Source of the DNA: a virus
Reading direction: 5' to 3' (one strand)
Virus record (IMG/VR): IMGVR_UViG_3300014501_000001
Coordinates: 32,001-96,000 of that record
Length of the DNA stretch: 64,000 nucleotides
Made by a program: the position numbers and the translations under genes. The notes under the pieces were generated by a model. That model did not search any database. It was not told where the DNA came from and worked only from the letters and a program-made list of their open reading frames with translations. Numbering within the stretch: position 1 is the first letter of the stretch; the number at the start of each line of letters is the position of its first letter. Positions 1 through 64,000 of the stretch are shown here, piece by piece.

Positions 1-604
1 ATTCGGTGTCAGTGGTCATGCTTCCTCCCCGAACAGGGAATCCTGGCCGGGCAGCTGCACTGCCGCCGGCGTGGCCTTGCGTGACGGCACGGGCAGCAGC
101 CGGGGGAACAGGGTGGCCGGCGCGGTCTCGATGATCGCGCGCTCCCTCCTGCCCGCTGCCTGCCGGTCGAACTCCGCCGCCTGCATCTCGCTCCATGCGG
201 TCATCTTCGTAAACCTTTCTTTGCGCTGATAGCTGGTCATCGAAGCCCGTTGCGGTGATGCGAGGGTGGGTATCCCACCAGTCGCAAAGATCAGAGGTAG
301 CGTTAGCGCGGGCAGTCGCCTCATTGCCTGACCAGAGCTGCCACTCGTCGCCGAGCTTCGAGCCGCGGGCTAGCAGGTGGCCCCTTAGCTCGGTCCTGGC
401 CTGCGCGTACTGCGCTTCTGCGGCGTACACGAAATCGCCGGTGATCAGCTTGACGCGCCGCGCTGTCATGCGCTTCACGCGCTCACGGCGGGAACGCTCG
501 GCGGCTACCGCGCCGGACCAGTCATCGGCGGCGACCGCGGCGAGCTCGGAAAGCTCGGCGGCTGACAGCGCCGACAGGTCCGGTCGTTCTAGCGTGATGG
601 TCAT
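1..604 (-). CDS. Hypothetical early protein (MTITLERPDLSALS...), frame runs off the window edge
   Basis: ATG at 604 preceded by the CCAGCCAGGGGGAG motif; frame open to position 1, so absent from the ORF track; overlaps the 16..204 ORF. Confidence 0.5.
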   Translation of the reverse strand, partial: MTITLERPDLSALSAAELSELAAVAADDWSGAVAAERSRRERVKRMTARRVKLITGDFVYAAEAQYAQARTELRGHLLARGSKLGDEWQLWSGNEATARANATSDLCDWWDTHPRITATGFDDQLSAQRKVYEDDRMERDAGGGVRPAGSGQEGARDHRDRAGHPVPPAAARAVTQGHAGGSAAARPGFPVRGGSMTTDTE

Positions 605-858
605 TGCGATTTCTCCCCCTGGCTGGAGTTGTTTCTGAGTGCCCTCCCGCGCCGCGAGCGCGGATGCCCGGTCCTGCCGGTCCGAGGGCTTGACGTGCTA
701 GCGGCTGATCGTGACTCTGCTGGTGACCTGCGCCGCGCTGGTGACTTCCCATGCCCCCGCAGGCCGGTCCTGACGGCACGCACGATCCTGCGGACGGTTC
801 CCGCAGCCTGCGCACGGTGGAATCCGTGTGACCGGACCCCTGTAACGGTGTAGCTCAT
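601..858 (-). CDS. Small basic hypothetical protein
   Basis: ATG at 858 downstream of the AGCCAGGGG motif; stop overlaps the next start. Confidence 0.4.
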   Translation of the reverse strand: MSYTVTGVRSHGFHRAQAAGTVRRIVRAVRTGLRGHGKSPARRRSPAESRSAASTSSPRTGRTGHPRSRRGRALRNNSSQGEKSQ

Positions 859-946
859 CGTTTCCCCCCTGGCTGGGATTTCACGGTGCCTTCCTGGCAC
901 ACTGCCGGGCCGGCGCGGTAATGAGCGCGCTTGCCCTACGGCGATG

Positions 947-1210
947 TCAGAGCCCGGCTGCGACCTTGCGCAGCTCATCCGCGATGACCTGGTAAGAGGC
1001 AGCCCAGCGCGCGTCATGCTCGGCGCTCACGATCGGCTGCCCGAGCTTGCCGGCGTCGCGGAACTTCCGCGCGTCAGAGGCGTAGGACTCCGCGCGCTCG
1101 GTGAGCTGCCCTGCGCACTCAGCCCACACGCCTTCAGGATCGGTGTAGTACGTGACCGCCTCGCGGCAGTGAGGGCAGCTCTCCGGCCGCTTCGGCTTGC
1201 GCGCGGTCAT
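947..1210 (-). CDS. Hypothetical protein with CxxC
   Basis: ATGA coupling to the upstream gene. Confidence 0.55.
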   Translation of the reverse strand: MTARKPKRPESCPHCREAVTYYTDPEGVWAECAGQLTERAESYASDARKFRDAGKLGQPIVSAEHDARWAASYQVIADELRKVAAGL

Positions 1211-1608
1211 GACGCCACGCTCGCATGGTCACTGATCAGCGCCGAGCCGGTACGGATGACCGCCAGCGCGTCCCTGGCCGCCATGGCGATCCCGTCCGCG
1301 TAGAACAGGTAGCCGCGCTTCGGGCCGCCTGGCAGGCACGGCGTGAAGCCCTCGGCATCCATGCGCCGCTGGCAGATGCGCTCCCACCGTTCGAGCCACG
1401 CGATGACGCTGTCGCGTCCCACGGGGCAGTCGCGGAAGTAACGCGCCGTCATGCGGTTAAGCGCCGCGCGTCCCCGCCAGTAGCTCGCTTCCGTGCCGCG
1501 GACGCCGGCAGCATGGGCCGACGCGCTGTCTGCGGCCCATGCGAAGTAGCCGCCGGCCTGGTCAAGCTCGATCCGCCTGGCGGCGATCATGACGTCAATG
1601 GTGCTCAT
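1207..1608 (-). CDS. Hypothetical protein
   Basis: CTAGCCAGGGAGG RBS motif upstream. Confidence 0.6.
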   Translation of the reverse strand: MSTIDVMIAARRIELDQAGGYFAWAADSASAHAAGVRGTEASYWRGRAALNRMTARYFRDCPVGRDSVIAWLERWERICQRRMDAEGFTPCLPGGPKRGYLFYADGIAMAARDALAVIRTGSALISDHASVAS

Positions 1609-1677
1609 TCCGGTAAACCTCCCTGGCTAGGTTCCTGCTGAGCTTTCCAGCGCAAGCGACGCGCGTTACCGCGCCGC

Positions 1678-1989
1678 TCACGCAAGCAGCTCAGGAGCTG
1701 CTATCACTGCGGCTGACAGCGCGTTGACCGCTGCGGCCAGATCCGGGAACTTCCCGAGCGGCTCCCACCGCACGCCGGACGCGCGCCAGTGCCCGCAATA
1801 GAATTCGAGCCGGCCGGCGTCACCGTTGCGGTACGACGCGCGCACCGTGCCTGCCTCGTCCCCCTCATCGATCACGAGCGTGAAGTCACCGAACGCCGGT
1901 GACCTGACAACGCCCAGGTCATCGATCATGAGAACCTCGGCCATGCCTGGCATCGTGACCGGCCGCAGATCCGTGCTTACGAACGTCAT
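1678..1989 (-). CDS. Hypothetical protein
   Basis: CTAGCCAGGGAG RBS motif upstream. Confidence 0.6.
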   Translation of the reverse strand: MTFVSTDLRPVTMPGMAEVLMIDDLGVVRSPAFGDFTLVIDEGDEAGTVRASYRNGDAGRLEFYCGHWRASGVRWEPLGKFPDLAAAVNALSAAVIAAPELLA

Positions 1990-2069
1990 GTCTCGCTCCC
2001 TGGCTAGTCGCTACGGGCTCATCAGGACCGGCATAACCGGCCGACGCGGCATCGCTGCCACGTTTCGCC

Positions 2070-2231
2070 CTACCTGCGCTGGTCAATGACCGCCACGTGC
2101 CCGTAAACGTCCACCGAGCCATCCGGCCGCAGCACTACGGCAACCGGCTCAGTGACCGCGGCCAGTTCGCCTAGACCGCTCATGTCGTCGGACGAGTGGA
2201 ACCGCATGGTTGCCGTGTTCTCTCTACTCAT
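2070..2231 (-). CDS. Small hypothetical protein
   Basis: AAGGGA RBS; GC3-rich frame. Confidence 0.45.
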   Translation of the reverse strand: MSRENTATMRFHSSDDMSGLGELAAVTEPVAVVLRPDGSVDVYGHVAVIDQRR

Positions 2232-2446
2232 TCCCTTGCCTCCCGGGCTCATCAGCGCGGCCCCTTAGCCGCGGACTCCGCAACCATCGCGGAGTTTCGC
2301 CCTGCCCTAGCTCGCCATATGCCGCAGGAACACTGCCCGCGTCACCTCGAAAGCCCCGTTCACCATCCGTGCTACCTCGCACAAGTGCCTGCCGCACGGC
2401 GCGAACAACTCGATATGCGCGATCGTGAAGCCGAGTACGTACCGCA

Positions 2447-2767
2447 TCAGGCAGCACTCGCCTTTGCGTGCATCTCACGGAGCGGCGCGGCCAGCATGCG
2501 CAACCGCACGTCGCCGGCGCTTGCCAGGCAGTTGCCCTCCGCGTCGTACTCACCGTGCGCGCCGTGAGTGTCCGCATGCCGGCAGTTGCCCCAGCGGTCG
2601 CACAGGACCGTGAACCTGGAGCCATCCGACGCGCACACATGAAACAGGCTGACGCGCGTCTGCGGGTAAGGCGTCTCGATCTCCTCGATGCGGTATCCGT
2701 AGTCACCCCACTCGCGGGCGATGTAGCTACCTGCCGCGCTGAGCTGGTCTGGCGTGATGCTGAGCAT
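2447..2767 (-). CDS. Hypothetical protein (MLSITPDQ...)
   Basis: CTAGCCAGGGAG RBS motif upstream. Confidence 0.6.
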   Translation of the reverse strand: MLSITPDQLSAAGSYIAREWGDYGYRIEEIETPYPQTRVSLFHVCASDGSRFTVLCDRWGNCRHADTHGAHGEYDAEGNCLASAGDVRLRMLAAPLREMHAKASAA

Positions 2768-2853
2768 GCGATCTCCCTGGCTAGATGATCTTCCCGAGTG
2801 CCCGTGCCACGCATCGAACGTGACAGCCTGCCTGTCAGGACGGGCCAACTGCC

Positions 2854-3153
2854 TCAGTCCTCGTACGGCACCTTGTTGCTGCCGTCGTCCTGGACGCCAT
2901 GCGCGATGTCGCACCGGCTGCAGAACACGCCATCCGCATCCCAGTCCATGGAAGCGTTACCGTGCACCGGGCAACCGACCGCCATGGCGAACCTCTGCGC
3001 GTCGCTCAGCTCATCCCAGCCTGCGAGTTCCTGAGTCCGTGCCCACGCTTCGGGTGTCATCATCTGCACTGAAACCTCCTGGTAGTCAGACGGCAGCCGA
3101 CCTGTGCCGGAGTTACGATCCGGGCCGGTCTCGTATTCATACCGCATCTGCAT
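2854..3153 (-). CDS. Hypothetical Cys-containing protein, probably leaderless; first gene of the leftward operon
   Basis: ATG 6 nt after a -10 box. Confidence 0.55.
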   Translation of the reverse strand: MQMRYEYETGPDRNSGTGRLPSDYQEVSVQMMTPEAWARTQELAGWDELSDAQRFAMAVGCPVHGNASMDWDADGVFCSRCDIAHGVQDDGSNKVPYED

Positions 3154-3159
3154 ACCGCA

Positions 3160-3188
3160 ATGATGGGCCCTACCCGTGCCCCTGTCAA
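3160..3188 (-). promoter_or_regulatory. Sigma70-type promoter for the leftward early operon
   Basis: TTGACA (3188-3183), 17-nt spacer, CATCAT. Confidence 0.65.
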
Positions 3189-3614
3189 CCCTGCCGCGTA
3201 AAGTTTCCGTAGTGATCTTGAAGCTAGCGCGCATGAGTGCAGGTCACGACCCTGCACCCTGCCTCCAGCCGCGTAAAGTGGTGCACTATGCGCGGCACTG
3301 AGAGCATGCCCGCGCGGGACCTGGACCGCGGCACCGATGGCAGCTCAGCGGCCAGGCCCGGCCCGGCCAGGTACATACGCGGGGTGGTCCTGCCGCCCCG
3401 GCCAGGGCAGGGCATGAGAAGACCCCCCCTGCTTCGCTCTGGGCGCGCGCCGGCGGCAAAGGGTACCTTCGGGAATTTCACGAGCGATGTCCCTTGTGCG
3501 CACATGGGACTCCGGTGCCCTCAAAAAATCTCGCGCTGCATGACTCGCGCGCATGGCACGGTAGCCGTATACCGTATACGGAAATGCCCCCTGGGGCGCG
3601 TAGCGGTATACGGG

Positions 3615-3860
3615 TTACTCGTCCGGGCCGTCTAGCAGTTTCTGCTCAGCGGCGAAGGCTTTGGCCTCCTGCTTCATCAGCTCGCCGAACCGCTCAGGGT
3701 TCTCCCTGGCGAGCCGGCTGAGCGCCCGCGAGCGAACCATCGTCCGGTCGTAGCCATAGATCGCCCACGCTTCCTTGCATGCTTCGCAAGCCTGCTCCCC
3801 GGCCCTGCGGTGCCGGTGGTACCCGGAGATGGTCCCGCAGCCGGCCCGCAAGCGTGTCAT
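3615..3860 (-). CDS. Hypothetical protein with CGT..GY..H.R.GE..C..C motif common in actinophages
   Basis: Motif; coupled to the upstream ORF. Confidence 0.6.
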   Translation of the reverse strand: MTRLRAGCGTISGYHRHRRAGEQACEACKEAWAIYGYDRTMVRSRALSRLARENPERFGELMKQEAKAFAAEQKLLDGPDE

Positions 3861-4195
3861 GGAGTTGCGGTGTACTTCGCCGCCTCGCGCTCAAGGTCCG
3901 GGGTGTCCTCGCCGGACTCCAGCACCAGGGATGCGGCACGCTGCAGCCGGTCCGCAAGCAGGAGGGCCTCGGCGGGGTCAAGTAGCGCGGAGACCATGTT
4001 CCCCTCCTCGGACATGATGAGGCCGATCATGCCGGGGTCGTGGGCCGCGTTGCCGCAGCCGTCGTGGTCGCAGGTGGCGGCGCCTTCGGGTTCGTAGACG
4101 TGCTCGACGGCGATTGACACGTCGTCGCAGGGATGCAGGCAGCCGATCATGCGGCTGCGGAGCGGGCCGGCCTCTGGCTCAGGGTTCGCTGTCAT
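3857..4195 (-). CDS. Hypothetical protein (leaderless)
   Basis: TATACT -10 box 7 nt upstream of ATG. Confidence 0.6.
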   Translation of the reverse strand: MTANPEPEAGPLRSRMIGCLHPCDDVSIAVEHVYEPEGAATCDHDGCGNAAHDPGMIGLIMSEEGNMVSALLDPAEALLLADRLQRAASLVLESGEDTPDLEREAAKYTATP

Positions 4196-4201
4196 GGGTA
4201 T

Positions 4202-4232
4202 CAGTATACGGGAATCCGGTATCCGTATACTG
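4202..4232. promoter_or_regulatory. Symmetric divergent promoter/operator (CAGTATACGG-N11-CCGTATACTG)
   Basis: 10-bp inverted repeat; each arm carries a TATACT -10 box 6-7 nt before an ATG. Confidence 0.65.
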
Positions 4233-4237
4233 GCAAC

Positions 4238-4615
4238 ATGCCGAGGTCAAGGACCAAAGACGGGCGCCGCGTGATCGTCACCGCGCGGCTCAGCGAGACG
4301 GAAGCCGAAGCGATCGACGCGGCGCGCGGAAAGCAGCCGCGCTCCGAATGGCTCCAGTCCGCTATCCAGCAGGCGCTCGCATTCAGCGAGCGGCCAGATC
4401 CGGCCCGGCCACGGCGCGCGGCACCGAGGAAGCCGACCGAGGCCGAGAAGGACGCTGCGCGGATCGTCACGCGCCGCATGACCGGTGCGGAGATGCCGGC
4501 CGTCCCTGCCGCTGAGCCTTCACGCGGGCAGGACCGCGCCAGTGAGTGCCCGCCGCACCCGAAGGGGCGCGTTCTCAAGGGGCTGTGCGGAGCCTGCGGG
4601 ACGCACGTCGGCTGA
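4238..4615 (+). CDS. Ribbon-helix-helix-like DNA-binding protein with C-terminal Cys/His motif
   Basis: VIVTARLSETEAEAIDAARGKQPRSEWL fits the CopG/RHH pattern. Confidence 0.55.
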   Translation: MPRSRTKDGRRVIVTARLSETEAEAIDAARGKQPRSEWLQSAIQQALAFSERPDPARPRRAAPRKPTEAEKDAARIVTRRMTGAEMPAVPAAEPSRGQDRASECPPHPKGRVLKGLCGACGTHVG

Positions 4616-4623
4616 ATCGCCAG

Positions 4624-4989
4624 TCAGCACGCCTCTGCCGTGACCGGGCAGATGGGGTTACCGCTGAGATGCACCATCTCGTAGCCGTCCACCCCGTCTG
4701 AGGGCTGGACGGGGCGGACCCACTCGCCGCATTTCATCCCGCACTCACGGACCCCTGCGGCCTTCTCCAGGGACCGGATGGCGCTGTTCAGTTCCGCCCT
4801 GAACCTCGCGATGCGCTCGAAGAACACGGCCGGGTCCGGGCTCGCGCCGATGATCCACTCGTCGCACTGATGCGGCAGCCAGATTGCCCAGTCACCGTCT
4901 TCCACGTCCATGGGGACGGCATCGCCGTCAGGCCATTCGGGTTCCGGCTGCCCGGGCTGGTGCGTCCCGAAGCCAAATGGCTCGCTCAC
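4624..4989 (-). CDS. Hypothetical protein
   Basis: GGAGG RBS; coupled overlap. Confidence 0.55.
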   Translation of the reverse strand: MSEPFGFGTHQPGQPEPEWPDGDAVPMDVEDGDWAIWLPHQCDEWIIGASPDPAVFFERIARFRAELNSAIRSLEKAAGVRECGMKCGEWVRPVQPSDGVDGYEMVHLSGNPICPVTAEAC

Positions 4990-5237
4990 GGCTTTCCTCC
5001 TGCCTCCGGGTCGCAGGTGACCAGTTCGGCTACCTCGTAGCCGTAGCGGTCCGGCGGGTACGGGCTGCCGTCATCGAACAGCATCTCCACCTCGTAGTAG
5101 GCACGCTGCCTGTCGCGTGCCCGCTCGGCCTTGGCGTAGGTGCCGTGGACCTCGTTGAACTCCGTGCCCGTGCGCATCGTGCCATCTGGTGCGGTGATGA
5201 AGGTCACGACCACGAAGCCGATGTGATTGCCGCTCAT
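4986..5237 (-). CDS. Hypothetical protein (MSGNHIGFVVV...)
   Basis: TACGAT -10 box 6 nt before ATG; 3' part of the 512-aa track ORF. Confidence 0.5.
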   Translation of the reverse strand: MSGNHIGFVVVTFITAPDGTMRTGTEFNEVHGTYAKAERARDRQRAYYEVEMLFDDGSPYPPDRYGYEVAELVTCDPEAGGKP

Positions 5238-5266
5238 CCCCTGATCGTAGCCACCCGCACCGTGGG

Positions 5267-5641
5267 TCACCCCTTGCGCCGGTTGCTCGTTACGGGCGTG
5301 CCTGCCTCTTTGAGGTCGATGCAGTAGGTGCCATCCACCTGGATCAGCGGCCAGCGGCGCGTCTGGCTGGCGTCGAGCTTGATGAACCGCAGGAATGCGA
5401 CAGCCGACGCTACGTGCTGCTTGCCCCGCACCCGGTGGGCGTTCTGGTGGGCCGCCGCCGTGCTCCGGAAGCCGGCGAGGCGCTCCTCGCGGTAGTACAG
5501 GAACGTGACGGCCGCGGGCGAGCCGAGAGCCTCCCAGGCTGCGCCGCTGAAGGTGATAACACCCCGGCGGGTGATAGTTACCGTCGCATGCGTGCTGCGC
5601 CTGCGCGAACCAGTGCGCTCGTAAATCTCGAAGTCCGGCAT
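5267..5641 (-). CDS. Hypothetical protein (leaderless)
   Basis: TAGCAT -10 box 6 nt before ATG; globular composition. Confidence 0.6.
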   Translation of the reverse strand: MPDFEIYERTGSRRRSTHATVTITRRGVITFSGAAWEALGSPAAVTFLYYREERLAGFRSTAAAHQNAHRVRGKQHVASAVAFLRFIKLDASQTRRWPLIQVDGTYCIDLKEAGTPVTSNRRKG

Positions 5642-5702
5642 CTTCTAATGCTACATCTAAAGCGCGAAACGCGCATGCCACCCGCGCAGCAAGGAGACCT
5701 GA

Positions 5703-6374
5703 ATGAAGCGACTCCTCGCAGCCCTGCTCGCGGGCGCCGTGGCCCTGATGCTCGCCAGCCTCCCCGTATCGGCGGCAGCCTCCGCGCATCCCCGCGGCCA
5801 TGTCGTCACCCTTCCCGGCATCAAGGGCAACAACGACGGCAATGACCTGTGCTGGGATGAGGGCGGCGCCGACTGCCTGCATGTCTCCGGGCCCGCCACC
5901 GATGACGTGGTGCGCACCGACCCGTGGACCTACTCGGGCGGCTACATGGCGTTCGAGTTCGTGAACGCCATCGGCTGGTACCCCGGCGTGACCGTCTCCT
6001 CCTCCGGTGCCTACCCGTTCACCCCCGGCTCCGGCATGAACGCCACGTACAACGGTGACCTGATCGTCATCGGCGGCTTCACCAGCATCCTCAATAACGG
6101 CGGCAACGGCGGCTGCATCGGCGTCGATTCCGCCGATAACTACGCGGACGCGCTGGAGCGGCCCTGCCTGTTCGGCCGCGGCTCGACCCTGGTCCTGCAG
6201 CTGGACCCCTACGGGCAGGGCAACGAGGTGATCTCCGTCGCCTCCAGTGACCATTACGGCACCCCGATGTTCCTCAACGGCGCCGGGGACGGGATCGCCA
6301 CCGCATGGGTGCAGCCCCTCTCGTCGTGCGACGGATCTAATGCCACCTGCCTGTGGGCACCGGGAACGAGCTAG
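5703..6374 (+). CDS. Secreted Cys-containing beta-rich protein (moron-like)
   Basis: AAGGAG RBS; Sec signal peptide MKRLLAALLAGAVALMLASLPVSAAASA. Confidence 0.7.
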   Translation: MKRLLAALLAGAVALMLASLPVSAAASAHPRGHVVTLPGIKGNNDGNDLCWDEGGADCLHVSGPATDDVVRTDPWTYSGGYMAFEFVNAIGWYPGVTVSSSGAYPFTPGSGMNATYNGDLIVIGGFTSILNNGGNGGCIGVDSADNYADALERPCLFGRGSTLVLQLDPYGQGNEVISVASSDHYGTPMFLNGAGDGIATAWVQPLSSCDGSNATCLWAPGTS

Positions 6375-6378
6375 CGCC

Positions 6379-6984
6379 GTGGCCGCTGACCCGGAAGGCG
6401 GCGCCCTGGAGCACCGCCGGCGCAAGCGGGATGCGTTGCCGGCGCGGCAGCTTGACGCGAAGGCCCTGGAGCGGGCGAAGCGGGCCGCTGAGGCGATGAC
6501 GCTGCGGGCACGCGGCCACTCCATGCAGGAAATCGCCGACGAGCTGGGCTACGCGAGCAAGGCGGTCGCCGAGAAGGATATCCGCCGGGCGCTGCTGGAG
6601 ACCATGCAGCAGCCCGCGGACGAGCTGCGGGCGATGGAGTACAACCGGACCATGCTCGTGATCCGGGGAGCGTGGGACCTGATCGCCGACCCGCAGCCGC
6701 TGGTGGACAAGACGGGTCACCCGGTGACGCTCATCGGCGAGGACGGCAGCGAGTACGCGGTCCCGGACCAGGCCATCATCGACCGGCACCACCAGACGAT
6801 CCTGAAAGCGTCGGAGTCACTGCGGAAGCTGATGGGCCTCGACGCGCCTACCCGGTCGGTGAGCGCACGCGCGGCGATCAGCCTCCAGGAGCTTCAGCAG
6901 ATGTCCGCCGACCTCGGCATCCCCGCCGAGGAGATCTACCTGAACGGCGGGGAGCAAGGGGATGACGAGGACGCGCCCGGCTGA
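6379..6984 (+). CDS. Terminase small subunit (HTH)
   Basis: LRARGHSMQEIADELGY HTH; LRKLMGLDAP motif; directly precedes the large subunit. Confidence 0.75.
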   Translation: MAADPEGGALEHRRRKRDALPARQLDAKALERAKRAAEAMTLRARGHSMQEIADELGYASKAVAEKDIRRALLETMQQPADELRAMEYNRTMLVIRGAWDLIADPQPLVDKTGHPVTLIGEDGSEYAVPDQAIIDRHHQTILKASESLRKLMGLDAPTRSVSARAAISLQELQQMSADLGIPAEEIYLNGGEQGDDEDAPG

Positions 6985-8590
6985 GCCCCTGGAGCCCCTG
7001 GACATCGACGCGGAGATCCGGCGGCTCCTGGCCCTCAACGCGAAGTGGCTGGCCGCGAGGCAGGAAACGTCCCGCGAGTCGGTTGCCAGGTACCTGCACG
7101 ATCCGTCCGGATTCGCCAAAAATTGCATCAACTGGGACGCGGCGCCCGGCAGCAAGGACGAGGGCCACGGCGACGGCGCGCGGGGGCTGGCGGACTACCA
7201 GGCCGAGATCCTGGACCTGCTGGACAGCAAGAAGCGCGTAGCCGTCCGCGCGCCCCGCGGGACCGGCAAGTCCATGCTCGGCGCCGTCACGGTCCTGTGG
7301 TTCGCGCTGACCCGCGAGGCCGCGGGGATCGACTGGAAGATCGTCACCACCGCCGGCGCGTGGCAGCAGCTCAAGAACTACTTCTGGCCCGAGGTCCACA
7401 AGTGGGCCGGGCTGATCCGCTGGGACATCGTGCGGGACGGCCGGCCGCCGAAATCCGATGAGCTGATGCGCCAGGCCCTCCGCCTGCCCCACGGCCTCGC
7501 CCTCGCCGCCGCGCCGACTGACTCGGCGAAGATCGAGGGCGCGCACGCGAGCGCGATATTGATCATGTTTGATGAGGCGAAGCTGATCCCGGCGACGACG
7601 TGGGATGCGATCGAGGGCGCCCTGTCCGGCGGCGGCGAGGCCCTCGCGCTGGCCCTGTCCACGCCGGGTGACCCGCAGGGCCGGTTCTACGACATCCACT
7701 CCCGCCGTGAGGGCCTGGAGGACTGGACCGCCCGCCACGTCACCCTGGACGAGGCGGTAGCGGCGGGGCAGATCAGCCGCAAGTGGGCTGACCAGCGGAT
7801 CAGGCAGTACGGGCTGACCTCCCAGTTCGTGCAGTGCCACGTCCTCGGCGAGTTCCATTCCGCTGACGATGATGCGGTGATCCCGCTCGCCTGGATCGAG
7901 GAGGCGGTCGCCCGCTGGCACGCCTGGGCGGATGAGGGCAAGCCTGACCTGCCCGGCCCGCACTCGGTCGGCTGCGACATCGCCGGCTCCGGGTCGGACA
8001 TGACGGTCCTGGCGATCCGCAAGGGCCCGGTGCTGACGGAACTGCGTAAGTTCGGCAAAGCGGACACTATGGCGACAACGGGCAGAATTAAGGGCCTGCT
8101 CGATTCTGACGCCGAGATGACCGCCGTGGTGGACTCGGACGGCATCGGCAAGGGCGTCTACGACCGGCTCCGCGAGCAGAAGGCAAAGGCCGAGCCGTTC
8201 ACCGCCGCTAAAACCGCAGGCCAGCGGCGTGATGTCTCGGGAGAATACAGATTTTCTGACTGGAGAAGCTGGGCATGGTTCCGCCTGCGCGAGCTTCTGG
8301 ACCCCCGCAGCGACCCGGACATCTGCCTCCCTGATGATGATCTTCTGATCGGTGACCTGTGCGCCCCGAAGTACAAGATCGAGTCCGGGGCGCGGATCAA
8401 GGTCGAGTCCAAGGTCGATATCCGCAAGCGCCTCGGCCGGTCTACGGACGACGGCGACGCTGCCGTAATGGGGTATTCCTCCGAAGGCACGACATGGCTG
8501 GACGCTTACGGCGTAACTCGTTGTGAGTGTGGCAAAGCGTACATGGCGCGGCTCGGGAAGTGCCCCGCCTGCGGGGAAGTCGCCGCCTGA
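6962..8590 (+). CDS. terL: Terminase large subunit
   Basis: Walker A APRGTGKS, Walker B ILIMFDEA, coupling motif LSTP, nuclease motifs GCDIA and STDDGDA. Confidence 0.92.
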   Translation: MTRTRPAEPLEPLDIDAEIRRLLALNAKWLAARQETSRESVARYLHDPSGFAKNCINWDAAPGSKDEGHGDGARGLADYQAEILDLLDSKKRVAVRAPRGTGKSMLGAVTVLWFALTREAAGIDWKIVTTAGAWQQLKNYFWPEVHKWAGLIRWDIVRDGRPPKSDELMRQALRLPHGLALAAAPTDSAKIEGAHASAILIMFDEAKLIPATTWDAIEGALSGGGEALALALSTPGDPQGRFYDIHSRREGLEDWTARHVTLDEAVAAGQISRKWADQRIRQYGLTSQFVQCHVLGEFHSADDDAVIPLAWIEEAVARWHAWADEGKPDLPGPHSVGCDIAGSGSDMTVLAIRKGPVLTELRKFGKADTMATTGRIKGLLDSDAEMTAVVDSDGIGKGVYDRLREQKAKAEPFTAAKTAGQRRDVSGEYRFSDWRSWAWFRLRELLDPRSDPDICLPDDDLLIGDLCAPKYKIESGARIKVESKVDIRKRLGRSTDDGDAAVMGYSSEGTTWLDAYGVTRCECGKAYMARLGKCPACGEVAA

Positions 8591-8630
8591 GTTACTGTAC
8601 GCATTGCTGCATACCGTATACACTGCTCTC

Positions 8631-9023
8631 ATGACTGAGACCATGAGACCCGCGCCCCGCCAGGACCGCTGGAAGTCCTCCGTCCTGCTGCGCGGGGCGG
8701 CCCGCGCGCGTTACGAGGCGCGCGGGCGTTCCCTCGCCGCCCTGGTAGAGAAGGGCCTGGACGCCTTCGATGCCGAGGATGCAGCTGAAAAGCTATCCCT
8801 GGCTGCCGAGTCCGCCGCCGCCCTTGATCCCGTCAAGGCCATAGTGATCGAGTTCGAGCGCATGCTGCGGGCATCCCTGAACGAGCACGGCATGATCGCG
8901 TGGCCGGGGCTGCCGGAAGGCCACGTGCCCGAACTGGCTCAGCCCAGGACCGGCCCGGTGAAGATGCGTCCCGGCCGGCGCCCGAAGCTGCGCTACGTGC
9001 CGCGAGACGAAGAGCAAGCCTGA
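8631..9023 (+). CDS. Possible RHH-like regulator (leaderless)
   Basis: TACACT -10 box 6 nt before ATG. Confidence 0.5.
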   Translation: MTETMRPAPRQDRWKSSVLLRGAARARYEARGRSLAALVEKGLDAFDAEDAAEKLSLAAESAAALDPVKAIVIEFERMLRASLNEHGMIAWPGLPEGHVPELAQPRTGPVKMRPGRRPKLRYVPRDEEQA

Positions 9024-9073
9024 GCCGGCTCCTTCGCGGGGCCGGCAACCCCGTCGTAAGGAGTGCATGACTA

Positions 9074-12000
9074 GTGACTGTCCCCGAAGGCGCTGCCGCT
9101 GAGCCCATGTCCGTGTGGCACGTCCACCTGCTGCTGCCGGACCTTCCCGGCATCGAGGTAACCTCCCGGCCGCCCCGCCGCACCCCGGAAGGCGCCTACG
9201 TGTTCCGCGACTCTGCGGGCCTGCTGATGGAGGTCCCGGCGGCGGTCGTCGCCTACATCCAGCGCTCGGATAAGCCCGCATGACCGGGCAGCCGCCGGAA
9301 AGCACGCCCCTTGACCCGCTGACAGAACTCGTCAAGGGAGCCGTCCAGATCCACGAGATGTTCACGGCCTACGTGGAGGCAGGATTCACCCGCGCCGAGG
9401 CGCTCCAGCTCGTCCTCGGGGTCATGACGGCCGGGATCGGCAAGGGCAATGCCTGACGCCGCGCCGCGCCGGATAGACCCGGACACCGAGGCAGAGCGGA
9501 TCGTCAGGGAACGCGCCAGGGGGGCAATCGCCGCGTGGCCGCCCATCTGCGACGAGATAATCACCATCCAGATGCCGGATCACGGCGTCCGCCTGGTGCG
9601 GATCTGCGTGACCGCCGAGTACCCGCCGGCCCTGATCCCGGCGGACCTCGGGCAGCGGCTCGCTAACGTGGTCCGGGCATGCTGGCCGCAGGAGCCCGGC
9701 GGTGAGTGAGGCCCCTTGCAAGCACCGCTGCGAGTGGTGGCGTCCCCCGACGGGCGCCGAGGTCGATGAGGCGGAGCGTAACGGCACCTACGTGTCCGGT
9801 GCGCTTGTCTGCAATGCGTGCGGAGACTGGGCGCCGCTACCGGGCGAGCGCAGGCCGCTGGTCATGCCCGCTGATGAGTTCGCGCTGGTCAGGCGGGTCG
9901 CGGAGCAGATCGGCCTAGATCCCGCCGCGCCCATGACCCCAGCGCAGCACGAGGCGTGGCACGCCGCCATGGCCCCGGACCTCCCGGCGCTGACCATGAC
10001 CGACGAGGAAGCCGCCGAGTTCGCGGAGCGCTTCGCCGTCTACATGGCGGAAAACTCGCTCACTCACCGGGTGATCCCGCTGCCGCCGCCGCTGTCCCCG
10101 GACCAGATCCGCTCCCTCCTGCGGGAATGCGTAACGGTAGTGAAGCCCGGCGAGGTACTGGTGATCCGCGTGAGCGAGAACATGACCCCGCGCCAGTGCA
10201 GCGAGTACCAGCAGGCGGTTGATGGCTGGATCGCCCACGGGGACCTCGGCATCAAGGTGATGGTGCTGCCCGGCGAGGGCCTGGGTATCACGGAATCCGT
10301 GCCCGAGCGCGACCACGCGGCATGGCTACGGGACGTGCGCTACTTCATGAACGGGATACCGGGAGCGGTCAAGAGTGTCACGGCAACGCACCGGCCGACC
10401 GGACTGCAGGTCACGGCTCCCACGCAGGAGCAGGCGCTGACGGATCTCGCCGCGCTGCTGCAGGGCAAAGGCAAGATCACTATCAATGACGCGCGGGCCG
10501 CGATCGGCCTGCCGGCCTGGGATCCGGAGGCCGCGTCATGACCCCGGAGCAGAACGGGCAGGCCGGCATCCCGCTCGCGCAGGACCCCGAAGCCTTCGCC
10601 CGCGCCATGCAGGCCCGCTCCATGATGCCCCCCCAGCCGCAGCAGCGCTGGCAGTGCGCCCTCTGCGTGGGCCTGCGCAGGTCGTGGGAGGAAGCCAACC
10701 GGGCCGTCCTGGAAGCCGCCCAGGCAGCGATGATGGCCGCCATGGCGAACGGCGGGCCGCCCCCGGACCCCCGCGCCTTCCTCGGTGATGATCTTGTCGC
10801 CTCCATGCCGCAGGTACAGGAAGCGGTCACGATGGCCACCATCCCGAACACCGGGCCCTGCTACGTGTGCGTGGCGCATGTCCCGCTGCCCGCTGACGGG
10901 AGCCGCCGCCCGCTGCTGGCGGCGACGGCAGGACTGAACCTCGCGGCGTTCGCGGCGGGACTGGTCAAGTGAGCGCGCCGCTCCTCGCCGACGTGCGCGC
11001 GGCAGCCGCCTGCACGGGCGAGGACGTCACCGAGTGGCAGCGCGGCTACCGGGCCTGCTCGGATCGCGTGCTAGCGGTCCTGGACGCCGCATCACCGCCC
11101 GTCACGGTCTCCCTCGGCGAGGTAATGATCGTCATCCATGACGCCATCATGACCTATGCCGCCGACCAGGTAGCGAAGGCGGTCACGCCCGTGCCAAAGG
11201 GCGGCACCAGTGGGTGAGCCCTACCCCGGTACTCCCGCAAGCGGACCCCAGTTCCTCGCCCGCGAGGTCATAGCGCAGGCAAGGCAGCGGGTAGCGCCGC
11301 AGAAGCCCCTGATCCCGGCGGCGCTGATGCCCAAGCCGGATCGGCCGGAACTCACCGACGCCGACAGGCGGGCGCTGGGCGAGGCCATCCAGGCTGGCGC
11401 GCTCTGCGCGTGCTGCGCCGGCGTCCATGCCGGGACCGAGCTGGCCTGCCCTCGCGTCGCCACGTTCGAGCGTGACGGGGACGGGAAGATCAAGGCAGGC
11501 TCCTACTGGCCGGACGGAACCTGGGATACATCCCGCGTGGTATTCGCCGAGGAAGCCTCTGCTCCCGCTGTTCCCGCCGGGCAGCCGGACTACGCGAAGA
11601 TCGCGGAGCTTGAGAAGGAAACCGGGCTGGCGCCGTGACCTTCCCCGAGCAGGACGAGATTTCCTCTCTCGCTGCCGCCTCCGCTGACCCTCTGACCAGG
11701 GCACTCCTGCAACTGAGGATGATCGGCGAGGCCAAGGCACGGGGAGCATCCTGGAACCAGGTAGCCGCTACCCTCGGGGCACCGGACGGGAAAGCAGCCA
11801 AGGCAATGGCGCATAAGCTGGCGAGAACGGCGCAGCGGGCCGTGATCGCCCGCGACCTGGCGGCAGGAGGCGATGATGGCTGATGACATCGTGCACATGG
11901 CCCTCGGCGAGTCCTTCCGCTGGTCAATGTGCGGCAAGGGCGGCGGGATGACAAAGGCCGTCCTGACCACCATCCCGCAGGAGGTCACCTGCGGTAGCTG

Positions 12001-12712
12001 CATCAAGAGCAGCGACTGCCGGATGGTCAGCGAGCGGCGGCGGCGAGTGAAAGCCGAGTTGGCCGATGCCTGACGAGCCCGGCCTTCCCGCGCGCCGCAC
12101 CGAGCGCGCGGAGATGGACTCCCCGTTCCCGCCGGGTACTACCTTCGCTGATGCATTCAAGGCCCTGACCCCTCCGGGCGCTGACCCGAACGCGCTGATG
12201 GAGGCACTGAAGGCCGCGCGGCGGCCGGTGATCGCGCTCCCGGCCAGCGACGAGGACGCCCGCCACTACTCGCTGTGCCCCCGCTGCGATACGGTCCACG
12301 ACTCGCGGGTGCTCTGCGCGGATCAGCAGCAGAAGATCACCCTGGATGACCTGGACCCGGGGCGCGCGATCCGCCGCGGCGCGGCCGGCGCCCCTTCCCT
12401 GCCAGCCGATCCGTTCACCGCGGGTGACCTCCGCGCTACCGCTTTGTCCCAGTTCTGGCATGAGTCGGTAGAGGCGGGTATCCCGGTGGAATCGGTGGAC
12501 AGGATCATCGGCGTCATGCTCGCCGAGGCGCACGGAGGGAAGCAGGGATGAACGGGCCGGCTCAGCAGGTGAACCTCTCTTGCTGTGGATACCAATGTCA
12601 CCAAGGGGTGCCCGCTCCGTGGACATGTCCGGGCTGCGGGAAGCTCTGGGCGCCGCCCGCACCAGCGGGAACCCCGGCTGAGGCCGGCGATGCGTCACCG
12701 TCCCGTCACTGA
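9074..12712 (+). other. Run of about 11 small coupled hypothetical genes (9074-9283, 9280-9456, 9449-9709, 9702-10541, 10538-10972, 10969-11217, 11210-11638, 11635-11883 HTH-like, 11873-12073, 12066-12551, 12548-12712)
   Basis: Successive overlapping stop/start junctions; GC3-rich frames. Confidence 0.65.
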
Positions 12713-12795
12713 ACGGCATCATCTACGTGCGCCGCAACGGGCGCGCGGTCTGGGCTGCCGGCTGACCGAATGAGCCGAGGGGAGCAGGATTCCCC

Positions 12796-15700
12796 TTGGC
12801 ATCTCCGGCCGCCATTATCGCCGCAGCGAAAGCCGCGCGCAGTGCGCCTTCCGCAGGCCAGGGCGGCATGTCACCCGCTGTTGCCGCCATGAACGATAGC
12901 TGGGGCGGCATTTACGGGAACTTCCTTCCCCGGCCTGCCCAGGACTTCACGCAGGGCGCGTTCGGGCCGCTGACACCCCTCCCGCCGATGCCGGTCGATC
13001 AGCCGCCGCCGGGCTTTGACCGCCCGATGCCGCGACGCTGGCAACCGCCAATAGGCTGGAATTTGCCGCAGAGCCCTCCGGGTAGCGAGGGGCTGAAGCT
13101 CTGCGGCTTCGGCGAGTTGCGCACCCTGAGCCGGCTCTACAGTGTCGCCCGCGCGTGCATCCAGCTCTTGAAGTCCGAGATCCGCGCCCTGGAATGGGAC
13201 ATCGTGCCCACGAAGGACGCGGCGAAGGCCATGCGCGGCGACCACAAGGCCATGCGGGACTTCGGCGAGCGCCGGTCCGAGTGCATCCGGTTCTTCAAGA
13301 ACCCGGACCCGGAGTACGGGTCGTGGTCCTCGTGGCTGGACACGCTGCTGGAGGAAATCTACGCGATAGATGCGCTTAGCGTATTTTTGCGCCCTTCGCG
13401 TGTCCGGGGACGCGGGCTAATGGGATCGGACCTGTCAGCGCTTGAGCTGATAACAGGTGATTCGATTCGCCCGATGGTGGATCTTCATGGTTCACGCCCT
13501 ACGCCCCCATCTGTCGCTTTTCAGCAATTTTTGTATGGGGTGCCCCGCAGCGACCTCATGACCATCATGATGGGCGCCGACCTGACCGACGACCTCAAGG
13601 CCACCCAGGTCCATGAGTACCGGGGGGATCAGCTTCTGTACCTGCCTTACACAAGGCAGACGGACAGCCCCTATGGCTTCCCGCCGGCGGAGCAGGCGCT
13701 AGTCCCGGTGATGTCGGGGCTGTCCAAGCAGGGTTACCAGCTTGACTTCTTTCGTGAGGGTTCGGTACCTGCTGTATATATTTCGCCTGGGGATGCCGCT
13801 ATGACCGCATCTCAGGTGCGGGAGCTTCAGGATGCATTGAACGTTATTGCCGGAGATGTCGGGTTTAAGCATAAGGTCATAGTGCTGCCCCCCGGCAGTA
13901 AGCCGTACCCGCAGAAGGACCCGCAGCTAGCCGACCAGTTCGACATGGTCGTGTCTACCGAGGTCTGCATGGCCTATCAGGTGCAACCCACCGAACTTGG
14001 GCTAATGCCGCAAGTAGCCACCGTGCAAAGTCCGTCAAGTATGAACCAGGCAGCCAAGGCGGACGCCGCGCGCCACCAGCGCAAGTCCCTCGTCCCGATG
14101 CTCCAGTTCCTCAAGCAGGGCCTGCTGGACAAGGTCATCCAGGTTGCCTGCGGGCAGACGGACATGCAGTTCCTGTTCGAGGGCCTGGAAGAGGACGAGG
14201 ACGAGGTCTCCCTGACGGGCCTGCTGGGAACGCAGATCGGCACCGGCCTGCGGTCGGTGGACGAGGGCAGGGGCGTCCTGGGCCTGGACCCGTGGGGCCT
14301 GCCGGTCACCCAGGACCCGCTGTGGGCATCCGCGAACGGCGTCATGCTGCTGGGGTCGGTGGACCCGGCGACGGGCCAGCCGGGCGGCCAGCTGGCGGGG
14401 CTGCCGTCCGTGACGCAGCAGATGCAGGGCGCGCAGGGCGGTGCCGCAGGCTCGCCGGGCGCGAACGAGGGCCAGGTGAACGGCAAGCCCGCGCTCGCGC
14501 AGGGCCACCTGCCGGGCACCACGCATGTCCCCCCGGCTCAGCCGCAGCGGGACCCGACACCCTCGCATTCGGCGGCGATAGCGGGAGCGGCGGAAGCAGC
14601 GGCAGCGGTCTCGGGCTCGTCCTCGAAAGCGGCAACGGCAGGGCAGGACGGGCTGCACCGCTACGAGCCGTTCGTCCCCGGCGACCAGTCCGCGTGCGTG
14701 AAGTGCAGCCTGCCGCGCAGCTATGCCGCCCACGCAGTGACGGCGATCGGGTCGCGGATGATGCTGAAGGCCATCGCGGCACCCGTTGCGCCAAGGCCGC
14801 CGGATCATGTCCTCGCGGAGATCCTGACCGCCCCGGACGCTGCGTCGCTGAGCAAGGCCGCAGCAGCCGCGCTGATGCCTGCCCTGCCGGAAACCCCGGC
14901 CGTGTCGTCCAAGGCCGCGCTGAGCGAGCTGGATGCGCTGGGCAGGCACGTCCGCAAGGGCCGCGACCCCGCAACCTGGCAGCCGGTCCACATCCCCGGT
15001 CACGTCATGGCCATGATCTGCGAGGACGTGACGAAGGGCATAGCCATTGCGGAAGTGCTGACGGCGGCGGCTGACCAGATCCCAAAAGCCTCAGCCGCCA
15101 AGAGCGGCCCTAGCAGCGGTCAGCGGCGGCAGGCGTGGCTTGCCTGGGAGCATGACCTCCAGCTGGCGGCGAAGTACGAGAAGCAGATCGGGGCCGCTTT
15201 CGCGTCGGTGATGGCCGAGGCGGGCAGGCTGTTCGCCGCGTTCCTCGCCGGGACCCTCGCGGTCACTGCGGCGGTTCTGGCGTCGATGATCGCGGACCTG
15301 ATCCGGCAGCGGCTCGCGCTGATCCTGGCTCCCTTGCACGCGGAGGGCCGGGAACTGGGCGCGGCGGCGGCCATGCAGGCAGTAGGGGCGTCCGCACGGC
15401 AGCGGCAGGGGATAGCGGCGGCGCAGCAGGCGGACACGTCCCAGATCGCCCAGCAGGCCGCGGTAAGGCAGATGGCCGGCACCGGGCTCGCCGGGTTCAC
15501 CGTCGCGCTCATGAAGCTGCTCCTCGGCGGCGCGGTCACCGTTGGGGCGCTGCTGGCGCTGCTGGATGCGTTCCTTAACGCTGAGAACCGCGCCGGGCTG
15601 ATCGCCCTGACGGAGATCGAGAAGGCCATCGCGGACGGGGCCTTCGGGGTCTACACCGAGCTAGGCGTGAGTTACGTCCGCTGGCACACCCGTAACGACT

Positions 15701-17337
15701 CAAGGGTCTGCGCCCGCTGCATGGCCAACCAGGACGCCGGCCCGGTTCCGCTGGGGAGCCTGTTCCCCGGCGGGGTCGCCCAGCCGTGCCAGCATCCAGG
15801 ATGTCGTTGCTGGCTGGCTCCGAGCGATCCGCCGAAGCAGGGTGTTGCGCCTCCCGCGCCGGGGACTGCGAAGGCGGCCGGGGCTCCGCTGCTCTACCAA
15901 GGACCCGTCCATGGGGGCCCATTGAGCTACCCGCCAACCATGGATGGCGAGGCGGGACTCGAACCCGCAACCTACGGAACCCCGGCCGCAGTGCACCTTA
16001 CCAAGGCCGACAAACCCTGGAAGCACCCGGACACGTCTCTCCCTGTCGCTGAGCAGGTCTACGCGCAACTGCTGGAGGACTACCCCGCCTCGGCGCTGAC
16101 CTGGGTAAAGGACGCTACCTGGACCGGCCCGCAAGAGGTCCCGCTCAGCGCGATCGAGTACACCCCGGACAAGTGGCAGGCCGGCCACGAGGACGCCAAG
16201 GTCGATCGCTTCAAGGCCAAGATCGAGCGCCGGCAGGCGGCAGGCAAGCCGGTCAAGCCGGCCGTCCTCATCGACCGGCCGGACACGAAGCCGGGAACGC
16301 ACCTGATCGTGATCGACGGCCACCACCGCACGATGGCCTTCCATGAACTGAATCGTCCCGTCGTCGCCTACGTCGGCAAGGTCACCACAGCAGGAGCGAG
16401 TGCGGCAGAGGAAACTCACGCCTCGCAGTTCAGCGACCGGAAGCCGGGCGCGGGCGACGACGGGCGCACCATGAAGAACTTCACGGCGGCGAACCTCGGC
16501 GACGGCTCGGTGCACGGCCTCGCGCCGTATGACCTGCGGGGCCAGGACGACGGCTGCGGCTGCTGCGCGGAGTGCAGCGGCCCGTCGTGCGGCTGCTGCC
16601 CGGACTGCGATGCGGCCAAGGCGGCACGCGGCTACAGCCTGAACCCGCGCTCGGGCATGATCTCCCTGGACCTGCCGGAAGGGCTGATCGAGCCCCTGCC
16701 AGGCGGGGTCACGGATCACCATGTGACCGTGGTTTACCTCGGGCCTGACGTGGATGACGACGCATTCAGCGCCGCGTGCGGCATGGCACGCGAGGTCGCG
16801 GCGGCCACGCAGCCGCTGTCCGGGACCATCGGCGGCATCGGCTCGTTCCCTGCCGGTGATGACGGGGTTCCGGTCTGGGCCGGCGTGAACCTGCCCGGTG
16901 CCGAGACACTGCACGAGGCGCTGGCTGAACTTCAGTCACCGGACGCGAAGGCCCGCGAGCACGGCTACAAGCCGCACTGCACCATCGCGTACCTCGAAGA
17001 GGGCGACCCGCTGCCGGATCCGCTGCCCCACATGCCGGTGACATTCACTCACCTGTCGGTACATCGCGGCGAGGACGTGAAGCGGTTCTCGTTCGGTGGC
17101 GGCTCAGCGGAGAAGTCAGGCAAGACCAGCGCCGAGATCCTCCGCGAGTACTGGACCCATGAAGGGCACCCCGGCCCCACGCAGTACGCCCTGGAAGAGA
17201 AGATCCGCTGGGGCGAGAAAGACGACTGGTACCGCTGCGTGGACGAGCTAACGCCCTACATCGGCGAGGGTGCGCGTGGCTATTGCACGCTCAGGCACCA
17301 CGAGGTCCTGGGTGCCTGGCCCGGACATCCGGTCTGA
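12796..17337 (+). CDS. Portal polyprotein: portal (about aa 1-520), MuF-like head morphogenesis domain, ParB-like domain, Cys-rich segment, 2H phosphoesterase, C-terminal IRWG domain
   Basis: Position after terminase; portal motifs FFKNPD, SPYGFPP, AYQVQPTELG; MuF RVCARC...HPGCRC; ParB IDGHHR; two HxT motifs (HVTV, HCTI). Confidence 0.85.
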   Translation: MASPAAIIAAAKAARSAPSAGQGGMSPAVAAMNDSWGGIYGNFLPRPAQDFTQGAFGPLTPLPPMPVDQPPPGFDRPMPRRWQPPIGWNLPQSPPGSEGLKLCGFGELRTLSRLYSVARACIQLLKSEIRALEWDIVPTKDAAKAMRGDHKAMRDFGERRSECIRFFKNPDPEYGSWSSWLDTLLEEIYAIDALSVFLRPSRVRGRGLMGSDLSALELITGDSIRPMVDLHGSRPTPPSVAFQQFLYGVPRSDLMTIMMGADLTDDLKATQVHEYRGDQLLYLPYTRQTDSPYGFPPAEQALVPVMSGLSKQGYQLDFFREGSVPAVYISPGDAAMTASQVRELQDALNVIAGDVGFKHKVIVLPPGSKPYPQKDPQLADQFDMVVSTEVCMAYQVQPTELGLMPQVATVQSPSSMNQAAKADAARHQRKSLVPMLQFLKQGLLDKVIQVACGQTDMQFLFEGLEEDEDEVSLTGLLGTQIGTGLRSVDEGRGVLGLDPWGLPVTQDPLWASANGVMLLGSVDPATGQPGGQLAGLPSVTQQMQGAQGGAAGSPGANEGQVNGKPALAQGHLPGTTHVPPAQPQRDPTPSHSAAIAGAAEAAAAVSGSSSKAATAGQDGLHRYEPFVPGDQSACVKCSLPRSYAAHAVTAIGSRMMLKAIAAPVAPRPPDHVLAEILTAPDAASLSKAAAAALMPALPETPAVSSKAALSELDALGRHVRKGRDPATWQPVHIPGHVMAMICEDVTKGIAIAEVLTAAADQIPKASAAKSGPSSGQRRQAWLAWEHDLQLAAKYEKQIGAAFASVMAEAGRLFAAFLAGTLAVTAAVLASMIADLIRQRLALILAPLHAEGRELGAAAAMQAVGASARQRQGIAAAQQADTSQIAQQAAVRQMAGTGLAGFTVALMKLLLGGAVTVGALLALLDAFLNAENRAGLIALTEIEKAIADGAFGVYTELGVSYVRWHTRNDSRVCARCMANQDAGPVPLGSLFPGGVAQPCQHPGCRCWLAPSDPPKQGVAPPAPGTAKAAGAPLLYQGPVHGGPLSYPPTMDGEAGLEPATYGTPAAVHLTKADKPWKHPDTSLPVAEQVYAQLLEDYPASALTWVKDATWTGPQEVPLSAIEYTPDKWQAGHEDAKVDRFKAKIERRQAAGKPVKPAVLIDRPDTKPGTHLIVIDGHHRTMAFHELNRPVVAYVGKVTTAGASAAEETHASQFSDRKPGAGDDGRTMKNFTAANLGDGSVHGLAPYDLRGQDDGCGCCAECSGPSCGCCPDCDAAKAARGYSLNPRSGMISLDLPEGLIEPLPGGVTDHHVTVVYLGPDVDDDAFSAACGMAREVAAATQPLSGTIGGIGSFPAGDDGVPVWAGVNLPGAETLHEALAELQSPDAKAREHGYKPHCTIAYLEEGDPLPDPLPHMPVTFTHLSVHRGEDVKRFSFGGGSAEKSGKTSAEILREYWTHEGHPGPTQYALEEKIRWGEKDDWYRCVDELTPYIGEGARGYCTLRHHEVLGAWPGHPV
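15874..15989 (-). ncRNA. Circularly permuted anticodon-less tRNA-like RNA (YrlA/Y-RNA-like topology)
   Basis: 16-bp terminal stem, AGGUU variable loop, T-arm GCGGG-UUCGAGU-CCCGC, 7-bp acceptor stem with UCCA, U8 A9 GCUC/GAGC D-stem with GG; extended -10 directly upstream. Confidence 0.75.
15995..16003 (-). promoter_or_regulatory. Extended -10 promoter (TGG-TAAGGT) for the tRNA-like RNA
   Basis: Matches TGnTAnnnT; 5 nt before the first base of the terminal stem. Confidence 0.55.
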
Positions 17338-17356
17338 CGGCTAGGCGGGGGGTTGC

Positions 17357-17746
17357 ATCGCCTATCAGGATGCTTACCCGCAATTCACCTACCGGATGGC
17401 CGCCGGCTCGCTCCAGGAACTCGCCTGCAACTTCGTGGTCAACTCCCCGGCTACGTCCGCACCGTGGCCGATCACCGGGGCTACCTGGGAGTATTGCGTC
17501 CGGAATACGGCCACGGACACCGGCTCCCCGGTCTTCTCGATCACCACGACGGCGAACGCCTCGGGCGTCATCACGATCACGAACTCCGCATCGGTATCCC
17601 AGGCGCTCCTGTCGATCTACCCGGCAGCAACAGCGGCCCTGACGCCGGGGACCTACTTTCACTCGCTCTGGCAAAACCCCTCGACCGTCAACGCATACGC
17701 CTGGTTTTCCGGCTCGCTGATCGTGTTCGGGACGCCGCAGCCGTGA
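17357..17746 (+). CDS. Virion-associated protein; start at ATC 17357 or ATG 17396
   Basis: G-rich SD precedes ATC; the ATG at 17396 has no SD. Confidence 0.65.
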   Translation: MAYQDAYPQFTYRMAAGSLQELACNFVVNSPATSAPWPITGATWEYCVRNTATDTGSPVFSITTTANASGVITITNSASVSQALLSIYPAATAALTPGTYFHSLWQNPSTVNAYAWFSGSLIVFGTPQP

Positions 17747-17759
17747 GCGGGAGGCGGAT

Positions 17760-19748
17760 GTGAGCACCCCGTATGCGGCGAGCATCATCGTTTCCCCTGC
17801 AGGGAACGGGCAGGCCGGGGTAACCATCTCACCAGGAGGACTGCCAGGGCCGTCAGCGCCGGGTACGTACTACCTGGATTCCTACACCGGATCCGATGAC
17901 GCGAAGATGACGGCGGCCCTGACCGCCCTGTTCGCCGCCACCCCGGCGGGCGGGACGATCATCCTCGCGCCGCGTGCCTACAGCTGCTCGCTCCAGTCGT
18001 GGGCGACGGCCTACAGCGCGGGCGTTGCCACGGCGGTGAAAATCCAGGGCGCCGGCGCGGGCTTCAACGGGGCGTGGGGCGCCCCGGAGGGTGCCACGAC
18101 CGTCACGTTCACCTACTCCGGCAGCGGCGCCGCGATGATGGATTTCCAGCACATCGGCACTATCGAGATATGCGGGATCCAGTTCATCCAGGCGAACACC
18201 GGTAAGCCGTTTTTGCTGACCACGAACGCGACGCCGAACCTGCACGACAACGTGTGGTCCGGCGGCGGCACCGGGGTCACCTGCGCGACGGACGCGATCG
18301 TGCTCGGCGGTACCGGGACCACGGTCGGCTCCGGCGACACCGCCCCGTACCAGGGCTATCAGGGCGACATCTACCGCAACTTCTTCGACGGCATCCGCCG
18401 CCCGGTGCTGTTCCAGGAGTACGCGAACTCCGTCCAGGTCCACGGCAACACCATCTCGCTGACCTGCGGCAGCAACCTCTACCAGGGCTCCGCGTTCGAG
18501 ATGCTGGGGTCGGGCAGCGGCTCCTGCTCGGGCAACGCGGTGTACGGCAACTGCATCGAGTGCACGCACTATTCGTTTGCCGTCCGGGCGCAGTATGCCG
18601 TGGGCAACACGCTCGGCCCGAACGGGCTGTTCGACATGTCAACCCCGTGGATCGCCGGCTACTACCTGGGGCCGAACGCGGGCTCTAACGAGGTCATCGA
18701 CGGGGAGCGCACTACGGTCAGTGCCCCGCTGTGCTGGGACCTGAGTCCCGGCTCGAACAACCGGCAGCGGAACGCGGCGCGCGGCTCCGGGCAGTACGAG
18801 CGCTTCAGTACCCCGGTGGGCTTCTACGGCACGGCAGGACCGCCGCAGAGCTTCTACTTCGGCCAGGGCGTCATCGGGGTCGAGAAGACCGGCAACCAGG
18901 CTTACTGGGAGACCCTGCCGGGAGTCAATCCGTACCCGCAGGTGGCGCTGTTCACGATCGCCGCCACCCAGTTCACTGACGGTAACCTGGTCAGCGGCTC
19001 GCAGTGGGTCACCAGCCTGACCGCCGCTTTCGCCCTCGCCGACGTGGGCCAGGCCATCGGCGCGACCGGGATCCCGTCGCAGACCCAGATCATGCTGACG
19101 GTCACCGCGACCACCGCATTCCCGTGGCAGGCGTCCCGCGCCTACGCGGCCGGGGACGTGATCCGGCCGGCCAGCGCGAACGCTCACCTGTACCAGTGCG
19201 CCGTCGCCGGGACCACTGCTGCCAGCCAGCCCGTGTTCCCCGTCAACGGCAGCACGGTCACTGACGGCGGCGTGACCTGGCAGGATCTCGGCACCTCGGC
19301 CGCCTGCTGCATCAGCAACCCGGCGACCGCGACCGCTAGCGGCGTCACGATCGGCATCTCCCGGGCAGCCGGGACCAGTACCGAGGTCATCGCGTTCGAG
19401 CGGACCCACATCCGCAGTCAGGGCAGCGCGCCGTCCGGGGCTGCCGGTGCCGGGGCGGGCTCATCGCCGTCCGCGATATCGGCCACGGGCACTGACCTGG
19501 CCTTCACGTTCAGTATCACGACGGGCGGATCCGGGACCGCCGCCGGCGCGATGTTCTCGGTGGCGCCGGCGCTCGGCTGGACGGCGGCGCCGCACTTCAC
19601 CATGACGGCCGGGAACTCCGCGACGGCTTCCCTGATGGCGGGCGGGTTCTGGCTGACGACCACCGGCGGCGGCACCGTGACGGCGAGCTTCGTGAACGCC
19701 CCGGTGATCTCCACCGCCTACGTGTTCGCCTTCACGGCCATCCAGTAG
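17760..19748 (+). CDS. Fibre/spike protein with beta-helix (pectin-lyase-like) and carbohydrate-binding-like segments
   Basis: GGTIIL N-terminal motif, Asn-ladder repeats, WQASRAYAAGDVIRP...TVTDGGVTW module. Confidence 0.65.
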   Translation: MSTPYAASIIVSPAGNGQAGVTISPGGLPGPSAPGTYYLDSYTGSDDAKMTAALTALFAATPAGGTIILAPRAYSCSLQSWATAYSAGVATAVKIQGAGAGFNGAWGAPEGATTVTFTYSGSGAAMMDFQHIGTIEICGIQFIQANTGKPFLLTTNATPNLHDNVWSGGGTGVTCATDAIVLGGTGTTVGSGDTAPYQGYQGDIYRNFFDGIRRPVLFQEYANSVQVHGNTISLTCGSNLYQGSAFEMLGSGSGSCSGNAVYGNCIECTHYSFAVRAQYAVGNTLGPNGLFDMSTPWIAGYYLGPNAGSNEVIDGERTTVSAPLCWDLSPGSNNRQRNAARGSGQYERFSTPVGFYGTAGPPQSFYFGQGVIGVEKTGNQAYWETLPGVNPYPQVALFTIAATQFTDGNLVSGSQWVTSLTAAFALADVGQAIGATGIPSQTQIMLTVTATTAFPWQASRAYAAGDVIRPASANAHLYQCAVAGTTAASQPVFPVNGSTVTDGGVTWQDLGTSAACCISNPATATASGVTIGISRAAGTSTEVIAFERTHIRSQGSAPSGAAGAGAGSSPSAISATGTDLAFTFSITTGGSGTAAGAMFSVAPALGWTAAPHFTMTAGNSATASLMAGGFWLTTTGGGTVTASFVNAPVISTAYVFAFTAIQ

Positions 19749-19756
19749 GGGGGCGC

Positions 19757-20005
19757 ATGGGCACTCTTGTCACAGGCGCCGGGGCGGCAAACACCGTCTG
19801 CGCGGTCCAGCCGGGGATGCACGTGAAGCCTGTTGTCCTGGTGAGCTTCGCGGGCGTGATGGTCACCGCCGGGACCGCTACCACGAGCGCGCCGGGGCTG
19901 GTCACGGGCGCTGGCGCGGCCAACGCGGCCGTCCAGGTCCAGCCCGGCATGAAGGTTCTCCCCGTGATCGTCGTGGATGGCACCGGGGCCTACGTCTACG
20001 CATAG
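19757..20005 (+). CDS. Small virion protein made of two ~30-aa repeats
   Basis: LVTGAGAAN....VQPGM.V.PV..V occurs twice. Confidence 0.65.
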   Translation: MGTLVTGAGAANTVCAVQPGMHVKPVVLVSFAGVMVTAGTATTSAPGLVTGAGAANAAVQVQPGMKVLPVIVVDGTGAYVYA

Positions 20006-20046
20006 CCCCCGGCCCGTCCTGCCCGTTCCCAGATCCACGGAGGTGC

Positions 20047-21633
20047 ATGACAGGGAGCCTTGCCACGGGTGCGGGTGCACCAAATACCGTTGTTGAAATC
20101 CAGCCCGGAATGCTGGTCCAGGCTGTCACATTGGTTGACGAATCGGGCAACCCGGTCACCCCCGGCGGCGGGACCGCGACCGCGCTGGCCACCCTGACGA
20201 CGCCCGTTAACGTCTCGGGTGCGACCGCGCCGACAGCGAATCAGGTCCTGACCGCCGTCAGCGCCTCGGTGGCCACCTGGCAGGCGTCATCCTCGGGGTT
20301 CGCTAACCCGATGACGACCCAGGGTGACCTGATCTACGAGAACGCCACCCCGGCAGCGGCCCGTCTCGCGGGCCCCACGTCGGCGACGAGGCAGTACCTC
20401 CAGTCCACCGGCACCGGGGCAGCGCCGCAGAACCCGGCCTGGGGCACCATCGCCGCCGGCGACGTCCCCACCCTGAACCAAAACACGACGGGCACGGCGC
20501 TCAACGTGACCGGAACCGTCGCTACCACGAACGGCGGCACGGGCGTAGCGGCGGCAAGCGCTGCCGCCGCCTTCAACGCCCTGTCGCCGCTGACGACTGC
20601 CGGTGACACCCTCTACGGCGGCACGTCCGGGGCGGGCACGCGGCTGGCGGGGCCGGCTGCGGCAACGAAGAACTTCCTGACCAGCACGGGAACCGGCTCA
20701 GCGGCGCAGGCGCCAGCGTGGGCAACTATCGTCTCCGGTGACCTCCCCGGTGCCACCACGTCAGCCCAGGGCGCGGTCGTCTTCGACGGGACCGCAGGCG
20801 ATATCCAGCCGGTAGGCACCCAGGCAGCGGGCGCGGTCGGCAAGGCCGCCGACGCGGGCCATGTCCACGGCCCGGCGTTCTTCGCCCAGTACACCGCGAC
20901 GCCGGGCACGCAGCCCACCCTCGCGACGGGAACGTACGAGCTGACAGCCGTGGGCGCCGGCGGCGGCGGTTCCGGCGGAGGCACGTCCTCCAACGCGGCC
21001 ACCCAGTCGGGCGGCGCCGGCGGCGGCTCGGGGGCGACTGCCCGCATGATCGCCGTCCTGGGGTCCGCGACGACGCTGACCGTCACCATCGGGGCGGGCG
21101 GCGGCGGCGGGGCGGGCGGCGCGGCGAATGGCGCCCCCGGCTCGCAGGGCGCTAACGGCGCCAGCACCACCATCACCGGGACCGGTGTTTCCCTTACGGC
21201 TTTCGGCGGGTCGCCGGGGCGCCACGCGACCACCAACTCGGCTGCGGCGGCGAACGGCGGCGGCTGGGGCGGCGGCAGTTACAACACGCAGAACGTGGCC
21301 AATGCGTCGCCGCCTGGCAGCGGCCAGGCGTCGGCGGCAGGCGGCACCTCGGGCGGCGGCGCCCCGGTTGACCTCGCGGGCGGCGGCGGCGGCGCGGGCG
21401 GCTCCGCGAATGCCACGCTCGGCGGCGGCGCCGGCGGTCCCGGGCTGGCGAGCGCCGGCGGCCTGGTCGGCACCGACAACACGTCCGGCACCACGTCAGG
21501 CGGCACGGCTGCCACCGCTACCACGATCGGCGCCGGGGGCGGCGGCGGCGGTGGCGGCGCTAACACGACCGGCACGGGCGGCACTGGCGGTACTGGCGGT
21601 CCCGGCTTCGCGATGATCCGCCGCATAGCCTGA
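20047..21633 (+). CDS. Glycine-rich fibre protein
   Basis: GGAGG RBS; repeated TT.GD..Y...RLAGP modules; Gly-rich C-terminus. Confidence 0.7.
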   Translation: MTGSLATGAGAPNTVVEIQPGMLVQAVTLVDESGNPVTPGGGTATALATLTTPVNVSGATAPTANQVLTAVSASVATWQASSSGFANPMTTQGDLIYENATPAAARLAGPTSATRQYLQSTGTGAAPQNPAWGTIAAGDVPTLNQNTTGTALNVTGTVATTNGGTGVAAASAAAAFNALSPLTTAGDTLYGGTSGAGTRLAGPAAATKNFLTSTGTGSAAQAPAWATIVSGDLPGATTSAQGAVVFDGTAGDIQPVGTQAAGAVGKAADAGHVHGPAFFAQYTATPGTQPTLATGTYELTAVGAGGGGSGGGTSSNAATQSGGAGGGSGATARMIAVLGSATTLTVTIGAGGGGGAGGAANGAPGSQGANGASTTITGTGVSLTAFGGSPGRHATTNSAAAANGGGWGGGSYNTQNVANASPPGSGQASAAGGTSGGGAPVDLAGGGGGAGGSANATLGGGAGGPGLASAGGLVGTDNTSGTTSGGTAATATTIGAGGGGGGGGANTTGTGGTGGTGGPGFAMIRRIA

Positions 21634-21708
21634 CCGCCCTCTTAGCGATCTTCGTTTCTTCCCTTCTGCCGCCACGGCGGTGTACCCGATCTGCATCCAC
21701 GGAGGTGC

Positions 21709-24399
21709 ATGGCAGCCACACTGACCGCCGGCAACGACCTTGCTTTCGCGAGTTTTCCCATCGAAAAGTGGGAGGACGGCCCGGACGGCTCGGTCTACGT
21801 CTACGGGAAGGCATCGACGCCCGAGATCGACACGGACGATCAGGTGGTCTCGCCCGATTTCTCGGGCCCGGCTCTCAAGCAGTGGATGGAAGCGCCCGCG
21901 CTCCGGGTGAACCATCAGGCCCGCCGCGACCCGGCCGGATCGGGCATTCACGTCGAGATTGACCGGGATGGCGACGGCGCCCACTGGGTGAAGTCGATCG
22001 TGGCCGAGAAGGAAGCGGTCCGGCTGGTCAAGGGCGGCCACCTGCGCGCCTACTCCATCGGCATCGCCCGGCCCGTCATCGAGCGCGACATGACCGGGAA
22101 GGCGCGCGGCGGCATCATCACGGGCGGCGTCATCGCCGAGGTCAGCCTGGTCGATTCGCCCGCGAACAGGTCATGTTTCCTAGAACTGGTCAAAGCGGAC
22201 AAGAACGGCGACGCGCAGTGGTCCGGCAAGGTGTTCGGCGCTGACGACTTCCTCGCCAAGGACGCCGCCCCGGACCTGATCAAGGGCACCGTCTCCTTCT
22301 CCCCTGATGACCTCGCCAAGCTTCTCCAGCACCGCAAGGTCGCCGAGGAGCGCGAAGCGGAAGTCACCAAGGCGGCGGCGGGAGCCGACGAGGCCGGCGG
22401 CGACAACGCTGCGGCTGACCAGGAGGACGAGTCCGGCAACGCCGACATGGAGAACGCCGACGACACGGACGCGCCGAAGGCAGCGGAGCCGGACGCGGCA
22501 GAGGTTGCCGTGGCCGATGCGGTGAAGGCGGTAGAGGTCGCCGTCTACAAGCGGGACGTCTCCGCAGCGGAGCGCAAGGAACTCGCCGGCAAGGGCCACG
22601 CGCTCAAGGACGGTTCCTACCCGATCGCCAACGCCGAGGATCTGGGCAACGCGGCGATCCTGGCCCGCTCCGGTCACGGTGACGTGGCAGCCGCGAAGGC
22701 GCTGATCGCCAAGCGCGCGAGTGAACTGGGCGTGGCCAACCCGCTCGACGACGACGCGGAGAAGGCCGCCACGGCCGATGACGCGCCCGCCGTTCCTGTC
22801 GCTGACAAGGCCGCGAAGCCGAAGATGGCGTGCCCGTCGTGCGGCAAGAAGTCCGGGGCGAAGAACCCGTTCTGCTTCAAGTGCGGCAAGAAGATGACCC
22901 CGGACACCGATGACAAGGCCGACAAGGCCGCATCCCCGACGCCCGCCGATGGCGTGAAGGACGCGCCGCCGGCCGAGCCCGTCACCCCGCACCGGGAGCC
23001 TGACGGGGTGGCGATGGAACAGCTCGAGGACGACGCGCACCTGGAGGGCGGCAACCCGGACGAGGGCGGCGAGCGCGCGGCCGAGGCCGCCGTAGCGCCT
23101 CCCGCAGCCGAGGACGCCCAGGTGGGCAAGACGGCCGGCTCCGAGGCCGCGTCGTGGCGGATCAGGGAGGCCGGCGCCTCGTGGGGCGAGGGGATCCTGC
23201 ATGATTTCCTGTGCCCCGCGTTCTCCCCGGACGCGACCGCGAAGTCCTACCCCGGCCAGACCCTCGCCGCCGTCGCGGACCCGGCGGAATGGCAGTCGAA
23301 GGCACTGTCGGCCGCGATCGACGCCCCGATCCCGGAGGCGGGCAAGGCGCAGCGCCGCTGGCAGGATGCCCTGACCATCGCCGGCACGGACGCCGAGACG
23401 GTCACGGGCCTGCGCTGGGAGGCGCACAAGGCGTTCGCCGACGCGAACCCCGGCCCCTCCGCGTACCCGACTCCGGGCGAGTTGCGCCCGCAGTCGTTCC
23501 GGCGCCCGATCCTCACTGACGGGCAGTCCCCGAGCCCGGCGGCGTCCGGCGCCAGCCCGTCGCACATCACGGCCGATCACATCTCGGCTACGGACTTCAC
23601 CCGCGGCCCGCTCACCGGAGGCCAGGAAGCCTCCAGCGAGCCAGAGGGAGACAACGGCTCCCAGGGCGTCCCGTCAGTGCCGGGGAAGCCGCAGCGGACC
23701 TTCTACCGCAACACGAGCCGCGACGGCGCCAGGGCCGCGATGGCGTCCATGCACGACCACATCGCGGGAACGTTCCCCGACCTGTGCCCCATGCACGGGC
23801 CCGGGATGGGCGGCCAGCCGCCGGCGGGCGCGCGTCCCGTCCCGGTGCCGGGAACCCGGAAGGCAGAGGACGAGCCGGAGGTTGTCAAGGCAGCGGCGCC
23901 GGCAGGCAAGCCGGCCAAGGTGGCGTGCCCGTGCGGCAAGAAGGCCCGTCCCGGCAAGTTCTGCCCCGGCTGCGGCGAGAAGATGCCGATGAAGGGCGGC
24001 ATGGCTGCCAAGGCAGCGGACCCGCTGCCCGCCGTCGCCGCGCTCCCGGTCCCGTCGCTGGACGCCGCGGCGCTCCAGGCAGCCGTCGAGAAGGCCATCG
24101 CCCCTCTCGCCGCCAGGCTTGAGCAGCAGGGCGATCTCATCGACCAGATGGCCTCTGCCCCTGACCCCCGCTATGCCCCGTTCAAGGCCGTGGCTGCCGG
24201 CGGGGTGCTCCCGAAGGCCCTCCAGCCGGCCCCGGCGGTACCTGAGCGGAGCGCCGTGGAGAAGGCAGCCAGCAACGTGCAGGAAACCCTCCTGCGCGAC
24301 CTCCAGTACCAGGCCCGCAACGACCCGGACCCCGGCAGGCGGGAAGTCGCCTGGCAGGAGCTGACCAGGCTGCTGAACGTCGCGGGCGGCACGCGGTAG
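21709..24399 (+). CDS. Prohead protease/scaffold fusion with Zn-ribbon inserts
   Basis: HK97-type protease motifs VYGKAS, AYSIG, EVSLVDSPAN; acidic Ala-rich scaffold; GSYPI small domain. Confidence 0.85.
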   Translation: MAATLTAGNDLAFASFPIEKWEDGPDGSVYVYGKASTPEIDTDDQVVSPDFSGPALKQWMEAPALRVNHQARRDPAGSGIHVEIDRDGDGAHWVKSIVAEKEAVRLVKGGHLRAYSIGIARPVIERDMTGKARGGIITGGVIAEVSLVDSPANRSCFLELVKADKNGDAQWSGKVFGADDFLAKDAAPDLIKGTVSFSPDDLAKLLQHRKVAEEREAEVTKAAAGADEAGGDNAAADQEDESGNADMENADDTDAPKAAEPDAAEVAVADAVKAVEVAVYKRDVSAAERKELAGKGHALKDGSYPIANAEDLGNAAILARSGHGDVAAAKALIAKRASELGVANPLDDDAEKAATADDAPAVPVADKAAKPKMACPSCGKKSGAKNPFCFKCGKKMTPDTDDKADKAASPTPADGVKDAPPAEPVTPHREPDGVAMEQLEDDAHLEGGNPDEGGERAAEAAVAPPAAEDAQVGKTAGSEAASWRIREAGASWGEGILHDFLCPAFSPDATAKSYPGQTLAAVADPAEWQSKALSAAIDAPIPEAGKAQRRWQDALTIAGTDAETVTGLRWEAHKAFADANPGPSAYPTPGELRPQSFRRPILTDGQSPSPAASGASPSHITADHISATDFTRGPLTGGQEASSEPEGDNGSQGVPSVPGKPQRTFYRNTSRDGARAAMASMHDHIAGTFPDLCPMHGPGMGGQPPAGARPVPVPGTRKAEDEPEVVKAAAPAGKPAKVACPCGKKARPGKFCPGCGEKMPMKGGMAAKAADPLPAVAALPVPSLDAAALQAAVEKAIAPLAARLEQQGDLIDQMASAPDPRYAPFKAVAAGGVLPKALQPAPAVPERSAVEKAASNVQETLLRDLQYQARNDPDPGRREVAWQELTRLLNVAGGTR

Positions 24400-24420
24400 G
24401 CAATCACCAAAGGAGGAAGC

Positions 24421-24660
24421 GTGATGACCATTCTCGATGGCGCCGAGTCGCCCCCGCGCGCCTGGAAGATCGGCCGCTACACGTTCCAGCACGAGGTCTA
24501 CCCTCCCGGCGCTCCCCGGCGCTCCTGGTCCTGCGGCGTCCGGTACGGCCCGGCGGGGCCTGTTGGCGCGGGCGGTCGCAAGTCGCCGCTCTCGGCGCTT
24601 CTTGCCGCTCGCCGCTTCGAGCGCGAATGCGTTGCCGCCACGGCGGCCGGTCATGCGTGA
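24421..24660 (+). CDS. Small hypothetical protein
   Basis: AAGGAGG RBS. Confidence 0.5.
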   Translation: MMTILDGAESPPRAWKIGRYTFQHEVYPPGAPRRSWSCGVRYGPAGPVGAGGRKSPLSALLAARRFERECVAATAAGHA

Positions 24661-24955
24661 GGGATGGCGCTGCCCGGCGTGCTCGCGGATCAACTCGCCG
24701 GACCTGGACTGGTGCCCGTGCTCGGGCGGCAGCGCAGGCGTGATGGCCCCCGCAACGCCCGTCTACCCGGGCACGTCAGGCGGCACGACGACCTTCACGT
24801 CCGGCGGGGCAGGCGGTTCCGGCGGCGGCGGCGTGCCGGGCATTACCGTCACCTACCACGTGGCCGGCAGCGTAGTCACCGAGCAGGAACTAGCCCGCCA
24901 GATCCGCAAGAGCGCGCTGGCGCGGACCCTGCGCAACACGGGCCGCGCAGCCTGA
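24653..24955 (+). CDS. Zn-finger protein with a tape-measure-like C-terminal peptide
   Basis: GWRCPAC...CPC; HVAGSVVTEQELAR. Confidence 0.6.
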   Translation: MREGWRCPACSRINSPDLDWCPCSGGSAGVMAPATPVYPGTSGGTTTFTSGGAGGSGGGGVPGITVTYHVAGSVVTEQELARQIRKSALARTLRNTGRAA

Positions 24956-25073
24956 CCCGCAAACGTCCCTTTCAGCGGTGCTGAGAGGTAACGACTGCCC
25001 GAGCGCGGCGCGCACGGGCCAGACCCCATAGGAGACAACAAGAACGCAACTACCAGCACCCAATAAGGAGTGC

Positions 25074-28000
25074 ATGGCGGACATTCTCGAAGCAACGATC
25101 GCCCCGGCTGACCAGCTCAGCCCCACGGGCGCAGAGGTCGCCGGCAACGTCGCGCAGTTCTCCCGCACGGGGGAAATGCTGAAGGCCCGGCTCCCGAACC
25201 TCGTCAAGGGAGCAGGCTACGCCGGGACCGGCAACGCCCCCCTCACCGACGAGATCCAGATCATGACCAAGGCATCCCAGGCCGCTATCGACCTGCGGCA
25301 GGCAACCTGGGACGGCATCACCGACAAGCCGGCCGTGGTCAAGGGCATGAACCAGGGGTTCCTGAACCAGTTCGGGTACCTGAAGACGGCCCTGACGGCC
25401 CCGTCGCTGATGGACACCCTCGCGGGTGTCTTCGGGCAGATGCCCGGCGGCAGCGAGGCGTTCAAGAATTTCACGGCCGGCAATCTCGGGGTGGGGTCGG
25501 TGTACGGTTTGGTGCCGTTTGACCTCATGCGACCGAGTCGTCTGATCTACCCGGTATATACCGTTTTCCGCAACAAATTCCCACGGCCCCAGGGCCAGGG
25601 CACGAGCGCGCAGGAACGGGTCATCACCGGCATCTCTGGCAGCCAGACCGGCGGCCAGGGTGTCCTCGACGTGTCCATCACCGAGCTGGTTCAGAGCGGC
25701 GGTACGTTCTCGAACTGGCCCCTCAACCTGCCGCCTTCGGGCTCGCAGACTGAGGTCTTCCTCAATGTGCCTTGCATCCTGTAGGGCCGCCGCGCCGCGA
25801 GGCGCACGCGATAACCGCGAGAATTGCTGGAAAGCCCGTACCACATGCACATGCCACAACGTGGGGCGAAAGCCCGAGCGTGATGGCCTGAAAAATGTGC
25901 ATTAGGGGTAATCAGCAGCCGAGCCCGCCTGGACCGCGACACGCGGCACCGACGGGATGGTTCAGAGACTATGCACGCGGGTTCTGGTAATCTTTAACGA
26001 TGGAGATTAATAACGATGACTGGCAGATAATGGCCGGTCAGGAGCGGGAAGAGTTCATTCGGCGCTACGTGGCTGGCGAGGCCCTGACATCCCTCGCCAG
26101 GGAGTATCACCACGGGCCTGCCACGCTGAGGGCAATCCTCGTCAGCGTGGGGGTGCCAGTCCGGACAAGGCCCGGATACGCCAAGGGCAGGAAGTGGTCA
26201 GAAGCGCAGCGTGAAGCTCACAGGCGCACAACTAGCACCCCTGAGCACAGGCAGAAGATGCGCGCGATCATGCTGAAACGCCTCCCGGTCATGCGCGGAG
26301 CGGCGACGAACTCTCCGATCGAGCGCCGGATGCAAGATGCGCTCATGGCGGTCGGCATCGGCTTCACAACGCAGTCTGTCCTGCTGGACCGCTACCTGGT
26401 GGACATCGAGATCCACCAGGCACCCATCGTGATTGAGGCTGACGGCGCGCAGCACACACTGCGCATCCAGAAGGCCAAGGACGCCGAGCGCGACACGGCT
26501 CTCACTGCCGCCGGGTACCGGGTTTTCCGGTTCACGGGCAGCGAGATCAATGCCGACGCCGTGCTGTGTGTCCGGCGTGTTATCGACGCTTGCTTCCTGG
26601 TTCCCGACCAGGAGCCCATCTATGAAATCCGCACGGCTTTCACTGGCGAACTCCACCCGCTCTGGAAGGGCGGCAAGCGGGAGTTCACCTGCGAGATCTG
26701 CGGGGTCGTGTTCATGGCTCAGCCTGCGCACCGCAAGGGGCCGCACATCTACTGCAGCATGCAGTGCAATGGTGCAGCCAAGCGCGGCAAGACGGCGAGT
26801 GCTGAGACCCGTGCCAAGATCAGCGCCGCGAATAGGGGCAAGGAGCGCAAGCCCCCGCCACCGTTCACGGCCGAGCATCGCGCCAAGATCAGCGCAGGGC
26901 TTAAGGGCAGGCCAAAGACTGCGGAGCACGCCGCCAAGGTTGGTGCAGCGCAGGCTGGCAGGCCAAAGTCCGCCGAGACTCGGGCAAAGATCAGCGAAAC
27001 GCTCAAGCGTCGAAACGCAAACCAGAACAAGATAGAGTCCGCTCTGCATGGAGACATGCAGAGGCCGGCAGAAATGACCGGCCCCGCCACCCTGTTCTGA
27101 GGGCGGCGAGTAACAACAGGTACCGTTTCTTCGGCATCAGCGAGCAGCTTTCCTGGCTCGCGCAGTTCGCAGGACAGGGTCAACTTAGAGGCCCCCTCGC
27201 AGGGTGACCTGCGAGTTCACTCGGCACCGTAACGGTGAACCCCGCCAAGCCAAGGGGAATACCGTGGAAACCTCGCACTACAGGGTTCCGTAGAGAGCAA
27301 GCGTGCCGCGCCTGTGTCATGGGACCTGCCCCGAGTGCATCAGGGGCAGCGGACCGCAGGCGAAGTTGTGCTCCGGGCTCGCGCGATGGAAAAGCGCGAG
27401 AGGCGTCCAGAAATGAGGCGCCCGGCCGTCCCCAGTGGCGGCAGGTAACAGTTCGTTCGAGGACATTGCCGGCCTGGCCAACCTGATCATGCTTCAGGAG
27501 GCCATGCTCGGAGAGGAATATCAGTTCATAGCGGGCACTTCCGCTCCGCTGGCCGTTCCCGCAGCACCGACCTGCACTGTCCGCACCGCCGGCTCCAATG
27601 AGACGGCGCTCAACACGAACATCACCGCGGTCAAGGTGGCCGCGACCAACTACTTCGGCTCGACCGCCGTCTCGGCGGCCTCGTCCACGTTCGCCGTGGC
27701 GTCCGGCCAGGTCGTGGATGTCACGATCGCCCCGGTCGCGGGCACGATGACCTACTCGATCTACGCCTTCACGTCCGGTTCCAGCTACTACCTGCTGGCA
27801 TCGGGCGTCGGCGGCCAGAAGTACACCCTGCAGGGCTTCTCGTCCCTGCCGACCGCCGTCGTCCCCCCGGCTGCCGACACCGGCACCGGGAAGAACACCC
27901 GGATGGAAGGCGTCATCCCGACGCTCACCGGGGCGTCGGCCGCTGCGGGGGTCTACCCCAGCGGCTGGCAGGGCGGCTACGTCAACCAGTCCGTGGGAAC

Positions 28001-28511
28001 CCACCTGTCCTACAACGCCATCTACACGGCGCTGGACAGCCTGTGGGAGTCCAACTCCAACTCACCGGGCGCATTCAAGGCGGACCCGCAGGAGATCGTC
28101 GGCGACGGCGGCGACATCATGCGCCTGTCCAACGACGTGATCTCGGCGGGGACGGCGACGAACTACCGCCTGTTCCTGGAGCAGCAGGAAGTCGGGGGAA
28201 TGCGCGTCGGCGGCGCCGTCAGCGAGTTCCAGAACCCGATCACCCGGTCCATCCTCAAGCTGGTCGTCCACCCCTGGTTCACGCAGGGCACGGCGGCCTT
28301 CATGACCTACCAGCCGCCGATGACCTACTCCCAGATCAGCAATGCCTGGGAAGCCCGAATGGTGCAAGATTACGCCAGTATTGCCTGGCCTGTCATAGAT
28401 GCGACCTTTAGGTTCTCAATCTTCTGGTATGGGGCCTTGATCGCGAATGCGCCATTCTTCTCCGGTTTGCTCCAGGGGCTCCAGATTAGTGACGTTACGC
28501 CCTACTCCTGA
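25074..28511 (+). CDS. Major capsid protein, spliced: join(25074..25772, 27121..27180, 27456..28511), 604 aa
   Basis: AAGGAG RBS; follows the protease; removing two group I introns gives one frame ...NVP|YRFFGISEQLSWLAQFAGQG|FEDIAGLANL... Confidence 0.85.
25773..27120 (+). mobile_element. Group I intron 1 with an endonuclease ORF in the P8 loop
   Basis: P AATTGCTGGAAA, Q AATCAGCAGC, R GTTCAGAGACTA, S AAGATAGAGTCC; P1 GCCU/GGGC with U-G; P10 GUA/UAC; P8 GTTCTGGT/ACCAGAAC; terminal G27120. Confidence 0.92.
26000..27100 (+). CDS. Intron-encoded homing endonuclease (DUF559/Vsr-like) with NUMOD3-like repeats
   Basis: YLVDI...IEADGAQH...D..RD..L...GYRVFRF; repeated SAETRAKIS. Confidence 0.8.
   Translation: MEINNDDWQIMAGQEREEFIRRYVAGEALTSLAREYHHGPATLRAILVSVGVPVRTRPGYAKGRKWSEAQREAHRRTTSTPEHRQKMRAIMLKRLPVMRGAATNSPIERRMQDALMAVGIGFTTQSVLLDRYLVDIEIHQAPIVIEADGAQHTLRIQKAKDAERDTALTAAGYRVFRFTGSEINADAVLCVRRVIDACFLVPDQEPIYEIRTAFTGELHPLWKGGKREFTCEICGVVFMAQPAHRKGPHIYCSMQCNGAAKRGKTASAETRAKISAANRGKERKPPPPFTAEHRAKISAGLKGRPKTAEHAAKVGAAQAGRPKSAETRAKISETLKRRNANQNKIESALHGDMQRPAEMTGPATLF
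27181..27455 (+). mobile_element. Group I intron 2 (275 nt, no ORF)
   Basis: P1 GGGU/GCCC; P3 CGGCAC/GTGCCG; P4 ACGGT/ACCGT; R-like CCGTAGAGAGCA and S-like AAGTTGTGCTCC (P7 GAGCA/TGCTC); terminal G27455 restores the frame. Confidence 0.82.
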
Positions 28512-28676
28512 GCATTCATCCTGTTATGTCCGATTAGGACAGGCAGGGTAGCCGGAGTCTCACAGCGGTGCCGGGCCGGGCGCTCAGCAAGGGCGCCCGG
28601 CCCGAGCCCGCTCCCCAACTTCCCGCACTACCCGCAACAGGGCGGCCATGCCGCCAGTCACCACTACAGGAGGCGC

Positions 28677-28961
28677 ATGGCTCTCTTCGGGCCCGGATCC
28701 GCAACCACCGTCAGCACCGTCGCGACCCAGGTTTACACGCCCACCTCGGGCGGGCTGCAGGTGAACCCGACCGTCATCAACCAGGGACCCAGCACGTTCG
28801 CGGTAGGAACGTCCTCGGTGACCTACGCCACGGGGCTGCTGGTGGCGCCGGGTGACCAGGTGACCCTGCAGGGGCTGGAGATCGCGATCTACGCGATCTG
28901 CAACACGTCGAAGTCGTCGCTGGCCCTGGCGGGGCTGGCGACCGTGGAGTCGGTGGTCTGA
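28677..28961 (+). CDS. Small virion protein
   Basis: AGGAGG RBS; follows the capsid gene. Confidence 0.65.
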   Translation: MALFGPGSATTVSTVATQVYTPTSGGLQVNPTVINQGPSTFAVGTSSVTYATGLLVAPGDQVTLQGLEIAIYAICNTSKSSLALAGLATVESVV

Positions 28962-29070
28962 CCGGGCTCGCGGTTCCCGGCGGCGCATGGTCTCGCCCGC
29001 CGGGGCCGCGCGCCCTCGTCCTGTTCCTTCCTTTCCCCTGCCGGGTGAGTCCCGGAAGCATTGGAGATGC

Positions 29071-29538
29071 ATGTCGCTTGCCGGAAAGAACCTCGCGCCC
29101 GGGACGGTCAGCGAGACCGCGAATATCACGTTCTCGGGGAACGTGGTCATCAGCGCCCAGGGCGGCGCCCTCGACGTCCACGGGGCGACGGGCTTCACCG
29201 CCGTTGCCCTGCAGGGCGGCGGGGCGCTGCCGACGATCACGGGGGTCACGCACTGCGTGGCGTCGGTGCCGAAGGGCCATGACCTGGGCGGGAACTTCAC
29301 GCTCACCGTCGATGCCTCAGGGGTCGCGTCGGGGACGATCGCCACGGTCGTGTTCGGGACGGTGCTGCCTGCTGCCCCGGTGGCGGTGTACGCCACCGCA
29401 TACGACTCGACTACCAGCGTGAACGTGACCACGGTGACGGCGACCTCGCTGGCTACCACGGGGTTCACGGTGTCGAACTCGGGGTCGGTCGCACCCACCC
29501 AGGTCATCAACGTGCAGTATTTCGTGGTCGCCGCCTAA
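29071..29538 (+). CDS. Virion decoration/fibre-like protein
   Basis: GGAG RBS; Thr/Val-rich beta composition. Confidence 0.6.
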   Translation: MSLAGKNLAPGTVSETANITFSGNVVISAQGGALDVHGATGFTAVALQGGGALPTITGVTHCVASVPKGHDLGGNFTLTVDASGVASGTIATVVFGTVLPAAPVAVYATAYDSTTSVNVTTVTATSLATTGFTVSNSGSVAPTQVINVQYFVVAA

Positions 29539-29556
29539 CCGGACAAGGGGAACACA

Positions 29557-30696
29557 ATTCGCATACTCGCCCACAGTAACGCGCCATGGGAGAAATCGGG
29601 CTACGGTACGCAAATCGCCCTGCTTGCCCAGCGGCTGCCGGAACTCGGCCACGAGGTCGTGCTGTCCGCGTTCCACGGGCTCGGCGGATCGCCGCTGGCG
29701 TGGAACGGGATCACGGTCCTGCCCGGCGCGTTCCCCGGTGACCCGTACGGCGCCGGGATCCTGCCGCAGCACCGGGCACGGCACGGCGCGGACCTGATCA
29801 TCACCCTGATGGACGTGTGGGTGCTGGACCCGGCACCGCTGAAAGGCCAGCCCCTCGCCTGCTGGATGCCATCCGACTCCGAGCCGCTCTCGTCAGTTGA
29901 CAGGACGTTCCTGGACGCCTCCGGGGCCATCCCGATCGCGATGTCACGGTCAGGGGAGGCACGGCTCAAGGATGCGGGCTACTCGCCGCTCTACGTGCCG
30001 CACGGCATAGATGTCCAGTTGTTCTCGCCGTCGCCTATCCGGGAGGAGACCAGGGAGATCCTGGAGGCCACCGGGAAGTTCACGATCGGCATCAACGCGA
30101 ACAACAAGGACTCCTTCCGCAAGGGCATGTACGAGCAGATGGCCGCGTTCGCGAGGCTGCACGCGGCGCACCCGGACACGCTGCTGCTGATCCACGGCCT
30201 GGTCCACGAGGTCGGCTCGGTGGACCTGGCGCAGGTGACCCGCAACCTGGGGATTCAGGAGGCGGTGAAGTTCTGCGGGCAGTACGAGTACCTGACCGGG
30301 ATGATCACCAGCCAGCAGGTCGCGAACTGGTACGGGGCACTCGACCTGTACTCGCAGGCGAGCTTTGGCGAGGGCTTCGGGATCACGGCGCTGGAAGCGC
30401 AAGCGTGCGGCGTGCCTGTGGTCACAACCGACGCGGGGGCGATGGCGGAGATGTGCGGCGGCGGCTGGAAGGTCGCCGGGGAGAAGTTCTGGAACCCGGT
30501 GCACAACGCCTGCTGGACCCGCCCGTCGATCGCCGGCATCCACCGGGCGTATGAGCAGGCGTACCAGCGGGGCAAGGCGTACGAGGCCAAGAAGGCTAAG
30601 TGCGTCCCGTTCGCCGCGCAGTACGACGCTGACCGGGTGCTGAAAGAGCACTGGGCTCCCGCGCTCGCCGAGCTTGAGCGGAGGATCACGGCGTGA
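29557..30696 (+). CDS. GT-B (GT4-like) glycosyltransferase, apparent ATT start
   Basis: (M)RILAHSNAPW..GYG N-terminal motif; GEGFGITALEAQACGVPV EX7E motif. Confidence 0.85.
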   Translation: MRILAHSNAPWEKSGYGTQIALLAQRLPELGHEVVLSAFHGLGGSPLAWNGITVLPGAFPGDPYGAGILPQHRARHGADLIITLMDVWVLDPAPLKGQPLACWMPSDSEPLSSVDRTFLDASGAIPIAMSRSGEARLKDAGYSPLYVPHGIDVQLFSPSPIREETREILEATGKFTIGINANNKDSFRKGMYEQMAAFARLHAAHPDTLLLIHGLVHEVGSVDLAQVTRNLGIQEAVKFCGQYEYLTGMITSQQVANWYGALDLYSQASFGEGFGITALEAQACGVPVVTTDAGAMAEMCGGGWKVAGEKFWNPVHNACWTRPSIAGIHRAYEQAYQRGKAYEAKKAKCVPFAAQYDADRVLKEHWAPALAELERRITA

Positions 30697-30992
30697 GTGA
30701 GCGCGAACCCGAGGTCCACCTGCTCAAGGAGGACAGCGCCAAGCCGGGATTGCGGCACCTGCCCGAGGAACACGCGCCCGTTACCACGGTCGCCGCTGAT
30801 CACCCTGTCGCCGTCCGGGAGCCGGGACGCTGCCAGGCATGCCATGCGTTCGCCCTGCTTGAGCGGCACTGGCCGGGCGGGATCCTGCTGCCGGGCCGCC
30901 ACGTTGAGATCTGCGCTGCGTGCCGGGGTCTGGGTGACGAGGAGATCATGCGGAGGCTGCCGGACTGGAGACGGGACGGGGCGAGCACATGA
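30693..30992 (+). CDS. Small Cys-containing hypothetical protein
   Basis: Coupled overlaps at both ends. Confidence 0.5.
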   Translation: MSEREPEVHLLKEDSAKPGLRHLPEEHAPVTTVAADHPVAVREPGRCQACHAFALLERHWPGGILLPGRHVEICAACRGLGDEEIMRRLPDWRRDGAST

Positions 30993-31876
30993 GGGTTCTC
31001 GTAACTGGGGGCGGGGGCTTCATCGGCCGCCACGCCTGTGACGCGCTGACGGCGGCCGGCCATTCGCCGCTGGTGCTCGACCGGCGGCGGGACCGCAACT
31101 GCGGGCATGACGTGATCCTCGGCGATGTCCGGGACGCGACGGCGGTCACGGAGGCGGTCGCGCACTGCGAGGGCGTCATCCACCTCGCCGGGGTGCTCGG
31201 GACGGCGGAGACGATCAGCAACCCGCGGCCGGCGGCGGAGGTCAACATCCTCGGCGGCCTGAACGTGGCCGAGGCATGCGCGCAGTACGGGGTGCCGCTG
31301 GTGAACATCGCGGTGGGGAACTGGTTCGAGTACAGCACCTACTCGGTCACCAAGAGCACCGTGGAGAGGTTCTGCGGGATGTACCGGCGGTACCGGGGCC
31401 TGCCCGTCGCGTCGGTGCGGGCCTTCAACGCCTACGGGCCGGGCCAGTCCGTCGCGGCGCCTTACGGCACGTCGAGGGTGCGGAAGATCATCCCGTCGTT
31501 CATCATGCGGGCACTGCACGGCGAGGCCATCGAGGTCTACGGCGACGGCTCCCAGGTGATGGACATGGTGTACGTCACCGATGTCGCCGCCGCGCTCGTC
31601 ACCGCACTGGAGGGCCTCGCGGCCGGGTGCGTGCCGGATGAGCCACTGGAGGCGGGCACCGGGCGGGCGACGACCGTGGCGCAGATCGCGGAGATGACCC
31701 GCGCCGAGGTGGAACGCCAGACCGGGGTCGCGGGCAAGGTGGGCTTCCTGCCGATGCGGCCAGGCGAGACCCCCGGCAGCGTCGTCCTCGCCAGCGCGGG
31801 CCTGCCCGGCTGCGTCCCGCTCGAGGACGGGCTCGCCCGGACGGTCACGCATTACCGGGAGGCGGCCGGGTGCTGA
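30989..31876 (+). CDS. NAD-dependent epimerase/dehydratase (extended SDR)
   Basis: TGGGGFIG, HLAG, YSVTK, FNAYGPG. Confidence 0.92.
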   Translation: MRVLVTGGGGFIGRHACDALTAAGHSPLVLDRRRDRNCGHDVILGDVRDATAVTEAVAHCEGVIHLAGVLGTAETISNPRPAAEVNILGGLNVAEACAQYGVPLVNIAVGNWFEYSTYSVTKSTVERFCGMYRRYRGLPVASVRAFNAYGPGQSVAAPYGTSRVRKIIPSFIMRALHGEAIEVYGDGSQVMDMVYVTDVAAALVTALEGLAAGCVPDEPLEAGTGRATTVAQIAEMTRAEVERQTGVAGKVGFLPMRPGETPGSVVLASAGLPGCVPLEDGLARTVTHYREAAGC

Positions 31877-32547
31877 TCCACCGGATGTGGCTCGGCCCCC
31901 GCCCCATGCCGGCGCCGTTCCGCGGCTTCGGCAAGAGGTGGCAGGAGCTTAACCCCGGCGCGAAGGTCATCGAGTGGAGCTGGCACAACCTGCCGGAAGA
32001 CCTCGCCAATGACGGCGTGCTGGAGGACATCCGGGGCCGCTGCACCAAAGGCGGCTCGATCGAGATGGCGGTCGCGCTCGCCGACGTGATCGCCTACGAC
32101 CTGGTGCGCAGGTTCGGCGGCACCTACGTGAACTGCGACATCCAGCCGCTGCGCCCCCTGTCCCTCCTCGGCGATGTCATTGCCACCCGGCCATGGGCGT
32201 CCTGGGAGAGCGATGAGGAATGGCGCGGGGTAGTCAACGCCGCGTTCGGCGGCCCGGCCGGCCACCCGTTCTGGGAGTCCGTGGTCACCGAGCTGCTGCC
32301 GCAGCGCTACTGGCGGATGAAGGCGGAGGGCAACGGCATCATCCCCGACGCGACCGGCAACGCGCTGATGGGCGAGGCGATGACAGCCCATCCCGGCGTC
32401 CTGCACGCCTTCCCCCGCGAGACGTTCAACCCGGTGCACTCCACCGAACTGGGGCTGCTGACGCCCTCGTGGATCCCCCCTCCCGGTGCCGTCGCGGTCC
32501 ATTACTGGGATCACAAGCGGACCGGGCGGACCAACTACATCACCTGA
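31870..32547 (+). CDS. GT32/DXD-like glycosyltransferase
   Basis: IHRMWLG, W.ELNPG, FGGTYVNCD (DxD variant), GHPFW. Confidence 0.75.
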   Translation: MLIHRMWLGPRPMPAPFRGFGKRWQELNPGAKVIEWSWHNLPEDLANDGVLEDIRGRCTKGGSIEMAVALADVIAYDLVRRFGGTYVNCDIQPLRPLSLLGDVIATRPWASWESDEEWRGVVNAAFGGPAGHPFWESVVTELLPQRYWRMKAEGNGIIPDATGNALMGEAMTAHPGVLHAFPRETFNPVHSTELGLLTPSWIPPPGAVAVHYWDHKRTGRTNYIT

Positions 32548-32675
32548 GAAAGAGGAAAGGAATCCCGCTGAAAGCGCTGGTCAAGCGGGCCTTTCCGCTA
32601 GAATGTACGTACAGAACCCCCGCGACGGCAGCCACCGCCCGGGGGTCATGGTCAACCTGTAGAAGGCAGGTCAAC

Positions 32676-33419
32676 ATGTCTAGTGTTATTGATCTAACCG
32701 GCCATGTCTACGGACGGCTCACTGTCCTGTTCCGGGCGCCCGATGGGGTCGGCTCAAAGGGGCGACGTCAGATCCAGTGGGTCTGCCAGTGTTCCTGCGG
32801 CAACATCTGCATCATCCAGAGAGGCTGCCTTCGCGACGGCCACACCAGGTCATGCGGTTGCATTTCCCGGGAGAGAAGCAATAGCACCACTCACGGCATG
32901 ACCAAATCCCCGGAACATGTGGCCTGGCGGGCCATGAAGACGCGGTGCTTCAATCCGAATACCGCGAGCTGGCCCGACTACGGCGGCCGGGGCATCACGG
33001 TGTGCCCGCAGTGGCGCAACTCGTTTGAGCAGTTCTATGCAGACATGGGTCCGCATCCGGGGCCGGAATACTCCCTTGACCGCATCGACAACGACGGCGA
33101 TTACGAGCCGGGTAACTGCCGCTGGGCGACCGCGTCGGAGCAGGCCTTCAACAGGACCTACCGCAAGCCTCGCATCTGCCAATGCGCATGCAATCGGGGC
33201 GAAGGGCAATGCGGCAGGAAAAACCGAAGGGGCGAAGAGTCGGTGAACGGCTCTGGACTTGGCGGAATGACAGGCGGTCACGGGGACCAGACCTACCGCG
33301 AGGGACGGGCGCTCCTCGGCCCCGAGGGCATGGCCGGCGACTTCGGCGCCCACTACGGCCAGATCCAGGCGGACGCGGAAATCATCCGGGGACTGCTGAA
33401 CGGGGGAAACGGGACTTGA
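32676..33419 (+). CDS. Free-standing HNH endonuclease, in frame with a downstream small gene (GTG about 33243)
   Basis: DLTG..YGRLTV, C.C.CG, SCGC, YGGRGI.VC, SLDRIDNDGDYEPGNCRWAT. Confidence 0.85.
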   Translation: MSSVIDLTGHVYGRLTVLFRAPDGVGSKGRRQIQWVCQCSCGNICIIQRGCLRDGHTRSCGCISRERSNSTTHGMTKSPEHVAWRAMKTRCFNPNTASWPDYGGRGITVCPQWRNSFEQFYADMGPHPGPEYSLDRIDNDGDYEPGNCRWATASEQAFNRTYRKPRICQCACNRGEGQCGRKNRRGEESVNGSGLGGMTGGHGDQTYREGRALLGPEGMAGDFGAHYGQIQADAEIIRGLLNGGNGT

Positions 33420-33694
33420 GCAAGCGCGTAAATCTGCCCCCTGGCTGCATCGGATTCACTTCCGCTGACGGCACCAAGTCACCCGAGGTCAGGCAGGGCT
33501 CGTCGGTGACCATCTCCGACGAGCACGCTGACCGCCTCCGCAAGTCCGCTCATACATCCATCGGGATGATCACCGTGGATCCGGGGACCGTGATCGGCAC
33601 CAAGGGCGGACGGGTGTGCGCCTCTTGCCGGCGGACGTGGCAGGTCTGGAGCGATTTCTGCCCTAGGTGCGGCCGGCCTACTGAGCCCGAGTAA
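33416..33694 (+). CDS. Zn-ribbon protein (TTG start)
   Basis: CASC...CPRCG; coupled to the upstream stop. Confidence 0.6.
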   Translation: MSKRVNLPPGCIGFTSADGTKSPEVRQGSSVTISDEHADRLRKSAHTSIGMITVDPGTVIGTKGGRVCASCRRTWQVWSDFCPRCGRPTEPE

Positions 33695-33719
33695 TCCCAC
33701 CACCACCGAAAGGAATGCC

Positions 33720-34358
33720 ATGACAGTTTATGCCGCCTCCAGTTTGGACGCGGTTGTCCTCGGCCCGGCTCACGGAGGCTGCTCGGTTCTGCATAGCCGA
33801 CCCGTTGAGAACGGTGCACCCGTCAAGCTCTGGGCACTGACCTGCCCTCAGTGCGAGGACCACCTGCGTCACGACCCCTTGTGGTCGGGCACCATCAACG
33901 AACTTCCCGAGACCTACGACGAGCAGATCGAGCGCGAGCGCCGCGAGAAGAACGCCTCCGCCGAGCAGGAGAAAGCCCTCGGGAACCTCCCCGGCAACCT
34001 GGCGGGAGCCCTCGGCCCGGCCCTCGCGGCGGCCCTGGCGCCCCTCCTGGGGCTCGCGCAGGCGCAGTCAGTCTCCTGCACTGCGGGCCACCCGAACACG
34101 GCGGGCGTGAAGTTCTGCGGGGAATGCGGCTCCCCGATGGGCTCCCTCCCCGGTGCCGTTGTCCCTGATGCGTCCCAGGCGGCGCTGAGCGGCCCGCAGA
34201 GGCCCGCCACGGCCCCGAAGGCTGCCGGACGGGTGAAGCCCTTGAAGGACTGGCGCGCTGACGACCTGCGCGCCGAGGCGAGGCGGCTGGGACTGCCGGC
34301 GGACGGTGACAGGGCTGCCCTGATCGGCCGTATCAAGGGCGCGAAGGTGGCGGCGTGA
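33720..34358 (+). CDS. Zn-ribbon protein with C-terminal SAP/Rho-N-like helical domain
   Basis: AAGGA RBS; C..GH.N....KFCGECG; DDLRAEARRLGL...G.RAALI.RI. Confidence 0.65.
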   Translation: MTVYAASSLDAVVLGPAHGGCSVLHSRPVENGAPVKLWALTCPQCEDHLRHDPLWSGTINELPETYDEQIERERREKNASAEQEKALGNLPGNLAGALGPALAAALAPLLGLAQAQSVSCTAGHPNTAGVKFCGECGSPMGSLPGAVVPDASQAALSGPQRPATAPKAAGRVKPLKDWRADDLRAEARRLGLPADGDRAALIGRIKGAKVAA

Positions 34359-34528
34359 CTTGGCATCCGTTCCGCCGCCGGCTGAGCCGCCAGCTCGCCG
34401 CTACGATCGGCTCCGGCCTCGTGAGCATCGAGGAAGGGCGCCGCATTCTCGGGGACAACCCGTGGGGGTTGCGGCGCTCCCGCTGGCACCGGCTGCGCGC
34501 GTCCCTCTCGTCGCTGATTGCGCCATGA
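34355..34528 (+). CDS. 57-aa protein carrying a portal-like C-terminal peptide
   Basis: GTGA and ATGA coupling at both ends; IGSGLVSIEEGRRILGDNPWGL. Confidence 0.6.
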   Translation: MTWHPFRRRLSRQLAATIGSGLVSIEEGRRILGDNPWGLRRSRWHRLRASLSSLIAP

Positions 34529-34827
34529 GCGAGCCGAAGCCCGGTGTCGGCCGCATCGTCCACTACGTCAGCTACGGCACGCCGGGTGGCGAGTACGGCC
34601 AGGAATGCCGCGCCGCCATCGTCACCGAGACGCTGGAGTTCGAGCCGGGTAGCGCCGAGGAGCATCGCCGGGGTGAGGTCGGCCTGTGCGTGCTCAACCC
34701 GACCGGCCAGTTCTTCAACCGGGGTGTCCCGTTCGGCAAGGGCGATGCTCCGTGTGTGGCTGGCCAGCTCACGGGGGGTTCCTGGCACTGGCCGGCGCAC
34801 GCCGAGCGCGACCCTGACCGGGCCTAG
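34525..34827 (+). CDS. Conserved small phage protein (P.VGRIVHY...AAIVT...WHWP)
   Basis: Recognisable motif. Confidence 0.7.
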   Translation: MSEPKPGVGRIVHYVSYGTPGGEYGQECRAAIVTETLEFEPGSAEEHRRGEVGLCVLNPTGQFFNRGVPFGKGDAPCVAGQLTGGSWHWPAHAERDPDRA

Positions 34828-34835
34828 CGAGGTTC

Positions 34836-35036
34836 ATGGCACGCGGCGGACTGTGCGGACGTTGCGGGGGGCGGCGCAGGGGAAGTCAGGCCCGCGCCGC
34901 CCAGCCCGTAGCCCAGTGCGCTGAGTGCGGCTACGCGATCTGCGAACGGCACGCCAGGTGGGATGCCGACGCGGCCCGGGATGTCTGCTCAGCCTGCGCG
35001 CGGCGGCTCGGCCTGCGGGTGATCAGCCGGGGCTAG
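34836..35036 (+). CDS. Small Cys-rich Zn-finger protein
   Basis: GAGG RBS; several CxxC motifs. Confidence 0.55.
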   Translation: MARGGLCGRCGGRRRGSQARAAQPVAQCAECGYAICERHARWDADAARDVCSACARRLGLRVISRG

Positions 35037-36033
35037 CGCACGGGCTCCGTCTCGATCGTCACCGAGTGCTTGCCGTCCGGGATCACGCTGGTCACGCGGA
35101 CATCGCCAGTCCAGGCGCATCCCGTCACGCGGATGATGTCGCCCTCCTCCACGTCCAGGATGCTGGTCTCGGCTATCTCCCCAGGTTTGCTCATGCCCTC
35201 AGCCTGCCACTACCGTCCACGGCAGGCGTGAACGGCCACCGCCCCGCCTTGATCTCCTCCTGGTACCACCGCACGCACGAAGGGCACCGGTAGCCCTGGA
35301 AGAACGGCATCCAGGGGCCTAGCTCCATGCACCTACCGCAGACTCCCCACGCCGGGTCATCCATGTGCTCGGCGGAGTCCTGGGCTCGGGTGTCCTCGCT
35401 CATCGCGGCACCAGCCAGAGCCGCAGCTCAGCCCTGGCGATCGGGATATCCAGCCCGCTATCCCGGTCGCGCCGTATCTCCCCGGTGATCGTGAACTCCG
35501 GGTGCCGCTCATGCCGGTAGCCGCGATCCTCGGCGGCGATGATGGCCGTCTCCGCGCGCCTGGACAGGGTTGACCGCACCGAGCGCGCCCGGTCCCAGAT
35601 GGCTTCCTGGTCATCGGGCAACGGCAGGTCCGCGCCGGGAAAGGGTTTCACGTAGCCCCTGATTTCCAGCCAGCCCAGCGGGGCCTTTCCCGCGCGGGCC
35701 GCGCCTAGCCAGACCGGCGTGATCATGTCCAGCCACAGGTAGGGCTCCAGCGCTTCCGGCAGGTCCGCGCCGGGGTAGTCCGGGGGCAGCCTCAGCGGCC
35801 CGGGTTTTCTCAGGATCGGCATCCACTCAGCCTGCCACGGCAGCTACCGCATCGATGAGCGCGGTCCATACCTGCCTGATCCCGTCCTCCCCGATGCGGA
35901 CGAAGCGCTCGGCGGTGACGCGGATCTCGGCCTTCATCAGCGAGCCGGGCTCGGCGGGGTCGGGTACTTCCACGCTCACGTAAATGATGGCCGGCCAGTC
36001 ATCCGCCGGTCCTGGTCCTCTTGCGGGAGTCAT
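35033..36033 (-). other. Four counter-oriented mini-genes (35827-36033, 35400-35822, 35191-35403, 35033-35194)
   Basis: Three are preceded by an identical GTGGCAGGCTGAG-N3-ATG. Confidence 0.6.
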
Positions 36034-36095
36034 TCCCTCAGCCTGCCACCATCGCGCCGAGAGCGCCCGGATGCTCGCGGGGAGGTGATGTCAAA

Positions 36096-37047
36096 ATGCC
36101 CGCCCCGTATCAGACGCCAACGCCCTATATCAACCCAGCTATCCTGACTTCTGCCGCGACAGGCATTTTACCCGGTCTCATGGAGCACTATCCCGAACCG
36201 GCAGGCGACCCCCGCTGAGCAACTCAGCGAGCAGTACAACCTGTGCCAGCGCGCGACAAACATGGTCGATTCGGCGGCCAACCAGATTCTCCGCGCCACG
36301 GTCACCACGGAGCAGCTGAAAGGCCCCGGCACTACCCGGTTCCAGATCGACAGCATCGGGAACGCGGCCATCATCCTGGCCCGCAGCCCGATCCTCTCCA
36401 TCCTCGGCGGCCAGTGCGCTCCCGCTATCCCGCCGCTCCAGTGGACGACGATCCCGGCCAATATGTATGTGGTCGATTCGCCTCCCTTGTCCGTTTACGG
36501 CACATCGGTTCCCGCCGACGCGGGCGAGTGGGGGCAGTCCGTCACCCTCGGCGGCGGCTACGTCAGCACCTGGAACGGCCGCGGGGGCTACTTCCTCCAG
36601 ACGACCTACGTGAACGGGTGGCCCCACTGCTCCCTCACGACTGCCTCCATCGCCGGGGCAACCACGATCCAGGTAGATGACTGCACTGGCTGGGGACCGC
36701 CGGCGGGAAGCACCCAGGGAGCGGCCGGGGTCATCTACGATCCGGGCGGCGGGGGGCAGCAGGAGACGGCCACCGTCACGCTGGCATCGGCGACGACCGG
36801 GCCGGGGACGCTGACGATCACCCCGGCCCTGACGTGGCCGCACTCGCAGGGGATCATATTCAGCGGGATGGCCTCAACCCTTCAGTGGGCCGCCATCCTG
36901 TTCGGCGTCGCCCAGGCCCTCACCAGGGGCGCCACGGCGACCACCCCGCAGACGATCTCGCCTGCCGGGATCAGCACCGGCAGCGGGGCGGACGCGCTCA
37001 TGAAGGCCGCGAAGCTGATGGTGCGCGACTTCAAGAGGATCTGGTAG
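36096..37047 (+). CDS. Putative head-to-tail adaptor; frame interrupted by 10 nt (36168-36177)
   Basis: GGAGG RBS; MPAPYQTPTPYINPAILTSAATGI joins SWSTIPNRQ... in the +1 frame; synteny. Confidence 0.7.
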
Positions 37048-37051
37048 CCCG

Positions 37052-37564
37052 GTGCCCATCCTCACAGCCCAGACCTGGGTCTACAGCATCCTGAACGGGA
37101 TGCCGATCCCCGGCAACAACACGCCGCTCGCGGTGTTCGTCACCCCGCCGAACCCGGAAGAGGACCAGCTCGACCCGCACGTCTACGTCTGGCCGTCCGC
37201 AGGCTCGGAGGCCCGCGAGTCCCTGCCCCGCGCCGGGGTCCCGAGCGTGGGCACCACCCAGTCAGGGTGGAAGCAGGTCTGGCACTCCATCGACGTGTGG
37301 ATCAACTGGTTCGATGACGACAGCGACCCGACCCCGGACTTCTCCTTCCCGGTGATAGTCGATGCGGTCATGGACGTACTGCGGACCTGCCAGGACCCGG
37401 TGATGCTGACGGACCCGGTAACAGGGCGGTACTCCCAGGTGTTCGCCACCGGGGAGCGGCTCACCTACGACATTGCCATCCCCAGGGGCGTGAACGCTGA
37501 CCAGCGCATTTTGAGGTACGACGCGCGGATCGCGGCGAGAGTCGGGGAATCGTTCCAGGCATGA
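37052..37564 (+). CDS. Tail terminator-like protein
   Basis: Size and position before the tail tube gene. Confidence 0.55.
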   Translation: MPILTAQTWVYSILNGMPIPGNNTPLAVFVTPPNPEEDQLDPHVYVWPSAGSEARESLPRAGVPSVGTTQSGWKQVWHSIDVWINWFDDDSDPTPDFSFPVIVDAVMDVLRTCQDPVMLTDPVTGRYSQVFATGERLTYDIAIPRGVNADQRILRYDARIAARVGESFQA

Positions 37565-37707
37565 GCTTCAGGTTCGGCGTCGTGGAGATCGACGGCCAGA
37601 GAGTTGTCATGGATTCCGTCGATGCAATGTACGTCCGGGCGCAGCAGCGCGGCGACACGGAACTCATGAAGATCCTTGAAGAACGCGCCGAGAGGGAATC
37701 TGCCCGC

Positions 37708-37911
37708 TCAGGGCGCTACTGAGCCGTAGCCCTCGTACGGCACCGTGTCCAGCACGACGGCGCTGCCTTTCTCGCCAGCAAGGAACCATGCCACGTCCCC
37801 GGATGCTTCTTCCCCGCGCATCATGGCCGCCGTTTTCTCGTCGCTGAGTTTGCGCGGCTCGCCGCAGCCGACCTCGTACCAGCCGTCCTCGGGCGCTATC
37901 CAGTCGCTCAT
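37708..37911 (-). CDS. Counter-oriented leaderless mini-gene
   Basis: TGG-GACGAT-N6-ATG. Confidence 0.5.
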   Translation of the reverse strand: MSDWIAPEDGWYEVGCGEPRKLSDEKTAAMMRGEEASGDVAWFLAGEKGSAVVLDTVPYEGYGSVAP

Positions 37912-37947
37912 CGTTCCATCGTCCCACCATCCTCGTCCCGGAGGTGC

Positions 37948-38223
37948 ATGGCCCTTCAGACCTACGTAGGCCCGCAGGAACAGGTCTTCCCGCACTTGCG
38001 TGCCCTCGACGGGGAGCCCGGCACCCTCGTGCTGCGCCCCGGCGAGTCCTACGACTTCGGCGGCGGGCTTGAGGGCTACAAGGAACCCCCTGGTCCCGCG
38101 TGGTGGTGGAAGCCCGCAGAAGCCCCTGCGGCAGCCTCAGCGCCCGCGCCCGCGAAGGCCCCGCCTGCGGCTCCCGCGGCGGTCCCGGCAGCGGCTGGTG
38201 CCGCAGAGAAGGCGGAGGGCTGA
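37948..38223 (+). CDS. Small virion protein
   Basis: GGAGG RBS; precedes the tail tube gene. Confidence 0.6.
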   Translation: MALQTYVGPQEQVFPHLRALDGEPGTLVLRPGESYDFGGGLEGYKEPPGPAWWWKPAEAPAAASAPAPAKAPPAAPAAVPAAAGAAEKAEG

Positions 38224-38226
38224 GGC

Positions 38227-39507
38227 ATGGCACTCACCGTTCCCAGCGCCATCTACCCCTCCGAGCGGCGGTCCCTCGGGATCGCCAAGGAGGCCACTCC
38301 CGGCACGGGCGTCAACGCCGCCTACACGATCCCCGTCAAGGGCTTCGTCCCCGAGGACAAGGTCACGGGGCTGCTGGATGAGTCGCTGCGGTCCTCGATG
38401 GCCGCCGTCTACGGATACACGCAGGGTGTCTACGTCGCGGACATCACGATCGACGCATCCCCCGTTTACGGGGACACGATCGGGCACATGCTCCTCAATG
38501 TCCTCGGGGACTACACGGCGCAGGGCACCCCGTCCGGGACGATCACGACCACGGTCAACAACGGGCCGGGCTACCCCGCCGGCACGACCGGGGCCATCAC
38601 CATTACGGCGGGCAGTGGGTTCAGCGCCGGGTTCGTGCAACTCGGCACCACGACCACGGCCGAGGTCGTCCAGATCACCGGGGCGACCTCCACGACGGCC
38701 ACGATCGCGACGACCACGCCGACGCGGCTGGCGCACGCCAACGCCGCTGCCATCACGCAGGTCACGGGGCCTTACGCCCATGTGTTCAGTGAGCTGAACG
38801 GGACCGGGAACTGCCAGCCGCCCACCCACACTCTCACCGACGCTAATTATATCAATAGCGTCTTTTCCCGTTGGTATCCGATGAGCTGTTTCTCGGAGAT
38901 CACATTGACGGGCAACGCCGAGGGCATCCTCATGTGGTCCGGGAAGGCCATGGGGTTCGCCAACTCGATCCCCGGCACCGCACCGACCGTCAACGTGTCC
39001 ACGGTGGCACAGCAGCCGGCGTGGAACTCGCAGGTGGGCATCGGCGGAACGGTGGCAGGCTCGCCGGTGTATAACGTGGGCGAGTGGGAGTACACCATCA
39101 CAAGAGTGGTGGAACCATATTTTACGGCGGATGGCAGCCAAAATCCGTACGTAATAGGGCGAGGCAAGCTTTCGGCGGCAACCAAGGTCAACTTTGCCCC
39201 GGCCGCAATCCAGGCATCCCAGTCATCGCCGTACAACGCCGGCGACTACGAATTGCTGGAACTTCTGAACAACAACCAGCCGCAGACGCAGGTGATCGCG
39301 ACCAACGGGCTGGCCAGCACGAACCTGGTCAAGCTCCAGATCGACAGCCAGGTAACAGCCTTCGAGACCAGCGTCATCGAGCCGAGTAAGGCTTTGCTGG
39401 GTTTCAACAACACGGCTGAGCTGATCGCCAACACGACGAATACGGGCAATAGTGCTGGATTCAGCCCAATACAGGTGACTCTGGTCAACAACCTGCCCAC
39501 ATTCTAA
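38227..39507 (+). CDS. Major tail tube protein
   Basis: LGIAKEATPG N-terminal motif; upstream of chaperones and tape measure. Confidence 0.8.
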   Translation: MALTVPSAIYPSERRSLGIAKEATPGTGVNAAYTIPVKGFVPEDKVTGLLDESLRSSMAAVYGYTQGVYVADITIDASPVYGDTIGHMLLNVLGDYTAQGTPSGTITTTVNNGPGYPAGTTGAITITAGSGFSAGFVQLGTTTTAEVVQITGATSTTATIATTTPTRLAHANAAAITQVTGPYAHVFSELNGTGNCQPPTHTLTDANYINSVFSRWYPMSCFSEITLTGNAEGILMWSGKAMGFANSIPGTAPTVNVSTVAQQPAWNSQVGIGGTVAGSPVYNVGEWEYTITRVVEPYFTADGSQNPYVIGRGKLSAATKVNFAPAAIQASQSSPYNAGDYELLELLNNNQPQTQVIATNGLASTNLVKLQIDSQVTAFETSVIEPSKALLGFNNTAELIANTTNTGNSAGFSPIQVTLVNNLPTF

Positions 39508-39533
39508 GACAAACCGGACAACTGGAGACGCAT

Positions 39534-40099
39534 GTGGCACACGTAGAACTCCCTGACGGGCAGTCGGCCGAACTCAAGGACCCGGACAGCCTGACCGGCG
39601 AGGACGAGGTGAAGGTCCGGTCAGCGGTCAAGATCAGGGGCGCCGGGGAGGATGACGGCGGGGAGAAATCCGAGGGCTTCACCGCCACGGCGGCCGGGAC
39701 GACGCTGATGGAGTACGCGATGCTGGCCCGCGTCATCACGTCCTGGTCCCTGCCGCAGCCGATTAACGTGCTGAATATCAGGGCGCTGAAACTGTCGCAG
39801 CTGCGCCCGCTCCGTGCCGCGATCAAGCCGCACATGGAGGAGCTGGCGAACGACCCAAACGACCAGAGCGCTGGAGAGACAGATACCGCCTCCTAGCGCT
39901 CCTCCAGGGCAAGGAAGGACCGCTGCCGTCCGACCTGGACGAGTGGGACGTGCGGTGCATCGCCCTGTATGCGAGGAACCAGAACTGGACTCCTGACGTG
40001 ATCCGGTCTATCCCGCTGCGGCACTGGCGCTACCTGCCGACGCTCTGGGAAGCGCTGGCGGCGATGCAGGACCCTGACCGGCCGGGAAACAAGCGCTAG
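39534..40099 (+). CDS. Tail assembly chaperones (39534..39896, and a -1 frameshift extension to 40099)
   Basis: Slippery C CCA AAC at 39854-39860; -1 frame open with WTPDVIRSIPL motif. Confidence 0.8.
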
Positions 40100-40272
40100 C
40101 GGGCCACGCGCTCGTCCCATCCTGCGGGTAGCTGCCGGTCGCAGCCGGGGCACAGCCACGCGACGGTCTCGCCGCTGGCGATGTTAACCGGCACGGCGCC
40201 TGCGTGAGCACACGGCCCGAGGACGGCACTCAGCCGGGCGTAGCCGAGTTCGAGGTCAGCCATGGTGGTCAC
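40096..40272 (-). CDS. Counter-oriented leaderless mini-gene with Cys motif
   Basis: TGG-GAGAAT-N6-GTG. Confidence 0.5.
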   Translation of the reverse strand: MTTMADLELGYARLSAVLGPCAHAGAVPVNIASGETVAWLCPGCDRQLPAGWDERVAR

Positions 40273-40305
40273 CCGCTCATTCTCCCACGCTGAGGCGGTG
40301 AGCGC

Positions 40306-40794
40306 ATAGCCACCTTCGCGGAGCATGTCGCGGCGATCGGCCGCCTGGAGGGGGCCGCTAACCCCGGCGCGGAAATGGCCGCGAACAACATGGCGGACGC
40401 CTTCAGGCCGGCCGTGCAGAGCGTCCTGCTGGCCCGCAGTCACGCCTTCTCGACGCAGACCCCCTCGCAGCCCGGGACGCCCCCGGCGGCTATCTCCGGG
40501 GCGCTGGCGGGGTCGATGCTGAATGACGCGGCGATCGAGATAGCCCCGGAGACGTGGCGGTCCCGGTCTGGCCCGACTACCCGGTACGGGCGGATCCAGG
40601 AACTCGGGGGCTGGATGTCCGGCCACCCGGAGATGCACTGGATGCAGCCGCCGGGAATCTGGCATCACAGCACGGGGCATGCACTGCCGCCCCGGCCGTA
40701 CCTCAAGCCGACGCTTGACCTGCTCGCGGGTGACGGGACGCTGACGGAGGCTGCGGCCGAGGGTTTCGGGGCCGCGCTGCGAGCGGTGGTTTAG
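40306..40794 (+). CDS. HK97 gp10-like tail completion protein; start at ATA 40306 or ATG 40375
   Basis: PGTPPAAISGAL..S, YGRIQELGG, PPRPYLKP motifs. Confidence 0.7.
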   Translation: MATFAEHVAAIGRLEGAANPGAEMAANNMADAFRPAVQSVLLARSHAFSTQTPSQPGTPPAAISGALAGSMLNDAAIEIAPETWRSRSGPTTRYGRIQELGGWMSGHPEMHWMQPPGIWHHSTGHALPPRPYLKPTLDLLAGDGTLTEAAAEGFGAALRAVV

Positions 40795-40800
40795 GGCGTT

Positions 40801-43746
40801 ATGGCCGATTATCTCGAACCGGTCCTGGCAACATTCATCGCGGACGCAAACCGGTACCTCGGCCCGGTGAAAGACATGCGGACGGCTGCCCTGCTGGCCG
40901 AGAAGGCCAATGACGCCCTGATGGAGTCCTGCGTACGCCTCGATGACGTCCTCGATGACGTGTCCCTCTCAGCGGGCGCGGCGGCGCGGGAAATGAACGA
41001 CCTGCGGAACGCCGTGGGCGAGGCGGCGCTGGCGGATTCCCGGCTCGTCTCCGAGATGAACGACCTGCGGACTGCCGTCGCGGAGAACACGATCGCCGTT
41101 AACACCCTGGCAGGCCGGGTCAATGACCTGCGGACCTCATTCATCACGGCTGCTGCTGCCGCCGCCGCGCTGGGGAAGGCATCGGATGCTGCCGGGGGGC
41201 GGGCCGCAGTGGCGGGCGCGGGCATGCGCCTGTTCGGCACCGGCATCCGCCTGACCGGGAACGCGATCCACTGGCTGATCGCCGGGACCACCGAGTTCCT
41301 CGCCGTCGCCATCCCCGCCACGGTCGCCGCCGGGGCCTGGGCTGCCGCATGGGCCCAGGGCGCGCAGAACGTGGAGCAGCACATGACGGCCGTCTACACG
41401 GCCACTGAGGCCACGTCGAAGATGTTCCATGTCACGGCCGGGCAGGCGGTCGGCCTCGGGGATGCCCTGCAGAAAGCCCAGAATGCCGCTAACCCGAACG
41501 TGTACCAGGCGCTCGGCTCGGCCGTGCTCATCATCAGGGAGCGGTTCACCGGGCTAGCGCAGGTAGGCGTGCGGGTCGGGCGGATCTTCGACGGCTTCGC
41601 GGCGAAACTTGTCTATGACTTCTCGGCGGCAGGAGGGGCCGGGGCGAAGCTGACGGGGCTGCTGTCAGACGCGGTTCCCGATCTGGTCATGTTCGGGCAG
41701 ATCTTCGGCAACATCGGGCATGCCCTGCTGAATTTCGCGTCCGACATGCCGGGGCTCGCGGAGGGGCTGCTGCTGTTCCTCGATGCCGTGTCGCGGGTGA
41801 TCCTTGCCATCTCGAAGCTGCCCCGCTACGTGATCATGGGCGCGATGGCGTTCGAGGAGTTCAATCGCTGGGGCGGCCTGGCGGTCACGGTCCTGGGGAA
41901 GCTCGGGTTCTCCACCACGGCACTGTCGGGCGGGTTCTTCAGCCTTGAGCGGGCCAGCGGCGTCTTCATGAACATCTTCCGCGCGCTGCCGCTGGCCCTC
42001 GCCGCCGGAATCCAGAAGCTCGGCGATTTCATCATGACCATCGGGCCCTTCGACGGGAAGATCAACGCCGCCGGCCAGAGCGTGCTCATGTTCGGGCAGG
42101 ATCTTGAGGAAGGCATCGCCGGCATGTCCGTGGGGGCGGCGCTGGGGATTACCGCCGTTACCGCGGCGATGGGGTTCCTGATCTACAAGGCCGTCACGGC
42201 GAAGACGGCCGCGCAGGACTTCGCGGCGTCCTTGCAGGGTATCGCCAACAAGGCATCCAACTTCCAGGTGCTCAACGTGCTGGCCGCCAACATGGGGGTC
42301 CTGCACGAGAAGGCGCAGGCGGCACAGAGTTCCGTCAGCAGGCTGAATGGGGTGCTGGCGGCCGGGCACGCGGCGGGGCAGTACAGCACCAACCTGCGGT
42401 CCGTGGGCGCCGCGCTGGCCATGGACACGCAGACCGCGAATACCTTCACCGCCGCGCAGCAGAGCATGGACAGGCAGTTCGTCACGGTCGGGCGGCACGC
42501 CGGGGACCTCGCAGGCACCTACCACACGACTCTCCTTGGCGCGATGGCGCTCGCCACGACCGCCGGGGTGAAGCTGAACGCGACCATGAGCAAGCAGGCG
42601 TGGGCGATGGCGCAGATCAAGATCGCCTCCCTGGTGCAGGGCTACCGGTCGATGGGCCAGCCGATGGGCGTCGTCGGCTCCGACATGACGGCGCTTGCGA
42701 TCCAGTCCGGGCTCGCCGCGACGAAGGTGTCCGCGCTGAACCAGGCGTGGGACGAGTTCATGCAGAACCTCACCGGGGGAACTTCCGGCCTCGCCGGGTT
42801 CGTGACCTCCATGAAGAACATCGGCCAGGTCGCGGGCACGACGAGCAATAACCTGGCCACCTCGACGGGCAGCATGACGCTGAGCACGAAGCAGTTCGCG
42901 GATGCCCTGACCCATTACACGGCCAGGGGCGCGTCGGCGTGGACGAACTTCGACCAGGTGGTCGGGTCCACCATCCCGCAGGTGACCGACTGGCTGCGGA
43001 CCGCCGGCGCGGAGGGCGCGATCTCCGGGGCGAAGTTCACGCAGGCCATCCTCGGCATGGTCAGGCCGCTGATCCCGCTCGCCGCCAAGAGCAAGGCGGC
43101 GCAGGCCGAGATTCTCGGGCTCGTCCAGCAGGCCGACCCGGCCGTGAAGACGTGGGGCCAGCTGTCCAAGGCCATCAAGGACGCCGGGGCTTCGACTTCC
43201 CAGACCGGGAAGGACATCAACGGGGCGACGATCAAGATGGGCAACATGGCGCAGGTCGCCCAGCAGCTCGGGAACGTGCTGTCCGCCGACCTCAACAACA
43301 TGATGGCCGAGGCCCGGCTGAAAGTGTCCGGGGTGTCGCAGGCACTGGTGACCTACGACCAGAAAATCCGCGACGGCACGTCCGGCACGCTCAGCGGCCA
43401 CAGGGCGCTGCAGACGCTCATCAAGGACATCATGTGGGCGACCGGCGACACGTACAAGCAGGCCGCCGCGCTGGCGAAGCTCCAGGCCCAGTGGAACAAC
43501 TGGCACCCGGCGACGAAGACCCTGACCACGGACCTGGTGACCAGCGGATCGGTCCCCGGCTCGGGGGGGCGCCACTTCACCGGGGGGCAGCCCGGCACCG
43601 GCAACTCGGTGATGATCGTCCACCAGCACATCGCCGGGTCAGTGCTCTCTGATCAGCAGCTTGCCCGCGCCGCTCAGGGCGCCGGGCTGCGGAAGACGCG
43701 GAGAAACGGGTCAACGATGACTTACATCCCGGGTCGCCTGCACTAG
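40801..43746 (+). CDS. Tape measure protein
   Basis: 981 aa, Ala/Gly-rich helical, hydrophobic stretches; follows the chaperones. Confidence 0.85.
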   Translation: MADYLEPVLATFIADANRYLGPVKDMRTAALLAEKANDALMESCVRLDDVLDDVSLSAGAAAREMNDLRNAVGEAALADSRLVSEMNDLRTAVAENTIAVNTLAGRVNDLRTSFITAAAAAAALGKASDAAGGRAAVAGAGMRLFGTGIRLTGNAIHWLIAGTTEFLAVAIPATVAAGAWAAAWAQGAQNVEQHMTAVYTATEATSKMFHVTAGQAVGLGDALQKAQNAANPNVYQALGSAVLIIRERFTGLAQVGVRVGRIFDGFAAKLVYDFSAAGGAGAKLTGLLSDAVPDLVMFGQIFGNIGHALLNFASDMPGLAEGLLLFLDAVSRVILAISKLPRYVIMGAMAFEEFNRWGGLAVTVLGKLGFSTTALSGGFFSLERASGVFMNIFRALPLALAAGIQKLGDFIMTIGPFDGKINAAGQSVLMFGQDLEEGIAGMSVGAALGITAVTAAMGFLIYKAVTAKTAAQDFAASLQGIANKASNFQVLNVLAANMGVLHEKAQAAQSSVSRLNGVLAAGHAAGQYSTNLRSVGAALAMDTQTANTFTAAQQSMDRQFVTVGRHAGDLAGTYHTTLLGAMALATTAGVKLNATMSKQAWAMAQIKIASLVQGYRSMGQPMGVVGSDMTALAIQSGLAATKVSALNQAWDEFMQNLTGGTSGLAGFVTSMKNIGQVAGTTSNNLATSTGSMTLSTKQFADALTHYTARGASAWTNFDQVVGSTIPQVTDWLRTAGAEGAISGAKFTQAILGMVRPLIPLAAKSKAAQAEILGLVQQADPAVKTWGQLSKAIKDAGASTSQTGKDINGATIKMGNMAQVAQQLGNVLSADLNNMMAEARLKVSGVSQALVTYDQKIRDGTSGTLSGHRALQTLIKDIMWATGDTYKQAAALAKLQAQWNNWHPATKTLTTDLVTSGSVPGSGGRHFTGGQPGTGNSVMIVHQHIAGSVLSDQQLARAAQGAGLRKTRRNGSTMTYIPGRLH

Positions 43747-43832
43747 CGCGGATCCCCCGCACCGCCTTTCCCTTCCCCTGTTACCGGCGCGCGGGTCCTT
43801 CTCCCGTGGCTGACGCGAGAGGACCCCCGCAG

Positions 43833-44294
43833 ATGGCCCTGACCCCGCACGTCTTCCCCCAGTTCGCCATCGGGCTCGGCGTCGGCGACATCGCTCTTAC
43901 CGGCGGCACGTACAAGGTCGCGCTGTCCGACGCCGCCGGGCCGATCGGGCTGAGCACGTCGGGTGTCTCGACGGCGAAGCTGTTTACCGACTGGACCAGC
44001 AACGTCGCCGCGGAGATCACCGGGACCGGCTACACGGCGGGAGGCGTGGCCGTATCCTCGCCGACTTTCACGGCGGGAGGTTCGAACAACACTGTCGCGA
44101 CCTGGACGAGCGCCTCCAACCCGCAGTGGACCAGCGCGACGTTCACGGCCAACCAGGCGATCTACTACGAGAGCACCGCGTCCACCTATCAGCTGATCTG
44201 CTTCTGGGATTTCGGCGGCGCGGTCACCGTCACATCCTCGACATTTACGCTGACAATAAACGGGTCAGGACTTCTCACGGCAACGGCATCGTAA
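43833..44294 (+). CDS. Minor tail protein
   Basis: YKVAL, EITGTGYTAGG, LICFWDFG motifs. Confidence 0.7.
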   Translation: MALTPHVFPQFAIGLGVGDIALTGGTYKVALSDAAGPIGLSTSGVSTAKLFTDWTSNVAAEITGTGYTAGGVAVSSPTFTAGGSNNTVATWTSASNPQWTSATFTANQAIYYESTASTYQLICFWDFGGAVTVTSSTFTLTINGSGLLTATAS

Positions 44295-44298
44295 TCCG

Positions 44299-44661
44299 GT
44301 GGATGCCGCCGCGAGGGAACTCCTGGACGCCTGCGCCCCGCACGTGCCGACCGCGCTCCTGGCGCACCTGTACCGGCTCGGGGAGCCGTTCCCGGAGCAG
44401 GCCGAACCCCGTCCGGAACGCGATCTGGCCTGGATCCTGGGGCGGGTCACCTGCCTGGGCTGCGAACTCCACGGCGACGGCTACCTGCGGTTCTGGTGCG
44501 ATGACTGCCATTCGGTGATGTTCCAGCCGTTCACTGACCGGGGGGTAGCGCACGGGCTCCGGGTGGACATCCACCACAAGCCGGACTGCTGCGCCGAGCG
44601 GAAGATCAGGTACGAGGCAACCGGGATACCGCCGGTGTGGCCTGACCGGCTGGACGAGTAG
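44299..44661 (+). CDS. Hypothetical Cys/His-rich protein
   Basis: Fills the gap between tail genes. Confidence 0.5.
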   Translation: MDAAARELLDACAPHVPTALLAHLYRLGEPFPEQAEPRPERDLAWILGRVTCLGCELHGDGYLRFWCDDCHSVMFQPFTDRGVAHGLRVDIHHKPDCCAERKIRYEATGIPPVWPDRLDE

Positions 44662-44663
44662 TA

Positions 44664-47600
44664 GTGGCCACCTTCACCTGGACGCAGGCGGTCGCCGGGA
44701 CGTATACGTGGGTGTGCCCTGCGGGGGTTACGGCTGCGCAGGTGGAGTGCGTCGCGGGCGGCGCGGGCGGCGCCGGCGGGTCGTCGGGGTCAGCTGCGGG
44801 TTCCGGCGGCGGCGGCGGCGAGTACGCGGCCGAGCCTGCGCAATCCGTCACGGCGGGCTCGTCGTACACGGTTGTCGTCGGCGCGGCGGGGACTGCGGGG
44901 GCGACCGCCGGCGGCACGGGAGGCGCTGGCGGGAACTCGACGTTCGCGGCCACGTCCGTCGTCGCCCACGGCGGCACCGGGGGAACCTCCAGCGGCTCCG
45001 GGGGCGGGGCGGGCGGCACCGGGTCATCTAACACGACGCACAATAACGGCGGCGCGGGCGGCGGTCACGGCGGGAAGTCCGATGGCGGCGGCGGCGGCGG
45101 CGGCTCAGGCGGCTCGGGGTCGGCGGGGAACGCGGGCGCGGCTTCGTCGTCCTCGACGGGCGGCGCGGGCGGCACGGCGGTCACCGGCGGCGGCCCGGGC
45201 GGCGCGGGCGGCACCAGCACGGCTGCCGGGAATGCGCCCGCGTCGGGTCCCGGCGGGGCGGGCGGCGGCGGCGGGGATGCCAGCGTGGCGGGCGGCGCGG
45301 GCAAGCCGGGCCGGGTCATCATCACGGTCACGATCCTCTCGCCTGCCCTGTTCACCTCCGCTGACACCGCCTGGGCGTTCGTGGTCCCGGCGGGGATCAC
45401 GGCGATTCACGCGGAATGCTGGGGCGGCGGCGCCGGGGGTTTCCAGGCCGGCACCTCGGGCGGGGCGGGCGGCGGCGGCGGTGCCTATGCGGGCGAGCCC
45501 TCACTAGCCGTCACGGCAGCCGGCTCCTACCCGTTCACGATCGGCGCCGGCGGGGCGGCGAACGCCTCGGGCACGAGCTCGGTTTTCGCCGGCGACGCTG
45601 TAACGGTCACCGCTAACCACGGCGTGGTCTCGGCGGCGGACGGGACCGGCGGCGCGGGCGGGGCGGCAGGATCGAACACGGCTGCCTTCGCGGGCGGCGC
45701 CGGCGGCACGAACGGGACCACGGGCGGCGGCGGCGGCGGCGGTTCCGGAGGCACGGCTGCCGGGGGCAATACCGGGTCTAACGGCTCCACTGTCACGGGC
45801 GGGTCCGGGGCCACGGCGGTCACCGGCGGCGGCCCGGGCGGCGGCGGAGGCAGCGCCGGCGGTCCCGGTTCGGCGCCCGCATCGGGGCCGGGCGGCGGCG
45901 GCGGCGGGGCCGGCTACACGAGCACCACGAACGGCGCCGGGTTCGCGGGCCAGGTTCAGCTGACCTGGGGCACCGGGGTAACCGGCGCCGTCTCGGCCCT
46001 CGCCCTCGCTGCTCCCGCCGGGTCGGTCAGCGCCGGGGCAACCGTCGCGGGCGCCGTCGCCGGCCTCACCTTCGCGGCTCCCGCCGGGTCGGTCGTCACC
46101 GGGATCAGCGTCGCCGGGCAGGTCGCGGGCCTCACCTTCGCGGCCCCGGCAGGCTCGGTGAGTGCCGGGGCCACGGTCGCGGGGGCCACGGCTGCCCTGA
46201 CCCTGGCGGCGCCGGGCGGGTCGGTCACCGCAGGGGCATCCGCGGCGCTCACGGTCAGCGTGGCCGGGTCCGCGTCGTTCGCTTTCCCGCTCACCGCCGC
46301 CGGCATCCCCGATCCGGGCACTCTCTCCCTGCCCGTACCCGTCAGTAACTTCACCGGGGACTGGCTGTTCGCGATCATCTCGTGGCGGCAGGCACCCGGC
46401 ACCCCGCCGGTCACCTGGTCCGTGGGAGACGACGCCCTGGGCCTTACCGGGACGCCGGGCCACAACTGGTGGGACCCGCTCGGCAACCCCGCCGGGACCT
46501 CCAGCGGCTCCGGGGTGACCCGTACCGCGGTCTGGGTGGCTCCCGCCGCGAGGGCCTGCTCGACCGTTTACATCGCGCCCACGGATTTCTACCTGTCCGT
46601 GGCGTGCACGGTGCTGGACGTTGCCGGGATGCAGCCCTGGTACACCCTGACCGGGATCGACACGGCGTACGTGAACTCGGCGCTGTCGCTGCCCGGCCTG
46701 ACCCTCGGGGCGCCTTCGGGGCCGGCGTTCCTGATCACCGCCTGCTCCTCCGACGTGATCACTGACACGATCAGCCGGTCCGGCGCCGGCTGGACGTCCC
46801 TGCCGACCCTCACCGCGACGAACGGCACGGACCTCACCTCCGACCTCAAGCAGACCCCCGCGTGGCAGGTCACTTCCTCGTCGTCGTCGGCGGGGTACTC
46901 CAGTTCCTCCGGCCAGGATCTGTCCGGGGTCCTCGGCGGGGTCCTGGTGTCGGCGCAGAAGCCGGGCCAGCCGTCCCGGTACTGGCCGGTGACCATCGCG
47001 GAGATGGCGCCCGGCTCCGGGATAGGGTCGCCGCCGGACACGCTGGCCTGGGTCGCGACGACGGCGCGGTACCTGAAGATGTCCGTCACCCAGGGCCGCC
47101 AGTACGAGCTTGCGACCCTGTCCACGGGCGAGGGCACGCTGCTGCTCGACAACCCCGACGGGGCGCTCCTGCCGCCGGGGACGGGCAATTTCGCGGGGAT
47201 CACGGCGGGGACGCCGTACCGGCTGCGGACGGCGTGGCCGGGCGGCGCGTGGCAGGTGTCGTTCCACGGCAACGGCTCCACTGCCGCGCCGCGGATCAGC
47301 ACCGGGAACATCTACCCCGCCGCTGCCGGGACCGTTTACTCGGCGTCGGCGTGGCTGTCGTGCTCGCCGTACTACGCCTCCGGCTGCCACCTGACGATGA
47401 ACTTCCGGCAGTCCGGCGGCACGTTCATCTCCGCGGTGTCGTCCTCCAGCGTGACCGGGCTCGCCGCCGCGCTGGCCACCGTCTCCGGGACGGCGCCGGC
47501 GAACACGGGCCTGATCGAGCTGGTCATCGCCGCCACGGGCACCCCGGCATCGACGGTGACGTTCTACGCCGCTGCCGTGTTCTCCTCCGGCAGCCCCGGC

Positions 47601-49481
47601 TACCTGTTCATCCCGCCCGCCATCTCGTGGACCGCGCAGGACAACGCCACCGTCTCGACCCTCGCGCCGTTCGCCCCGGATCCGGCGGGCCCGCCGAACG
47701 TGAGCCCCTGGTACATCCCGTTCTCCGGGTTCACCGAGCGCCTGCCCCAGTCCTGGGATGAGCTGCTGCGCGGCAAGGTCGAGGCGACGATCGTGGACGC
47801 CTGGGCCGGCGTCAACTACGTCCCCCAGCCCATCCTGATCGACGAGATCCAGAATGATGATCCCGGCTGGTACTGGCCGTGCACCGACCCTGCGGGGTCG
47901 TCCTCGGCGGCGAACCAGGCGGTCGGCAACACGAACCCGCTGGTCCTGGTGCGCTCCAAGTACGGCGCCGGCGGCGCGACGGAGGCGTTCGGCGGGCAGC
48001 CCGCGAACCCGATCCTCGGCGCCCAGGGAACCCTCCTGCTGACCACCTCCGGGTCGTTCCGCGCCTCGTCGCAGTCCGGCATGTGGGGGCAGGTCGTCAC
48101 CGCCGGCACCGCCTTCAACCAGGGCTACGGCCTGCAGTGCCTTGACCTCGGCTTCCCGTCCATCGCCAGCGGGATCACGGCCGAGGGCTGGTTCGAGATC
48201 GACGGCATCGCCACGTCGGCGGCGCAGGGCGTCCTGCTGTCCCTCGCCGGCGCCAGCACCGAGCAGTTCATCAGCGTCACCACCGGCCCCGGCGCCGGGC
48301 CGGCCGGCCTTAACTTCAACTGGATCACCGCGAACGACGTGCCCGGCGGGGTCAGCGTCGGGTTCCCCGGCGACGGCGTCCTGTTCCATCTCGCCGTCAC
48401 GCTCACCCAGGGCGCCTACAACGTGTTCTACAACGGGGTCAGCACCGTCTCCGGGTCGTTCCCCTCGCAGATCCCGGCGGACTTCACGTACCTGATGTGC
48501 TCCATGCTCGGGGTCGCGTCTGCAGGGAATCCGGCCCCGAACTTCAATGGCGGCGCCTATTCCGGGTTCACCGGCCACGTCGCGGTCTGGGACCGGATCC
48601 TGTCCCAGCAGCGGATCGCCACCCACTACCTCGCCGGCTCGACGGCGATGGCCGGGGAAGCCTCCTCCGACCGGATCGAGCGGCTGCTCCAGGCCGGGCA
48701 GGCGACCGGCCGGCGGGTGATCCTCCAGGAGACCGGCACCTCCGTGGATGCGGTCGTGTCCTGCCAGGACATCTCCGGGAGCCCGGCCTCGCAGGACGTC
48801 GCCAACATCACCACCAGCCTCGTGCCGGCCGTGTTCTACATCACGCCCGCCGGGGAGATGTACCACCTGGCCAAGCAGTTCGCCTGGAACCAGCCCGTCG
48901 TCTGGACGCTCGGCCAGGACGTCGCCAGCGGCCAGATCCCGTTCAAGGGGGACCTGGTTTTCGACTGGGACCCGACCCGGATCGTCAACCAGATCCAGCT
49001 CACCCAGCTAGACGACCAGTCGATCACCGTCCCCTCGGTGACTGCGGAGGAAACCGCGTCGCAGCTCGAGTACGGGACGATCAGCTACCAGCAGACCGGG
49101 TATTTGCAGGGCGATTCCTCGTCGCCGCTGACCGCCGGGCCGGGGCTGATGGACCTCGCGGACTACCTGGCTACCACGTTCGCGGCGCCGAGGCTGAGGC
49201 TCTCTGCGATCACCGTGGAAGCCTCCTCCAACCCGACGCTGTGGCCGTTCGTCCTCGGCGTCAGCCCCGGGGACATGATCACCGTGACGCGGGTCGCGCA
49301 GGAGAACGTGCTGGTCACGGTCACGGGGCGGGTGACGCAGACGGAGCGCACCTTCGAGTCGGGGATGTCGCCGGTCGCGTCAGTCAGCCTGCTCATCGAC
49401 CCCGCGCCTGAGGGCAACTGCCTTGCCTTGGACGATCCGGTCAGGGGACTACTAAATGGACAAAACGTCTTGGGCTGGTAG
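44664..49481 (+). CDS. Large tail tip protein: two Gly-rich domains, LamG-like domain, hub-like C-terminus
   Basis: Duplicated Gly-rich modules; GRQYEL...GTLLLDNPDG; ITAEGWF...HLAVT...GHVAVWDRILS. Confidence 0.8.
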   Translation: MATFTWTQAVAGTYTWVCPAGVTAAQVECVAGGAGGAGGSSGSAAGSGGGGGEYAAEPAQSVTAGSSYTVVVGAAGTAGATAGGTGGAGGNSTFAATSVVAHGGTGGTSSGSGGGAGGTGSSNTTHNNGGAGGGHGGKSDGGGGGGGSGGSGSAGNAGAASSSSTGGAGGTAVTGGGPGGAGGTSTAAGNAPASGPGGAGGGGGDASVAGGAGKPGRVIITVTILSPALFTSADTAWAFVVPAGITAIHAECWGGGAGGFQAGTSGGAGGGGGAYAGEPSLAVTAAGSYPFTIGAGGAANASGTSSVFAGDAVTVTANHGVVSAADGTGGAGGAAGSNTAAFAGGAGGTNGTTGGGGGGGSGGTAAGGNTGSNGSTVTGGSGATAVTGGGPGGGGGSAGGPGSAPASGPGGGGGGAGYTSTTNGAGFAGQVQLTWGTGVTGAVSALALAAPAGSVSAGATVAGAVAGLTFAAPAGSVVTGISVAGQVAGLTFAAPAGSVSAGATVAGATAALTLAAPGGSVTAGASAALTVSVAGSASFAFPLTAAGIPDPGTLSLPVPVSNFTGDWLFAIISWRQAPGTPPVTWSVGDDALGLTGTPGHNWWDPLGNPAGTSSGSGVTRTAVWVAPAARACSTVYIAPTDFYLSVACTVLDVAGMQPWYTLTGIDTAYVNSALSLPGLTLGAPSGPAFLITACSSDVITDTISRSGAGWTSLPTLTATNGTDLTSDLKQTPAWQVTSSSSSAGYSSSSGQDLSGVLGGVLVSAQKPGQPSRYWPVTIAEMAPGSGIGSPPDTLAWVATTARYLKMSVTQGRQYELATLSTGEGTLLLDNPDGALLPPGTGNFAGITAGTPYRLRTAWPGGAWQVSFHGNGSTAAPRISTGNIYPAAAGTVYSASAWLSCSPYYASGCHLTMNFRQSGGTFISAVSSSSVTGLAAALATVSGTAPANTGLIELVIAATGTPASTVTFYAAAVFSSGSPGYLFIPPAISWTAQDNATVSTLAPFAPDPAGPPNVSPWYIPFSGFTERLPQSWDELLRGKVEATIVDAWAGVNYVPQPILIDEIQNDDPGWYWPCTDPAGSSSAANQAVGNTNPLVLVRSKYGAGGATEAFGGQPANPILGAQGTLLLTTSGSFRASSQSGMWGQVVTAGTAFNQGYGLQCLDLGFPSIASGITAEGWFEIDGIATSAAQGVLLSLAGASTEQFISVTTGPGAGPAGLNFNWITANDVPGGVSVGFPGDGVLFHLAVTLTQGAYNVFYNGVSTVSGSFPSQIPADFTYLMCSMLGVASAGNPAPNFNGGAYSGFTGHVAVWDRILSQQRIATHYLAGSTAMAGEASSDRIERLLQAGQATGRRVILQETGTSVDAVVSCQDISGSPASQDVANITTSLVPAVFYITPAGEMYHLAKQFAWNQPVVWTLGQDVASGQIPFKGDLVFDWDPTRIVNQIQLTQLDDQSITVPSVTAEETASQLEYGTISYQQTGYLQGDSSSPLTAGPGLMDLADYLATTFAAPRLRLSAITVEASSNPTLWPFVLGVSPGDMITVTRVAQENVLVTVTGRVTQTERTFESGMSPVASVSLLIDPAPEGNCLALDDPVRGLLNGQNVLGW

Positions 49482-50126
49482 CCGCCGCCTGGCCGCGTTC
49501 TTTGCGCGGCGTGCCGCACTTCTTTGCGCAAGGCGCGCGCTGTCGCTAATCCGCGAGCATTCCCGGCATCGGCGCGTGCCCTTCTTGTCCACGTAGGTGT
49601 TCGCCGGGGTGAACTCATGCCCGTGGCAGCAGTGCGTTCTCCCTTCGACTCGCCGTGGCGGGATGCTCAGGTCTTTCACGCCGTGGCAGGTCCGGCATTG
49701 CCGACTGCCAGGCTGCGCCGGCGGAGTGTAGGTGTTCTCGGGCGTGAACTCATGGCCATGCTTGCAGTGGGTCTTGTTGGCCATGTGGTGGGTACCGTGG
49801 CGTACCCGGTCAAGCACGTTCTCGCGCCGGGTGTCGTAGGAGAGGTTGCTGAGCGCGCTATTGCCCGGATCACCGTCGCCGTGCAGGACTTCCTTACCGG
49901 GTGACAGCGGACCCAGGAACGCTCGTGTCACAAGGTTGTGCACGCTCCGGCGCTCAGACTGGCCCGCTCCCCTGCTGAGAGAGACGTACGGGTAGCCCTG
50001 CGGATCTATCGACGGCTTCTTGAGCCGTTCGCGCTTGACTCCCCATACCCGGCCGAAGTTGCTGACGTCATAACTTCCCTCGTAGCCGGGGACTGGCTTC
50101 CAGATTTCGGGCGTACCATCGCTCAT
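49452..50126 (-). CDS. NUMOD4-HNH homing endonuclease inserted antisense in the tail operon
   Basis: EIWKPVPGYEG.YDVSNFGRV; VHNLV..AFLG; H.DG...N..LSNL; two THC..GHEFTPENTY repeats. Confidence 0.9.
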   Translation of the reverse strand: MSDGTPEIWKPVPGYEGSYDVSNFGRVWGVKRERLKKPSIDPQGYPYVSLSRGAGQSERRSVHNLVTRAFLGPLSPGKEVLHGDGDPGNSALSNLSYDTRRENVLDRVRHGTHHMANKTHCKHGHEFTPENTYTPPAQPGSRQCRTCHGVKDLSIPPRRVEGRTHCCHGHEFTPANTYVDKKGTRRCRECSRISDSARLAQRSAARRAKNAARRRLPAQDVLSI

Positions 50127-50233
50127 GTCGGTCTCCTATCCAGATCGGCCGAGCCCGGGACGGTCTAAGCCGCCGTCGCCGGGGTTTTTCGTACCTCTAT
50201 TCTAGCGCAAGATCGCCGGGAACGGGGTGAGCG

Positions 50234-51397
50234 ATGCCCCTCCCGGTGCTCCCTGTTGCCACGACCTGGAGCAGCGAGGAGTTGGTTCTCGCACCCGCTC
50301 TCCGGGCGCAGGTATCCAACGCCGTGGCCCTGCTGGCGGCGCGGCCCATGTTCATCGGCACCCAGACCGCCGCCAACCAGGTGATCATCGACTCGACCAC
50401 CACAACTATCACGCTCGATACCGAGTTGGCTGACACATGGTCTGGCCACCAGATCGACACCGACCCGTCCCGGTACTACGGAATGCTGCCCGGTTACTAC
50501 CTGTGCGAGGCCACGGTCCCGCTGGTGGACACCGGCAGCCCCGGAACGGGCACCCTGTCAGCGCAGATCGGCGGCGTCCAGGCAGGCGGCGCGCAAACCT
50601 ACTTCGGCGGGATGCGGACCCCGAACAACAACGGGCACGCCACGACGGCGACCGCGGCGAAGCTGATGGTCATGCAGAACGTGGGCTACGGGACCGGGGA
50701 CTACATCCAGGCAGCCGTCTTCCAGTCCTCCGGCAGCCTCCAGTCCCTGACTAACAGCGCCACGAAGTTCCCGTACCTGTCGGCCCGGTGGGCGGGCGCG
50801 ATCGCGGGCACGCAGCCGCTGATCGTGCCGACGAACGACGCCTGGCCCGTCCCGCCCACGCTGCTCGGGCACGTTTTCATGAATAAAAACGTGAGAGATA
50901 CAATTTCCTACCTCATCTACCCGCCCGTGTTCGAGGCGCAGCAGGCCGCCAACCAGGCCCTCGCCTCCCAGTCCTCCGTCCCCGCCACCGGGACGACGAT
51001 CACGATGGGCAGCAACTCGGCCAGCGCCATCTCCGCGGATACCTACGGCGCGTGGTCCAACACCACGAACACGTGGACCGCCCCCGTCCCCGGCCTCTAC
51101 TATGCCTACGGCCAGGTCGGGCTGACTACCGCCGCCGGCGCGGTGTCGCACGCCGCCGGGCTCACCGTGAACAGCGCCAACTACAACTCGGGGAGCACTT
51201 ACACGATCTGGGGCGGGACGATGGCCGCCGGCGCCTCCACCGTGAGCGTCAACAACGTGCGGCGGCGGCTGCGGCTCAACGCAGGCGATACGATCCAGCT
51301 CGCCGGGTTCTACAACGACTCCACCTCGGCCAACGGCTCACTGAACGTGGCCGGGGCGTGGCGGTCCAGGCTGATAGTCGTCTGGGAAGCTGCCTGA
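50234..51397 (+). CDS. Minor tail/receptor-binding protein with two C1q-like modules
   Basis: Internal duplication; WTAPVPGLY, LNAGDTIQL. Confidence 0.65.
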   Translation: MPLPVLPVATTWSSEELVLAPALRAQVSNAVALLAARPMFIGTQTAANQVIIDSTTTTITLDTELADTWSGHQIDTDPSRYYGMLPGYYLCEATVPLVDTGSPGTGTLSAQIGGVQAGGAQTYFGGMRTPNNNGHATTATAAKLMVMQNVGYGTGDYIQAAVFQSSGSLQSLTNSATKFPYLSARWAGAIAGTQPLIVPTNDAWPVPPTLLGHVFMNKNVRDTISYLIYPPVFEAQQAANQALASQSSVPATGTTITMGSNSASAISADTYGAWSNTTNTWTAPVPGLYYAYGQVGLTTAAGAVSHAAGLTVNSANYNSGSTYTIWGGTMAAGASTVSVNNVRRRLRLNAGDTIQLAGFYNDSTSANGSLNVAGAWRSRLIVVWEAA

Positions 51398-51398
51398 A

Positions 51399-51908
51399 AT
51401 GTCCCTCTCGCCGCCGCTTATCCCGGTGTTCCCGGCCGGCTATGGCCCGCTCCCGGCCGATTTTGATACCTGGGTGCAGGATTCCTTCGGGTTTCTCACC
51501 GCGCAGGTCGTATTCCGCGCCGAGCAGCACACCACCCAGACCCTCAACGGGTTCACGCCCATCACCTACGACACGATCCTGGAGGACCCCTACTCGGGGT
51601 GGAATGCTTTCACTGGCGAATGGCTGGCACCATTCAGCGGCTGGTACGAGATCACCCTCGGGCACTCGATCGCCACGGCGACCGTGATCACCGAGGCGGT
51701 CCCGGAGATCAGCGGGACCTTGTACGAGATGTCGGAGGTCACGTGCACGAGCTCCAATGAGGGCGGCACGAGCGCGTCGCTGCTGGCGTCCATGGTCGGC
51801 GGGATCGACTACGTGCGGGGAGTGGCCTGGACCTCGGCGTCGGTGAGCATTGACGTGTCGTCAGAGGGCCGGGTTCCGTGGATCGAGGTCAGTTTTATAT
51901 CGCAATGA
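51399..51908 (+). CDS. Minor tail protein, paralogous module to the upstream gene
   Basis: ITYDT..EDPYSGW, WLAPFSGWYEI. Confidence 0.65.
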   Translation: MSLSPPLIPVFPAGYGPLPADFDTWVQDSFGFLTAQVVFRAEQHTTQTLNGFTPITYDTILEDPYSGWNAFTGEWLAPFSGWYEITLGHSIATATVITEAVPEISGTLYEMSEVTCTSSNEGGTSASLLASMVGGIDYVRGVAWTSASVSIDVSSEGRVPWIEVSFISQ

Positions 51909-52010
51909 CCCGTTTTAAGCTGAACTAGTAGCGTGGCGGCCCTGATCACCCTCCTCGTGGTGGTCTTCCACCGTTAGGACGCCAGCGAGGCCGGCAAGCC
52001 CTTTGGAGAG

Positions 52011-52280
52011 GTGGCGAGTTTGCGTTGGGGTACATGGTGGCTGGTAATCAAGGACATCCTGCTGACCGGGCTTGGCATCTTGACGATCTGGTCTCAGATC
52101 CGCTCAGCGCACCCGGACGGGTTCCTGATCGGCGCGGGCCTGGCTCTCACCGTGCCGTCCGTGGCCGAGCACGTGAGGGCACTGCTGCCAGGGCCTGGCG
52201 CTTCGCCCACCTTGCCGTCGTCGCCTTCTTCTGGGGAGCAGGCATCACCGCCATCGCCTGGGGGGCAGTCCGGTGAATGA
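52011..52280 (+). CDS. Holin-like two-TM protein
   Basis: Two hydrophobic segments; lysis region. Confidence 0.5.
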   Translation: MASLRWGTWWLVIKDILLTGLGILTIWSQIRSAHPDGFLIGAGLALTVPSVAEHVRALLPGPGASPTLPSSPSSGEQASPPSPGGQSGE

Positions 52281-52674
52281 GATGGAGGCCAGGTTCCGCG
52301 GCGCGAAGGGCGAGCGCGGCGAGCGCGGCGAGACTGGCACGGACGGCCCGCAGGGCTCGGCAGGCGTCATCCCGCCCCGGATCCGCCGCGCGTTCGCGTA
52401 CCTGCTGCTGCTCGCGCTCGCGCTCGCGGCAGCGAACCTGTTCTGGTCCTGGCACCTGACAACGGAATCCCAGGCCGCGCAGAGGTCCGCGCAGGCGATG
52501 GCGCACCGGCAGAGCGCGGTAGTCGAGCGCAAGATCTGCACCACGATGCGGGAACTCGCGGCACTGAGGCCCCCGGCCGGGAACCCGGCGGCTAATCCAA
52601 GTCGAGCCTACGATCAGCGCCTCCACGCGACGCTCGACCAGCTAGGAGCCGACCTGGGCTGCAACTCCCGCTGA
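52273..52674 (+). CDS. Membrane protein with a short collagen-like repeat
   Basis: GAKGERGERGETGTDGPQG plus one TM segment. Confidence 0.6.
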   Translation: MNEMEARFRGAKGERGERGETGTDGPQGSAGVIPPRIRRAFAYLLLLALALAAANLFWSWHLTTESQAAQRSAQAMAHRQSAVVERKICTTMRELAALRPPAGNPAANPSRAYDQRLHATLDQLGADLGCNSR

Positions 52675-52711
52675 GGACGCACCATCACAAGCCCATCACC
52701 AGGAGGTACCC

Positions 52712-52903
52712 GTGAGTAACGAGACAACCCCGCGCCGCCATTACAGCGGCGTGAACTTCGGCACCCTGTTCGTCGTCGCCGCGATCCTGTGCTTCATCCT
52801 CGCGGCGCTGGACGCATTCGGGACCATCAAGATCTCCGGGGGCGCCGCGCTCGGCCTGGTCGCCGTAGGTCTCGCCCTGTGGGCGGCTGCCGGGTTCGCC
52901 TGA
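52712..52903 (+). CDS. Small two-TM membrane protein
   Basis: AGGAGG RBS; hydrophobic. Confidence 0.6.
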   Translation: MSNETTPRRHYSGVNFGTLFVVAAILCFILAALDAFGTIKISGGAALGLVAVGLALWAAAGFA

Positions 52904-53008
52904 CCGTTCCCGCTCACCTGTCCCTGCCGGGCACCCCCGGCGCGTTCCCTCATGCCCGGAGGCGCACCCGCCCCCGGCCCGTTATCACCCAAACCGAAAG
53001 GCACCACC

Positions 53009-53302
53009 ATGGCCTCCATCACCAGCATGTCCTTCGACCAGGCGTCCTACGACCCCGGCGCCACCATGACGCTCACCGTCGAGTACGTGGCCGACACCCC
53101 GAGCGCGAACCCGGTCACCGGCACCGCTACCGCCGACATCACCAACTCGGGCGGCACGGTCACCGCGACCTCCTCGGCGCCGTTCGTCGTCAACGAGCCG
53201 GTAGCCGCCGGCGATGTGGTCTCCGTCAGCGATGACGGCGGCCGGACCTGGACTGAGGTCAGCGACTCGGGATCCGTCGCTGTCTTCACGGCAGTCGCCT
53301 GA
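53009..53302 (+). CDS. Small Ig-like beta protein
   Basis: GAAAGG RBS; FDQASYDPGATMTLTV. Confidence 0.55.
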   Translation: MASITSMSFDQASYDPGATMTLTVEYVADTPSANPVTGTATADITNSGGTVTATSSAPFVVNEPVAAGDVVSVSDDGGRTWTEVSDSGSVAVFTAVA

Positions 53303-53305
53303 TCC

Positions 53306-53506
53306 GTGCCTGCCGTCCGCGACCGTGAGCATCTCGCCACGGTCGTCATCACTGACGGTGCCGGCGACGTGCGCGCTGTCCGCAGCGCCTCGTTCCTGGT
53401 CCGGTACCGGTACTGCCCGAGGTGCGGGTGGGAACATCTCGCCGAGGACGTAGAGCGGGGCCTGTGGCGCTGCCTGTCGGCTTTCTGCGACTGGACCGGG
53501 ATCTAG
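53306..53506 (+). CDS. Small Zn-ribbon protein
   Basis: CPRCG...C...C. Confidence 0.45.
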   Translation: MPAVRDREHLATVVITDGAGDVRAVRSASFLVRYRYCPRCGWEHLAEDVERGLWRCLSAFCDWTGI

Positions 53507-53523
53507 CTGCACACACCCACGCC

Positions 53524-53562
53524 GCATGCCCGGAGCCGCCGAGGGAGCGGCTCCGGGCATGC
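53524..53562. terminator. Perfect 16-bp hairpin (terminator or RNA stabiliser)
   Basis: GCATGCCCGGAGCCGC-N7-GCGGCTCCGGGCATGC. Confidence 0.55.
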
Positions 53563-53585
53563 CATCTCAGCGCCAAGGAGGCAGC

Positions 53586-54158
53586 GTGAGCGCATACCAG
53601 CACGTCCCCCATCCCTGGCGCCATCAGCGCGCCCAGGAAGGGCCGGTCAAGGTAGCCGACCAGGGGAAGCAGGGCAGCGCGTTCGCCCGCTTCAACTCCG
53701 CTGCCGCGCTCAGGATCACCGCTGTCGTCGGCACGATGGTCTGCGGCTACGTCTTCGTGCTCCTGGCCCTGTACGGGCTGCCGACCGCAGTCAAGGCCGG
53801 GCCGTCCGGGATCGTGCTGTGGACCTCCAGCGAGTTCCTCCAGCTATGCCTCCTTCCGGTGATCATCGTGGGCCAGAACTTGCAGGCCAGGGCAGCCGAC
53901 GCGCGGGCCGAGGCCACCTACAACGACGCGGAAGCCGTGCTGCACGAGTGCACGCAGCTTCAGGAGCACCTGGCAGTGCAGGACGGCGTGCTCGAGCGCC
54001 TCATCGCCGCCGAGACCTCCCGCACTGAGGCAGCGGCAAGGAGCCTGGCCGCGCCTGCTGAGGTTCTCGCTCCCGCTAAGGGCACCACGGCGGCAAAGGT
54101 AGCTGCGGCGAAGGCAGACGGGCCGAAGCTGCGGGATCCGGGGAAGGGGAAGATGTGA
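53586..54158 (+). CDS. DUF1003-like membrane protein
   Basis: IT..VGTM, FLQL.LLPVIIVGQN. Confidence 0.65.
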   Translation: MSAYQHVPHPWRHQRAQEGPVKVADQGKQGSAFARFNSAAALRITAVVGTMVCGYVFVLLALYGLPTAVKAGPSGIVLWTSSEFLQLCLLPVIIVGQNLQARAADARAEATYNDAEAVLHECTQLQEHLAVQDGVLERLIAAETSRTEAAARSLAAPAEVLAPAKGTTAAKVAAAKADGPKLRDPGKGKM

Positions 54159-54736
54159 AGATCACCGTGCCGGGCCGCTGTCACGTCGGCAACGAGGGAC
54201 GGCTTCGCGGCCCCATCTCGATCAGCTACAACTCGCCATGGCCGTGCGCCAACGGCACCCCCGGCGGCTTCATCGCGCCCGCCCGCGGCGTGGTGCTCCA
54301 CACCGAGGTCGGCACCGAGGAAGGTACGCGCGCCTGGTTCAACAACCCGGCCGCGCAGGCATCCGCTTTCTTCTCGGTGAGCTTTGACGGCTCCGTGAGG
54401 CAGTACGGTCCCCTTGACGGCTGGATGGCGTGGAGTCAGGCAGAGGGCAACCCGGAGTGGATCGGCGTCGAGCACGAGGACGACGGCAACCCGGCCATCC
54501 CCTTCTCAGCTGGCCAGATCGCGGCGACGGCGCAGATCTTCGAGGCGACATCGGCTCACTTCGGCTTCCCGCTCGACATCACCGACAACACGGACGGCCA
54601 CGGGCTGATCTACCACGGCGCGGGGGGAGTTGCCTGGGGCGATCACCCGGACTGTCCTGGCGACGTCAGGAAGCACCAGCGGCCCGCGATCATCGCGGTC
54701 GCGAAGGCAATCCGCGCGCTCCCCGTGAAGCCGTGA
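54155..54736 (+). CDS. Endolysin, N-acetylmuramoyl-L-alanine amidase (catalytic domain only)
   Basis: VVLHT, ASAFF, AW...GN...IGVEHE, H..CPG. Confidence 0.85.
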   Translation: MKITVPGRCHVGNEGRLRGPISISYNSPWPCANGTPGGFIAPARGVVLHTEVGTEEGTRAWFNNPAAQASAFFSVSFDGSVRQYGPLDGWMAWSQAEGNPEWIGVEHEDDGNPAIPFSAGQIAATAQIFEATSAHFGFPLDITDNTDGHGLIYHGAGGVAWGDHPDCPGDVRKHQRPAIIAVAKAIRALPVKP

Positions 54737-54780
54737 GCGCCATGACGTAGGCTGAGCGTCCTCGCATCTGGCTGATAGCG

Positions 54781-54822
54781 AAACCGGCGCCGTCGTCCTT
54801 CGGGGCGGCGGCGCCGGTTTTT
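54781..54822 (+). terminator. Intrinsic terminator ending the late operon
   Basis: Long GC stem, cUUCGg loop, U tract. Confidence 0.85.
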
Positions 54823-54854
54823 CGCGTTCCCGCAGGCCAGGCGCTATGCCCGAA

Positions 54855-54905
54855 TGCTCTCGCTAATGGTGAAAGAGCACGCTTTAAAGAGCTTAGTGAT
54901 AGCTT
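54855..54905. other. Candidate attP
   Basis: AT-rich imperfect inverted repeat (TCGCTAA...TTAGTGA; AAAG...CTTT) directly upstream of the serine integrase. Confidence 0.35.
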
Positions 54906-54911
54906 AGCCGC

Positions 54912-56318
54912 ATGGTCGAACGATGCGCGCTCTATGCCCGCCTCAGCTACGCCCCGGACGGCTCCGTCGAGGCCGTCACCCGGCAGGAGGAGTTCGCCCG
55001 GGGACTGGCCGCCCGGCTGGGGTGGGGAGTCGGCGCGGTTTTCGTGGACAACAGCCTCTCAGCCTGGAAGCGCGGTGTCATCCGGCCCGGCTGGGACCGG
55101 ATGCTGGCCGGCCTCCGATCCGGGGCATGCGACGGCCTGGTTTCCTACCACGGCGACCGGCTCATCCGCAGCGACCGGGGCCTGATCGACCTGTTCGACA
55201 TCGCCGAGGAACGCGGCCTGCCGATGGCATCGGTGTCCGGCACCCGCGACCTGTCCAGCCCCGATGACAGGTACATCCTGCGCATCGAGGTCGCCGGGTA
55301 CATCAGGGAATCCGACAGCATCTCCCGCCGCGTGAAGGCCGCCCTGGAGCGCAACGCCCGGCTCGGGAAGGCCCGGCCGGGCAGGTACCGGGCCTACGGC
55401 TACGACCGGGCCGGCATGGAGATCATCCCCGGCGAGGCGGCGGTCGTGCGGGAGATGGCCGCCCGGATGCTCGCCGGCGCCGCGCTCAACTCCGTGCCCC
55501 GCTGGCTCAACGCGGAGAGCGTGCCGACCGTGACCGGAGCCCCGTGGATCCGCGCCACCGTCCGCTCCGTGCTGACCTCCCCGCGCATCGCCGGGCTGCG
55601 GGCACTGCGGGGCGACATCATCGGCCCCGGGCAGTGGCCGGGGATCCTGGACCGGGAAACCTGGGAGGACGTCCAGCAGGTCGTGAAGTCCTGGCACTAC
55701 GGCAAGGGAAGGGGGTCCAGGGTGCCCCGCGCTCACCTGCTCACCGGCATCGCCGCGTGCGGCTCCTGCGGGCGCGGCCTGCGGTCCCTGCGCCGCAGCG
55801 GCCACCCGGACAGGCACATCTACTGGTGCGACAACCCCGCGTGCCCCGGCCCGAAGGTCGCGCGCTCGGAGGAGCACCTGGACGAGTACGTGACCACCGC
55901 GACGATCACCGTGCTGAACTCGCCGGAAGCCCGCGCCTCCCGGCAGCAGCGGCAGGGCAGCCCCGTGCTCGCCGCGGAGATCGCGGCCCTGGAGACCCGG
56001 ATGAGCGCCGAGCAGGCCGCGATGGACGAGATGCGCGACAGCGGCGACCCCGACTACGACCCGGTACTGGCGATGCGCCGCATCGGGTCGTGGAAACGGC
56101 GCATCGCCTCGCTGCGGGGGCAGATGGAGGCCACCTCCCGCCAGCGGCTCATCGACGCCACGGGAGAACTCACCCGGGGGCAGTGGGACGGGCTGACCCT
56201 GGAGCGGCGGCACGCCATCATCTCGGCGCTGTGGGAGGTGACCGTGCTGCCTGCCGCGAGGAAGGGGAGGCAGCCATTCGACCCGGAGTGCGTGCGGCTG
56301 GTGCTGCGGGAGGACTGA
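54912..56318 (+). CDS. int: Large serine recombinase (integrase)
   Basis: YARLS catalytic motif, DRLIR, recombinase domain, Zn ribbon CGSCG...Y.C, coiled coil. Confidence 0.92.
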   Translation: MVERCALYARLSYAPDGSVEAVTRQEEFARGLAARLGWGVGAVFVDNSLSAWKRGVIRPGWDRMLAGLRSGACDGLVSYHGDRLIRSDRGLIDLFDIAEERGLPMASVSGTRDLSSPDDRYILRIEVAGYIRESDSISRRVKAALERNARLGKARPGRYRAYGYDRAGMEIIPGEAAVVREMAARMLAGAALNSVPRWLNAESVPTVTGAPWIRATVRSVLTSPRIAGLRALRGDIIGPGQWPGILDRETWEDVQQVVKSWHYGKGRGSRVPRAHLLTGIAACGSCGRGLRSLRRSGHPDRHIYWCDNPACPGPKVARSEEHLDEYVTTATITVLNSPEARASRQQRQGSPVLAAEIAALETRMSAEQAAMDEMRDSGDPDYDPVLAMRRIGSWKRRIASLRGQMEATSRQRLIDATGELTRGQWDGLTLERRHAIISALWEVTVLPAARKGRQPFDPECVRLVLRED

Positions 56319-56415
56319 GCGGGCTGTCCGCAGACGACCAGAGTCAGCGAGAATAGTTCGGCTTTTGCGCGCGGCGCGCTGGGAAGGGCGTTGAGCCCCC
56401 TGTATAGTACGGCTT

Positions 56416-57075
56416 ATGAGCAATTCCCTGACGGGACATGGTTTCGGGCAGCAACCGGGCACTCATGCACCCAACTACGACCGGAAGTTCCCGGCCGAGC
56501 CGCTGAGCCCGGCCGAGGTCGGTGCCATCATCGGCGCATGCTCCCGGAAATCACCGACCGGGATCCGCAATCGCGCGCTGCTGACCCTGCTCTACCGCTC
56601 CGGGCTCCGCGTGTCCGAGATCCTTGCGCTGCGTCCGGCCGACGTGGACATGGCCCGTCGCAGCATCCGGCTGCTGGACACAAAGAGCGGTCACGCGCAG
56701 ACGCGCCACTTCCATGCCACGGCCGAGGACGCGCTGGCGCGCTGGATCGATACCCGCAAGGGACTCGGGATCAGGAGCGGCAAGTTGTTCTGCACGCTCA
56801 CCGGAACTCCCATGTCCGATGACTACGTGCGCGGCCTGCTTCGGCGACTCGCCGTGAGGGCGTCGATCGACAAGCGCGTGCACCCGCATGGCCTGCGCCA
56901 CACCTTCGCCGTGGAACTGGAGCAGGACGGCACTCCGGTCACCGTGATCAGCAAGCTACTCGGGCACTCCAGCGTGGCCGTCACGGCTCGCTACCTGGAT
57001 CACCTGACCAACGCACAGGCTGGATCGGCTTTGCAGTCGGCCCAGCTTCCATCCTTGGAGGATTCCGATGACTGA
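56416..57075 (+). CDS. Tyrosine recombinase, catalytic domain only
   Basis: GLRVSE, K, HPHGLRH, LLGH, T.RY; TATAGT -10 box, leaderless. Confidence 0.9.
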   Translation: MSNSLTGHGFGQQPGTHAPNYDRKFPAEPLSPAEVGAIIGACSRKSPTGIRNRALLTLLYRSGLRVSEILALRPADVDMARRSIRLLDTKSGHAQTRHFHATAEDALARWIDTRKGLGIRSGKLFCTLTGTPMSDDYVRGLLRRLAVRASIDKRVHPHGLRHTFAVELEQDGTPVTVISKLLGHSSVAVTARYLDHLTNAQAGSALQSAQLPSLEDSDD

Positions 57076-57352
57076 GCGGCTGGCACCGCTGAGCGAGCCG
57101 CTGGAGTTCGCCCGGAATCCCAGCACCGGCCGCGTCCACATCATGCGCTGGTGCCCGCGCGATGAGGGCCCGTCCTTTGCCGCACTCACGCTGTCTGTCC
57201 ATATCCGGGTACTCTGCGGCGTTGACCTGTGGGGCGCACCGTACGTCGCTGGTGACGGCTTCGCTGACGACGACTTGTGCATCGCATGCGTCCGGGCGCT
57301 CGGTGACCAGCAGTGGCGTGCATTCCACGTTGGCAACCGGGGGCCATCATGA
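57068..57352 (+). CDS. Hypothetical protein
   Basis: GGAGG RBS; coupled overlap. Confidence 0.55.
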   Translation: MTERLAPLSEPLEFARNPSTGRVHIMRWCPRDEGPSFAALTLSVHIRVLCGVDLWGAPYVAGDGFADDDLCIACVRALGDQQWRAFHVGNRGPS

Positions 57353-57771
57353 CCGATGAGCTGGAAAGGGCACGGGAGCGCAGGCGCCGGGCCTGCCAGC
57401 GCGTCGGCGCGTTCGGTCCTTCTGGCCGGAAACGGCAGGCGATCGACCGGGTGATGGCCAGGGTTGACTCGGCGGCGGAACGGCATGACCCTGCCGCCTA
57501 CTACGCAGGGAAGGCGCCAACGCCCGAGCGCATCACGATAGCCCTTGACTACCGGGAGTTGTACGGCCCCGAGGTTGACCGGGCACTCGGCGGTGAGGAA
57601 CCCATGGTTGATGAGTGGGAATCGGGGGTGCGCACGCCGGGCCTTGAGCAGATCCAGGCACTCGCGGAGATGACGGGCTTCACGGTCCGGTGGTTCTACG
57701 AGCCAGCGCCCCCGCCTCTCGGCGGCGGCTGGATTTGCGGCACCGATGGCTGCGCTCCCCTGACCTCTTGA
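57349..57771 (+). CDS. XRE-like HTH protein
   Basis: VDEWESGVRTPGLEQIQALAEMTGF. Confidence 0.6.
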   Translation: MTDELERARERRRRACQRVGAFGPSGRKRQAIDRVMARVDSAAERHDPAAYYAGKAPTPERITIALDYRELYGPEVDRALGGEEPMVDEWESGVRTPGLEQIQALAEMTGFTVRWFYEPAPPPLGGGWICGTDGCAPLTS

Positions 57772-57826
57772 CACCCTGTCACCCCGGAGGCCGGGCAGTC
57801 CCCCGCTGACCTGGCCTGGTTCCCGG

Positions 57827-58510
57827 CTAGCGGTAGAACTCCCGGCGCACGCTCAGCAGCCACGCCTCTGCTGCCGCGATGTCAGGCTCACCGGGCAAGA
57901 CGCCCGGCTGGTCGAATACCCGCTCAGCGGCGGCGATCATCCTCTCGCCGATGGATGGATCCTCGGCGACGTGCTCGCCGAACTCCCGGCACTCCCGCAC
58001 CTGACCGGCCGTCAGCCTGATCGCCAGCTCGCCCGTGGAGTGCAGCGCCGTGCCTTGCTGGCACAGCCTCATCAGGTGGCGTCCGTGTTTTTGCGTGCGC
58101 TTACGGGTGTCGGCCGAGAATGACCCGTCGCCGCGGTCCCTGAGCTTGCGGAGCTGGCTGACGGAGTACCCGAGGTAGGCGTTCCTGACCGTCCGGGTGC
58201 TGAGCAGCCTGCGCCGGATGGCGATCAGTTCGTCACCGAGGACGGAGCATGTGTCGTATTCCGGCAGCCACAGTAGCTCGGTGATCGTCGGGTTGGCCTT
58301 GAGCGCAAGCGAGAGGTACTTGCGCGCCTCGTGCCAGGTGATGTCCGAGGGCTCCTTGTAGACGTAGCTCTCCTTCGGCGACGACAGCCCGAGCAGGTCA
58401 ATGGTCGGCCGGGCAAACATGCCGATGCGGTCCACATCGGAACCGGAGTGATCAAGCCCGTAGGCAGTGGATCCGACCACGCCGGCAAGCAGCACGGTTC
58501 CGGGGATCAT
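57827..58510 (-). CDS. Pol-beta-superfamily nucleotidyltransferase (YcgL/RlaP-like)
   Basis: GSTAYGL....SDVD, KANPT..ELLW, KH..HL.RL. Confidence 0.85.
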   Translation of the reverse strand: MIPGTVLLAGVVGSTAYGLDHSGSDVDRIGMFARPTIDLLGLSSPKESYVYKEPSDITWHEARKYLSLALKANPTITELLWLPEYDTCSVLGDELIAIRRRLLSTRTVRNAYLGYSVSQLRKLRDRGDGSFSADTRKRTQKHGRHLMRLCQQGTALHSTGELAIRLTAGQVRECREFGEHVAEDPSIGERMIAAAERVFDQPGVLPGEPDIAAAEAWLLSVRREFYR

Positions 58511-59890
58511 GCCGCCTCCCGGTCCGCCAGCCAGCGGAGCGCCCCGGCCTCGTCCTCGAACTCCCCGGCGTCCTGCGCGGCCAGGGCCTCGGCGAGAAGC
58601 GGCCGGAACGCCGGGCCTGGCACCATCCCGGCGGCGATCAGGTGGTCACCCGTCAGCAGTCCCTTCGCGGGCCGTTCCTGCACGCTCAGCCCGCGTCCCA
58701 TCTCCAGCCATGCGGCGGCAGGGTTGGGCGCATCAGGGTCGCCGCGCCCGGCCTGGTCGGCGCCGCAGACGAGCGTCATCTCGGCCAGCGTTGCCGGGGC
58801 GAGCCTGCGGGCCAGCCTGCGCACCGCGGGCTTCGTCGGCCGCCCGGCGATGCACATGTGCTCGCGCACCAGCGGCAGGATGCGCGCGGTGGTTCCCTCC
58901 GGGCAGCCGATGGAGCGCAGGAAGTCCCGTGCCGGCTCCACGCCTGCGGCGGCGTGGCCGTGCGAGGTGATCCGGCCGCCGTGCGGCCACTGCGTGTGGG
59001 TCACCTTCCCGAAGTCATGCGCCAGCGCGGCCATGACGACCACGAAGCGGTCAGTGCCAGTCAGCCCGGCCTCATCAGCGAGCCTCGCGGCCTGGTCCGC
59101 AGCGAACCCGGAGTGAACATGGACATTACCCTCCGGGTGCCAGCCGGGGTCCTGCGGCACGGCGTGCAGGGCGGCGATCTGCGGGAAGTGGCGTTCCCAT
59201 CCGGAGGCTTCCAGCGTGTCAAGGGCGACGGAGATGCGCGTCCCCCTGGTGCCGATCTTCTCCATCTCGCACCAGACGCGCTCCACCGGCAGTTCGCTGT
59301 AGGCGTCTGCGAGCCGGCGGCAGAGGATGATGGTTCCCAGCGCCAGCCGGAACCCGAACCTGGCAGCGAACTGGACGGCTCGCAGGACCCGCAGCGGGTC
59401 CTCGCTGAACGCCTCCGTGGTGTGGCGCAGGACGCCGGTCTTCAGGTCGGCCATGCCGCCCCAGTGGTCGGTGATCTCGCCCGTTGCCGGGTCGGCCATC
59501 ATCGAGTTGACGGTGAAGTCACGCCGGCCGCTGGCCTCCCGGAAGCCGAGGGAGCCGTCCGGGATTACGTCAAAGCCGCGATGGCCTGCGCCGGTCTTGG
59601 ACTCGCGGCGCGGCAGGGAGATGTCCAGGTCCGTATCCCCGGCGCGGACCTTGAGCACGCCGAACGCCTTGCCTGCCTCGGTGACCTTCCCGGCATCAGC
59701 CAGTGCCGCAGCCAGGACGTCCGGATCGGCTACCCCGGTAGACCTCGACGTCTATGTCCTTGCTGACAGCGCCGGGGTTCATGATGGCGTCGCGGACGTA
59801 GCCGCCAACCAGCATTGGCCGGCCGCCAGCCCTGCGGATGACGGCGAGCGCGCGCTCCGCATCCGGTCCCGGCCGACTGGCTAGCTGCAT
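58507..59890 (-). CDS. cca: CCA-adding enzyme/poly(A) polymerase family with HD domain; +1 frameshift at about 59737
   Basis: LVGGYVRD, DIDVE, RRDFTVN, EDPLRVLRAVQFAARF, WHPEG, LAHDFGK. Confidence 0.85.
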
Positions 59891-59895
59891 GCTTC

Positions 59896-61662
59896 TTATT
59901 CTCCCGTGGCCATCGGCGCAGGTACATCGGGTTTCGCGCTCGCGGCCACGAGTACCGCCCGTGCCCGCTCGCTGCATTCCCGGCATGCTCCCGACGCCTC
60001 ATGCTCGGCTAGCTGGCTCGTGGACAGGCTCTTGCAGCCTGCCATGAAGTGGCGGTCAAGGCTCTCGATCAGTTCTGCGGCGGTCACTGCTCCCCCTCTG
60101 GTGCCGGGCAGGACATAAAATCACCGCGCGCAATGGCCTCCGCAGCCATCCTCAGCGACTCCTCGCGGATAGTGAACGCTCCTGCTGCGATCCTGGCAGC
60201 AATGGAGAAATGGCGCCTGCGGGCCCGCCAGCGTGTTCCGGTTGCCCCGGGCGGCTCGTACTTCTCCATGTGGGCGAGGATCTTTTCCGCTACAGACTCA
60301 GCAAGAAGGGGTGCTGCCGCGTCCAGGGCAGCACGGGCCGCGTCCGTCTCGAACGTGAACGGCTTCCCGTCGCAGGCGCCGTCAGCCATGCAGCCGTTTA
60401 CCCCGTCGCCGCGGCAGTCGATCCGGTGCAGGGCCATGGCCGCAGCGTCAAGGGCGGCTTGCGGGTAGTCAGGCATCCGGCCAGCCTCTCAGCTTCCGCA
60501 GCGCCGCGAACAGCGCCTCGATGCCATCCTCGTCGTAGCCCAGCGCCGTTCTCGCTGCTGTGGCGACAAGGCAGTCTGATTCCGTGGCCTCTGCGGTCTC
60601 CATCCACTGCAGGGCCATACCGCGCGCCTCGTAGGGGCTCAGCGCTCCCCGCATGGATCCCCGGCTCACCAGCACGAGGGCTTCCCGGCGCTTGCTGGAC
60701 CCGGCCGGCAGGAGGCTCAGCGTCGTGGCCGTGCCGAACTGGGTGCGCCCGGAATCGGACAGGAGGTCCGACGCGAAGGCCGATACCTGCGCGGCGGGCA
60801 GGCCGACGTCTACGAGCTTCATCATCATCTCGGCGTAGGCGGCGCAGGTTACGAGGTCCAGGGCCGTGGCGCGGACATCAGCGACGGAGGCGTAGCACTG
60901 GAGCGGCCCCCACTCGATGAGGCACGCGCGCTCCCGGTCAGGGTCACGGGTGGACTCGATCCTGATCGTCTCGTCGTCAGGCATCGCCGGTCTCCTCCAG
61001 CAGCGCGCGCCTCCGGTGCCCGCTGTTCTCGCGGCTCAGGTTCCGGAACTCCGGGTCGTCGCTGAGCGACCACAACTCGTCAAGCACGATGTCCGACGCC
61101 AGCTCATGCGGCTTGCGGCCCGTGCGCTCGCACAGCGCCTCGAATGTCCCGACCTGCCGCTCTCCCCAAACCCGGACCGTGGTCCTTACCCAGGGAACAC
61201 CAGAGCGCCGGTCGGTGTAGCGGCGCAGCGGGTTAGCTGGCATCGGTGGCCGCGCATCCGTGCTCTACCTGATGCGCGGCCACTCGCGTGGCTAGGTCGC
61301 CCCAGCCATCGCCAGCGCCGACAGGGCACACGATGTCGCCGTCCTCCGCGTCCGGGTCATTGGCGAAGCATTCCAGCCAATGCGAGTCACCGTCGTACGT
61401 GACGAAGATCATGCTGGTATCAGGCATCCGGCTTCCCCTTCGGCTCCCAGATCAGCCACAGCCCGCATCCCCGGCAGGGACGCTGGTCATGGGTCTCCAT
61501 CATCAGGTCCGCGTACTCGCTGGATGCCACGTAGGGCCCGGGCCACGGCTCGTGAGGCTCGCACTCCGGGGTAGTAGCGGGCCGGGTGACGAGCGGCATG
61601 CCGGGACGGTAGCCCAGGTCGCAGACGAACACCTGGTTGCGGCGGGATCTAGGCACGGGCAA
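59896..61662 (-). other. Run of small coupled hypothetical genes (59896-60087, 60084-60476, 60469-60984, 60977-61243 RHH-like, 61233-61427, 61420-61662)
   Basis: Overlapping stop/start junctions. Confidence 0.6.
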
Positions 61663-62128
61663 CTCCCGGCATCAGCGCAGGCATGTCGCCCGAGCCGTAC
61701 ATCGCGTCTAGCTGCGGGTGCAGCTTCTCCCCCAGCGTCAGGCCATCCGGTAGCACGACCCACCCAAGGAATGCCTGCTCGGCCGTCACGATCTCGCTGT
61801 CGATCGCCTCGCACTGCGCCTTGATCCACAGCGATAGCGCGGCCCACCGCTGGCGGACGGCCTGCTGGTAGCGCTTCTCGGCCTCGGCGGCGCTGCGGCT
61901 CGTGTATGACCTCGGCGGCGGCAGGTGAGTGAACTCGCGCGACTCCCGGTCCGGCAGTGCCACGTCGAGCCGCATGCGGCGGCCGTTCATCTCGAACACG
62001 ACCTGCGCCCGGTCGCCCGTCGTGGCGTAGCCGAACGCTGTTGCGCCGTAGCGGGCCAGCGTGCGCTCGATCTCGCCGCGCCGCTGCTCAGGGCTGACGC
62101 TCGTCGTTGCCGCGTACTTAGCCATCAC
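61649..62128 (-). CDS. Conserved phage protein (YA..T.V......EIE..L.RYGA)
   Basis: Motif recognised; function unknown. Confidence 0.7.
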   Translation of the reverse strand: MMAKYAATTSVSPEQRRGEIERTLARYGATAFGYATTGDRAQVVFEMNGRRMRLDVALPDRESREFTHLPPPRSYTSRSAAEAEKRYQQAVRQRWAALSLWIKAQCEAIDSEIVTAEQAFLGWVVLPDGLTLGEKLHPQLDAMYGSGDMPALMPGVARA

Positions 62129-63407
62129 TCGTCCCCTATCAGGTCAGCGAACGGCACCCAGTGGCCGCCAGCCGCTGCTCGCTTGCTAAGCGCCTTGATG
62201 ACGTGGACCTGCCCGGCGCAATTGCCTGAGCCGTCGCACCTCTGGAGCGTCCTTGCGTCGTGCTTGATGACAAGTTGCCGGATCCGTTCCCGCTCTGCTG
62301 CCCGTATGGCCGGTGCCGAGTCCGGGCATCCGCCCTCATGCGTGATCACTCCCTCAGTAAGGGGAGCCATGCAGGCTGAGCAGCACCAGATGCCATCGGG
62401 GTACCCGCCGCTGAGGGTAAGGAGCCAGCGAGAGGGAGGCTGGTCAACTGCCATCAATGGCCTCCATCGGTCCCGTGAAGCGGCGCCCGGAGTTGTTCTC
62501 CTCATGCCGGGAGATGGCCGGGACGCTGTAGCCCAGCAGCAAGCCGAGGATCTGGTGCCGGTTCGGGTGCTTGTCGCGGAACGCCGACTCGAACAGGTCA
62601 ATGACCCATCGCGCCGCCGCGTACCCGCAGGATGCCGTCCCGTCGCCGTTGTCGATCACGAAGGGCAGCACGTCCTGGCCGATGGCCGCCGTGCTCAGCC
62701 GCGTGGATGCGCGCAGCATCACCATCGGGTCGGCCGGGCAGTGGCCGGCCAGCGCCATCGGGCGGACGCCACGGGAAACTAGGTAGGCGTGCTCAAGCAG
62801 CACGTCGTTACCCGGCAGGCCGGCGTCATCTGGTCCCCAGCCTGGGATCGGGTCAACTGCCATCGGTACTCTCCTCGCCGAGAATGGCCAGCAGCTCACC
62901 AAGGGGCACGACTTCCATGCTCTGCCCCTGCGCCGGCCCGTTGCCAGGGCGGAACAGGGTGAAGGCGGCTTCTCTCGCTGCCGTCCTGATGCGCTCTTGC
63001 TCGGCTGCCACGGCCCCGGCCATGGCGCCGTCGATGATGTTGGCATCGGGACTGCCTCCCAGGTGCAGGACGTGCGCGCTCTCGCACGGCGCGGGCTCGT
63101 CGCCTAGCTCGCGGATCATCGCGCCGAGAGGGAGCCGGTGCACGCCGTGCTTCCCGTTCCCGGCGCACCAGGATGCGTGGCAGTCAACCGGGTAGGTGGC
63201 TTCCCAGATGTCAGCGAGAGCGGCGCAGCGTTCCCGCTCGGCTGCCGCGACGGCATCGCCGATGAGCATGTCCACTTCCCGCTGCCCGTCGTCCAGGTCA
63301 TCCCAGGGCACCAGCCAGGAGGGCTTGGGCGCGGGCTGCTGCTTGGCCCATGTGACCCACGTTTCCCTGACGGTCTGGCCACGCTGCTCGCTGAGGGAGT
63401 CAGCCAT
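62125..63407 (-). other. Three hypothetical genes (62125-62454, 62444-62863, 62853-63407)
   Basis: Coupled junctions; the last has a LVPWDDL...REVD RyR-like motif. Confidence 0.55.
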
Positions 63408-63768
63408 TGCCCGCACCCGCTTTCTGGTACCGGGCATGCTGGCCGCCCCACGGCAGCAGCAGGCCGTCCCCGGCCCGGCGCGGCACAACATGCACATGGA
63501 GGTGATAGACGCTCTGCGTGGCCAGCGCTCCGGCTGACGTGATGAAGTTGCAGTGCCCTAGTTCCATCTGCCCGGCCAGATCGGCGGCAAAGCGCAGCGC
63601 ATTCCCGGCCGCCTCCGGTGCTGCCATCGCGTCGGTGACATGCACCTGCGGCACCGCCAGCCAGTGCTCCGGCGTGACCGGGTTCAGCGGCCGGAATGCG
63701 ACGGAGCAGTCATCCTCGTAGTCGTACTCACCAGCCGCGATGCGCTTGCAGAACGGGCAGTCAGCCAT
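63400..63768 (-). CDS. HIT-family nucleotide hydrolase
   Basis: CPFC, P....H.L.VP, QSVYHLHVHVVPR histidine triad. Confidence 0.9.
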   Translation of the reverse strand: MADCPFCKRIAAGEYDYEDDCSVAFRPLNPVTPEHWLAVPQVHVTDAMAAPEAAGNALRFAADLAGQMELGHCNFITSAGALATQSVYHLHVHVVPRRAGDGLLLPWGGQHARYQKAGAGNG

Positions 63769-63967
63769 CGGTGCTCCTGATCCGCTTCACGATCACGGTG
63801 CTGTCGGTGAACGTGAGGAACGCTGTCGCCGTGGCGGCAAGATGACGGCGGCAGGAATCCTGCGCGTCGTACTGGCGCCCCTGGGAGACAAGGAAGGACG
63901 CCTCCGCGCCGCAGCGCTCGGCTCCGTCGATGAGCCATTCGCATGTGCGCTTAGGTGTCATCGGCAT
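63761..63967 (-). CDS. Small hypothetical protein
   Basis: AAGGGG RBS; coupled to the HIT gene. Confidence 0.5.
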   Translation of the reverse strand: MPMTPKRTCEWLIDGAERCGAEASFLVSQGRQYDAQDSCRRHLAATATAFLTFTDSTVIVKRIRSTDG

Positions 63968-64000
63968 CCCCTTCCCCGGTAAGGGCGGCGCTGATAGCCC

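Follow-up and report, generated by a model that had tools for sequence, protein, structure and literature searches.

The window analysed here, a 64,000-nucleotide stretch of a viral genome, contains a plus-strand gene (12796-17337) that encodes a polyprotein of 1513 residues. This protein carries a portal domain (residues 117-496), a MuF domain (residues 931-1007) and a 2H phosphoesterase (residues 1309-1413), with a ParB-like segment among its other parts. A linker at about residues 1024-1068, exactly at a domain boundary of the polyprotein, holds an element that folds on the opposite strand as a tRNA mimic with permuted halves. The initial annotation had reported that the portal frame stays open across this element, and the frame is indeed uninterrupted from 12796 to 17337.

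Read 5' to 3' on the minus strand, the core of the element is a 116-nt fold (15874-15989) in which a 16-bp stalk (5' arm 15989-15974, 3' arm 15889-15874, both read from the sequence) closes a permuted tRNA-like domain. A 5-nt variable loop, AGGUU (15973-15969), stands directly before the T arm (GCGGG-UUCGAGU-CCCGC, 15952-15968), whose loop fits the tRNA consensus. The acceptor stem then follows as a closed 7-bp hairpin (15930-15951), in which the 3' strand CUCGCCA (15951-15945) comes before the loop UCCAUGGU (15944-15937) and pairs with the 5' strand UGGCGGG (15936-15930). A UA linker (15929-15928) joins the acceptor stem to the D stem, and the D arm (15891-15927, with GCUC at 15927-15924 paired to GAGC at 15894-15891) bears a 20-nt hairpin (15920-15901) inserted before the conserved GG, with the loop CCAUGGAC at 15914-15907. 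In addition, ACUGCG pairs with CGCAGU in the minimum-free-energy fold of 142 nt, a possible outer helix (within 15862-15992 of the minus strand) with which the RNA could extend to 15992-15862.

All the features listed in the initial annotation were located on the minus strand between 16003 and 15874, and every helix was reproduced by the minimum-free-energy fold of that strand (-72.3 kcal/mol, z = -3.4 against shuffled sequences). The plus strand of the element, too, has a stable fold (-61.4 kcal/mol, z = -3.2). The modelled structure has 38 base pairs, all standard; the four G-U pairs among them are restricted to the minus strand, as had been claimed, and a covariance model built on the fold agrees, scoring 146.5 bits on the minus strand versus 34.5 bits on the plus strand. 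The 16 bp of the stalk are uninterrupted and exceed a 5-bp anticodon-stem equivalent by 11 bp, an excess that is not expected from random capture of tRNA DNA. The proposed complementarity between UCCAUGGU and CCAUGGAC over 7 nt also held up: the duplex has an energy of -10.8 kcal/mol, a value reached in 6 of 10,000 random trials with 8-nt loops of the same composition. Both loops contain the palindrome CCAUGG, and the predicted stability of a homodimer exceeds that of two monomers by 14.8 kcal/mol. The palindrome itself is not unusual in this genome, which has 29 copies of CCATGG against 39 expected, other close pairs among them.

The discriminator U and CCA follow the 7-bp acceptor stem exactly in tRNA register, and among the roughly 40 viral permuted mimics from the matches listed, this element alone has N-CCA immediately after such a stem. 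An RNase P site is predicted between 15937 and 15936; its placement was inferred from the YrlA RNA of M. smegmatis, an RNase P substrate that likewise has an acceptor stem of 7 bp and to which CCA is added (PMC4201824). The positions of the tertiary contacts in YrlA and tRNA are present in the sequence as well, namely the UUCGA of the T loop, the GG of the D loop, the UA linker and A15:U48. A pyrimidine ends the variable loop (read from the sequence against PMC4201824 and 10.1101/312249), and this final U can make the Levitt-type pair A15:U48, as in YrlA (PMC4201824).

The permuted-tRNA reading and the link to YrlA were borne out by a match to the Rfam YrlA model (RF02553) at 15992-15862 of the minus strand, which spans model positions 1-114 of 114 with 48.2 bits (E = 8.3e-10) and lies below the gathering cut-off of 69. 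Two phage YrlAs whose complete records carry TROVE (Ro60), L015 and L021, score 50.7 and 50.2 bits, indicating that the cut-off also excludes accepted phage members of the family. Judged by its sequence, the element is a YrlA-class permuted tRNA mimic, and so of a known kind. It was missed by gene callers and by RNA scans at the Rfam threshold. The Rfam tRNA model (RF00005) gave 16.2 bits at the element against a cut-off of 29, and ARAGORN found no tRNA gene in the window or in the complete genome. No pRNA match was obtained at the gathering threshold over the window, nor at E <=10 over 15700-16200.

The initial annotation saw neither an Rsr gene nor a bulged Ro-binding helix, and both observations stand. 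A six-frame search for TROVE (PF05731) was negative over the complete 113-kb genome and the 115-kb genome of a sister phage, with positive controls detected, although a search with the TROVE model may miss a very divergent Ro60-like fold. Large unannotated ORFs likewise gave no Ro60 signal in Pfam, PHROGs, a PDB sequence search or an ESM Atlas look-up. In the RNA itself, the stalk has no bulge, CGAA does not occur within 15855-16003 of the minus strand, and the stalk contains neither the motif GNCGAAN0-1G nor one resembling GGUUACUUC, which is seen in other viral copies (the Ro60-binding motif being defined as GNCGAAN0-1G, or CGAA in a bulged helix, after PMC4201824 and PMC12135203). It had been suggested that a strong YrlA match together with an Rsr gene elsewhere in the genome would make the RNA a known class; the full-model match was obtained, but the genome is without TROVE.

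The topology is not rare, as at least about three dozen distinct permuted mimics occur among the 120 pattern matches listed from viral contigs. Nor is the D-loop hairpin a peculiarity of this element, since such insertions recur in bacterial YrlA-like RNAs. Several loci considered as analogues were set aside: L170 and L184-L188 are tRNA-array or tandem-tRNA junctions, and L124-L126 are tRNA arrays in which the second tRNA has a D-loop insertion.

The fused architecture of portal, MuF, ParB-like and 2H domains was found in all homologues of the host gene. Three of them (L127, L128 and P0005) are without the insertion and three others (L002, L003 and P0004) have an unrelated linker, indicating a lineage-specific insertion of about 130 nt into a dispensable linker. 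On the plus strand, the inserted segment (about 15865-15999) amounts to about 45 codons, in frame and free of stops; its GC3 is 0.69 versus 0.83 for the host gene. Stops occur in only one of the element's three plus-strand frames, and an insertion that stays open and in frame is therefore not improbable. The linker is rich in Pro, Gly and Ala, and its length differs among homologues. The linker of L002 and L003 was considered as a possible decayed copy, but its nucleotide similarity fell short of significance (p = 0.27 in the interior and 0.09 over the whole) and it folds no better than shuffled sequences (z = +1.5). From stalk to stalk, the limits of the insert and of the folded RNA agree almost exactly. 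Cultured relatives are distant, with no DNA match in the phage collection and protein matches limited to 25-29% identity in the portal and a short 39% match between a segment of the MuF region and an unannotated protein.

The sequence TGG-TAAGGT, which the initial annotation read as an extended -10 element, is present at 16003-15995 of the minus strand, 5 nt upstream of the stalk, but a standard scan does not detect it; the same scan found no sigma-70-type promoter or intrinsic terminator at the element. We treat it as a candidate promoter only. The box overlaps the codons for H-L-T-K, which are constrained. The equivalent place reads TGGTGACGG in a homologue without the insert and TGGTAATCT in one with another linker; the insertion junction thus creates, or helps to form, a box of the type TGn-TANNNT.

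The only second copy of the element lies in one sister phage, IMGVR_UViG_3300037117_000082, with which 37.8 kb could be aligned at 85.6% identity. An uninterrupted block of 795 bp (15451-16245), identical in the two genomes, surrounds the element. This is five times the length of any other identical run, the next longest being 160 bp, and the exchange was therefore recent. The chance that one such tract covers the element is about 2%, from (795+131)/37,800. This identity shows that one of the two genomes, or both, can have had the segment for only a short time. Diverged copies were sought and not found in viral contigs (by protein search and DNA patterns), in metagenome contigs, in 5.8 billion proteins (by a peptide-focused search), in one genome per species (by a strict DNA pattern), and in all retrieved loci and 151 actinobacterial genomes (by covariance search). 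Since the sole second copy is identical and sits within the recombination block, the pair of copies shows neither covariation nor a trace of purifying selection on the RNA. Of relatives with the element, the covariance-model search that the initial annotation had proposed recovered the sister copy only.

Elsewhere, the phage encodes a repair pair (57827-59751) of RlaP (57827-58510) and a CCA-adding/HD enzyme (58510-59751), although it has no tRNA genes; no RtcB gene was found. The sister phage has the element but not the CCA-adding enzyme, so a link between the two is not obligatory. Two tyrosine recombinases and one serine recombinase are also encoded, at 17-40 kb from the element.

As to what the element does, we infer a function from these observations. 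The explanation that we favour, tentatively and with slightly less than even confidence, is a YrlA-class mimic that lost, or never had, the Ro60/Rsr handle, was inserted into the linker, has been moved by recombination, and acts in a conflict over tRNA ends. It would have entered the dispensable Pro/Gly/Ala-rich linker of the portal-MuF-ParB-like-2H gene as an in-frame, antisense insert of about 130 nt, and homologous recombination would recently have moved it between related phages. The TGG-TAAGGT box, to which the insertion junction contributes, may serve as the promoter of the minus strand, and the transcript of about 116-131 nt would adopt a tRNA L-shape on the 16-bp stalk. Since U-CCA comes after the 7-bp acceptor stem at exactly the position it has in a tRNA, we propose that host RNase P could cut at 15937/15936, as it does in M. 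smegmatis YrlA. Trimming would then yield a two-piece tRNA, anticodon-less and with a free CCA end. Such an RNA might engage proteins that read the tRNA elbow or the acceptor end, with no need for Ro60; candidates would be host factors that modify tRNA ends or cleave tRNAs, or the two repair enzymes of the phage itself, RlaP and CCA-adding/HD. The RNA could serve as a decoy, a sponge or a cofactor in a conflict over tRNA ends. Its lack of an anticodon loop excludes a role as a decoy of anticodon nucleases. A more detailed version is unlikely as a whole: that the mimic is Ro60-independent and antisense in a structural gene, that RNase P turns it into a two-piece tRNA, that the D-loop hairpin can mask the CCA end, that the RNA is a decoy or cofactor working with RlaP and the CCA-adding/HD enzymes, and that it spreads as a small recombining cassette.

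The alternative that survives best, although we consider it somewhat unlikely, is that the element is passenger DNA, a complete YrlA-like RNA gene captured from a host or another phage by illegitimate recombination, which now encodes 45 harmless residues and produces no functional RNA here. Its perfect structure would then reflect only the recency of the event, as the youth of the 795-bp segment in at least one genome allows. The dispensable linker of variable length and the two stop-free frames fit this reading, as do the scan negative for promoter and terminator and the lack of diverged copies, in viral contigs and 5.8 billion proteins, that could show selection. On the other side, the insert matches the folded RNA almost exactly from stalk to stalk, and its junction creates a TGn-TANNNT box. 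Moreover, the only long identical tract covers the element, and the phage devotes other genes to the repair of tRNA ends.

An ordinary Y RNA would instead act with a host Ro60/Rsr, or with a phage protein that has diverged beyond the reach of the TROVE model, and would tether this protein to PNPase, as in RYPER. The Rfam score on a level with those of the TROVE-linked phage YrlAs would suit this, and Rsr is encoded by some actinobacteria (PMC4201824). Both complete genomes that bear the element are nevertheless negative for TROVE in six frames, large unannotated ORFs have no Ro60 signal in Pfam, PHROGs, the PDB sequence search or ESM Atlas, and the perfect stalk offers neither a bulge nor a CGAA or GGUUACUUC-like motif, which makes this explanation distinctly improbable.

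We give a similarly low probability to a role in cis or in antisense at the portal gene, whether by pairing with the mRNA, by pausing ribosomes between the MuF and cargo domains through the mirror-image mRNA structure, or as a pRNA-like packaging RNA that forms oligomers through its CCAUGG loops. Any minus-strand transcript would be fully complementary to the portal mRNA, and the plus-strand fold, the position on a domain boundary, and the palindromic, mutually complementary loops with their predicted homodimer all point in this direction. On the other hand, homologues with the same domain order do without the element, the conserved tRNA loops and the four G-U pairs make sense on the minus strand only, no pRNA match was found in Rfam, and CCATGG is not unusual in the genome, where other close pairs occur.

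Finally, a role at the DNA level, as a tRNA-derived attachment or recombination site for a phage recombinase or as a hairpin hotspot for gene conversion, is very improbable: tRNA genes are common attachment sites, three recombinases are encoded and the element lies inside a fresh conversion tract, but the recombinase genes are far away, attachment sites have a contiguous tRNA 3' segment, whereas the tRNA here is permuted and enclosed by 16 bp of stalk, and no matching bacterial sequence was found in one genome per species (by pattern) or in the 151 actinobacterial genomes.

RNAs of the YrlA type are regarded as Ro60 partners, and what their tRNA-like half binds is an open question (10.1101/312249). 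A copy with neither the handle nor Ro60 would isolate the function of the tRNA mimic and make it testable. This would be especially useful where a predicted RNase P-competent acceptor stem and a CCA end occur in a phage with tRNA-end repair and no tRNAs. If the favoured explanation is true, the element is a clear case of a structured RNA gene lying antisense within a protein-coding linker; if it is a passenger only, it shows how tRNA-derived DNA can be absorbed into phage polyproteins.

Among known systems, phi29 pRNA is not tRNA-like, the element has no sequence or structure match to it in Rfam, and the likeness is confined to the idea of loop-to-loop oligomerisation and to a position in the head-assembly gene region. 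In Cyanidioschyzon merolae and some other algae, tRNA genes occur in permuted form, with the 3' half ahead of the 5' half as it is here. However, the algal transcripts are circularised and processed to decoding tRNAs with an anticodon loop, whereas the element has no anticodon loop and no evident splicing-type junction. Another comparison is with the junction of tandem (dimeric) tRNA genes, proposed as the ancestor of YrlA in a model that 10.1101/312249 attributes to Sim and Wolin (2018). As in such a junction, the 3' part of a tRNA, CCA included, comes first and is separated by a 4-nt spacer from the 5' part of the same tRNA. Both the acceptor strands and the five inner pairs of the stalk (GCGGA/UCCGU) match as though derived from a single tRNA. 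Genuine junctions of tandem tRNAs in actinobacteria are also detected by the element's covariance model, with scores of 40-53 bits. Unlike these, the element has no complete tRNA on either side, and its flanks pair with each other over 16 bp, where those of a tandem junction each fold into an anticodon hairpin.

The closest relative is YrlA itself, a Y RNA with a tRNA-like part that occurs in bacteria and in mycobacteriophages (Chen et al. 2014, PMC4201824; Wang et al. 2018, 10.1101/312249). The two RNAs have the same order of parts (T arm, closed acceptor stem-loop, UA and D arm, with the ends closing the position of the anticodon stem), and they agree in the conserved sequences of the T and D arms and in the positions of the tertiary contacts. 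A 7-bp acceptor stem is also present in the M. smegmatis RNA, and the full-model Rfam score is on a par with those of TROVE-linked phage copies. In contrast to YrlA, the element resides in a complete genome without an Rsr/TROVE gene, and its stalk is a perfect 16-bp helix with neither a bulge nor a CGAA-type motif. Furthermore, its variable loop is a plain 5 nt where most viral copies have a hairpin, its D-loop hairpin has a loop complementary to its acceptor loop, U-CCA is encoded in that acceptor loop, and the whole lies antisense inside a coding sequence. In sum, four things set the element apart: no TROVE, no CGAA bulge, a U-CCA in register and an antisense position within a real ORF.

The element lies at 15989-15874 on the minus strand, antisense within the portal gene. 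A 16-nt arm at its 5' end and the complementary 16-nt arm at its 3' end form a stalk that encloses, in order, the variable loop AGGUU, the T arm (GCGGG-UUCGAGU-CCCGC), an acceptor stem-loop (CUCGCCA, loop UCCAUGGU, UGGCGGG) followed by UA, and a D arm (GCUC, AAU, a 6-bp hairpin with loop CCAUGGAC, UUGGUA, GAGC) followed by A. RNAfold returned exactly this structure for the minus strand (-72.3 kcal/mol, z -3.4), confirming the permuted tRNA-like fold proposed in the initial annotation, whereas the plus strand gave a different and weaker fold (-61.4 kcal/mol). A covariance model made from the fold scored 146.5 bits on the minus strand versus 34.5 bits on the plus strand. Neither the window nor the whole genome gave an ARAGORN call for a tRNA or tmRNA.

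With E-value reporting, the Rfam model of the bacterial and phage Y RNA YrlA (RF02553) matched 15992-15862 (minus strand) over its full length at 48.2 bits (E = 8.3e-10); at the gathering threshold, which is 69 bits for YrlA, Rfam gave no match in the window. The score was calibrated on permuted tRNA-like elements taken from viral contigs, four of which were scored with Rfam. The two full-model matches among them, L015 (50.7 bits) and L021 (50.2 bits), are from complete virus records that each encode a TROVE (Ro60) protein, indicating that the element's score is in line with those of accepted phage YrlAs and that the 69-bit cut-off is too strict for phage members. Moreover, the positions that hold the L shape of YrlA and tRNA are all present, namely the UUCGA T loop, the D-loop GG, the UA linker and the variable-loop-final pyrimidine, which gives an A15:U48 pair (sequence read against PMC4201824 and 10.1101/312249). 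The suspected likeness to YrlA thus held, and the element is very probably a genuine YrlA-class permuted tRNA-mimic module. This match and these positions also mean that the topology was already known; YrlAs were likened to circularly permuted tRNAs in a 2018 structure paper (10.1101/312249), and about three dozen distinct permuted mimics were present among the first 120 viral matches listed. A recurring viral mimic (L017:827-897, L056:5367-5437, L088:2432-2502 and L107) is nearest in design, with a plain AGGUU variable loop, an 8-bp acceptor stem and a CAU triloop, but has a short stalk (GGGAGA with UCUCCC). In a phage tRNA array, a tRNA 3' part is joined to a tRNA 5' part between two tRNA-Ala genes (L170:12186-12262), which looks like the raw tandem-junction form of the topology.

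We tentatively favor a role in which transcription of the minus-strand element and cleavage by RNase P would yield an RNA that imitates the acceptor end or elbow of tRNA independently of Ro60. The main rival, which we consider rather unlikely, is that it is passenger DNA without RNA function at the portal-linker site. The host ORF (12796-17337, plus strand) encodes a 1513-aa polyprotein in which portal (aa 117-496) and MuF (aa 931-1007) domains are followed by a segment that weakly resembles ParB and has a DGHHR motif, and by a 2H phosphoesterase (aa 1309-1413); it also bears a Cys-rich stretch. The element falls in a Pro/Gly/Ala-rich stretch between MuF and the ParB-like segment and is read in frame as ~45 residues, so the frame is open across it as first described; this is unsurprising, since two of the three plus-strand frames lack stops. 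The fused architecture was kept in all homologues found, and the linker varies: the sister phage (IMGVR_UViG_3300037117_000082; portal protein P0003) carries the element unchanged; in P0004, L002 and L003 its place is taken by another linker, ~34 residues long, which lacks a tRNA-like fold and is not significantly similar to the element at the nucleotide level; and P0005, L127 and L128 have no insert. The length difference from the empty forms essentially equals the folded RNA, indicating a lineage-specific insertion of ~130 nt in a dispensable linker. The insert departs somewhat from the codon usage of the gene (GC3 0.69 vs. 0.83). The homologues also differ by whole blocks in the alignment, an 88-residue block being absent from P0004 and P0005 and an extra Cys-rich block being present in P0003. 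At the element's place, L002:2170-2310 (minus strand), and likewise L003, both 58%-identical homologues, may form a 10-bp stem interrupted by a 2-nt bulge, with no significant stability; this linker may be a decayed or a different RNA.

Over an alignment of 37.8 kb, the two element-bearing genomes average 85.6% identity, and 15451-16245 (795 bp) matches without a single difference. No other identical run between them exceeds 160 bp, so the element-bearing segment is their most recently shared DNA, and the second copy is uninformative on covariation. The chance that one such tract covers the element is ~2%. Insertion into a dispensable linker with recent exchange between phages is therefore well supported, and the tract would fit a cassette spreading by selection or selfish conversion.

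Action with host Ro60 is improbable. The initial annotation saw neither an Rsr gene nor a bulged Ro-binding helix, and both absences were upheld. The IMG/VR virus record (113,096 bp, direct terminal repeats) is estimated to be 100% complete, and a six-frame search of it, with controls detected, found no TROVE domain; the sister genome was likewise negative. A GGUUACUUC-like 5' motif is common to most viral copies seen; the stalk of the element has 16 unbroken pairs with no bulge, GNCGAAN0-1G, CGAA or GGUUACUUC-like motif. We are confident that the element is without both a Ro60 gene and a Ro60-binding handle. Bacterial YrlA-like elements with D-loop hairpins occur at L153:6599-6664 (Actinobacteria MAG), L146:5736-5857 (Planctomycetota MAG) and L143:2089-2154 (Mycolicibacterium palauense); their possibly incomplete source genomes gave no TROVE match, so other orphan copies may exist.

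Of the proposed extended -10, the TGG-TAAGGT sequence does occur, 5 nt before the stalk, but a consensus scan found no sigma-70 promoter and no intrinsic terminator. The box overlaps conserved T-K codons and is partly made by the insertion: an empty homologue has TGGTGACGG and the other-linker homologue (L002/L003) TGGTAATCT. A cis, antisense or packaging role within the portal gene is as little expected as host Ro60 use, and a DNA-level site is least probable of all.

The favored mimicry of a tRNA end has plausible company, because the phage is equipped for RNA-end repair by the 2H phosphoesterase and two further enzymes. A CCA-adding/repair-type enzyme (58510-59751, minus strand) has a class II nucleotidyltransferase (PolyA_pol) head and an HD domain and matched the model for multifunctional CCA addition/repair at 157 bits. 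It adjoins an RlaP nucleotidyltransferase (PF10127; 57827-58510, minus strand); RlaP adds nucleotides onto damaged RNA 3' ends and is tied to tRNA repair (10.64898/2025.12.29.696909, PMC7824862). As ARAGORN found no tRNA genes in the phage genome, 57827-59751 looks like a host-tRNA repair cassette; the genome has no RtcB. The sister phage has no CCA enzyme, so the link to the element is suggestive only. The same phage, with its direct terminal repeats, carries a large serine recombinase (54912-56318) and two tyrosine recombinases (together at window 54912-57075 and genome 30137-30643).

The inserted hairpin occupies the variable stretch of the D loop and, taken alone, is not new: bacterial YrlA-like RNAs repeatedly show insertions of this kind (L153, L146/L150, L144/L138). 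In three viral contigs, phage tRNA arrays (L124:6560-6636, L125:11949-12025, L126:13598-13675) keep a ~25-nt hairpin (GTAGCTCAGG...CATGGTAGAGC) in the D loop of the tRNA downstream of a long-extra-arm tRNA. The reported 7-nt complementarity between the hairpin loop and the acceptor loop is real, includes the CCA and yields -10.8 kcal/mol, attained by 6/10,000 random loops. CCATGG is not avoided in the phage genome, where other close pairs occur, and the pairing may reflect a kissing contact within one molecule, a contact between the molecules of a dimer, or simply the presence of two palindromes.

After its 7-bp acceptor stem (positions 66-72) the element encodes U-CCA (73 and 74-76), which falls exactly into tRNA register, a combination found only in this element among about 40 viral closed-acceptor mimics listed. 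Of the YrlAs studied, only that of M. smegmatis has an acceptor stem of the same length; in vivo, RNase P cleaves this RNA and CCA is added to it (PMC4201824). In published YrlAs and phage Y-like RNAs the 5'/3' helix, which is the Ro60-binding helix of YrlA, is bulged and bears GNCGAAN0-1G or CGAA (PMC4201824, PMC12135203), whereas the element has a perfect 16-bp stalk. What distinguishes the element is the orphan, handle-less, CCA-bearing, ORF-embedded form of a known topology.

Follow-up and report, generated by a model that had tools for sequence, protein, structure and literature searches.

The single major capsid gene in the DNA analysed here (64,000 nt, positions 32,001 to 96,000 of IMG/VR record IMGVR_UViG_3300014501_000001, called the window below) is very probably split by two group I introns, and two splicing events would restore a protein of 604 amino acids. 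This was the core reading of an earlier note on the same DNA, and it is supported by the alignment to uninterrupted homologues, by alleles that lack the introns, by the HK97 fold, by covariation and by selection on the exons. The phage genome is a complete record of 113 kb with terminal repeats and a GC content of 68%, and searches that do not depend on splicing found no second copy of the capsid gene in it. The phage is present at permafrost and lake sites (runs X1-X15).

Layout and identity of the capsid gene

The arrangement of two insertions around a 60-nt exon was confirmed to the level of single bases. The coordinates, the exon U before each insertion (25772 and 27180), the G at the end of each (27120 and 27455), the position of both insertions between codons and the 604-aa product all match the sequence as the earlier note had described them. 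The features are as follows:

25074..25772, + strand: capsid exon 1, 233 codons, last base U25772
25773..27120, + strand: insertion 1, predicted group I intron of family 1 (intron 1), 1348 nt
26000..27100, + strand: putative homing endonuclease ORF, 366 aa, starting in L8 of intron 1
27121..27180, + strand: internal exon, 60 nt, 20 codons, amino acids 234-253, YRFFGISEQLSWLAQFAGQG, last base U27180
27181..27455, + strand: insertion 2, predicted group I intron of family 2 (intron 2), 275 nt
27456..28511, + strand: capsid exon 3, 351 codons and the stop codon

Joined, exons 1, 2 and 3 form an open frame of 604 amino acids with no internal stop. In the predicted joined RNA, ...AAUGUGCCU is followed by UACCGUUUC... 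at the first junction and ...GACAGGGU by UUCGAGGAC... at the second (NVP-YRF and GQG-FED in the protein), and a form that skips the internal exon would read ...GUGCCU followed by UUCGAGG...

Three other origins of the insertions were considered and rejected. An assembly artefact is ruled out by a 52-kb contig of the source run, which carries the stretch with 0 differences (the same arrangement stands there at a depth of ~27), and by a layout that is common to relatives. Inteins are ruled out by stops in the exon frame of both insertions (TAG at 25782-25784), and group II introns by the absence of a reverse transcriptase ORF, by ill-fitting sizes and by the group I core.

Homologues of the capsid protein are numerous, as phmmer returned 306, many of them 550-635 aa long. 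The earlier note had proposed aligning the spliced protein to uninterrupted homologues, and had counted capsid proteins without the micro-exon peptide as evidence against its reading. In that alignment, 45 full-length homologues run across both junctions with no gap, and every uninterrupted homologue has the peptide in conserved form (e.g., VPYRFFGLTESLSWLAQFEGQGFEDV in P0002), which supports the note. The same can be seen in the DNA. In L004 and L005, both introns are absent and the gene is one HSP of 604 codons, and in L002, which shares 95% amino acid identity with the window, intron 2 is exactly absent and the micro-exon and exon 3 are contiguous. DNA contigs of runs X1-X3 lack one intron or the other, with intron 2 exactly absent in those of X1 and X2, and lake-water DNA contigs join 27179 to 27456 and 25765 to 27120. 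The presence/absence polymorphism is precise at the insertion sites in homologous genes, and the wobble base ahead of each site is U in intron-bearing alleles only (CCT/GGT versus CCG, GGC and GGA). Between the window and L002, dN/dS is 0.16 overall and the micro-exon differs by 4 synonymous and 0 non-synonymous changes; by such comparison, all three capsid exons are under purifying selection.

The product of the interrupted gene is identified, on the basis of a structural model, as an HK97-fold major capsid protein. The protein modelled with AlphaFold2 was L004, an uninterrupted homologue with 68.5% identity, and not the joined protein of the window; the model has a pLDDT of 80.7. Foldseek matched it with a probability of 1.00 to the Pa223, SPO1, SU10 and HK97 capsids, with E-values of 5e-13 to 1e-5 against phage capsid structures and a TM (target) of up to 0.69 for HK97. 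Among sequence profiles, PHROG 13692 (unannotated) was matched by exon 1 at profile positions 34-86 and by exon 3 at 196-488, and no Pfam family was matched by the capsid exons. A PDB sequence search with the homologue P0001 gave no relevant match, none of 50,697 phage records was matched by 25000-28600 in megablast, tblastn with exon 1 was likewise negative, and tblastn with exon 3 matched two Brevundimonas phages only, at 25% identity. No cultured relative emerged from these searches.

Secondary-structure elements were assigned to the exons from the L004 model. Exon 1 encodes an N-terminal helical region, which may be a delta-like domain, and the first strand of the E-loop. The second strand of this loop and the conserved stretch SWLAQFAGQG, ahead of the spine helix, come from the 60-nt exon, and exon 3 encodes the spine helix, the remaining P-domain and the A-domain.

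Group I structure of the two introns

Comparative evidence assigns both insertions to the group I introns. Each belongs to a family present in IMG/VR phage contigs, and the families, compared by BLAST and structure mapping, show heavy covariation in P2-P9.2 and in the P3/P7 pseudoknot. In family 1 (14 ORF-less relatives), 97.4% of cells are paired, as opposed to 30-43% in slid controls, and 52 of 81 pairs, including the P7 pseudoknot, show a compensatory change. The corresponding values for family 2 (8 copies, that of the window included) are 96.0% versus 36-39%, with compensatory change in 43 of 66 pairs. For each family, the consensus obtained includes the full set of helices, all of which form in introns 1 and 2 of the window. 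Those of intron 1, placed by mapping onto the family 1 consensus, are listed here (+ strand):

25781-25783: P10 guide, GUA
25784-25787: internal guide sequence (IGS/P1), GGGC, paired with exon 25769-25772
25819-25830: P element, GAGAAUUGCUGG
25910-25918: Q element, AAUCAGCAG
25959-25973: R element, GGUUCAGAGACUAUG
27029-27040: S element, AAGAUAGAGUCC
25792-25805: P2
25815-25819 with 25976-25980: P3
25825-25830 with 25912-25917: P4
25835-25908: P5, P5a and P5b, with a GAAA loop at 25868-25871
25918-25961: P6
25965-25971 with 27035-27040: P7
25981-25984 with 27025-27028: P8
27044-27061: P9
27063-27083: P9.1
27086-27107: P9.2
27120: terminal G (ωG)

Those of intron 2 are (+ strand):

27188-27190: P10 guide
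27191-27194: IGS/P1, paired with exon 27177-27180
27196-27215: P2, with a GUGA loop
27222-27227 with 27303-27308: P3
27232-27237 with 27260-27265: P4
27240-27243 with 27254-27257: P5
27266-27289: P6
27293-27299 with 27369-27374: P7, including GAGCA (27295-27299) with UGCUC (27369-27373)
27309-27316 with 27355-27362: P8
27378-27400: P9
27402-27422: P9.1
27425-27442: P9.2
27455: terminal G (ωG)

The P/Q/R/S elements and the guide GUA-GGGC of intron 1 are thus as the earlier note had described them. For intron 2, the note had described a compensated variant P7 and the lack of an ORF, and both are seen: GAGCA/UGCUC differs from the GACUR/YAGUC of family members by a double compensatory change, and no ORF with a Pfam match is present, only mechanical high-GC ORFs.

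In both window introns, P1 is short, at 4 bp, and P10 is 3 bp long. P1 contains a U·G wobble, which is U25772·G25784 with GCC/GGC in intron 1 and U27180·G27191 with GGG/CCC in intron 2. The mean complementarity of P1 and P10 is 8.3 bp with cognate exons versus 3.3 bp with non-cognate exons, and at site 272, a change of the exon from CUGGGU to CUCGGU is matched by a change of the guide from GCCCAG to GCCGAG. The terminal G of the window introns recurs in nine of nine mapped relatives. The G-C pair in P7 (G25967-C27039 with A25966 bulged, and G27295-C27373 with A27294 bulged), which from knowledge of the Tetrahymena ribozyme we take to be the guanosine-binding site, is invariant in 14 of 14 members of family 1 and in 8 of 8 members of family 2. 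The last P7 pair of intron 1 is an A·G mismatch.

A search of the 113-kb genome with RF00028 yielded only two candidates, both on the + strand and both inside intron 1. These partial matches, at 25821-25974 and 26960-27061 (23.6 and 22.9 bits, E 3.6e-5 and 5.7e-5), are split by the ORF and fall below the 50-bit gathering threshold, and intron 2 was unmatched. Rfam cmscan gave no group I match at gathering score in the whole window and, at E<=10, none in 25500-27800 or in intron 2 alone. That the genome has no RF00028 candidates outside intron 1 speaks against a chance finding. A sub-threshold RF00028 score is a property of one model and not of the group I class.

The endonuclease ORF overlaps P8', P7', P9, P9.1 and part of P9.2, so that on the mapped helices it begins in L8 and runs through S and P9, as had been claimed. 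A DUF559 (Vsr-like PD-(D/E)xK) nuclease domain lies at amino acids 118-188 (Pfam 53.2 bits, cut-off 20.6), followed by NUMOD3 DNA-binding repeats from amino acid ~257 to 344 (32.2 bits, cut-off 20.4). The ORF matches PHROG 314 and 655, annotated as 'homing endonuclease', and its start codon is preceded by no obvious Shine-Dalgarno sequence. Phage homing endonucleases use NUMOD3 repeats as a module for binding DNA, and nucleases of the restriction-endonuclease-like superfamily occur encoded in bacterial and phage group I introns. We liken the ORF to I-Ssp6803I and I-Bth0305I, which we take to be PD-(D/E)xK/Vsr-like intron homing endonucleases; the likeness is one of class, and a sequence comparison with solved homing endonucleases gave no significant match (best PDB match 3hrl, E 0.012).

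The exon 1 product, the endonuclease and the exon 3 product could also be separate polypeptides that assemble without RNA splicing, like the products of genes split by free-standing endonucleases. The ORF that contains exon 3 has an upstream GTG (27435), public gene callers often list the fragments as proteins, and many phmmer matches begin at exon-3 residues 17 or 25. However, the 20-codon exon lacks a start codon and yet is perfectly conserved in the protein. Both breaks lie in a single HK97 domain, one within its E-loop hairpin and the other directly ahead of its spine helix, and neither covarying ribozyme structure nor exon-matched guides would be needed in a plain split gene. We give this explanation scarcely any credence.

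Proposed splicing of the capsid transcript

If the introns are spliced by the standard group I mechanism, from which the following steps are taken, the single capsid gene would be transcribed as a ~3.4-kb precursor with two group I ribozyme introns. Each intron would fold into a P3-P9 core, and its internal guide would pair with the four bases at the exon end (GCCU/GGGC in intron 1, GGGU/GCCC in intron 2), with the U·G wobble marking the cleavage site. Free guanosine would be bound at the invariant P7 G-C pair and cleavage would occur after the U, the terminal G would next occupy the same pocket, and exon ligation would be aided by the short P10 (GUA/UAC in intron 1, GAG/UUC in intron 2). The capsid mRNA would require both reactions. 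The DUF559 and NUMOD3 endonuclease of intron 1 would presumably cut intron-less capsid alleles at co-infection, upon which the intron would be copied in (homing). Catalysis, the efficiency of splicing and endonuclease activity are thus what we infer.

The only RNA run found, the peat metatranscriptome X20, contains 6% of the words and covers 25322-25584 (~92% alike) and 28345-28495. As these are exon interiors and no junction is covered, the run is silent on splicing. That X20 shows no evidence of splicing would also agree with the insertions being decayed or splicing-incompetent relics and the capsid gene a pseudogene of a defective genome, as would the sub-threshold or absent Rfam scores, the P1 helices of only 4 bp and the one P7 mismatch in intron 1. 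All core helices are, however, intact in both introns, the exons are free of stops and under purifying selection, the genome is complete with terminal repeats and no second capsid copy was found, and the source run has the same arrangement at its depth of ~27. Moreover, relatives bear the same intron families at many sites of the same gene, and a lethal insertion is therefore unlikely. We consider the relic explanation highly improbable.

Two functional introns remain the preferred reading. One or both might depend on a protein such as a maturase or a host factor, or their splicing might be inefficient or alternative, and capsid production would then be timed or throttled by it, perhaps with some exon-skipped product; we regard this as conceivable but rather unlikely. 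The short P1 helices would be in keeping with this, and skipping of the exon between adjacent group I introns has been published for Twort (as cited in PMC6669764) and for the SIOphi terminase (PMC11878797). The in-frame skipping suggested in the earlier note holds arithmetically, as loss of 60 nt keeps the frame, and has this precedent. On the other hand, the guide GUA of intron 1 pairs with only one base of UUC at the start of exon 3, and P10 therefore does not favour skipping. The 20-codon segment is also among the most conserved of the family, and a skipped product would thus probably be non-functional.

Intron sites in the capsid family and in other phages

Capsid-gene introns, phage genes with several introns, small internal exons and exon skipping have all been published. 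What is new here is that this capsid family is an intron hot-spot, with ~10 sites and as many as four introns in a single gene. The introns at these different sites come from two related families, and their guides are re-matched to each new exon context. Between the 95%-identical capsid genes of the window and L002, the family members differ: they sit 10 nt from each other, and their endonucleases are unrelated (DUF559 in the window, HNH in L002). The introns at sites 272 and 573 resemble intron 1 of the window more closely than does the L015 intron, which occupies the same site. In the genome of the window, RF00028 and further searches found only the two introns described.

The suggestion in the earlier note that intron 2 hitch-hikes with intron 1 is unsupported. 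Introns at or adjoining site 233 are found in L002 and in L015, L019 and L020, all of which lack intron 2. The closest relation of intron 2 lies at a different site (aa 161 in L024), and introns 1 and 2 occur together in none of the relatives compared. We tentatively suggest that group I introns could be transposing naturally within the capsid family, as this pattern of sites, guides and endonucleases would be expected under reverse splicing or guide mutation (with only a 4-bp requirement), and not under endonuclease homing alone.

The closest precedent is mycobacteriophage LittleE (Cluster J), which has a group I intron in its major capsid gene (Pope et al. 2013, PMC3706429), and a capsid-gene group I intron of lactococcal phage Tuc2009 is cited in the same paper. 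The background in the earlier note, by which phage introns are best known in DNA-metabolism, terminase and lysin genes, is thus incomplete. Like LittleE, the window phage is large (~110 kb) and high in GC and has its major capsid gene interrupted by an intron; the two also agree in the exon-final U and intron-final G, in the endonuclease gene inside the intron and in the existence of intron-less relatives. LittleE, however, has one intron with an opposite-strand LAGLIDADG-like ORF, whereas the window has two introns 60 nt apart and a same-strand DUF559 and NUMOD3 ORF. Splicing of the LittleE capsid transcript was shown by RT-PCR and N-terminal sequencing (PMC3706429), whereas that of the window transcript is predicted from DNA. 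The window phage has no DNA similarity to known phages.

Several group I introns per gene with short exons between them are shared with Twort, whose orf142 has three introns and shows exon skipping (the skipping as cited in PMC6669764, reference 63), and with the Bastillevirinae, where the phiNIT1 rNDPL gene has a small exon and the exon-skipped form of the SIOphi terminase is dominant (PMC11878797). RF00028 matches split by a long endonuclease-bearing loop are likewise found in the Bastillevirinae (PMC11878797). Twort and the Bastillevirinae are, however, low-GC Firmicutes phages with introns mostly in DNA-metabolism and terminase genes, as opposed to a capsid gene in a 68% GC phage, and unlike their introns, the window families score sub-threshold with RF00028. 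The Jug gut jumbo phages, with ~18 introns over many genes in genomes of 360-402 kb (PMC12880540), also combine short group I introns (~200-300 nt) with diverse homing endonucleases in essential genes, and in both cases the content varies among close relatives. The Jug introns are spread over many genes, whereas the window genome has two and its capsid family ~10 sites across relatives.

For this phage group, the capsid gene appears in public data as fragments, and many of the 'proteins' matched by phmmer begin at intron boundaries. As the Rfam group I model misses the introns, annotation of the capsid gene goes systematically wrong in high-GC environmental phages of this kind. Two ribozyme reactions per gene, and up to four in relatives, imply very efficient splicing or a built-in delay. 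The known picture of group I introns themselves is unchanged, but alleles with and without introns are numerous in this one gene, and sites have changed and endonucleases have been swapped in it, which makes the family a good system for studying how group I introns spread. If the transposition suggested above is true, a protein-coding phage gene would allow a test of ectopic transposition of these introns, which has long been debated.

Gene layout and uninterrupted homologues

The window covers bases 32001-96000 of an IMG/VR virus record that is 113,096 bp long, carries direct repeats at its termini and has a G+C content of 68%. The ORF track presents the capsid region as three same-strand pieces (25074-25784, 26000-27100 and 27435-28511), which the boundaries of the earlier note divide as follows:

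25074-25772, exon 1
25773-27120, insertion 1 (intron 1), 1348 nt
27121-27180, micro-exon, 60 nt
27181-27455, insertion 2 (intron 2), 275 nt
27456-28511, exon 3

When the three exons are joined, they form a stop-free frame of 604 codons, and each insertion is preceded by U, ends in G and lies between codons. All boundaries, sizes, end bases, the frame and the codon phase given in the earlier note were reproduced on re-checking, and the observation of a capsid gene split by two insertions around a 60-nt exon is confirmed. We consider it very probable that this is a major capsid gene interrupted by two group I introns, for which we infer splicing.

A phmmer search with exon 3 against 1.8 billion representatives returned 306 matches, many of 550-635 aa, in which the part aligned to exon 3 starts at about residue 205-280. 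Forty-five full-length homologues, aligned to the joined protein with MAFFT, show no gap at either junction and conserve the micro-exon peptide (VPYRFFGLTESLSWLAQFEGQGFEDV in homologue P0002, VPYKFWGLSESLSWLAQFGGQGFEDI in P0001); capsid homologues lacking this peptide, which the earlier note would have counted against the reading, did not appear among them. Many database proteins in the phmmer list begin at exon-3 residues 17, 25 or 150, and a 340-aa ORF of IMG/VR locus L002 starts at the internal Met12 of exon 3. Gene callers may have produced some of these as fragments, starting them at intron boundaries or internal start codons, in which case the capsid gene would be mis-called in pieces in public gene sets.

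Intron-less alleles were also found. In IMG/VR loci L004 and L005 (68.5% identical), the capsid gene is a single uninterrupted 604-codon frame. In L002/L016, a 115-kb relative with an approximately 95% identical protein, the micro-exon is directly contiguous with exon 3, and intron 2 is thus exactly absent. In contigs of lake-water DNA runs, 27179 is directly followed by 27456 and 25765 by 27120, and a depth-2 contig of the probable source run is likewise without intron 2. When window 25765-25772 and 27177-27180 are set against L004, L002 and runs X2 and X3, the third-codon base 5' of each site is U in intron-bearing alleles alone (CCT, GGT); in empty alleles the same synonymous base is G, C or A (CCG; GGC, GGA). 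Group I introns need a U·G wobble at the 5' splice site, and this restriction of U fits such a need. Compared with its L002 counterpart, the window's joined ORF has a dN/dS of 0.16, with four synonymous and no non-synonymous changes in the micro-exon, such that all three exons are selected as coding sequence.

Pfam gave no match for the capsid exons, and consecutive profile positions of PHROG 13692 ('unknown function') match exons 1 and 3. For the uninterrupted L004 protein, AlphaFold2, given 58 aligned homologues, produced a model with a mean pLDDT of 80.7, and Foldseek matched this model with probability 1.00 and E down to 5e-13 to the capsid proteins of Pa223, SPO1, SU10, T5 and HK97. The capsid assignment is therefore supported by the fold of a 68.5%-identical homologue. 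In this model, the first ~120 residues are helical, resembling a delta or scaffold domain; amino acid position 233 (intron 1) falls between two adjacent predicted strands that we read as the E-loop hairpin, and position 253 (intron 2) just ahead of a long predicted helix, taken here to be the spine helix. Immediately 5' of the capsid gene, an 896-aa ORF (21709-24399, + strand) contains Ala/Pro/Asp-rich stretches and weak zinc-ribbon matches (CPSCGKK...FCFKCGKK, CPCGKK...FCPGCGEK), and the only match at its N-terminal end is an unannotated PHROG (21715). This ORF may encode a protease-scaffold fusion.

Group I structure of the two insertions

Rfam cmscan returned no group I match for either intron. 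Searching the whole 113-kb genome with RF00028 yielded two candidates only, both within intron 1 and both under the 50-bit cut-off:

25821-25974, + strand, model positions 56-151, 23.6 bits, E 3.6e-5
26960-27061, + strand, 22.9 bits, E 5.7e-5

Matches in Bastillevirinae introns are likewise split by an endonuclease-bearing loop (PMC11878797).

The comparative evidence for group I identity is stronger. A 24-nt stretch of P5b is present in 22 IMG/VR contigs, the surroundings of which align with intron 1 over the whole core. An alignment of 14 ORF-less members of this family (family 1; consensus by RNAalifold, with P7 added as a pseudoknot) contains P2, P3, P4, P5, P5a/b (GAAA loop and A-rich bulge), P6, P8, P9, P9.1 and P9.2. 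With P7 included, 97.4% of cells are paired, as opposed to 30-43% after sliding partners by 1-3 columns, and 52 of 81 pairs show compensatory changes, values reached by none of 500 shuffles. Within P7, the closing pair is G-C, C-G or A-U and another pair U-A or C-G, while the G-C pair adjoining the bulged base is invariant. Once the L8 interior is removed, all consensus helices form in intron 1, the exceptions being the outermost two pairs of P2, the final P6b pair, a single P9.2 pair and an A·G at the end of P7.

Relatives of intron 2 comprise L024:7764-8008 (77% over 249 nt), a pair of copies in L022 and others, less similar, in L015, L024 and L006. The alignment of eight family 2 members, including the window copy, gives P2-P9.2; once P7 is added, pairing reaches 96.0% of cells (36-39% after sliding), with compensatory change at 43 of 66 pairs. 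All of these helices form in intron 2. The compensated variant P7 proposed for it holds, as the window and the L024 copy at position 161 carry GAGCA/UGCUC where the other six have GACUR/YAGUC, with two adjacent base pairs altered on both sides of the helix. The families differ at P5, which has a P5abc-like extension in family 1 and is simple in family 2; P7.1 and P7.2 are absent from the structures of both.

In intron 1, GGGC (25784-25787) pairs with exon GCCU to form P1, and GUA (25781-25783) forms P10 with the three bases that open the next exon. In intron 2, GCCC (27191-27194) pairs with exon GGGU, and GAG with UUC. Across nine mapped introns, P1 and P10 together average 8.3 bp for cognate exons versus 3.3 bp for non-cognate ones under the same maximisation. 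At position 272, exon CUGGGU faces guide GCCCAG in L021 and L026, and exon CUCGGU faces guide GCCGAG in L024.

The 366-aa ORF at 26000-27100 contains a DUF559 (Vsr-like PD-(D/E)xK) domain and NUMOD3 repeats, both over Pfam cut-offs, and matches PHROGs annotated as homing endonuclease. Its start in L8 and its overlap with the 3' half of the core were confirmed.

The capsid family as an intron hot-spot

A tblastn search with the joined protein against the fetched IMG/VR loci placed introns of the two families at about ten capsid positions, of which nine boundaries were refined by the U...G rule and reading frame, the remaining positions being approximate.

Intron sites by approximate amino acid position in the joined protein

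161: L024
230: L002
233: window, L015/L019/L020
253: window only
272: L021/L023/L030, L026, L024, L003
560: L024
562: L015
~573: L018
575: L024, L006
586: L014

L024:7200-11100 (IMGVR_UViG_3300017970_000036) has four introns, at about 161, 272, 560 and 575, the last two enclosing a 16-codon micro-exon (~L024:10671-10718). At L002:4866-5930 (IMGVR_UViG_3300037117_000082), a capsid gene with 95% identity holds a different family 1 intron, placed 10 nt upstream relative to the site in the window; this intron follows the second base of the Leu230 codon (after CU; guide GGGA, exon UCCU) and carries in the same loop, L8, an unrelated HNH ORF (L002:5097-5834) rather than DUF559. An insert in the L015 intron appears to lie in P6, as its sequence leaves the family 1 alignment after the P6 5' strand. 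Such endonuclease swapping is typical of mobile introns. By a crude identity measure that is affected by the L015 insertion, the intron 1 core is closest (~79.5%) to introns at 272 and 573, with 68% to the same-site L015 intron and 70.5% to that of L002.

In a lake-water relative (run X2, contig record 9, on window 25569-25768 and 27190-27451, ending before the 3' exon), an intron-2-type intron appears to lie ~8 nt downstream of position 233, after ...TATCGGT, which would be yet another insertion site. Other genes hold two or three copies as well: at L025:2777-4576, and also in L011, L013, L022 and L029, two or three introns of family 1 or family 2 are located within 1-2 kb of another gene (peptide ...KEILFQAMPILRFEQF...). 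In the window's own 113-kb genome, RF00028 and the family relatives revealed no intron beyond introns 1 and 2.

That the capsid mRNA needs two splicing events follows from the gene structure. The suggestion that intron 2 hitch-hikes with intron 1 finds no support, as no fetched relative carries the two together, those with an intron at 230 or 233 are without intron 2, and the nearest relative of intron 2 sits at 161. Skipping the micro-exon would, arithmetically, stay in frame; against it, the intron 1 guide is a poor match to exon 3, and the peptide that would be lost ranks with the most conserved segments.

In mycobacteriophage LittleE, RT-PCR showed a spliced intron in the major capsid gene, which was judged most likely to be group I (PMC3706429, where Tuc2009 is likewise cited for a capsid-gene intron). 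For Bastillevirinae (PMC11878797) and Twort (reference list of PMC6669764), published work describes single genes with several introns, small internal exons and the skipping of exons, and the Jug phages are intron-dense (PMC12880540). The finding therefore belongs to an already known kind. What is new here is a capsid gene interrupted twice, a pair of intron families not recognised by RF00028 at threshold, and a capsid family that serves as an intron hot-spot.

Follow-up and report, generated by a model that had tools for sequence, protein, structure and literature searches.

A TTA-led 10-nucleotide gap in the head-to-tail adaptor gene of a phage, best read as a site of programmed translational bypass

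We analyzed a 64,000-nucleotide stretch of DNA (the window) from a 113,096-bp virus record. The termini of this record overlap by 123 bp, suggesting that the assembly is circular and complete; the overall GC content is 68%. No tRNA genes were found in the 113-kb genome. The genome contains a serine integrase gene and a tyrosine-integrase-like gene, indicating that the phage is probably temperate. The gene of interest, which encodes a putative head-to-tail adaptor, lies on the plus strand at 36096–37047 and is found as two coding parts in different reading frames. A Shine-Dalgarno-like sequence, GGGAGGTG, can be read from the plus strand at 36080–36087, ahead of the ATG at 36096, and is conserved in the related loci L001, L002, and L012. 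The first coding part (36096–36167, plus strand) contains codons 1–24, read in frame 0 as MPAPYQTPTPYINPAILTSAATGI, and corresponds to residues 1–24 of uninterrupted homologues; its last codon, ATT (36165–36167), is the proposed take-off codon. The next codon in frame 0 is TTA (36168–36170), the putative hungry A-site codon, and this codon opens a 10-nt coding gap, TTACCCGGTC (36168–36177, plus strand), that is missing from the uninterrupted homologues. The final triplet of the gap, GTC (36175–36177), is the proposed landing triplet. If the TTA is decoded as leucine, then frame-0 translation ends with a 40-aa peptide at the TGA of 36216–36218 (plus strand). The second coding part, defined by homologue comparison, lies in the +1 frame of the same strand and extends from the resume codon TCA to the stop codon TAG at 37045–37047 (36178–37047 overall). 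The open +1 frame spans 36148–37047, and 36262 is the position of its first ATG, GTG, or TTG. The 28 codons between the gap and this position (36178–36261) encode conserved protein and contain no in-frame start codon.

Homologous proteins allowed us to define the extent of the gap. A search of 5.8 billion proteins identified 610 relatives of the long frame, most of which are 305–320 aa in length and read without interruption through ...TPY(I/V)(T/N)PxxLxSA(P/A)TGISWSTIP.... The uninterrupted homologues P0007 (77% identity), P0011, P0009, P0014, P0018-20, and P0081 read ...SAATGISWSTIP..., with P0007 and P0011 matching the frame-0 peptide of the window residue for residue through TGI and then matching the +1 frame from SWSTIP onward. 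Since the homologues are contiguous across this junction, the window carries exactly 10 extra bases. When the whole genome was searched with P0007 by tblastn, residues 1–24 ended at 36167 and residues 24–313 began at 36175 in the next frame. No second copy of the adaptor gene was found in this whole-genome search, indicating that the gene is single-copy, and tblastn gave no match among deposited phage genomes. The original prediction, made from the window alone, had proposed a gap of exactly 10 nt at 36168–36177 and had expected homologues to read contiguously through TGISWSTIP; the homologue alignment and the tblastn analysis bear out the coordinates, and the TGI-SWSTIP junction is confirmed. 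Two relatives that appeared to have distinct N-termini (P0004 and P0010) were rejected as such, these being out-of-frame readings of the same N-terminal DNA.

A potential concern is whether the 10 bases represent an assembly error, or whether DNA heterogeneity, RNA editing, or splicing eliminates them before translation. The identical 10 bases are found in the assemblies L001 and L097, as well as in contigs from three lake-water metagenome runs that belong to three studies. The lake-water contigs cross 36045–36360, 36045–36321, and 36093–36196 with no indel. In runs X7 and X9 a divergent strain dominates, and the window-like form is uncovered over part of the site. None of the listed public runs that contain the sequence is an RNA run. 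The presence of identical bases in independent assemblies rules out an assembly artefact. We know of no splicing system that removes 4–15 nt, and the diverse gaps found in related genes (described below) have in common only the TTA and a landing rule, both of which are features read by the ribosome. An error in the DNA sequence or removal of the gap prior to translation is thus extremely unlikely. Based on the homologue comparison, the adaptor gene at 36096–37047 is interrupted after codon 24 by a genuine, inherited 10-nt coding gap.

To place this gap in the context of its family, we drew on collections of viruses, metagenomes, and genomes for approximately 115 related loci, in which the N-terminal and downstream parts of the gene were located frame by frame. 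The family so defined contains about 87 unique genes, with approximately 65 gapless homologues; the DNA for a set of 255–261-aa calls (P0005, P0008, P0012, P0013, and P0015-17) was left out of the gap comparison. Among the approximately 87 unique genes we found 14 gap types of 4–15 nt, these being located at two sites in the N-terminal region, with a maximum of one gap per gene. In a tree of 84 unique sequences, 19 carry a gap, or about one fifth of the family. Given in the order take-off codon, gap, and resume codon, the types found at the main site are ATT-TTACCCGGTC-TCA (the window, L001, and L097), ACA-TTATCGGGCT-GGC (L002 and L012), ACC-TTACC-GGC (L003), ACA-TTAGGGGCCTGAGCT-GGC (L009, L104, and L111), ACA-TTATGAGAGACC-GGC (L022), TCT-TAGTCC-TGG (L049), AGC-TTAGC-TGG (L057), ACT-TTATGTGAACC-GGC (L064-66), ACA-TTAGACG-GGC (L091), GGT-TTACCAACGC-ATC (L103 and L107), GAT-CAACCGTAGGAC-TGG (L108, with a one-base variant in L119), and ACC-TTAGGTCC-GGG (L117). 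The second site lies 11–13 codons upstream of the main site, and contains TAT-TTAA followed by GTA or ATA (L008 and L100-102) or TAT-TTAC-GTC (L011 and L109).

Several features are shared across this series. In each of the 14 types, the consensus protein is recovered when the gap is skipped. Twelve of the types are led by TTA in the upstream frame, the exceptions being led by TAG (L049) or by the rare codon CAA (L108 and L119). For the analysis of landing sites, the gap was taken to start at the TTA, TAG, or CAA codon and the last triplet of the gap was compared to the take-off codon. All 14 types have the same base at position 2 of the two triplets, and the triplets are synonymous in 8 of 14, compared to a background of 0.056 (binomial P = 2e-7). 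The six non-synonymous pairs are ATT to GTC, ACA to GCT (two gap types), ACC to TCC, GGT to CGC, and TAT to TAA, and five of these six differ at the first position. The landing originally proposed for the window, in which GTC would be recognized through a first-position G-U pair, agrees with this family pattern of position-1 differences.

The gap series also bears upon whether the ribosome would hop over the gap or shift frame and translate it. In the case of a hungry-codon +1 frameshift, the peptidyl-tRNA-Ile paired to AUU would slip onto UUU with UUA still undecoded in the A site, and the gap would be translated to give ...TGI-YPV-SWSTIP..., a product with three extra residues. A pause at a rare codon is a classical trigger for +1 shifting, as in prfB and hungry-codon shifting. 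The slip from AUU to UUU would retain two of the three base pairs. In the window's gap, as in the other two 10-nt types, the +1 frame is open. Against such a shift, none of the approximately 65 gapless homologues has an extra residue at the junction, which argues against a product with three added residues. Four gap types (6, 12, 12, and 15 nt) are in-frame and contain stop codons, and the gaps of 4, 7, and 11 nt contain TAA, TAG, or TGA in the frame that a shift would enter; together these place 7 of the 14 types beyond rescue by a +1 or −1 frameshift, and a single mechanism for all types is more economical. In addition, according to the account given in PMC10732093, placement of a +1-frame stop within the gap of phage phiHau3 left recoding undiminished. 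We consequently consider a +1 frameshift to be distinctly unlikely. As judged from the aligned genes, the comparison across the family strongly favors bypass. The bypass of the original prediction is thus preferred over a simple +1 shift at the level of the family; on the other side stands the open +1 frame through the window's own gap.

Programmed hungry-codon translational bypass, of the kind proposed for the phiHau3 terminase gene, is the best reading of the gap and probably the correct one. By this mechanism, the ribosome would translate codons 1–24 and then stall with peptidyl-tRNA-Ile on AUU and with UUA in the A site, because an A-site UUA is proposed to be decoded very slowly, host tRNA-Leu(UAA) being assumed to be scarce. 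The peptidyl-tRNA would unpair, the mRNA would slide by 10 nt, and the tRNA would re-pair at GUC by means of U-A and C-G pairs at positions 2 and 3 and a G-U pair at position 1. Decoding would restart at UCA to produce an adaptor of approximately 313 aa with the junction ...TGI-SWSTIP..., while those ribosomes that decode the UUA would produce the 40-aa dead-end peptide. The predicted N-terminal tryptic peptide would end in ...SAATGISWSTIPNR after bypass, in ...GIYPVSWSTIPNR after a +1 shift, and in ...GILPGLMEHYPEPAGDPR if UUA is decoded. One point against bypass is that tRNA-Ile would find in GUC only a near-cognate landing triplet. No significant RNA structure was found around the gap in the window, L002, or L003 (z of −1.1 to +0.9 compared to shuffled sequences). 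Inspection by eye revealed no Shine-Dalgarno-like (GGAGG-like) motif just upstream of the take-off codon, and no such motif is conserved near the gaps of the family.

The identity of the gene product was examined by sequence and structural comparison. Searches of Pfam and PHROG assigned no family to the adaptor (P0002 and P0007), including PF05135 (Phage_connect_1), and assigned no family to the immediate neighbors of the adaptor gene. One look-alike cluster identified with a language model in a protein atlas carries PF05135 in 24% of its members. An AlphaFold2 model built from a 14-sequence alignment had a mean pLDDT of 81.5, and this model was compared by VIA-align to approximately 48,000 solved chains; the adaptor assignment rests on this comparison. 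The matches spanning residues 5–313 are head-to-tail adaptor or neck proteins with moderate Z scores: the GTA protein 6tba_2A (Z 9.0), the phage 812 neck protein 8q01_b (Z 8.6), Mycofy1 9lw9_D (Z 8.3), Mu 5ydn (Z 8.1), and HK97 gp6 3jvo (Z 6.5), with DT57C, Milano, JBD30, and YqbG also matching over these residues. Other VIA-align matches involve inserted beta domains only, and a Foldseek search of the PDB yielded nothing at E ≤ 0.001. We accept head-to-tail adaptor as the best annotation based on the predicted structure, the fold matches being consistent with what had been proposed for this gene beforehand. The N-terminal helices (residues 14–19 and 36–58) belong to the predicted adaptor-like structure.

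The structural prediction also has implications for whether the gene is simply broken, being either a pseudogene of a decaying element or a gene that produces a truncated protein from the ATG at 36262. Gene callers do annotate a protein of 261 aa from 36262 in the window, and do likewise in related contigs (P0003, P0005, P0006, P0008, and others). Initiation at this position would cost the predicted structure its first helix and most of its second, and there is no Shine-Dalgarno motif ahead of 36262. The genome, based on its length and terminal overlap, looks complete and contains this adaptor gene as a single copy. Furthermore, the coding parts on both sides of the gap are maintained. Over the 19 codons before the gap, the window differs from L002 and L003 by 9–10 synonymous changes and by 1–2 non-synonymous changes. 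Codon comparisons of this type indicate that both coding parts are under purifying selection, and this extends in diverged gap-bearing relatives to codons 1–24 and to the region 36178–36261. We therefore regard a broken or truncated gene as very unlikely.

The rarity of TTA is a feature of the genome as a whole. TTA is the rarest codon, being found 6 times among 22,798 codons in crude gene calls of the genome, and all six of these are antisense shadows of plus-strand genes. The window's gap thus holds the only credible in-frame TTA of the 113-kb genome, and the rarity noted in the original prediction extends genome-wide. A search of the entire genome for additional TTA-led gaps yielded no credible one; TTAs at 54893 and 54904 were considered as candidates and rejected, these being located in the non-coding leader of the serine integrase gene. 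TTA accounts for 6 of 25,539 codons in the remainder of the family genes. The gap-bearing loci have a mean GC content of 67.7% compared to 65.3% for gapless loci, and no gap was found in members below 62% GC. The restriction of gaps to the GC-richer members is expected if the mechanism requires that TTA be rare in the host.

These observations raise the question of what purpose the gap serves. The gap could act as a developmental or physiological sensor, such that the adaptor is made only when charged tRNA-Leu(UAA) is scarce in a Streptomyces-like host. A sensor of this type is a proposal about purpose and does not conflict with bypass as the mechanism. For phiHau3 it is the model that has been published, as presented in PMC10732093, and it is in keeping with the probable temperate nature of the phage (serine integrase and tyrosine-integrase-like genes) and with the gap holding the only credible in-frame TTA of the genome. 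The sequence itself, however, comes from permafrost and lake-water samples, and its prophage relatives are found in Actinoallomurus, a Streptosporangiaceae MAG, and Arthrobacter rather than in Streptomyces. In addition, the types led by TAG (L049) or CAA (L108 and L119) do the same job without a TTA. The earlier proposal that virion completion is gated on bldA of Streptomyces or on host development is not supported by these findings. The presence of a gap in only about one fifth of the family, its frequent gain or loss, and its co-occurrence with HNH endonuclease genes (see below) better suit a selfish or neutral trait than a regulatory circuit that is conserved. A sensor function is accordingly doubtful, although not a negligible prospect.

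The distribution of gaps is informative as to their origin. The tree of 84 sequences requires at least 12 gains or losses and 15 changes of gap type. Near-identical proteins can have different gaps (L102 compared to L103, and L109 compared to L104), and an identical 15-nt gap is found in two separate clades with differing flanking codons. We scanned all ORFs in the flanks of 15 gap-bearing and 16 gapless loci. HNH endonuclease families dominate the flank matches at the gap loci and are absent from the gapless loci; HNH genes were found at 6 of 15 gap loci and 0 of 16 gapless loci (Fisher P = 0.007), with the caveat that the loci are phylogenetically non-independent. An HNH gene abuts the adaptor gene in L008 and L103. 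L022 is equivalent to its gapless sister L026 with the addition of a gap and of a 1.1-kb HNH gene directly upstream, approximately 80 nt from the gap. Compared to L001, the window exhibits 97–100% identity over approximately 36040–36180, through the gap, followed by 58–67% identity; this drop directly after the gap points to a mosaic boundary at the gap. The window contains a free-standing HNH endonuclease gene (32700–33170, plus strand; phrog_374, E 9e-59) that is located 3.4 kb upstream of the gap and is missing at this position in L002; its link to the gap is only conjectured.

Based on these data, we tentatively propose that recombination associated with homing endonucleases generates and spreads the gaps, and that they do not serve as a sensor of host development. 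The gaps would persist by altering the DNA at a conserved target while leaving the protein unaltered, as in the T4 gene 60/mobA cassette. Evidence against an endonuclease origin is found in the window, where the genes neighboring the gap gave no endonuclease match and the nearest HNH gene is the one 3.4 kb away, and in L049, a gap-bearing locus with no endonuclease within 3 kb. The length of the spacer that separates the adaptor gene from the conserved SAP-domain gene lying upstream was considered as a possible correlate, but a longer spacer at gap loci was rejected (median of 638 compared to 516 nt, no difference). An endonuclease-linked origin, which we advance tentatively, and a developmental gate, which we consider the more doubtful, are not mutually exclusive. 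The rapid turnover of the gaps and their co-occurrence with HNH genes point to an origin that is selfish or recombinational, and do so no less strongly than they point to regulation.

By extension, TTA-led micro-gaps could be a general, mobile means by which high-GC phages alter a conserved endonuclease target without altering the protein, a suggestion that we advance with similar reserve. Small inserts would be introduced by homing-endonuclease traffic, or by the repair of the resulting cuts, into essential virion genes at their most conserved codons. The survivors would be those inserts that can be hopped, with a rare UUA or a stop codon in the A site and with positions 2 and 3 shared between the landing triplet and the take-off codon, and these would then spread by co-conversion. 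Such seeding and co-conversion would account for the 14 types of gap, for the sharing of an identical gap by two clades, and for the mosaic boundary. If this is true, then natural variants already spell out the rules for short-range bypass.

The proposed bypass can be compared to several known recoding systems. Hungry-codon bypass and short tRNA hops have reportedly been found in E. coli by Gallant and Lindsley and by Weiss, Atkins, and Gesteland. As there, starvation for the A-site tRNA would let the peptidyl-tRNA slide over a few to tens of bases onto a matching codon without dedicated RNA structures; the E. coli work involved laboratory constructs and low efficiency, in contrast to a natural, inherited gap in an essential gene. 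The +1 frameshift of prfB is similar in that it involves a ribosomal pause at an A-site codon that is poorly decoded and in that the change in frame is +1 modulo 3. It differs in that prfB shifts by one base, translates everything, and is helped by an upstream Shine-Dalgarno sequence, whereas the homologues of the adaptor call for a 10-base skip and no such sequence is found here.

The closest likeness is to the terminase genes described in PMC10732093. The phiHau3 terminase gene contains two 10-nt UUA-led non-coding blocks (Smith et al. 2013, via Antonov et al. 2023, PMC10732093), and the precedent invoked in the original prediction, a 10-nt UUA gap in the phiHau3 terminase gene, is borne out by that paper. 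According to the same paper, single UUA-led blocks are found in the terminase genes of the StrepC.1 and S. catenulae prophages, with a length of 7 nt stated for S. catenulae, so that 3 of the 100 terminase genes that were examined contain such blocks. In E. coli, a UAA version yielded a junction peptide, and recoding was not lowered by a +1-frame stop in the gap. The authors call the UUA bypass model supported, not proven, and propose a 5' stem-loop and an internal Shine-Dalgarno sequence as signals for phiHau3 (PMC10732093). UUA-led short bypass has to date been published only for these three Streptomyces phage terminase genes, and our literature search found no later paper that extends it. 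The adaptor gene shares with the phiHau3 type a UUA-led non-coding block that directly follows the take-off codon, a place in an essential gene for virion assembly in a high-GC actinophage, a length of 10 nt, a junction that is strictly conserved in uninterrupted homologues, and an otherwise general avoidance of UUA. It differs in that the gene encodes an adaptor rather than a terminase and belongs to a group of approximately 113-kb phages from permafrost and lake water, and in that no 5' stem-loop or internal Shine-Dalgarno signal was detected in the window. The adaptor family is also far more varied, with 14 types of 4–15 nt, some being in-frame and containing stops and some having CAA or a stop codon as their lead triplet, and it exhibits a co-occurrence with HNH genes that goes unmentioned in PMC10732093.

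The adaptor gene would thus extend UUA-led bypass to a different essential gene and to a different group of phages. The 14 types constitute a natural mutational series, one that argues for hopping over shifting and suggests simple rules testable with reporters. There are also consequences for annotation, since gene callers truncate the gapped adaptor genes to 261 aa and essential phage genes are thereby mis-annotated. The co-occurrence with HNH genes would provide an evolutionary reason for the gaps, one that rivals the host-development model and has a parallel in T4 gene 60/mobA.

The 50-nt bypass of T4 gene 60 is part of the mobA homing-endonuclease mobile element, with repeated insertion at one position (Manning and Atkins 2022, doi 10.1101/2022.08.31.505936). 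The window's gap differs from that of gene 60 in being 10 nt rather than 50 nt, in lacking a significant take-off hairpin, and in having a landing triplet that is near-cognate rather than identical to the take-off codon. No endonuclease gene adjoins the gap in the window, but such genes are adjoining in L008, L022, and L103. The proposed mechanism resembles that of gene 60 in the take-off of a peptidyl-tRNA, in its landing on a matching codon, and in an A site occupied by a stop codon or by a rare, hungry codon. The likeness extends to the genes themselves, in the repeated insertion at one conserved position of one gene and in the link to homing endonucleases.

Comparison of the window with the related locus L001 places a sharp mosaic boundary at the 10-nt gap (36168–36177) proposed to be bypassed by the ribosome in the putative head-to-tail adaptor gene (36096–37047, + strand). 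When L001:2480–2710 was aligned with window positions 36040–36260, identity was 97–100% upstream, including the gap itself, and 58–67% just downstream, where L001 has many codons ending in A or T, a feature unusual among these genomes. L001 also contains a transposase gene (L001:4167–5366, − strand; phrog_506, E 2e-62) inserted just beyond the adaptor gene's downstream neighbour, a position at which the window carries nothing. In the public lake-water metagenome runs X7 and X9, the dominant strain has 168 different bases in place of the 177 bases at 36088–36264. The replaced stretch covers the first coding part of the adaptor gene and the gap, and the sequence around it can still be aligned.

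An identical 15-nt gap containing an in-frame TGA is present in the N-terminal region of the adaptor genes of L104, L009, and L111, which fall into two separate clades, and the codons adjoining it differ at approximately one third of positions. The sequence of this gap is either constrained or horizontally transferred. Within it we also observed a possible second take-off site, GCC followed by TGA, with landing at GCT.

Several endonuclease genes were identified. A free-standing HNH endonuclease gene (32700–33170, + strand; phrog_374, E 9e-59) lies between a gene for a 225-aa protein and a Zn-ribbon gene; in L002 this position is without a gene. Weak homologues were found in L054 and in L091, and the one in L091 precedes a gapped adaptor gene by 0.9 kb. 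The second HNH gene (49452–50126, − strand; phrog_1492, E 5e-70) is situated after a glycine-rich tail gene of 1605 aa and shares its family with HNH genes near the gapped adaptor genes of L002 and L057. An additional ORF with DUF559 and NUMOD3 endonuclease domains is found at 26000–27100 (+ strand). Only the window (34360–34827, + strand) and L064–66 were found to encode phrog_2293, a small protein of unknown function. In the window its gene precedes the adaptor gene by approximately 1.3 kb, and in L064–66 (L064:2467–2790) the gapped adaptor gene follows it directly.

The phage is probably temperate, because the window encodes a serine integrase (54912–56318, + strand; phrog_95, E 7e-78) and, at 56416–57075 (+ strand), has a gene resembling tyrosine integrases (phrog_1). 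The TTAs at 54893 and 54904 were considered as a coding gap and rejected, both being located in the integrase leader, past a terminator-like hairpin. No tRNA gene was found in the whole virus genome of 113,096 bp. Its ends overlap by 123 bp, which suggests a complete assembly that is circular or terminally redundant, and its sequence was found in permafrost metagenomes as well as in lake-water and freshwater metagenomes of several studies.
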